Shown: positions 1 to 4,553 of the stretch, piece after piece | How positions within the stretch are numbered: the stretch's first letter is position 1 | Layout: every line of letters starts with the position of its first letter | DNA from: a virus | Lineage: Duplodnaviria; Heunggongvirae; Uroviricota; Caudoviricetes | IMG/VR virus record: IMGVR_UViG_2534682256_000015 | Length of the DNA stretch: 4,553 bases | Strand: one strand, 5' to 3' | Notes under the pieces: generated by a model | The model's database searches: none | Seen by the model: only the letters and a program-made list of their open reading frames with translations | What the model was told of the DNA's origin: nothing | Position numbers and translations under genes: made by a program

Positions 1-57
1 CGGGGGAAAAACGTGTATTTTTAGTCATCCTGTTTACCTCTTTCTCAGGGAGTTTAG

Positions 58-82
58 TCTCCAGGATTCCCGGGGCGGTTCA
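58..82. repeat. Left copy of a 25-bp imperfect inverted repeat (tctccaggaTTCccggggcggttca); partner at 4473-4497 on the opposite strand
   Basis: Direct comparison of 58-82 with the reverse complement of 4473-4497: 9 identical bp, 3 adjacent mismatches (ttc vs aaa), 13 identical bp. Immediately preceded by an in-frame TAG (55-57) and immediately followed by the start of tfa homology. Confidence 0.8.
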
Positions 83-615
83 ATCTGCTGGCCGGAACTA
101 ATGAATTTATTGGTGAAGGTGACGCATACATTCCGCCTCATACAGGTCTGCCAGCAAACAGTACCGATATTGCACCGCCAGATATTCCGGCTGGCTTCGT
201 GGCTGTTTTCAACAGTAATGAGGCATCGTGGCATCTCGTTGAAGATCATCGGGGTAAAACGGTTTATGACGTGGCTTCCGGCGACGCGTTATTTATTTCT
301 GAACTCGGTCCGTTACCGGAAAATGTTACCTGGTTGTCGCCGGATGGAGAGTGTCAGAAGTGGAACGGCACATCCTGGGCGAAAGATGCAGAAGCAGAAA
401 AACTGTTTCGGGTACGGGAGGCAGAAGAAACAAAAAACAGCCTGATGCAGGTAGCCAGTGAGCATATTGCGCCACTTCAGGATGCCGTAGATTTGGATAT
501 TGCGACGGAGGAAGAGGCATCGTTACTGGCTGCATGGAAGACATATCGGGTATTGTTGAATCGTGTTGATACAACAGTAGCAGCGGATGTTGAGTGGCCA
601 GTCGCCCCACAATAA
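79..615 (+). CDS. tfa: Tail fiber assembly protein, lambda Tfa/TfaE type; 5' end atypical, no ATG/GTG/TTG in frame between the TAG at 55-57 and the GTG at 199
   Basis: Frame 1 is open from 58 to the TAA at 613-615. The translation [46 protein letters not shown]...[26 protein letters not shown] matches, from memory, the lambda/e14 Tfa family including the C-terminal EWPxxP end. The ORF-track start at 199 is an internal GTG; the usual N-terminus (about 15 residues) is missing. Confidence 0.8.
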
Positions 616-655
616 AAAGAAAAAGCCATCGACAGAAATATCGATGGCTTTATGT
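614..655. terminator. Bidirectional rho-independent terminator between convergent tfa and the acetyltransferase gene
   Basis: Perfect 11-bp stem AAAGCCATCGA (622-632) / TCGATGGCTTT (641-651) with an 8-nt loop. On the - strand the hairpin is followed by TTCTTTTT; on the + strand it is preceded by an A-run and follows the tfa stop directly. Confidence 0.65.
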
Positions 656-658
656 ACT

Positions 659-1231
659 CTATTTATACAATACAACACCACTCTTTTTAGTTATATATGT
701 GCAGTTTGATGGTATATCTTTATTTATAAAAGACATTGCACCTATTTTTACATTATCCCCAATTTTACGTGATAATCCAATGATGCAACAATTAGCTCCG
801 ATATCAACGTTACTACCAATTTTTACTCTTGAACTAGGCATATCACCATCTATCTGTCCAATGGTAGTATTCTGTCGTAATACCAGATTTTCACCCGCAT
901 CAACAGCAAAATGAACAACAATTCCAGCATGATGGGGAATTGTCAACCCTTTTCCAATATTTGCGCCCAATCCTATTTCACAACCAAACTTGTTAATTAT
1001 TTTACTGTTTAACTTTTTGGCTGCTTTCTTATGTAATTTATTACCATTAATATACATTTCGTTAGCCAACCGCCACCAGAAAAGGAAATTCCGGTTACGC
1101 TGCTTTTTCTCTCTTAAAAGCCTCCAGATATCCATACGTTTCCGCCGAATTACTTCATGTTTCCAGAAGTTTTTTAAATTAGTAGAGTTTCCAAATAAAA
1201 CAAAGTGAATTGCCATTAAGTAAGATAGCAC
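659..1231 (-). CDS. Hexapeptide-repeat (left-handed beta-helix) acetyltransferase, CysE/WcaB/EpsC serine-acetyltransferase-like; probable sugar/polysaccharide O-acetyltransferase
   Basis: Translation contains FLFWWRLANEMY...FGCEIGLGANIGKGLTIPHHAGIVVH followed by repeated [LIV]G-x4 hexapeptide units (KIGSNVDIGANCCIIG...KIGDNVKIGAMSF). Preferred start is the GTG at 1231-1229, preceded by AAGGAG (1243-1238) with a 6-nt spacer. Alternative in-frame starts are the GTG at 1264 (ORF-track start, no SD) and the ATG at 1216. Stop TAG at 659-661. Confidence 0.8.
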   Translation of the reverse strand: MLSYLMAIHFVLFGNSTNLKNFWKHEVIRRKRMDIWRLLREKKQRNRNFLFWWRLANEMYINGNKLHKKAAKKLNSKIINKFGCEIGLGANIGKGLTIPHHAGIVVHFAVDAGENLVLRQNTTIGQIDGDMPSSRVKIGSNVDIGANCCIIGLSRKIGDNVKIGAMSFINKDIPSNCTYITKKSGVVLYK

Positions 1232-1282
1232 GATAATCTCCTTAATTATTATTTCAGACCACACATGTTATAAGGTTAAGAG

Positions 1283-1311
1283 ATTATAAAATCCTGTTAT
1301 TTGTTATTCAA
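1283..1311 (-). promoter_or_regulatory. Sigma70-like promoter for the acetyltransferase gene: -35 TTGAAT, 17-bp spacer, -10 TATAAT
   Basis: The reverse complement of 1283-1311 reads TTGAAT-aacaaataacaggattt-TATAAT. It lies about 40-50 nt upstream of the SD/GTG at 1243-1229 in AT-rich DNA. Confidence 0.5.
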
Positions 1312-1344
1312 AAACAATTTTCTGAGAAGGACATACAACAGCAA

Positions 1345-1377
1345 GTCGCCAGTCACCTTCATCAGGAAATTGGCGAC
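1345..1377 (-). terminator. Possible weak terminator hairpin downstream of gpU (7-bp stem GTCGCCA/TGGCGAC, 19-nt loop)
   Basis: Inverted repeat 1345-1351 / 1371-1377 just after the gpU stop (1388-1390). The stem is short, the loop long and the T-tract poor. Confidence 0.25.
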
Positions 1378-1387
1378 ATACGTTAAA

Positions 1388-1882
1388 TCAGAGCAGCCCC
1401 TTAACTGAGCTGGCCGCGCTATTAAGGGATGATGTCACCTTATCTTTGAAGCCGGACAGCATATCGCTGAACGATGAGGATTGCAGGCGCTCCCGCAAAT
1501 CCTCATCACAGCGTTCAAGAGTCAGTGAAAATTCTATCTTTTTCGCCTTACCGTAGCGATCAAACTCGGAGCGGGTCGTATTCGTTCCGGTCAGGACATA
1601 CATGCCGTAAATCTGCCCGACGCCATCAATCAAAGGCCAAGGACGTCCTGTATATGCCTGCGTGGTCAACAACGACAGCGACACTTCGCCACCAGTAATC
1701 TCAGGATAAAGAACACCAGAAAGAACGATGCGATCATCACCTGCACCGATATACTGCCAGCTTGCTGAACGGTTAACGCGTTCATTTTTCACATGTCGCC
1801 AGCTTTTGTTTTGCTGTAACTGCTGATGCGGCAACGTGCGCAGCTCAAAAACAAACATGCCGTAGATCATCATCATGGCCAT
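1388..1882 (-). CDS. Phage tail protein, P2 GpU family
   Basis: 164-aa ORF with ATG at 1882 and TGA at 1388-1390. The pattern FVFELRTLPHQ...SWRH...RVNRS...LSGVLYPEITGG...WPLIDGVGQIYGMYVL...KIEFSLTLER matches my recollection of the GpU family. GAGGAG lies just upstream (1888-1893), overlapping the stop of the preceding ORF. Confidence 0.7.
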   Translation of the reverse strand: MAMMMIYGMFVFELRTLPHQQLQQNKSWRHVKNERVNRSASWQYIGAGDDRIVLSGVLYPEITGGEVSLSLLTTQAYTGRPWPLIDGVGQIYGMYVLTGTNTTRSEFDRYGKAKKIEFSLTLERCDEDLRERLQSSSFSDMLSGFKDKVTSSLNSAASSVKGLL

Positions 1883-1888
1883 GACTCC

Positions 1889-2725
1889 TCAATCTTTATC
1901 GTAAAAACTGCCACGCCTGGCACGGGCGCGCCGTTCCATTTCTGCCCTGACCATTTCGCCGACCAGTTTCGCCAGTTCGCGGGGATTCTGCGTAACAACG
2001 TTATGCAGATGAACATGAATTTCACCGCCAAATCCGGAGGCAACAGGCTCCCGGTTACGGGAAGTTGCAGGAACTGATGCCACTGGCGATCGTATGGCCT
2101 CCACCACCGGGCGGGAGCTGGCCGCAACAACAGGGACCAGCGCCGGAGGCAGCGGAGCCGGGACCACGGGTGTGATATTAATTGCGGGGGCAGGCTTACT
2201 GACCTGCGCAATCTTCCGCTCCTGCCACTCCCCACGAACAGCAAGTGCGCGGGGCAGGTTCTTAAAGACAATATCGCCGGGGCCAATGCGTTTTTTTGTC
2301 TCATCAACCAGCTTACCTGTGTTATCAGCAATTTTGCTGAGTCTGCGTAGCGTGCCGGTATTGCTGTCTGTGAGAGGTTTGTTGTCTTTGGGTTTATCAT
2401 CTCCGGTGCCATTGCTATTTCCCGCAGACTTCGGCGGATTGATTTTCGCAATGTCTCCCTGAAACAGAGCAACCTTGTCCTGAAGAATGGCCGCACGTTG
2501 TGCGTCTTCGATTTTCTTGCGCGCCCTTTCCGCTTCATCCGGAAGCACACCGAGTTTTTCAAGTATCCACGCCAGCGTATCCAGCAACATTTTTGCAGGC
2601 GTCAGAACAAGCTGTAACGCACCACCAAGAACGTTACCGAATACCTCGCCAGCACTGGTACATTTATCCAGCGTTTCCTTGCTGGACTCCATCGGTGACA
2701 GCAGCGATTTAAACCAGTTAAACAC
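1889..2725 (-). CDS. Tape measure protein, C-terminal segment (278 codons from the GTG at 2725); probably the continuation of the 2602-4443 ORF after a frameshift
   Basis: Open frame from the TGA at 2756-2758 to the stop at 1889-1891. It overlaps the 3' end of the upstream TMP ORF by 124 nt in a different frame. Contains a Pro/Ala-rich linker (PAPAINITPVVPAPLPPALVPVV). Its stop overlaps the gpU SD, which suggests translational coupling. Confidence 0.6.
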   Translation of the reverse strand: MFNWFKSLLSPMESSKETLDKCTSAGEVFGNVLGGALQLVLTPAKMLLDTLAWILEKLGVLPDEAERARKKIEDAQRAAILQDKVALFQGDIAKINPPKSAGNSNGTGDDKPKDNKPLTDSNTGTLRRLSKIADNTGKLVDETKKRIGPGDIVFKNLPRALAVRGEWQERKIAQVSKPAPAINITPVVPAPLPPALVPVVAASSRPVVEAIRSPVASVPATSRNREPVASGFGGEIHVHLHNVVTQNPRELAKLVGEMVRAEMERRARARRGSFYDKD

Positions 2726-4443
2726 CTGGCTGAACCGCTTCCGATTACGTCAAAAACAGGGCCAAACCGTTCAAAGGTGTCGCGCAACGGGGTCAGCCTT
2801 TCCATAATCCCGCTGAACACCCCGGCAAAGAAAGCCCTGATAGGATCCCAGTATTTCCAGATAAGAACGGCAGCTCCGGCAAGCGCAGCCACGATAAGAC
2901 CAACCGGACTGAACAACGCCCCGATAACGCCTCCCAGTAAAGAAACGGAACCCGTCACCATTCCCCATAGCGCAGGTAACACCCTGACGACATTCATTGA
3001 CCGGGTAAGAATGTCAAAACCAAGACGCAGGGTGGCCAGCTTCCCGTAAAGCACCCCAATAACCAGCGACAACGAGCCAATCGTTGCAGTCATTGCCAGC
3101 AACGCACCGCCTGCTATCAGTAGCTGGCGCGTCAGTACCGGATGGGCCTGCGCCAGCGAGGTGATTTTTTCAAGCACCCGCGTGAGCCACTGCGTGACAG
3201 AACGCAGCGGACCGTCAACCAGATCACTGATGCGAATACGAAGACCTTCCCATGCGCTGTCGAGATTTTTCAGGTCCCCATCAAGATTATCAGCCATTAC
3301 TTTTGCGACGCGATCGGCCTCTCCCCTTGCCCCCTGCAATTCTCTGGTCAGTTTTTGCAGCTCTCCTGAACCAGCCGCCGCAACAAGCGTCTGCAAACCA
3401 ACGAACGCCTCTTCTCCGGCGATGTCCTTGAAGAAGGAGACCTGGTCCACCTGTCCGTATTTTTGTGTCGCCTTATAGAGATCAAGCAGCACATCCTCCA
3501 TCGGGCGCATTTTGCCTCTGGCGTCAGCAACTGACACCCCCAGCTCTTTCAGTGCATCAGCCGCAGCTTTTGGCGGTGATGCAAGGCGGGACAGACTTGC
3601 GCGCATGGCCGTGCCAGCATCGCTTCCGCGAAGACCATTATTGGCAAGCATCCCGGCCATGGCCGCCGCTTCTTCAAGACTGATACCAAGTTTTGCGGCA
3701 ACCGGACCGGTATACTTCATGGTTTCGCCCAGCGCGCGTAAATCAGTATTGGTCCGGGTAAATGCTGCTGTCAGCGTATCGCCCACCCGGTCCATTTGAT
3801 CGGCTGTCAGGTTGAACTGTGTGAGGATATTGGAGCCTATATCAGCCGTCTCGCCGAGTTCGACGCCACCTGCCAGCGCCATATTAAGAACACCGGGCAA
3901 TGCGGCCTGAATGGCCTGCGGAGTAAAACCAGCCATTGCCAGAAAGCTCTGCCCACTGGCGGCATCACTCGCAGTAAACTGTGTTTCAGCAAGTTTTAAC
4001 GCCTGCTCACGCAGCGCCTTAAACTGCGGGCTGTTTTTGTCGATTCGCGTCAGTGCCTGAACGCGGGACATCTCTTTGCCGAACCCGATCGCAGGCTGCA
4101 AAAAACGCCCGGCAGCATAGCCGCCCGCCGCTGCCGCACCAATTGCCAGCGCACCACCTGTTTTCAGTTTTCCCGCGGTTTCCTGCGCGTGCGAATACCG
4201 CTCACGCGCCTGCGTTACACGCGCAAGCGCCTGCCGTTCGCGTTCAAGCTGGTTGTTGTATTGTTCGGTGCGTCTGATGGCCTGCTGAATGGTGTTATCG
4301 CTGCCTGTCAGGGAAATGCCGTGGCGTTTCAGCTCTCCGCCAAGTTCCCTCATTTTCTGAATTTCCCGTGTGCGCGATTCATTCAGGCGTTCAAGCCGGG
4401 TGCTTAACTGCTGCATCAGCTTTTGTTGTTTTTCGCTGAGCAC
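2602..4443 (-). CDS. Phage tail tape measure protein, N-terminal and central part (613 codons, GTG start)
   Basis: Long Ala/Gly/Leu-rich ORF with a coiled-coil-like N-terminus (EKQQKLMQQLSTRLERLNESRTREIQKMRELGGELKR), a central region typical of tape measure proteins, and hydrophobic segments near the end (LLIAGGALLAMTATIGSLSLVIGVLYG...). The last ~35 codons before the stop at 2602 are Cys/Trp/Arg-rich and look out of frame, while the overlapping frame reads as normal protein. Confidence 0.8.
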   Translation of the reverse strand: MLSEKQQKLMQQLSTRLERLNESRTREIQKMRELGGELKRHGISLTGSDNTIQQAIRRTEQYNNQLERERQALARVTQARERYSHAQETAGKLKTGGALAIGAAAAGGYAAGRFLQPAIGFGKEMSRVQALTRIDKNSPQFKALREQALKLAETQFTASDAASGQSFLAMAGFTPQAIQAALPGVLNMALAGGVELGETADIGSNILTQFNLTADQMDRVGDTLTAAFTRTNTDLRALGETMKYTGPVAAKLGISLEEAAAMAGMLANNGLRGSDAGTAMRASLSRLASPPKAAADALKELGVSVADARGKMRPMEDVLLDLYKATQKYGQVDQVSFFKDIAGEEAFVGLQTLVAAAGSGELQKLTRELQGARGEADRVAKVMADNLDGDLKNLDSAWEGLRIRISDLVDGPLRSVTQWLTRVLEKITSLAQAHPVLTRQLLIAGGALLAMTATIGSLSLVIGVLYGKLATLRLGFDILTRSMNVVRVLPALWGMVTGSVSLLGGVIGALFSPVGLIVAALAGAAVLIWKYWDPIRAFFAGVFSGIMERLTPLRDTFERFGPVFDVIGSGSARCLTGLNRCCHRWSPARKRWINVPVLARYSVTFLVVRYSLF

Positions 4444-4465
4444 TGTACCCGTGCGTTGTAACTGA

Positions 4466-4553
4466 TTAAGGGTGAACCGCCCCGGTTTTCCTGGAGAGTG
4501 TTTTATCTGTGAACTCAGGCTGCCAGATCATCGTTTCCGATGGAAGCATAATA
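4466..4553 (-). CDS. 3' end of an upstream ORF that runs off the window (...MIWQPEFTDKTLSRKTGAVHP*); possibly the frameshift-extended tail assembly chaperone (P2 E+E' / lambda G-T analogue)
   Basis: This frame is open from the window edge to the TAA at 4466-4468, 23 nt upstream of the TMP GTG. A second frame, the -1 partner, terminates earlier at the TGA 4528-4530. The gene is partial and only 29 codons are visible. Confidence 0.3.
   Translation of the reverse strand, partial: IMLPSETMIWQPEFTDKTLSRKTGAVHP
4473..4497. repeat. Right copy of the 25-bp imperfect inverted repeat (reads tctccaggaAAAccggggcggttca on the - strand)
   Basis: See feature 58-82. It lies 30 nt upstream of the TMP GTG start and contains a short internal dyad AACCG-GGG-CGGTT that the left copy lacks. 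Confidence 0.8.

Follow-up and report, generated by a model that had tools for sequence, protein, structure and literature searches.

The window analysed here, a stretch of 4,553 nucleotides taken as a whole, carries a reading frame for a tail-fibre assembly protein (tfa), a cargo gene and two tail genes of the P2 type between two pieces of insertion sequence (IS) DNA. The tfa frame occupies 82-615 on the plus strand and, as judged from a Pfam Caudo_TAP match and from alignment to the gene of the sorbitol-fermenting Escherichia coli O157 strain 493/89, corresponds to codons 16-192 of a lambda-type tail-fibre assembly gene followed by the stop codon at 613-615. It converges with a hexapeptide-repeat (serine O-acetyltransferase-like) cargo gene at 659-1231 on the minus strand, which gave a weak Hexapep match, is listed in RefSeq as WP_000954203.1 and has a GC content of 0.34 as compared to about 0.50 in its flanks. 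A hairpin terminator, consisting of a 13-pair stem and then a T-run on the minus strand, is located between the two genes at 622-651. The minus strand further encodes a P2 gpU-type tail protein (1388-1876; Phage_P2_GpU, E = 1.5e-38) and a tape-measure protein of the P2 T type (1889-4472; PhageMin_Tail). The gene for the latter is described as 'frameshifted' in RefSeq and is cut at its 5' end by the second IS at 4472/4473; an intact version would reach about 220 nt beyond 4472. Compared to 493/89, T carries a 1-nt deletion, which shifts the frame, together with an adjacent substitution near 2734-2735, and an in-frame deletion of 3 nt at 3990. The two overlapping open reading frames at 1889-2725 and 2602-4443 result from the 1-nt deletion.

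The convergent tfa and acetyltransferase pair (82-1231) shares 91-93% DNA identity with the P1-like phages JL22 and vB_EcoM-Ro157c2YLVW (L003, 3956-5150; L005, 3956-5054), and in both phages it is located within the Cin-invertible C segment. The pair evidently represents a host-range/cargo module that was swapped between P2-like and P1-like phages. The FI-FII-E-T-U tail cluster lies on the strand opposite to tfa and D, in intact relatives (L006, 19084-27000; L007, 8090-16400) as well as at 1388-4472 of the window, and this arrangement differs from the gene order of phage P2. An origin of this order by IS-mediated inversion was ruled out: the intact prophages of O55:H7 DEC5B and 493/89 have the same order, and the arrangement is therefore native. 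In addition, this type of P2-like phage carries a gene for a macro-domain protein between the tail-fibre gene and tfa.

Reading and translation of the window placed an in-frame TAG at 55-57 on the plus strand, which lies within the IS and closes the tfa frame upstream; from 58 the frame stays open up to the TAA at 613-615. It encodes SPGFPGRF at 58-81, directly followed by NLLAGTNEF, and the Caudo_TAP region is still whole in the remaining frame (ORF residues 65-185; PF02413, E = 6.2e-40, 136.8 bits against a cut-off of 22.1, profile positions 1-131 of 131). A codon-by-codon listing showed zero ATG, GTG or TTG codons in this frame over 58-198. The first start-type codon is the GTG at 199-201 on the plus strand, which is codon 55 of the intact 192-codon gene and lies 39 codons past residue N16. 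Near-cognate codons ahead of this GTG are CTG at 85, 88 and 148 and ATT at 109, 130, 169 and 184, and no others. A canonical start that had been overlooked through misreading of the frame was ruled out, as re-reading of codons 58-235 found none. The chance of 47 codons without a start codon is about 0.09 under uniform codon use, (58/61)^47, and is not rare by itself; the missing start becomes meaningful by comparison with intact genes and not by codon statistics.

Complete genes were sought with a query in which the 5' 45 nt of lambda tfa were joined to window 82-1300. Complete tfa genes at 99.8-100% identity occur, among other genomes, in O55:H7 DEC5B, O157:H7 LSU61 (LSU-61) and 493/89, and at least one copy with an intact 5' end is present in these three strains. 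The gene of 493/89 is 579 nt long and opens with ATG GAT TTC AGA ATG AGT GAA CAA CCA CGG ACC ATA AAA ATT TAT, after which AAT CTG follows at the junction; its ATG is thus located 45 nt upstream of the junction and is preceded by GAGGTG. Homology of the window to intact tfa, as seen with lambda, P1-like phages, DEC5B and 493/89, begins at 82/83, equivalent to nucleotide 46 of the 579-nt gene, and this breakpoint coincides with the last base of the inverted repeat described below. When lambda tfa, two P1-like phages and a complete IS copy were aligned, the IS gave way to tfa at ...GGTTCA|ATCTGCTGG (...GGCGGTTCA|ATCTGCTGGCC). This position is ambiguous by 1 nt, because the A at 82 could either close the IS or open codon 16. 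When window 40-1300 was compared to phages, all 210 among the matches listed aligned from query position 43, which is window position 82. From there on, window 82-4472 is 99.9% identical to tfa and the downstream genes of 493/89.

What tfa has lost are codons 1-15 (MDFRMSEQPRTIKIY), the GAGGTG ribosome-binding site and its connection to the upstream operon. A complete gene would show an ATG with its Shine-Dalgarno (SD) sequence and an N-terminus of the form MxFRMSEQxRTIKIY; in the window these 45 nt and the SD are absent. The remnant resembles lambda Tfa (orf-194) and the Caudo_TAP family of tail-fibre assembly chaperones in that its DNA is 90% identical to lambda tfa over 82-599 and that it is the same from N16 on. 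It differs in that its conserved 15-residue N-terminus is gone along with the ATG, the SD and the tail-fibre gene that would lie upstream, and in that it resides in a P2-type and not a lambdoid genome. The preliminary description of this DNA, made from the window alone, had read the frame as open from 58 after the TAG, without a canonical start up to a GTG about 40 codons into the conserved Tfa sequence, and with the normal N-terminus replaced by repeat-encoded SPGFPGRF. Each of these points was confirmed, and the alignment to intact tfa genes proposed there as a check mapped the breakpoint to the nucleotide, apart from the 1-nt ambiguity.

The conservation of the missing segment was surveyed by searching a large protein collection with Tfa residues N16 to the end and comparing the best 120 cluster representatives; the homologues number 1,913. 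Exactly 15 residues precede N16 in 91 of these 120, with the consensus given above; four start at M5, and the shorter ones are partial sequences at contig edges. Residues M1, F3, M5, S6, T11 and I12 are each at least 90% conserved among the Tfa homologues. In an AlphaFold2 model of an intact homologue, residues 10-17 form the first beta-strand, which pairs with a strand at 23-32. The best model reached a mean pLDDT of 80.5 and a pTM of 0.45 and the other four were worse, so that the assignment of beta-1 counts as moderate evidence only. On this model, and as a supporting point only, beta-1 of the N-terminal beta-sandwich would keep just two of its eight residues after the truncation. For phage Mu, an earlier report, which cites the Mu structure 5YVQ, gives the N-terminal domain as the fibre-binding part of Tfa (PMC9608196). 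When the PDB was searched with the sequence of intact Tfa, the match to Mu Tfa (5YVQ) was confined to the C-terminal helices and is therefore uninformative on the N-terminus.

The inverted repeat of the window consists of two 25-nt arms, 58-82 and 4473-4497, which are 88% complementary. Both arms belong to longer matches to a full 1,310-bp IS1203 copy from a related genome: window 1-82 corresponds to its positions 1229-1310 at 97.6% identity and window 4473-4553 to its positions 1-81 at 98.8% identity, both plus/plus, and the two IS copies thus have the same orientation. The segment 1-82 (minus strand) is the IRL, the transposase-proximal end, of an IS629/IS1203-type element of the IS3 family, and 4473-4553 (minus strand) is the IRR end of a second copy oriented like the first. 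Within the former, 58-82 is the 25-nt terminal inverted repeat, which ends in ...GGCGGTTCA, identical to the full IS1203 copy, and encodes the foreign SPGFPGRF in the tfa frame. The IS termini read TGAACCGCC...GGCGGTTCA and are of the 5'-TG...CA-3' type, as in IS629/IS1203 of the IS3 family. The orfA start ATG is located on the minus strand at 28-26 with GAGG before it, and only the first 28 nt of orfA fall within the window. By these matches, the inverted repeat is formed by the IRL of one IS copy and the IRR of another in direct orientation.

In related genomes, the left IS copy is a remnant of 1,057 bp (IS positions 254-1310) with 50 differences and 95.3% identity to IS1203. RefSeq lists it there as an IS3 family transposase, frameshifted and incomplete; full copies are annotated with the programmed -1 frameshift of orfA/orfB that is typical of the group. 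Since the copy beside tfa is cut to 254-1310 and is about 5% diverged, it is older or belongs to a different IS629 subtype, and its transposition is no longer possible. A target-site duplication of 3-4 bp, as left by simple insertion, was not found at the left junction, which fits a deletion instead: the IS lacks everything before its position 254 and borders, on its left, on prophage DNA from a distance of 16.4 kb, so that no duplication could be present. The locus resembles the known IS629/IS1203-linked decay in O157:H7 with regard to the terminal TGAACCGCCCCGG..., the 1,310-bp full copies, the orfA start at the IRL, the programmed-frameshift transposase annotated in full copies of related genomes and, at both ends of the window, genes cut precisely at the IS terminus. 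It differs in that the copy beside tfa is itself truncated (254-1310) and about 5% off the active IS1203 copies.

The locus is the Sakai prophage Sp13, a published defective P2-like prophage of E. coli O157:H7, whose equivalent in EDL933 we take to be CP-933T. As in Sp13, genes for a replication endonuclease and ParM/partition are followed by the IS and only a few tail genes, and many O157:H7 genomes contain the stretch 1-4472 of the window at 100% identity. Nothing essential sets the locus apart from Sp13. Sp13 has been described as lacking most morphogenetic genes and yet being able to excise, replicate and be packaged with the help of other prophages (PMC2669165), and its IS629 sites have been catalogued (PMC3271280). 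Of 5,426 complete E. coli genomes, 255 contain a 44-mer across the left junction (22 nt of IS and 22 nt of tfa) at 100% identity, and all listed examples among them are typical O157:H7; the segment is carried by 495 genomes. Unlike in Sp13, T in the window ends at the right-hand IS junction 4472/4473; the corresponding segment (4451-4494) occurred in 0 of the 5,426 genomes, and the source strain thus carries one further IS-associated change. The right junction arose either by a new insertion into T that is specific to this strain, or by a deletion of about 3.2 kb next to the IS which reaches the IS1203 copy that, in other strains, is found beyond the sheath gene (L001, 13634-14943).

Strain 493/89 harbours a complete P2-like prophage, which, to judge from the yecA flank and from an IS30 element within gene D, occupies the same site in the chromosome. 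Its gene order is integrase, replication endonuclease, ParM/partition genes, two cargo genes, portal, terminase, scaffold and capsid, followed by lysis, baseplate and tail-fibre genes, the macro-domain gene, tfa, the acetyltransferase gene and U, T, E, FII, FI and D. Compared to this prophage, O157:H7 lacks 16,398 bp (L009, 11337-27734) and has the 1,057-bp IS remnant in their place. The deleted segment comprises the portal, terminase, capsid, lysis, baseplate, tail-fibre and macro-domain genes together with the first 15 codons of tfa, its SD and the operon promoter. Accordingly, the cognate tail-fibre gene that would adjoin tfa upstream is gone, as is the macro-domain gene, both of which are present in 493/89 and DEC5B. 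The rest of the prophage has decayed as well, with T frameshifted and IS-cut and D truncated. Sorbitol-fermenting O157 strains, including 493-89, are reported to lack IS629 (PMC3271280), which fits the intact tfa allele in 493/89.

These results strongly indicate that the tfa frame at 82-615 is, with high probability, a dead, 5'-truncated remnant in the defective P2-like prophage Sp13, caused by an IS629/IS1203 terminus together with a 16.4-kb deletion. The transposase-proximal terminus of an IS629/IS1203-type element abuts nucleotide 46 of tfa, and the deletion has removed all DNA from the partition genes of the prophage up to this nucleotide, leaving the 1,057-bp IS piece. Either the insertion came first and was followed by the deletion, or the deletion itself may have been IS-mediated. 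The frame at 58-81 is open by chance, where the terminal inverted repeat is read against the direction of the transposase, and the second, directly oriented IS copy cuts the tape-measure gene. On this reading, tfa has no start codon because the IS and the deletion took its first 15 codons, and the remnant is presumably neither expressed nor functional. The preliminary description had offered, as the first of two options, a 5'-truncated remnant created by the recombination event that left the repeat. This option is supported and can be sharpened to the IS terminus and the deletion; the tie between truncation and repeat stands, and what has to be revised is the nature of the repeat, which is the terminal inverted repeat of IS629/IS1203 and not the scar of a recombination site.

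The second option was that tfa starts in an unconventional way or gains a fusion through rearrangement. It is highly improbable that the remnant is translated at a low level from CTG 85 or 88, with the G-rich IS terminus standing in for a Shine-Dalgarno sequence, and that small amounts of a Tfa shortened by 16-17 N-terminal residues act in trans to help side-tail-fibre assembly of lambdoid prophages. The IS-derived GGGGCGG, 4-7 nt before CTG 85/88 and at a spacing of 7 nt to CTG 88, pairs with the anti-SD at -7.2 kcal/mol, close to the -7.3 kcal/mol of the native tfa SD, but pairing at or below -6 kcal/mol is reached at 7.8% of the positions in the window, a background against which the SD-like match is not significant. 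CTG is moreover a very poor initiator, with an efficiency in E. coli of about 0.1-1% of that of ATG. Scans for a sigma-70-like promoter found none in window 1-720 and a single chance-level match in the 1.4 kb upstream, where the DNA ahead of the remnant is the antisense strand of the IS transposase. RefSeq/PGAP does list a protein starting at the CTG at 85-87 on the plus strand (WP_001310336.1, 176 aa; CDS at 6085-6615 of the locus, window 85-615), but in strains with a variant junction the annotated start moves to an ATT inside the IS repeat (WP_032169999.1, 181 aa). As the start calls shift among non-canonical codons, they reflect homology-driven choices of the pipeline and are not evidence for translation. 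The complete Caudo_TAP region would suit a working protein, and the packaging of Sp13 with the aid of other prophages demonstrates that cross-talk among prophages exists; the side tail fibres of the many lambdoid prophages of O157:H7 might in principle use a chaperone made from the remnant. Against this, the 15 missing residues are near-invariant in homologues and make up most of beta-1 in the model, and the cognate tail-fibre gene is deleted. No support was found for an unconventional start. Even less probable, to the point of being negligible, is that GTG 199 starts a natural short form of Tfa with only the Caudo_TAP core. The open reading frame from this GTG runs over 199-615 (138 aa) and contains the Caudo_TAP match entirely, but its start position is shared by none of the best 120 homologue representatives, the shortest of which are contig-edge partials, and no intact, non-partial homologue of about 138 aa was found in the sample examined. 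The GTG has no SD (-3.5 kcal/mol), and its use would, on the predicted structure, cost beta-1, beta-2 and half of the N-terminal domain. The survey thereby rules out a natural start at this position, which the preliminary description had named as a finding that would overturn its reading; intact homologues begin 45 nt upstream of the junction with an ATG and a Shine-Dalgarno sequence.

A further reading takes the inverted repeats for the crossover sites of a programmed DNA-inversion or shufflon-type system like Mu G, P1 C or e14 P, in which a flip of the 4.4-kb segment would supply tfa with a start codon or an N-terminal fusion partner. As in Mu G/Gin, P1 C/Cin and e14 P/Pin, a segment bearing tfa is bracketed by inverted repeats, here of 25 nt around 4.39 kb; P1-like phages, JL22 and Ro157c2YLVW among them, hold the same tfa and acetyltransferase pair inside the invertible C segment, and in some Rac-like prophages a Stf-Tfa fusion lies beside a Pin-type invertase gene. 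Unlike in these systems, the repeats at the present locus come from two IS629/IS1203 copies, the IRL from one and the IRR from the other; these copies are in direct orientation, and recombination between them would delete the segment and not invert it, and an oppositely oriented alternative fibre or chaperone copy is lacking. No invertase or resolvase gene was found in 16-19 kb of context, covering 6 kb on either side of the segment, and the window contains no second tfa or stf fragment and no long inverted repeat other than IS IRL versus IS IRR. A flipped segment would place the cut tape-measure gene, and not a start codon, beside the left IS. None of the 5,426 complete genomes has the right junction, while 255 share the left one as a fixed feature; the arms therefore do not form a conserved functional pair. 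An invertible segment was ruled out by the missing invertase and the direct orientation of the IS copies; we consider this explanation to have practically no chance of being correct, and the proposed fusion by rearrangement is left without support.

Besides the IS-tfa junction of the window, a second form (junction B) was observed in eight complete O157:H7 genomes, e.g., that of strain 4276 (L008, 2990-4330, as compared to window 1-100 and L001, 5012-6090). Junction B has a full-length IS1203, 7 extra nt of the left flank (ACCAACA) and 4 fewer nt of tfa (IS|GCTGGCC as compared to IS|ATCTGCTGGCC). A derivation of either junction from the other by deletion alone was found to be impossible on comparison. 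As simple deletion cannot turn the junction in the window into junction B, more than one event must have shaped the locus. At IS position 1297, the full IS of junction B has the same variant base as the copy in the window, and this suggests that IS copies have recombined or undergone gene conversion.

Unrelated chimeras in the protein collection join a foreign N-terminus to Tfa exactly at A19, with the sequence ...[M/V]AGTNEF (P0035, P0038, P0039, P0041, P0042, P0044 and P0045). Their partners include Lom residues 1-113, the N-terminal domain of Stf in a Rac-like prophage with an adjoining Pin-type invertase gene, a terminase fragment and others. At the DNA level, the junctions of such chimeras (L010, 4300-4360; L013, 4320-4380) have only TGG to TGGCCGG in common. 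The breakpoints in tfa thus lie at codon 16 for the IS junction, at codons 17/18 for the variant junction and at A19 for the chimeras. This clustering hints that codons 15-19 of lambda-type tfa may be a recurrent breakpoint, possibly a local hot spot of recombination or insertion.

RefSeq/PGAP annotates the remnant as a normal protein and not as a pseudogene (window 85-615; L008, 4294-4839), and its 176-aa form serves as a cluster representative in the large protein collection (P0001). The finding is therefore of value for annotation: RefSeq gives a remnant that lacks a start codon the name 'tail fiber assembly protein' like any regular entry and lets it begin at a CTG or, in one junction variant, at an ATT, and such entries propagate through protein databases looking like complete proteins. 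In addition, the 44-mer across the left junction is a clean lineage marker. The biological weight is small. An IS-truncated pseudogene in a well-studied genome is ordinary prophage decay of an already documented kind, and the locus adds another case of IS629-driven prophage decay in E. coli O157:H7, in a prophage, Sp13, that had already been described as being without morphogenesis genes.

Follow-up and report, generated by a model that had tools for sequence, protein, structure and literature searches.

An AT-rich moron of a P2-like Escherichia coli O157:H7 prophage encodes a candidate cytoplasmic glycan O-acetyltransferase convergent to the tail fibre assembly gene

The DNA analysed here, a stretch of 4,553 nucleotides (the window), carries an AT-rich island with one gene between the tail genes of a P2-like prophage. 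Judged by its sequence, the island is a moron, i.e. a self-contained cargo cassette of the prophage, and profile searches and modelling indicate that its product belongs to the CysE/WcaB/EpsC clade of left-handed beta-helix acetyltransferases without reaching the cut-off of any curated family. We propose that this protein is a cytoplasmic O-acetyltransferase of glycans, possibly acting on the lipopolysaccharide (LPS) core, which could serve lysogenic conversion or receptor masking, and we rate the chances of this proposal as about even. Two observations are new here: the convergent placement with the tail fibre assembly gene tfa, within a 1.8-kb block common to P2-like and P1-like phages, and the presence of homologues within LPS-core or glycan clusters in several lineages. 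The expression, oligomeric state, substrate and phenotype of the acetyltransferase are given below as we infer them.

In E. coli O157:H7, the window corresponds to the remnant of a P2-like prophage of the CP-933T/Sp13 type. It is a defective prophage, with IS ends on both sides of the window, a truncated tfa and a frameshifted tape-measure gene. The IS1203/IS629-type end at 1..81 (Table 1) cuts the 5' end of tfa, which has lost its first 16 codons, and bounds the preserved segment. Since intact P2-like prophages in O26 and in NCCP15648 have the same layout as the window, the reversed FI-U order was ruled out as an O157-specific rearrangement. The AT-rich variable segment covers positions 616-1387 with 33% GC and is flanked by tfa (50% GC) on one side and by gpU and the tape-measure gene (54% GC) on the other. 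An earlier sequence-only reading of this DNA had described an AT-rich cassette with a single cargo gene amid the tail genes at 616-1320, and our data bear this out, with 32.8% GC and one minus-strand gene of 190 aa in that interval. The GC contrast also stands, with measured flank values of 49.6% (1-615) and 54.2% (1321-4553) in place of the 55-60% given there; the location holds as well, while the right end shifts from 1320 to ~1382-1387, next to the gpU stop, where homology to a sister prophage without the gene restarts at 1382. Occupancy of the slot differs among related phages: the JJ1886 prophage, which is this sister, has no acetyltransferase gene between tfa and gpU and carries there part of a second fibre gene, accompanied by a frameshifted tfa, plus a recombinase gene. 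An empty site, with the same tfa abutting the same gpU, was not found, the acetyltransferase gene being present in all of the matches listed from the 494 genomes with joined flanks. Homologues likewise have a lower GC content than their flanks in 77 of 80 genome loci. That a site beside the tail fibre and tfa genes takes up cargo, as the sequence-only reading stated, was already documented: the slot between G and FI is the known P2 "moron position 2" (PMC3573123), and a 67% homologue is found in canonical P2 order, inserted against the direction of G and FI.

Table 1. Features in and next to the AT-rich island (positions in the window).
Feature	Position	Strand	Evidence
IS1203/IS629-type IS3 element end	1..81	-	98.8-100% identity to IS1203 copies in L185; RefSeq IS3 family transposase
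tfa, P2 gpG / lambda Tfa type	85..615	+	Pfam Caudo_TAP E 2.6e-40; RefSeq "tail fiber assembly protein"
Predicted intrinsic terminator hairpin between convergent stop codons	622..651	-	13-bp perfect stem, 4-nt loop, then T-run
Acetyltransferase gene, 190 aa, PHROG 2154	659..1231	-	GTG start 1231-1229; TAA stop 661-659
Shine-Dalgarno AAGGAG	1238..1243	-	6 nt upstream of GTG; read from sequence
Sigma-70-like promoter TTGAAT-17-TATAAT	1283..1311	-	10/12 consensus matches
Second hairpin directly 3' of gpU stop	1345..1377	-	dG -21.2, z -4.6
P2 gpU-like tail protein, right-hand backbone border of cassette	1388..1882	-	Pfam Phage_P2_GpU E 1.5e-38

The gene has candidate expression signals of its own, most of which were confirmed as the sequence-only reading had described them. 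The program-listed ORF runs from 1264 to 659, and its start was reassigned to the GTG at 1231 because this codon follows the AAGGAG, starts the identical 573-bp RefSeq CDS (WP_000954203.1) and is ATG in P1-like alleles. The Shine-Dalgarno motif could thus be upheld, and AAGGAGATTATCGTG at this site is unchanged in all eight of the related loci compared. The perfect terminator hairpin was found as well, reading from 651 to 622 with a dG of -19.3 kcal/mol (z = -6.4), and diverged homologous loci carry a hairpin of other sequence at the equivalent position. For the promoter, the near-consensus site itself was retrieved, ending 52 nt upstream of the start codon, but its rarity was not: four promoter-like sites were found in this AT-rich kilobase against 3.2 expected by shuffling, and at such a chance-level density the match is consistent with a promoter without proving one. 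Six closely aligned P2-like loci have the two hexamers without change, whereas those of the loci L154 and L163 are degraded, and P1-like phages have their own promoter-like TTGACA-18-TAAAAT, the site at 1283..1311 lying outside the block which they have in common with P2-like phages. Transcription in the lysogen would start from the gene's own sigma-70-type promoter, and some read-through from the upstream gpU operon may occur in this phage lineage; the second hairpin, within the AT-rich variable segment, is probably the terminator of the FI-U late operon as judged by its position and folding. An argument against such expression is that foreign AT-rich DNA is commonly silenced by H-NS in E. 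coli. A scan of the whole window against Rfam gave IS009, inside tfa, as the only candidate RNA family and no match in the island. No tandem repeats were found at 550-1450, even at a score of 30, and lacking a 5' heptanucleotide repeat the gene shows no sign of phase variation.

Conservation indicates that the gene is functional and under purifying selection, with a dN/dS of 0.07-0.26 and a full-length ORF in essentially all 80 IMG/VR loci, barring copies cut by a contig end. In the prophage it is intact while the fibre, tape-measure and D genes are destroyed, and purifying selection in a prophage with decaying structural genes suggests that it probably does something for the host. The comparison of related prophages proposed along with the sequence-only reading revealed, apart from the shared layout of the intact P2-like prophages, that the island occurs in 530 of 5,426 complete E. 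coli genomes (~10%), including the listed O157:H7 strains and many of types O26, O111, O121 and O104. In this survey, 66 placements are on plasmids, several of them of ~95-100 kb, and near-identical copies are found in O157, O26, O111, O121 and O104 strains. Moreover, the protein is strongly phage-associated, with its match to PHROG 2154 and 155 IMG/VR stretches. Our literature searches found no functional study of the gene: a paper on a P1-like plasmid leaves its presence unexplained (PMC9603915), a list of C. rodentium prophages has it as a generic "fitness" gene (PMC6456863), the main text of an O157 proteome paper does not mention it, and the P2/P4 hotspot papers cover neither the G/FI slot nor any acetyltransferase.

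The protein matches PHROG 2154, which is annotated as "unknown function", with residues 13-190 on profile positions 3-181 of 185 (E 2.9e-87). Among the NCBIfam models, with E-values down to 2e-21, EpsC was the best match (NF041874, 76.2 bits against a cut-off of 150), followed by cysE (TIGR01172, 62.4 against 210.65 bits; PRK11132, 36.6 against 397) and WcaB (TIGR04016, 54.4 against 194.65; PRK10191, 55.8 against 196), while the Pfam Hexapep score was slightly below the gathering score (24.4 against 27 bits). The best PDB sequence matches are CysE proteins (E 1.5e-12), in which residues 54-180 of the query align with CysE 140-262 and alignments start at CysE residue ~114-140. An AF2 monomer model (pLDDT 75.8) shows an N-terminal helical domain (~residues 2-82) followed by a beta-helix, and its best 50 Foldseek PDB matches are all serine acetyltransferases with E-values of 2.8e-3 or worse. 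As these weak values reflect the poor beta-helix half of the model (pLDDT 55-70), the fold result supports a CysE-like architecture only. No transmembrane segment was found (maximum Kyte-Doolittle 19-residue score 1.1). The CysE/WcaB-like hexapeptide assignment of the sequence-only reading is therefore backed by profiles, PDB sequences and fold alike. With WcaB (colanic acid), EpsC and CysE the protein shares the order of a short helical N-domain and a beta-helix as well as the conserved catalytic His/acid pair; in contrast to these, it misses their cut-offs widely, has its own family motifs (FWWRLA, RQNTTIG and IGAMSF-NKD-P), and is encoded between tfa and gpU, outside colanic-acid, EPS and cys loci.

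RefSeq names the product "serine O-acetyltransferase", and together with the CysE proteins as nearest solved structures and fold matches this would fit a genuine enzyme of that activity, an auxiliary metabolic gene whose O-acetylserine boosts cysteine synthesis or induces the CysB regulon in the lysogen. The catalytic residues are also kept: His100 and Glu85 align to His158 and Asp143 of CysE (E. coli numbering), and in 48 homologues His100 is conserved in at least 90%, with Asp or Glu at position 85 in most and Asp as the consensus. However, apart from the low scores against both cysE models, Asp157, Arg192 and His193, which bind serine and cysteine in CysE, where His158 and Asp143 are catalytic (PMC9547175), are replaced by Pro99, Ser134 and Arg135 in the alignment to Yersinia pestis CysE (3gvd), the loop of 192/193 being variable and gapped across the homologue family. 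Furthermore, homologues lie in LPS and glycan clusters, not in cys operons. The N-terminal helical domain of CysE is long (~140 aa), and its C-terminal tail, which binds CysK, ends in Ile, whereas the helical domain here has just ~80 aa, only the distal part of CysE is aligned and the C-terminus reads ...VLYK. From its sub-cut-off score and the replaced serine-binding residues, the protein is clearly distinct from housekeeping CysE at the sequence level, and we regard a role in serine acetylation as very unlikely.

If the gene were fitness or resistance cargo for an acetyltransferase of small molecules or xenobiotics, be it the sugar-detoxifying LacA/Maa or the antibiotic-modifying CatB/Vat type, this would agree with the weak matches to LacA (31 bits against a cut-off of 347, E 1.4e-7) and Maa (21 against 314, E 2e-4), among models and structures, and with the mostly solitary occurrence of the gene on mobile elements, which resembles that of resistance genes. 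Nevertheless, both scores are below those of CysE, WcaB and EpsC, and the N-terminal helical domain is of the CysE/WcaB type. CatB/Vat proteins, i.e. chloramphenicol and streptogramin acetyltransferases, which the sequence-only reading had kept in consideration, are absent from the 25 listed NCBIfam, the 47 PDB sequence and the best 50 listed fold matches, and the loci inspected show no association with integrons or resistance regions. We thus consider this explanation unlikely.

The genomic context of chromosomal homologues provides indirect support for a sugar substrate of the phage enzyme. These homologues, at 40-48% identity, have the same motifs and the same sub-threshold family profile. 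In Zophobihabitans, the acetyltransferase gene follows two GT9 genes and a pyruvyltransferase gene and precedes a GT25 gene; in Orbaceae it follows a GT9 gene, and in Pseudocitrobacter an LpxL-like gene and a GT2 gene. The Pseudomonas abyssi / Halopseudomonas locus comprises hldE, msbA, a Kdo/WaaP-type kinase gene and the acetyltransferase gene, followed by a pseudaminic-acid cluster, and in a Pseudomonas sp. a GT2 gene precedes it, with a UDP-glucose dehydrogenase gene ~1.5 kb downstream. Such a glycan context was seen in ~10 of 80 genome loci from ~5 lineages, and most homologues are solitary, for example at a prophage end beside hok, on the EPEC EAF plasmid, in a Salmonella islet or, in Rahnella, between a POT transporter gene and a GGDEF gene. 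To our knowledge, O-acetylation is no established modification of the E. coli LPS core. In Pseudomonas, the core-O-acetylating enzymes are still to be identified (PMC8005017), and the homologues in LPS-core clusters are candidates for such missing core O-acetyltransferases.

The slot and its other occupants bear on a further alternative, an intracellular gene for anti-phage defence or inter-phage competition that acts away from the cell surface, for instance by acetylating a component or metabolite required by an incoming phage. The gene occupies a variable slot of P2, whose other cargo genes old, tin and fun/Z are anti-phage (PMC9122126; PMC3573123), and related copies lie at prophage edges and, in the ESSI2 phages, which are also P2-like, close to the ends of the genome records. 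On the other hand, none of the 5,027 models of PADLOC-DB 2.0 matched at E-values up to 1, the glycan-cluster homologues point to sugars, and the survey of Rousset et al. was confined to the A/Q hotspot. Moreover, we know of no defence system with a CysE-like beta-helix enzyme. A defence function of this kind has, in our view, a poor chance of being correct.

In 65 of 76 viral contigs the acetyltransferase gene stands tail-to-tail with tfa, over a range from 99% to 45% identity. Positions 7803-9606 of the locus L003 (1.8 kb), which contain tfa, the acetyltransferase ORF and, from the fibre gene, its final ~0.6 kb, are 93.8% identical to the P1-like phage JL22, and this match between P2-like and P1-like phages ends 8 nt from the acetyltransferase start codon; for tfa and the acetyltransferase ORF of the window (82-1230) the corresponding value is 91.4%. 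That this fibre type and the gene always go together was ruled out. The full block is found in 265 genomes, while ~10 times as many (3,168) have a fibre tip and tfa of this kind without the gene, and in K-12 Rac and Qin, too, the same fibre and tfa occur without it. The linkage is therefore optional and may simply mean that the end of the fibre operon tolerates insertions. The conserved junction and the transfer of fibre tip, tfa and acetyltransferase gene as one block could also be accounted for by a role in the virion, in which the fibre itself is the target of the enzyme and the tail-fibre chaperone, or its maturation depends on the enzyme; if so, this would explain its retention beside tfa. 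However, we hold such a role to be highly improbable, as the fibre tip and tfa lack the gene in ~2,900 more genomes than have it, the gene is antisense to the late operons in canonical P2 order, it stays intact where the structural genes of the prophage are destroyed, and many homologues are found outside phages. For a glycan-modifying enzyme, the co-transfer suggests a testable rule that receptor-binding and receptor-masking functions travel together.

The proposed glycan O-acetyltransferase resembles several known systems. NeuO, from the K1 prophage CUS-3, O-acetylates polysialic acid, a surface glycan which is also a phage receptor. The parallel to NeuO drawn in the sequence-only reading holds at the level of superfamily and life-style: both are prophage-borne, soluble, acetyl-CoA-dependent hexapeptide-repeat enzymes, encoded as non-essential, AT-rich cargo of temperate coliphages. 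It fails beyond that, as the protein studied here belongs to another branch of the superfamily, with a CysE/WcaB-type N-terminal helical domain and 30.7 bits against a cut-off of 160.8 for the NeuD/NnaD sugar acetyltransferase model (TIGR03570), and lacks the phase-variable 5' heptanucleotide repeat of NeuO. In addition, this gene is present in many non-K1 serotypes, and polysialic acid can therefore not be its general substrate. A second acyltransferase moron, NeaT, is encoded at P2 moron position 2 of a P2-like prophage of E. coli CFT073, i.e. in the same G/FI slot, by a single gene of likewise ~30% GC that is oriented relative to the tail genes as the gene described here, and was also predicted to modify envelope glycans (PMC3573123). 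In contrast to our protein, a soluble beta-helix, NeaT is an integral-membrane acyltransferase-3 (PF01757) of unrelated sequence and fold, with a virulence phenotype. The concept of receptor acetylation by temperate phages is also known from Oac of Sf6 and from PhiV10, whose O-acetyltransferase, according to PMC11854483, modifies the O157 antigen, its own LPS receptor, and blocks re-infection. These two are membrane acyltransferase-3 enzymes which act on the periplasmic side (PMC3573123 Table 2; PMC9558356). For a beta-helix enzyme in the cytoplasm, by contrast, the glycan would have to be modified prior to its export. Lipoproteins which block the receptor FhuA by direct binding are encoded by llp of T5, beside pb5, and by cor of phi80 and N15. 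They are likewise examples of a receptor-disabling gene co-inherited with a receptor-recognising gene, which we infer here from gene linkage, but they are no enzymes, and the parallel is weakened by the many fibre tip and tfa genes without the acetyltransferase gene.

Taken as a glycan O-acetyltransferase, the moron product would be a soluble, cytoplasmic, acetyl-CoA-dependent enzyme from the left-handed beta-helix superfamily (CysE/WcaB/EpsC branch), presumably forming trimers with active sites between the subunits as is typical of that superfamily. Our best guess for its acceptor is the LPS core oligosaccharide; alternatively, the acceptor may be another glycan, lipid-linked or nucleotide-activated, that many E. 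coli serotypes have in common. Once exported, the acetylated glycan would alter the cell surface and could mask the receptor from phages, including those that carry the co-transferred fibre tip. Such masking could also lower the loss of progeny on debris, and host-relevant surface properties could shift as well. Serotype conversion of one O antigen, as considered in the sequence-only reading, is less likely than a target common to many serotypes, given the near-identical copies in strains of five O types. A wider and, in our view, rather doubtful extension is that PHROG 2154, like its relatives on chromosomes, consists of cytoplasmic O-acetyltransferases for the LPS core, which in phages form the third element of a "host-range cassette" of receptor-binding fibre tip, chaperone and receptor-masking enzyme.

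If the gene is silent or its substrate trivial, it would be merely another uncharacterised moron. If an envelope glycan is acetylated, it would represent a cytoplasmic beta-helix counterpart to the membrane-bound converting enzymes of the Oac/GtrC type, phage typing and the host range in phage therapy would be affected, and serology and immune recognition of major food-borne pathogens could shift. Should the cassette hypothesis prove true, a family of LPS-core O-acetyltransferases would be newly recognised, and the cassette would be swapped whole between phage types as unrelated as P2-like myoviruses and P1-like phage-plasmids. In this case, the LPS core of O157, O26 and O111 EHEC would be modified and their susceptibility to other phages altered, and possibly also their response to host factors.

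The window (4,553 bp) matches Escherichia coli O157:H7 chromosomes at 99.9-100% identity and belongs to a P2-like prophage remnant, located between yecA and a tRNA-Leu/Cys/Gly cluster, which we take to be the element named CP-933T/Sp13. The prophage is defective, since its fibre gene is lost, the tail-fibre assembly gene tfa lacks 16 codons, D is truncated and the tape-measure gene is frameshifted. RefSeq describes the latter as "frameshifted" in all O157 records inspected; an intact 2.8-kb version is present in the O26 and NCCP15648 prophages. As its termini are two opposite ends of the same type of IS element, the window resembles a contig of a draft assembly bordered by IS copies. The insertion within the tape-measure gene at 4472 was found in no complete genome among the top matches listed and may therefore be specific to the source strain. 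Two further features were observed in this prophage. The candidate small RNA family IS009 overlaps a conserved segment of tfa, with a full-length match. Moreover, a ParM-type partition pair (12715-13993 of locus L001) has replication gene A on one side and, in place of the remaining phage genes, an IS on the other; this position is the A/Q hotspot, where about a quarter of P2-like phages carry ParM-type partition cargo (PMC9122126).

Features of the window and their positions
Feature	Position	Strand	Remarks
IS1203/IS629-type IS3 element, one end	1-81		left copy truncates tfa
tfa	85-615	+	Caudo_TAP, E 2.6e-40
Rfam RF02111 'IS009' match	380-578	+	3' half of tfa CDS; 191 bits (gathering score 117)
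Terminator-like hairpin	651..622		13-bp perfect stem and T-run; dG -19.3 kcal/mol, z -6.4
Acetyltransferase gene acT	1231..659	-	
Sigma-70-like TTGAAT-17-TATAAT	1311..1283		
Second hairpin	1345-1377		dG -21.2, z -4.6
gpU	1882..1388	-	
Tape-measure gene, frameshifted	1889-4472	-	ORFs 4443..2602 and 2725..1889, overlap 2602-2725
IS1203/IS629 type, opposite end	4473-4553		

The sequence-only reading had proposed an AT-rich, single-gene moron at 616-1320, and this finding is real and its reading correct in outline. The GC content of the interval is 32.8%, compared to 49.6% in the left and 54.2% in the right flank, which is lower than the 55-60% assumed for the flanks, and in 77 of 80 genome loci acT has a lower GC content than the DNA around it. 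The single gene is confirmed by RefSeq, which has the same CDS; its true start is a GTG six nt downstream of AAGGAG, and P1-like alleles carry ATG at the matching codon. The strong SD and the perfect terminator hairpin were likewise recognized correctly. The proposed near-consensus sigma-70 promoter is present and, like the SD-start block, conserved among related prophages; promoter-like matches, however, are no more frequent in the region than in shuffled sequence (4 versus 3.2), so that expression of acT can only be inferred. The variable segment is also longer than proposed: homology to a sister prophage without acT restarts at 1382, behind the second hairpin, which probably terminates the gpU operon, and the cassette thus spans 616-1387. 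In two related loci (L014 and L017), a protein 71% identical to that of the window is preceded by ~110 nucleotides nearly identical to those of the window (upstream of 5001; promoter, 5' UTR, SD and start), a pattern that points to recombination with a breakpoint at the 5' end of acT. In L014, the full tfa is separated from acT by an inserted class I methyltransferase gene and a fragment of tfa.

Of 5,426 complete E. coli genomes, 530 carry the island, among them O157:H7, O26, O111, O121 and O104:H4 strains, and 66 occurrences are on plasmids, several of ~95-100 kb. A check of its distribution, which the sequence-only reading had called for, showed several contexts. In the intact P2-like prophages of O26 RM8426 and NCCP15648, H and a rightward G (tfa) are followed by leftward acT, U, T, E, FII and FI and a rightward D. 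Reversal of the FI-U operon thus characterises the lineage and does not stem from damage in O157. Compared to canonical P2, a whole lineage of P2-like prophages (window 616-4472; loci L003, L004 and L186) has FI-FII-E-T-U inverted with H, G and D kept in direction. In ST131 JJ1886, the space between tfa and gpU is occupied by a recombinase gene and by part of a second fibre gene, accompanied by a frameshifted tfa; an invertase may therefore be involved in both the inversion and the variable slot. In JL22, a P1-like phage, acT (annotated 'sacF') is flanked by the tail-fibre assembly genes U and tfa beside the cin invertase gene, in what is the invertible C-segment region of P1. Its presence there was left unexplained by the authors (PMC9603915). 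A 67% homologue lies in canonical P2 order, convergent with G and upstream of a rightward FI. This slot is the classical 'moron position 2', where CFT073 carries neaT, an unrelated acyltransferase-3 gene (PMC3573123); in position, acT resembles NeaT. More distant homologues occur in P2-like phages, Citrobacter phiNP among them (PMC6456863), at a prophage end beside hok (57%), in a Salmonella islet with an adjacent integrase (64%) and just downstream of bfp on EPEC EAF plasmids (50%). On these EAF-type plasmids (L010-L013), the solitary gene (6001-6594) adjoins psiA and IS remnants, ~2.3 kb downstream of genes for a type II secretion ATPase, a prepilin peptidase and a transglycosylase that match the bundle-forming-pilus (bfp) operon.

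Of the IMG/VR loci, 76 have a gene downstream of acT, and in 65 of these it is a convergent tfa 4-87 nt away, reaching as far as Gilliamella-type prophages with 45% acT identity. The two proteins diverge roughly in parallel: at acT identities of 99, 88-93, 85, 67 and 45%, tfa is 99, 92-94, 68, 46 and 37% identical, and the stop codons are always separated by a hairpin whose sequence differs by locus. The O26 P2-like prophage and JL22 share a block (L003 7803-9606, 93.8%) that comprises the acT ORF, tfa and the final ~0.6 kb of the fibre gene and ends 8 nt from the acT start codon; upstream, JL22 has its own TTGACA-18-TAAAAT. This block with its distinct upstream regions indicates that acT, receptor-binding tip and chaperone were exchanged together between unrelated phage types. 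A role of the enzyme in fibre maturation, which such linkage could bring to mind, is nevertheless highly improbable. The linkage is not obligatory, as fibre tip and tfa of this type (~90% identity; stfR/tfaR and stfQ/tfaQ from the Rac and Qin prophages of K-12 belong to it) occur in 3,168 genomes, whereas only 265 have the full block. Together with the alternative slot content of JJ1886, this optional linkage means that adjacency may be explained in part by the fibre operon end being permissive for insertion.

Pairwise dN/dS among acT alleles (0.07-0.26) shows purifying selection and hence a working gene. In agreement with the earlier CysE/WcaB-like assignment, the best NCBIfam matches were EpsC (76 bits, cut-off 150), CysE (62, 211) and WcaB (55, 195); no curated-family cut-off was reached, and LacA, NeuD, WbbJ and others scored far lower. 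The protein is thus outside every curated equivalog, including housekeeping CysE, and belongs to PHROG 2154 ('unknown function', E 2.9e-87), a catalogued phage family for which we found no functional study in the literature. It has no transmembrane segment and is predicted to be a soluble CysE/WcaB-like acetyltransferase, with motifs of its own family (FWWRLA, RQNTTIG and IGAMSF-NKD-P). The likeness to CysE, WcaB and EpsC is one of fold. A true serine acetyltransferase would fit the best PDB sequence matches (6wye, E 1.5e-12) and the Foldseek search, in which the AlphaFold model (pLDDT 75.8; ~90 in the helical N-terminal part, 55-70 in the beta-helix) retrieved only serine acetyltransferases as top matches, with weak E-values and TM 0.5-0.68. 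His100 and Glu85 also align with His158 and Asp143, the catalytic residues of CysE from E. coli, but the serine/cysteine-binding Asp157, Arg192 and His193 are replaced by Pro, Ser and Arg (residue roles in PMC9547175). Among 48 homologues, His100 is conserved in at least 90% and position 85 is mostly Asp/Glu (consensus Asp), while the loop at CysE 192/193 is variable. Serine is therefore a very unlikely substrate. Intracellular defence, another function conceivable for moron cargo, appears unlikely; PADLOC returned no match for the protein. Acetylation of a small molecule or xenobiotic is about as improbable as a defence role.

Clues to the substrate come from one-per-species genome loci of 40-70% identity. 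Most are solitary, and in a Rahnella lineage acT lies between POT transporter and GGDEF protein genes. Where contexts recur outside mobile elements, they consist of genes for glycans or LPS, in ~10 of 80 loci and ~5 lineages: GT9, GT9, polysaccharide pyruvyltransferase, acT and GT25 in Zophobihabitans; GT9 and acT in an Orbaceae genome; an LpxL-like gene, GT2 and acT in Pseudocitrobacter; and GT2 and acT in a Pseudomonas sp., with a UDP-glucose dehydrogenase gene ~1.5 kb downstream. In Pseudomonas abyssi and Halopseudomonas (L061, L063, L066, L071 and L079), acT (41-44%) comes directly after a Kdo/WaaP-type kinase gene that adjoins msbA and hldE, and faces a pseudaminic-acid cluster (NeuB/PseI, GNAT, GT28-like and cytidylyltransferase-aminotransferase). 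This homologue is a candidate core or nonulosonic-acid O-acetyltransferase; the Pseudomonas core O-acetyltransferases are still unidentified (PMC8005017). The glycan-context homologues carry the family motifs and the same sub-threshold EpsC > CysE > WcaB pattern, and a glycan or LPS substrate is suggested, not decisively, by these contexts.

We give an even chance to acT being a glycan O-acetyltransferase used for conversion. Transcribed in the lysogen and presumably trimeric, the cytoplasmic enzyme would O-acetylate a sugar of the LPS core or of another serotype-independent lipid-linked glycan, our best guess for the acceptor; the core specifically is less likely than not. The product would alter the lysogen surface and might mask the receptor recognized by the co-travelling fibre, a life-style like that of NeuO of CUS-3 and of the Oac and PhiV10 enzymes. 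Overall, acT represents an uncharacterised, putative surface-modifying acetyltransferase moron of prophages, whose co-transfer with fibre tip and chaperone and whose homologues in LPS clusters are worth experiment.

Follow-up and report, generated by a model that had tools for sequence, protein, structure and literature searches.

The 4,553-nucleotide stretch of viral DNA analyzed here (the window) is very probably a piece of an E. coli O157:H7 prophage, taken to be Sp13/CP-933T, that belongs to the P88-like phages of the P2 family (Peduoviridae). Two direct copies of IS629 enclose the piece, and in this reading the absence of gene D behind gene U is native and the defects of the element have separate origins. 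The arrangement found after gpU is the normal order in a large P88-like branch of P2-like phages, and the layout is therefore ordinary and gives no sign of rearrangement. Indeed, the locus itself belongs to a well-known defective O157 prophage and holds nothing new; what the analysis offers is mainly corrective, together with one lead of modest interest, an intact acetyltransferase moron of putative function in the variable slot behind gpU.

Content of the window and identity of the prophage

The features of the window are collected in Table 1. An earlier note, made from the sequence alone, had described gpU as the last tail gene with no gpD in the window, followed by a hairpin, an AT-rich moron and a convergent tfa, and had recognized a frameshifted tape measure gene and a tfa lacking its native start, and this description holds throughout. 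The gpU protein covers profile positions 1–120 of 120 in Phage_P2_GpU (131.5 bits, cut-off 27.5), falls in the tail protein family phrog_76, and has 100% identical copies across many IMG/VR prophage contigs, and a tblastn search of the window with P2 gpD and P88 gpD returned no gpD homologue. The tape measure gene is split into overlapping minus-strand ORFs (1889–2725 and 2602–4443), and when its indels are placed against the intact 2808-nt gene of an O104:H4 prophage, the frameshift proves to be a 1-nt deletion at 2733/2734, at about codon 655 of 935, accompanied by an in-frame 3-nt deletion near 3989 and by the loss of the 5' end to IS629 at nt 221 (codon 74). This frameshift is present in every O157 copy examined, and the EDL933 gene is labeled "frameshifted" in RefSeq. 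The GC content is 55.4% in the tape measure gene, 49.9% in gpU and 34.0% in the acetyltransferase gene.

Table 1. Features of the 4,553-nucleotide window
Feature	Position	Strand	Basis or remark
IS629/IS1203 (IS3 family) terminal segment	1–81	-	Abuts truncated tfa
tfa', 5'-truncated tail fibre assembly chaperone gene	85–615	+	Caudo_TAP PF02413, E=2.6e-40
Hairpin, 13-bp stem, between convergent tfa and acetyltransferase genes	622–651		Terminator scan
AT-rich moron, 190-aa hexapeptide-repeat (CysE/EpsC/WcaB-like) acetyltransferase, ORF intact	659–1231	-	ORF list, profile searches
Candidate sigma-70-like promoter upstream of acetyltransferase gene	1283–1311	-	TTGAAT-17-TATAAT, 10/12 consensus
Imperfect hairpin, core GUCGCCA...UGGCGAC, directly past gpU stop	1341–1381	-	RNA fold
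gpU, intact, last gene of FI-FII-E-E'-T-U tail operon	1388–1882	-	PF06995, E=1.5e-38
Tape measure pseudogene	1889–4472	-	PhageMin_Tail, E=6e-55
Second IS629/IS1203 copy, opposite terminal segment	4473–4553	-	Oriented as first copy; interrupts tape measure gene

The truncated tfa scores 138 bits against Caudo_TAP (cut-off 22.1) and matches phrog_105, tail fiber assembly, at E=4.3e-87. In a global alignment with the 192-aa Tfa of the O104:H4 prophage it begins at residue 17, and IS629, at 81/82, has cost the gene its first 16 codons and its ribosome-binding site; from the IS boundary onward the reading frame is open, with its first internal start a GTG at 199. The earlier note had called this gene lambda-type. 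It is not foreign to phages of the P2 type, as P2 gpG aligns to the window tfa and belongs to the same Caudo_TAP family, which includes lambda Tfa.

The IS629/IS1203 nature of both window ends had gone unnoticed in the earlier note. Positions 1–81 match the ends of IS1203/IS3-family copies in O157:H7 strain 4276 (L003) at 100% and an IS copy in O111:H8 at 97.6%, and the EDL933 annotation at the counterpart is a partial IS3-family transposase; positions 4473–4553 are a 98.8% match to the opposite end of the IS1203 copies of L003 and L008. Intact prophages are homologous to the window from position 82 onward, the segment between the IS629 ends measures 4.39 kb, and these ends take 16 codons from tfa and 73 from the tape measure gene. 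The junction between the tape measure gene and IS629 (4380–4553 searched) is absent from all 5,426 complete E. coli genomes, and the seeming 100% coverage of the window in the seven top genome matches consists of two non-collinear pieces.

Positions 1–4472 are 100% identical to EDL933, where the copy sits in a prophage flanked by yecA and tRNA-Leu that we take to be CP-933T, the P2-like prophage of that strain. It runs from integrase, regulators, replication endonuclease and ParM through a partial IS3-family element, tfa, the acetyltransferase gene, U, frameshifted T, E', E, tube and sheath to a D stub cut by IS30. We infer that the window derives from Sp13/CP-933T from this identity and from the standing of Sp13 as the single P2-like prophage of O157 Sakai, an element without most morphogenetic genes (PMC2669165) that was called defective already in 2009. 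A search for literature linking CP-933T with P2-like phages found no paper.

Gene order in intact relatives and in surveys

Against P2 order the window departs in two ways, in that no D lies behind U and in that tfa (plus strand) and T-U (minus strand) converge rather than being codirectional with a V-W-J-I-H-G operon. Both departures recur in intact relatives. Window positions 82–4472 are collinear with complete prophages of O104:H4 (96.5% identity) and O111:H8 (91.8%), which have V-W-J-I, fibre and tfa on the plus strand, then the acetyltransferase gene, U, an intact T, E', E, FII and FI on the minus strand, and finally D on the plus strand and ogr. In both, D is full length and on the strand opposite to FI (tblastn, P2 D residues 15–383, 48% identity), and the junction of U, hairpin, acetyltransferase and tfa is without IS elements. 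The T-U segment (1382–4472) is also 95.9% identical to phage 500465-2, 90.8% to P88 and 89.8% to Citrobacter phage Shae_phiSM, and the homology of the window to P88 and 500465-2 ends at 1382, 6 nt past the gpU stop. A layout with gpU last, facing the 3' end of a tail-fibre/tfa module across a variable slot, is common to the window, P88, 500465-2 and the O104:H4 and O111:H8 prophages. Such phages are viable, as P88 is mitomycin-inducible and plaque-forming (PMC5285337) and its relative PhiSM is a functional temperate phage (PMC6456863).

In a survey of 80 IMG/VR loci with GpU at least 99% identical, which are near-identical and non-independent E. coli prophages, D follows U in none and lies on the opposite strand in 57, usually some 6.8 kb upstream of where gpU ends, and gpU is last and faces a fibre/tfa module across a slot in all 80. 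The slot holds an acetyltransferase in 32 loci and an invertase in 35, and in seven more a tfa lies about 1.4 kb downstream; in L024, the single one of these seven examined, the intervening ORF encodes a GT9 glycosyltransferase. A second survey covered different bacterial species, with the best 80 of 240 loci retained, and divides along GpU identity: at 52% identity or more, D points away from FI in every one of the 38 classifiable loci, from other Enterobacterales species, and at 50% or less the order is that of P2, U directly followed by D (again 38 of 38 classifiable loci). Many of the 38 P88-type loci have a convergent tfa no more than 250 nt from gpU, and this branch is seen in E. coli, Salmonella, Serratia, Enterobacter, Pantoea, Edwardsiella, Morganella, Providencia, Photorhabdus, Xenorhabdus, Pectobacterium and Hafnia. 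On gene order, inversions, gpU, tail fibres or an acetyltransferase, nothing relevant came to light in three papers on P2-like diversity and hotspots (PMC13100340, PMC13586616 and PMC9122126).

The earlier note had read the missing D and the convergent tfa as a mosaic rearrangement, and this reading is contradicted by the intact relatives, by P88 and 500465-2 and by every classifiable locus with GpU at least 52% identical. A family in which a convergent tfa naturally lies behind the tape measure gene and gpU and D has its place elsewhere, which that note had named as something that would overturn its view, does exist. For infectious particles from the window's own prophage, which it had named alongside, no evidence emerged.

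On the evidence of gene order, the block from FI to U is in effect inverted relative to P2 in the whole clade. In the P88-like lineage, this block comprises FI, FII, E, E', T and U, and the tail operon therefore ends at gpU, where it meets the end of the operon for baseplate and tail fibre (H, tfa) head-on. The gpD gene stands apart on the opposite strand, pointing away from the sheath gene and with ogr behind it. With the block inverted and D separate, the absence of D after U is very probably a native feature. The gap between the two converging operon ends is a variable cargo slot, which, depending on the relative, is occupied by a DNA invertase with an invertible fibre segment, by nothing, by a GT9 glycosyltransferase or by the AT-rich hexapeptide acetyltransferase. 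A promoter for D would be expected in the 157-bp FI-D spacer, which is nearly identical among five relatives and in which an exact Ogr-type site (TGT-N12-ACA) is absent from both strands, and transcription would be expected to terminate after gpU.

Alternative explanations and decay of the O157 prophage

One alternative is that the order T-U-D was once present and that a mosaic arose by a rearrangement in which D was removed or displaced and a foreign moron came in along with a lambda-type tfa. This is suggested by P2 itself, where D lies directly behind U, by the roughly 91% DNA identity of tfa to lambdoid phage tfa genes, by the foreign base composition of the acetyltransferase region and by the IS elements at both window ends, but the same junction is IS-free in the complete O104:H4 and O111:H8 prophages, which are integrated at another site (ihfA-pheT, versus yecA for the O157 prophage), and recurs in 32 IMG/VR contigs. 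Moreover, D is divergent from FI in every classifiable relative with GpU at least 52% identical, and the EDL933 D stub lies at the exact place typical of the clade, making a removal or displacement of D very improbable. It is even less probable that, within O157, IS629 recombination with another resident prophage, lambdoid or P1-like, brought the tfa-acetyltransferase block next to gpU. IS629 does adjoin tfa at position 82, the cassette (82–1157/1230) is 91–93% identical to the P1-like phages vB_EcoM-Ro157c2YLVW and JL22, and many lambdoid prophages with similar tfa genes reside in O157; yet the IS boundary lies at the 5' end of tfa and not at the junction of acetyltransferase and U, and 82–4472 is collinear throughout with IS-free intact prophages of other serotypes, on which ground an IS629-mediated chimera was rejected. 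Tail-fibre modules are exchanged horizontally among P1, P2, Mu and lambda-type phages, and such exchange better explains the sharing of the cassette.

On the native P88-like reading, the defects of the O157 prophage have causes of their own. The head, packaging, lysis, baseplate and tail-fibre genes of the EDL933 prophage are all gone, and the prophages of strains 4276 and 7784 have likewise lost portal, terminase, capsid, lysis, baseplate and fibre genes. D is a 90-codon stub cut by IS30 in EDL933, IS629 stands in its place in strain 4276, and in strain 7784 an IS629 copy sits within it. An IS629-associated deletion very probably removed the capsid, lysis, baseplate and fibre genes together with the 5' end of tfa, a 1-nt deletion broke the tape measure gene, an IS629 insertion or adjacent deletion struck the 5' end of the latter, and D was destroyed by IS30 or IS629 in the sequenced O157 strains. 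The window variant is probably further decayed than the EDL933 copy, given the extra IS629 end within its tape measure gene. The earlier note's verdict of a defective prophage remnant thus stands on the EDL933 gene losses, the D stub and the damage to the tape measure gene and tfa, and fails as a deduction from gene order. The leftover sheath, tube, tape measure and U genes might instead be regarded as a domesticated contractile-tail, tailocin-like module in which D is not needed at this position, given that EDL933 retains intact ORFs for sheath, tube, E, E' and U and that Sp13 excises and replicates after mitomycin C, its DNA being amplified and its genes transcribed (PMC2669165). To this we attach the least credence of all the explanations, hardly any, as the element is without baseplate, spike, fibre or lysis genes, every O157 copy examined has the tape measure frameshift, to which the window adds a further truncation, its strain having an IS629 copy within the gene, and D is a stub or absent; on these grounds a functional tailocin was rejected.

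The acetyltransferase moron and the slot behind gpU

The acetyltransferase ORF has an alternative upstream start, a GTG at 1264, that would give 201 aa. Its match to Pfam Hexapep (E=2.7e-5) lies under the gathering score, its NCBIfam E-values are 2.3e-21 for EpsC, 4.8e-17 for CysE and 3.5e-15 for WcaB, it matches serine acetyltransferases in the PDB at E=1.5e-12, and it belongs to phrog_2154 (E=2.9e-87), a family listed in PHROGs as of unknown function. All three equivalog cut-offs are missed (EpsC, 76.2 of 150 bits; CysE, 62.4 of 210.65; WcaB, 55.8 of 196), and the RefSeq name "serine O-acetyltransferase" is uninformative on substrate. As judged from these profile matches, the protein is of the left-handed beta-helix acetyltransferase fold class and no CysE, EpsC or WcaB equivalog. 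No family among the PADLOC-DB anti-phage defence models matched it at E<=0.01.

The hairpin at 622–651 is terminator-like on the minus strand (651->622), with 13 pairs, a loop of 4, the tail TTCTTTTTAT and a T-run after the stem. On the other side of the gene, the minus-strand RNA of 1265–1400 folds with an MFE of -31.8 kcal/mol (z=-2.59); the hairpin directly past gpU was not called as a canonical terminator by the terminator scan, and the homology breakpoint at 1381/1382 leaves it with the cassette. Promoter-like matches in the region are no commoner than in shuffled sequence. The moron would carry a sigma-70-like promoter of its own as well as a strong terminator hairpin, and these predicted signals suggest that the prophage probably expresses the acetyltransferase as a gene of lysogenic conversion. 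The gene is still intact in the otherwise decayed O157 prophage, and together with its tfa it is shared between P2-like and P1-like phages. A further proposal, which taken as a whole we consider speculative and rather unlikely, is that the P88-like slot between gpU and the end of the fibre operon is a dedicated cargo slot favouring conversion genes that modify the cell envelope, with the CysE/WcaB-like acetyltransferase here and a GT9 heptosyltransferase-like enzyme in at least one other relative, and that the acetyltransferase could acetylate a surface polysaccharide that serves as the receptor of the linked fibre, leading to superinfection exclusion, a benefit for which the host would have kept it.

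Comparison with known systems

Use of P2 as the sole synteny template misclassifies a large and widespread branch of the P2 family, and calls of prophage completeness in the P88-like clade should look for D beside the sheath gene. In P2 (Peduovirus P2), the FI, FII, E, E', T, U, D and ogr genes are codirectional with the fibre operon (H, G), and U (22312–22791) and D (22791–23954) directly adjoin. Its homologues are 45% (FI), about 33% (T), 46% (U) and 48–50% (D) identical, gpG represents the same tfa family, and P2 likewise has a non-essential moron, fun/Z, past its fibre operon. P88 (Xuanwuvirus) and 500465-2 (Gemsvirus), both Peduoviridae, share with the clade of the window the inverted FI-to-U block, the convergent fibre module and the D that is divergent from FI, but their slot holds a DNA invertase and an invertible fibre/tfa segment, while that of the window holds the acetyltransferase.

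The prophages of O104:H4 2011C-3493 and O111:H8 7-15 45A differ from the window in having the full gene set, a 935-aa tape measure protein, the complete 192-aa Tfa and a full-length D. In the P1-like phages Ro157c2YLVW and JL22 (Punavirus), the same cassette of tfa and convergent acetyltransferase lies directly 3' of the tail-fibre gene, though in an unrelated backbone and with a U' chaperone fragment and lysis genes, rather than gpU, coming next. Finally, the window and the Sp13/EDL933 prophage agree in their truncated tfa, their acetyltransferase, their gpU and their frameshifted tape measure gene, and are set apart by the additional IS629 end of the window at 4472/4473 inside the tape measure gene.

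Genes of the window and their IS629 boundaries

The earlier note held that gpU ends the tail operon and that no gpD lies beyond it, and this is borne out at its coordinates by ORFs, Pfam matches and tblastn, with neither P2 gpD nor P88 gpD as query finding a match in the window. GC content is 34.0% in the acetyltransferase gene, 32.7% in the spacer before gpU, 49.9% in both tfa and gpU, and 55.4% in the tape measure gene.

Features of the window, with coordinates as window positions
Feature	Position	Strand	Basis
tfa, Caudo_TAP tail-fibre assembly gene	frame open 85-615	+	Pfam E=2.6e-40
13-bp-stem hairpin with T-run, between the convergent tfa and acetyltransferase genes	651 to 622	-	
Hexapeptide acetyltransferase ORF	659-1231; alternative GTG start 1264	-	ORF listing, Pfam scan
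Candidate promoter TTGAAT-17-TATAAT, upstream of the acetyltransferase gene	1311 to 1283	-	consensus match
Imperfect hairpin, immediately past the gpU stop	1341-1381		
gpU	1388-1882	-	PF06995 E=1.5e-38
Tape measure gene, two overlapping ORFs	1889-2725 and 2602-4443	-	PhageMin_Tail E=6e-55

Both ends of the window carry IS629/IS1203 termini, which the earlier note overlooked. Positions 1-81 and 4473-4553 are opposite termini in direct orientation, 97.6-100% identical to IS copies of other strains, so the phage DNA amounts to 4,391 bp (82-4472) enclosed by two IS copies in the same orientation, and the window has the appearance of an entire short-read contig with an IS copy at either end. The left IS has cost the 192-aa Tfa its first 16 codons, and the right IS interrupts the tape measure gene at its nt 221 (codon 74), a junction that is absent from all complete RefSeq E. 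coli genomes. In strain 7784, an IS629 copy lies in the D region and turns the same end towards the sheath gene; a deletion starting next to a copy of this kind would yield the right junction of the window. Compared with the intact gene of the O104:H4 2011C-3493 prophage, the tape measure gene lacks one nucleotide at 2733/2734, which shifts the frame near codon 655 of 935, and, independently of this, three nucleotides at about 3989, which leaves the frame intact. Since E. coli O157:H7 EDL933 matches window 1-4472 with 100% identity, these deletions are not sequencing errors of the window.

The position of D in P2 and in the relatives of the window

In P2, FI (sheath), FII (tube), E, E', T (tape measure), U, D (baseplate hub) and ogr share a strand with V-W-J-I-H-G, and D starts at the end of U. 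The nearest phage relatives over T-U, 500465-2 (95.9%) and P88 (90.8%), have a mutually identical order that is unlike that of P2: fibre and tfa lie on the plus strand, followed by an inverted fibre'/tfa' segment and a DNA invertase gene, while U, T, E', E, FII and FI converge on them from the minus strand, and D then lies on the plus strand, divergent from FI. The complete prophages of O104:H4 2011C-3493 and O111:H8 have the slot between gpU and the convergent fibre operon in precisely the form seen in the window, with fibre and tfa (192 aa) followed by the acetyltransferase gene, U and an intact 2,808-nt T. Window 82-4472 is collinear with them at 96.5% and 91.8% identity, respectively, and against O104:H4 there are only four gapped positions, all in the tape measure gene. 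In all four intact relatives, tblastn places a full-length D on the strand opposite FI, followed by an ogr homologue, and these D proteins are 48-50% identical to P2 D over residues 15-384.

In the O104:H4 and O111:H8 prophages, the RefSeq annotation of D is limited to an 801-nt 'VgrG/Pvc8 family' CDS, accompanied by a small antisense pseudogene. Because a single unbroken tblastn alignment in the O104:H4 prophage (L007 25890-27125) covers all 412-413 residues of 500465-2 D, the short annotation probably reflects start-site choice rather than truncation. The intact relatives also have a second variable slot, between D and ogr (L007 27223-29630; O111:H8 prophage, L008 27367-28869), which holds a DUF3800 protein gene and ISKpn26 in O104:H4, a PIN-domain protein gene in O111:H8 and nothing in P88.

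D follows U in none of 80 IMG/VR contigs whose GpU is at least 99% identical to that of the window; it lies on the opposite strand in 57, with full-length copies about 6.8 kb upstream of the gpU end, and the rest are mostly too short to reveal it. In a second survey, with one genome per species and the best 80 of 240 loci, D is divergent from FI in 38/38 classifiable loci with GpU at least 52% identical, and P2-like U-D adjacency is found in 38/38 classifiable loci with GpU at most 50% identical. The divergent-D loci come from Salmonella, Serratia, Enterobacter, Kosakonia, Pantoea, Symbiopectobacterium, Edwardsiella, Morganella, Providencia, Photorhabdus, Xenorhabdus, Pectobacterium, Hafnia and Citrobacter. 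Both surveys thus make the arrangement a clade character, in which the FI-to-U block is inverted relative to P2 and D and ogr are left in place. The inverted architecture is viable; P88 is mitomycin-inducible and plaque-forming (PMC5285337), and PhiSM, which shares 76.8% identity with P88, has been described as temperate and fully functional (PMC6456863).

Two observations on members of this group deserve mention. PhiSM particles are described as siphovirus-like with non-contractile tails (PMC6456863), and this morphology seems inconsistent with a genome that has sheath and tube homologues and such identity to a P2-like myophage. A 226-kb contig of an assembly labelled Vagococcus sp., a Gram-positive genus, carries a P88-type prophage (L090, NZ_JBQPOM010000071.1) with a GpU 96% identical to that of E. 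coli, and is probably contamination or a mislabelled assembly.

A defective O157:H7 prophage

At least 80% of the window is covered in 495 genomes. In EDL933 the segment lies inside a prophage between yecA and tRNA-Leu. Its genes are, in order, those for an integrase, regulators, a 'derepression protein', a replication endonuclease, ParM and a partition protein; next come part of an IS3-family element, tfa, the acetyltransferase gene, U, T (flagged as frameshifted), E', E, tube and sheath; beyond these, the opposite strand has a 'late control D' pseudogene of 267 nt, with IS30 after it. Genes for portal, terminase, capsid, lysis, baseplate and fibre have all gone from it. The first 90 codons of D stand at the exact position of D in the relatives, with a 27-codon fragment beyond IS30, and in O157:H7 strain 4276 D is lost. 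Sp13 is the sole P2-like prophage of O157 Sakai, and its published description, as devoid of most morphogenetic genes, fits the EDL933 element (PMC2669165); from this match and the EDL933 identity we infer that the window is Sp13/CP-933T. After mitomycin C, Sp13 excises and replicates but is poorly packaged (PMC2669165). Beside the replication gene, the O157 prophage has the 'derepression protein' gene (EDL933 locus L001, 14141-14371) and the ParM/partition pair (17715-18993); P88 and the O104:H4 prophage likewise have this pair. Separately, a proposal of 2009 attributes the unusual mitomycin-C induction of Sp13 to a P4 epsilon-like gene that it carries (PMC2669165).

The earlier note read the missing D and the convergent tfa as marks of a rearranged and probably defective remnant, of which the defect stands and the rearrangement does not. 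With its tape measure gene frameshifted, baseplate and fibre genes missing and D destroyed, the O157 copy cannot build a tail. Judged by gene order, the lack of D after U is not a rearrangement; it and the convergent tfa are native to the P88-like branch of Peduoviridae and carry no information on decay. The element and its gene order are already known from public annotated records and the literature, and the sole lead is the putative acetyltransferase moron together with the cargo slot that holds it.

The acetyltransferase gene and its slot

Gene order, operon polarity, the intact U and acetyltransferase ORFs and the defects are established, and the FI-D spacer is 157 bp and nearly identical in five relatives. 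Late transcription may start in this conserved spacer. One arm would run from FI to U and stop at the weak hairpin, with the strong hairpin on the far side of the acetyltransferase gene as a fallback; the other arm would comprise D and ogr. The acetyltransferase gene would be expressed in the lysogen from its own promoter, as a conversion gene. Its matches to EpsC, CysE and WcaB all fall far below the family cut-offs, and a comparison with the defence-system families of PADLOC-DB (E<=0.01) gives no hit.

Homology to the invertase-type phages ends at 1381/1382, 6 nt past the gpU stop. Among the 80 IMG/VR loci, the slot holds an invertase gene in 35 and the acetyltransferase gene in 32, with a convergent tfa detected beyond the latter in all but one. 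In seven more, tfa lies about 1.4 kb downstream of gpU, and the one examined (L024) has between them a 412-aa ORF (10592-11830) with a GT9 heptosyltransferase-family match, by this homology a putative second envelope-modifying cargo type at the same site. The remaining six have none of the queried genes in the slot; fibre genes come directly next in four examined, and L038 has an acetyltransferase remnant and IS1.

The tfa had been called lambda-type, which is not specifically so: its C-terminus aligns with P2 gpG at 47% identity, and in the intact O104:H4 prophage it lies behind a fibre with 71% N-terminal identity to P2 H. Phages of the P1, P2, Mu and lambda types exchange fibre modules horizontally. 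At the DNA level, the tfa-acetyltransferase cassette (82-1157/1230) shares 91-93% identity with the P1-like phages vB_EcoM-Ro157c2YLVW and JL22, where it is likewise convergent and directly behind the tail-fibre gene (L005 8001-9150), so the acetyltransferase gene appears to move between unrelated phage backbones together with the fibre/chaperone module, a sharing that fits such exchange.

Follow-up and report, generated by a model that had tools for sequence, protein, structure and literature searches.

Why is the tail tape measure gene on the minus strand of a 4,553-nt stretch of phage DNA (IMG/VR record IMGVR_UViG_2534682256_000015; hereafter, the window) read in two frames? An earlier reading, made from the sequence alone, had described one tape measure gene split over two reading frames, and this description is borne out, as both frames are present and are colinear with a single intact protein. 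We conclude with near certainty that window positions 1889-4472 (minus strand) are a frameshifted P2 gpT-type tape measure pseudogene of Sp13/CP-933T, a defective P2-like prophage of Escherichia coli O157:H7; no result speaks against this reading. Sp13 is the designation of this prophage in strain Sakai, and CP-933T is its name in strain EDL933. The frameshift itself is already known, with RefSeq marking the gene as "frameshifted" or "pseudogene", and it is an instance of ordinary prophage decay. Here, we describe the position and nature of the lesion, its ancestral state, its distribution among genomes and the defective context in which it lies.

Two reading frames of a single gene

The upstream piece of the tape measure gene (frame A) is a minus-strand ORF at 4443..2602. 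It had been reported as a 613-codon tape measure ORF ending at 2602, and it is indeed listed as 2602..4443, minus strand, 613 aa. The 5' part of the gene in its original frame occupies 2737..4472 and corresponds to codons 75-654 of the 935-codon orthologue, with a TP901-family core domain inside. It is followed at 2602..2736 by an out-of-frame end, which comprises an intact Gly654 codon (2736-2734), a 43-residue tail (SARCLTGLNRCCHRWSPARKRWINVPVLARYSVTFLVVRYSLF) containing 7 Arg, 3 Cys and 2 Trp, and a TGA stop at 2604-2602; the implausible residues of this tail had previously been put at about 35. Frame B, also on the minus strand, is open from 2749. The TGA closing it upstream is found at 2750..2752, not at 2756-2758 as first given, and forms the 5' limit of the interval holding the frame change. 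Homology in frame B extends from 2734 to 1889, and this 3' part of the gene (1889..2734) supplies, in the shifted frame, codons 655-935 and the stop codon (1891-1889). Translated, frame B gives the C-terminal sequence of the intact 935-aa protein. Both frames align colinearly to that one protein, and their DNA is approximately 96% identical to that of the uninterrupted gene (2808 nt) in phage 500465-2. The earlier proposal of one gene of about 850 codons was therefore right in positing a single gene and wrong in its length, with the full gene having 935 codons and the window holding codons 75-935.

Gene family and tail operon

The 5' part of the gene matches PF10145 at 186.6 bits (cut-off 33.2) and TIGR01760 at 283.9 bits (cut-off 28.8). 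Frame A aligns to residues 98-652 of P2 gpT (NP_046782.1; 34% identity, E = 9e-83) and frame B to residues 659-723 of the same protein (38% identity, E = 2e-14). Thus, P2 gpT, the prototype tail length tape measure protein, is colinear with both frames of the window and has the same TP901-type core domain, although at 815 aa it is only about 35% identical to, and 120 residues shorter than, the 935-codon type of the window. Within the Peduoviridae, the window's phage falls in the Gemsvirus/Xuanwuvirus (P88-like) part and not in Peduovirus.

The surrounding genes are arranged as in P2. A gpU-type tail protein gene (PF06995, Phage_P2_GpU; 131.5 bits), the usual downstream neighbour of a tape measure gene, lies at 1388..1882 on the minus strand, giving the P2 order of T then U, and in EDL933 a GpE-family gene is immediately upstream of the tape measure gene. 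The window and EDL933 together place the gene between the E/E+E' chaperone genes and gpU, in the same way that the P2 T gene follows E/E+E' and precedes U. A single uninterrupted frame for the whole protein is absent from the window, being broken by the frameshift at 2734-2737 and by IS629 at 4472/4473. The gene stems from the TP901/P2 gpT family but, as a pseudogene, is not a working member of it.

A one-base loss at codons 654-655

When the window is aligned to intact orthologues, the lesion falls at 2734..2737 on the minus strand, where GCGGGATC (Gly654-Ile655) is replaced by GCGGTTC. One G has been lost from the GGG of codon 654 (2735-2737), and the adjacent position, 2734, carries an A>T substitution. 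The alignment to phage 500465-2 over window 2560-2900 contains just one gap, of 1 nt (GCGGGATC versus GCGG-TTC), and a -1 frame change is needed to restore reading after the lesion. A 1-nt indel had been predicted somewhere within 2726-2750, and the loss at 2735-2737 falls inside that interval; the accompanying statement that the region is not a homopolymer proved mistaken, since the missing base belongs to a short GGG run. The change from GGGATC to GGTTC at codons 654-655 took out one base, and translation would therefore leave the frame after Gly654, continue through 43 nonsense residues and stop at 2604-2602, with the final 281 codons left behind in the second frame.

Comparison with this gene at its locus in strains LSU61, 493/89 and PV15-279, where the allele is intact, shows the lesion to be derived. 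Over window 4198 to 83 (~4.1 kb), the only differences from the O157:H7 strain PV15-279 are the gap and the neighbouring A/T. In the basal O157 strains LSU61 (WP_000853406.1) and 493/89 (WP_000853407.1), this prophage has, in the corresponding position, an uninterrupted gene of 935 codons, and across the lesion LSU61 shows the identical two differences from the window. When the window protein is repaired, it departs from the LSU61 protein in only three places over 861 residues (GS>A at 235-236, C356R and I655F), with the residue numbering of the two offset by 74. The prophage adjoins tRNA-Leu in LSU61, EDL933 and PV15-279; the stretch of 493/89 that was examined ended short of the tRNA, such that among basal strains the tRNA-Leu site is shown for LSU61. 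The intact orthologues of LSU61, 493/89 and phage 500465-2 (YP_009949284.1; 95.9% DNA identity to the window) come from the prophage type to which the window belongs. Unlike the window gene, however, they are read in one frame of 935 codons, codons 654-655 being GGG ATC, and their prophages retain baseplate, tail fibre and lysis genes.

Distribution of the two alleles

Window 1-4472 is 100% identical to the chromosomes of EDL933, Sakai-type and many other O157:H7 strains. The mutant 41-mer occurs exactly in 264 of 5,426 complete genomes, Sakai and EDL933 among them, and the lesion is thus reproducible across independent assemblies. The intact version is present in 594 genomes (26 with identical flanks), and the intact allele is also kept by PV15-279 and F3113.

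These counts bear directly on whether the true gene is uninterrupted and the missing base an artefact of sequencing or assembly. The base is missing from a short G run (GGG to GG), a context in which some platforms miscount, and the window resembles a short-read contig bounded by IS629 repeats. However, 264 complete genomes that were sequenced independently, among them Sakai and a re-sequenced EDL933, share the very same mutant allele, which in practice excludes error. Furthermore, the gap is accompanied by the A>T at 2734, while homopolymer miscalls yield no substitution, and the intact allele of PV15-279, LSU61 and 493/89 demonstrates that sequencing recovers the base where it exists. The 264 identical copies uphold the earlier preference for a real mutation over a sequencing error.

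The position of the length change in a G run could also be taken as the mark of a phase-variable switch, in which slipped-strand mispairing toggles the tape measure gene. Yet a tract of two to three bases is too short for contingency-type slippage, there are two alleles only, each fixed in its own strain set, and these alleles also differ by a substitution. The prophage, moreover, lacks the remaining genes required to build a working tail, and we accord such a switch next to no probability at all.

The frameshift mutation arose within the O157:H7 lineage, with the basal strains LSU61 and 493/89 keeping the intact gene and typical O157:H7 strains now carrying the mutant allele unchanged. Drift or hitch-hiking probably brought it to fixation, with no selective value of its own, and neither fragment is likely to be functional. 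Since all mutant copies share 100% identity, they offer no measure of selection acting on the fragments in either direction. In the genomes examined, GGGATC>GGTTC is a clean derived marker that separates typical O157:H7 (264 complete genomes) from LSU61, 493/89, PV15-279 and F3113, and it supplies one dated event for the already documented decay of Sp13/CP-933T. It has little consequence beyond correct annotation, in which the two ORFs are one frameshifted tape measure pseudogene, as in RefSeq.

Overlapping genes or programmed frameshifting as unlikely alternatives

The two frames might instead reflect a natural organization, either as overlapping genes for a 610-aa tape measure protein and a separate 278-aa protein or through a programmed -1 frameshift like that of P2 gpE/E+E'. 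A -1 shift is in the direction needed, and a heptamer of canonical type, T_TTA_AAT (2713-2707), falls within the overlap and in register with the upstream ORF (zero frame); an AGGTG precedes it by 9 nt. The heptamer reads GGT TTA AAT in frame A and lies 21 nt downstream of the lesion. This tail operon does have a known programmed -1 frameshift, located in the E/E+E' chaperone genes that precede T. P2 E/E+E' and lambda G/GT resemble the window in operon, in shift direction and in having an X_XXY_YYZ heptamer in register, whereas their conserved site is in a gene upstream of the tape measure gene, outside the window. Unlike those systems, the window split is absent from relatives and is without a stimulatory structure.

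In 11 of the 13 phage records covering the gene, as well as in LSU61, 493/89, P2 and the 594 genomes with the GGGAT allele, a single frame runs across the region. Homologues in which a separate gene of ~278 aa follows a ~610-aa tape measure protein, which the sequence-only reading had named as contrary evidence, were not encountered among these relatives; the gene is single, with 935 codons (815 in P2). The two-frame state is one mutation away from PV15-279 in 4.1 kb and is therefore recent, not conserved. In the intact gene the heptamer is ordinary coding sequence (NWFKS), and the match to T_TTA_AAT is coincidental because the same sequence encodes WFK there. No stable structure is predicted downstream of the heptamer, where a 94-nt fold of -27 kcal/mol has a z of -1.08 and 27 of 200 shuffles fold equally well, and no Rfam frameshift element was found. 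Heterogeneous codons, AAU among them, shift poorly in E. coli, where motifs lacking a stimulator rise to only 2-10x a background of 0.055% (PMC4066793); no value for the heptamer T_TTA_AAT was found in the Sharma paper. A natural two-frame organization is, on these grounds, extremely unlikely.

A shared frameshift hotspot was likewise considered and rejected. The tape measure gene of phage record 520873 (two entries) is split elsewhere, at ~nt 1146, and the window site is not recurrent.

In strains without the IS629 insertion, -1 slippage at T_TTA_AAT, with its SD-like AGGTG 9 nt upstream, might give trace full-length protein with nine altered residues (655-663), or both fragments might have been co-opted by the mobile, packaged Sp13. 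We consider either outcome most unlikely.

Decay of prophage Sp13/CP-933T

RefSeq labels the gene "phage tail tape measure protein, frameshifted" in EDL933 (EDL933_RS14220), and in Sakai it is "pseudogene ECs_2640" within "prophage Sp13, P2-like phage", which is where the mutant 41-mer matches Sakai exactly. ECs_2640 and EDL933_RS14220 are the same gene as that of the window, with the same allele and gene order, but are without the IS629 insertion at codon 74 (4472/4473) present in the window's strain. The EDL933 and Sakai maps contain no head, baseplate, lysis or packaging genes, and gpD of EDL933 is truncated by IS30. Sp13 has been described as being without most morphogenetic genes, with its minor tail function scored as defective (PMC2669165, Table 1). 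Pseudogenisation in a decaying prophage, one of the explanations originally offered, is supported by the intact orthologues, the 264 mutant genomes and the missing genes of Sp13/CP-933T. Sp13 is still excised, replicated and present in particles (PMC2669165), and thus the prophage as a whole is not inert; its mobility does not need its own tail genes.

IS629 ends bounding the window

The right end of an IS629/IS1203 copy (terminal inverted repeat) occupies 4473..4553 on the minus strand and interrupts the tape measure gene at codon 74; the IS629 sequence ends ...CCGGGGCGGTTCA at 4473. This segment is a 96-99% match to IS629 copies in Stx phages, one of which is labelled "inverted repeat from right end of IS629". 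Because the IS629 end fills 4473-4553, only codons 75-935 are in the window, which has no counterpart to the first 220 bases of the LSU61 gene. The IS629/tape measure junction (4472/4473) was found in none of the 5,426 complete genomes. Genomes matching the window in two pieces were considered as carriers of the junction and dismissed, as the window's IS end pairs with IS copies elsewhere (checked in strain 4276). Independent IS629/IS1203 disruptions of the tape measure gene are seen in the window, strain 1613 and PV15-279, and the pseudogene keeps gaining hits, such as that at codon 74 in the window.

At the opposite end, positions 1..82 on the minus strand are the left end of another IS629/IS1203 copy, comprising its inverted repeat and the start of orfA (TGAACCGCCCCGGGAATCC...ATGACTAAAAATAC); the tail fibre assembly gene has lost its first 45 nt to this copy. 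A partial IS3-family/IS1203 element is annotated at this position in EDL933 and Sakai, and the similarity of LSU61 to the window stops at 82.

A single-base deletion splits the tape measure gene

The feature on the minus strand is a frameshift mutation that has become fixed in the tail tape measure pseudogene of the defective P2-like prophage Sp13/CP-933T. Two open reading frames are involved, one of 613 codons (4443..2602) and one of 278 codons (2725..1889). The longer frame contains the TP901-family tape measure core domain (PF10145, 186.6 bits) and scores 283.9 bits against TIGR01760, for which the cut-off is 28.8. It occurs as described in the sequence-only reading, although its start is an internal GTG corresponding to Val85 of the 935-residue protein.

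The gene of Escherichia phage 500465-2 is intact (2808 nt, 935 codons) and 95.9% identical to the window. Within the 2560-2900 alignment of the two, the sole gap is one base, with the intact gene reading GGAAGCGGGATCAGCC and the window GGAAGC-GGTTCAGCC. One G has been lost from the run at 2735-2737 and is accompanied by an A>T substitution at 2734, such that GGA AGC GGG ATC AGC CAG (G S G I S Q) in the intact gene becomes GGA AGC GGT TCA GCC AGG (G S G S A R) in the window. Past the lesion, 43 out-of-frame residues (7 Arg, 3 Cys, 2 Trp) are read before a TGA at 2604-2602. The downstream frame has its upstream limit at a TGA at 2750-2752, and from 2734 it reads FSQVFNWFKSLL... up to the natural stop at 1891-1889. 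Adding one G produces a single 861-codon reading over all of the tape measure sequence in the window, and this differs from the protein of the basal O157 strain LSU61 only by GS>A (residues 235-236), C356R and I655F. The prototype tape measure protein, P2 gpT (815 aa), also matches both frames colinearly, at residues 98-652 for the upstream one (E = 9e-83) and at residues 659-723 for the downstream one (E = 2e-14). The single gap and this colinearity bear out the proposal of one tape measure gene split by a 1-nt indel.

The observation and interpretation of the sequence-only reading were thus correct save for small details. The Cys/Trp/Arg-rich tail that it judged implausible is out of frame, and its length had been put at about 35 residues. 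The TGA opening the second frame had been misplaced at 2756-2758, the gene had been estimated at about 850 codons, and the site had been described as not a homopolymer, whereas the lost G belongs to a short run.

An in-frame 3-nt deletion (Gly-Ser to Ala) was also found near 3990 on the minus strand, at codons 235-236, relative to LSU61 and phage 500465-2. It is common to the window and the O157:H7 strain PV15-279, and because of it the EDL933 pseudogene measures 2804 nt rather than 2807.

Distribution and ancestry of the mutant allele

An exact 41-mer centred on the lesion was searched against 5,426 complete E. coli genomes and was present in 264. Sequencing error is ruled out by these 264 identical assemblies together with the accompanying substitution, in agreement with the earlier slight preference for a real mutation. 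All 30 of the mutant-allele matches sampled were either named O157:H7, Sakai included, or had no serotype in the name. One of the 264 matches falls on a plasmid-labelled record, perhaps through misassembly or wrong assignment of the replicon.

The intact counterpart 42-mer (GGGAT) occurs in 594 genomes and has identical flanks in 26, among them O157:H7 PV15-279, F3113, LSU61 and 493/89. From 4198 to 83, PV15-279 departs from the window only at the missing G and at 2734 (A/T), and it follows that the alleles are one small event apart (GA>T, or G loss plus A>T). Phase variation at the G tract is implausible, as the tract is only 2-3 bases long and the two alleles, each fixed, are further distinguished by a substitution.

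Intact 935-codon genes are found in the same prophage of LSU61 (WP_000853406.1) and 493/89 (WP_000853407.1). This prophage retains baseplate and tail fibre genes in both strains, and in LSU61 it adjoins tRNA-Leu, like that of EDL933. In the stepwise model of O157:H7 emergence, 493/89, which belongs to the sorbitol-fermenting O157:H- clone, and LSU-61 diverge earlier than typical O157:H7. This branching order places the mutation, putatively, on the way to the typical O157:H7 lineage.

The lesion is not a programmed frameshift

A natural layout, in which the tape measure gene is followed by a separate gene or read by programmed frameshifting, was considered as a rival to mutation. The upstream frame does contain GGT TTA AAT at 2715-2707, with a T_TTA_AAT heptamer in the -1 slip register and AGGTG 9 nt upstream of it. 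However, the same sequence codes for NWFKS in the intact gene, and is therefore not a product of selection for slippage. The predicted fold of the 94 nt starting at the heptamer is no more stable than those of shuffled sequences (z = -1.08), and an Rfam search detected no frameshift element. In E. coli, heterogeneous codons, AAU among them, shift poorly, and unstimulated motifs reach only 2-10x a background of 0.055% (Sharma et al. 2014, PMC4066793). The operon's conserved programmed -1 frameshift is instead that of E/E+E', which lies upstream of T, beyond the window. Since the tape measure genes of relatives run uninterrupted across the lesion site, both forms of this layout are excluded.

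In the 'complete phage' record of Escherichia phage 520873 (NC_049344, 281-3087), the annotation divides the tape measure gene into two CDSs ~1.1 kb after its start, and the match is 1 nt shorter than those of sister phages. The split there is either a sequencing error or a frameshift of independent origin at a different site, and the window lesion is therefore not a recurrent one.

Decay of the source prophage

Many E. coli O157:H7 chromosomes match positions 1-4472 at 100% identity. One of them is EDL933, in which the RefSeq label of the gene, 'phage tail tape measure protein, frameshifted', spans 2804 nt equivalent to window 1889-4692. The Sakai annotation calls the region 'prophage Sp13, P2-like phage' and lists the tape measure gene as pseudogene ECs_2640. 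The EDL933 and Sakai prophage maps comprise replication, partition, sheath, tube, E/E', T and U genes, with gpD interrupted by IS30; head, baseplate, lysis and packaging genes are absent from both maps. These annotations and the remnant gene content support the suggested pseudogenisation in a decaying prophage. The minor tail function of Sp13 was rated defective by Asadulghani et al. (PMC2669165). The frameshift represents ordinary prophage decay, already annotated in RefSeq and in agreement with the published account of the prophage, and as something already known it is of low interest.

The right end of an IS629/IS1203 element (right inverted repeat, 4473-4553) is inserted in tape measure codon 74, and for this reason the window lacks the gene's first 220 nt. 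The 4472/4473 junction was found in none of the 5,426 complete E. coli genomes, and this IS629 insertion is therefore private to the source strain. A second copy, in the same orientation, contributes its left end (left inverted repeat and orfA start) at 82-1. Judging from these two ~81-nt IS ends, the window probably represents an entire short-read contig flanked by collapsed IS copies. Independent IS1203 events affect the tape measure gene of two other O157 strains: 1613 (3389-7505 of that locus) has an insertion 399 nt from the 3' end, and PV15-279 (9290-12868) has a truncation in which 2313 nt are left and the allele is unshifted. Repeated IS1203 disruption is the pattern that an unconstrained pseudogene would show.

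Neighboring genes

Downstream of the tape measure gene, gpU is encoded by a 164-codon ORF (1882..1388, minus strand; PF06995). A 201-codon hexapeptide acetyltransferase ORF (1264..659, minus strand) is present as cargo, with gpU on one side and the tail fibre assembly gene on the other; LSU61 and 493/89 also carry it in their intact prophages. PGAP labels it 'serine O-acetyltransferase', although no NCBIfam cut-off is approached (best score 76 bits vs 150). The tail fibre assembly protein is represented on the plus strand by a 138-codon ORF (199..615) within a gene remnant at 85-615, the IS629 copy at 1-82 having taken the first 45 nt (15 codons) of a gene that is 579 nt in LSU61. An Rfam match to RF02111 'IS009' (380-578, plus strand; 191.4 bits, gathering score 117) lies entirely within this gene.
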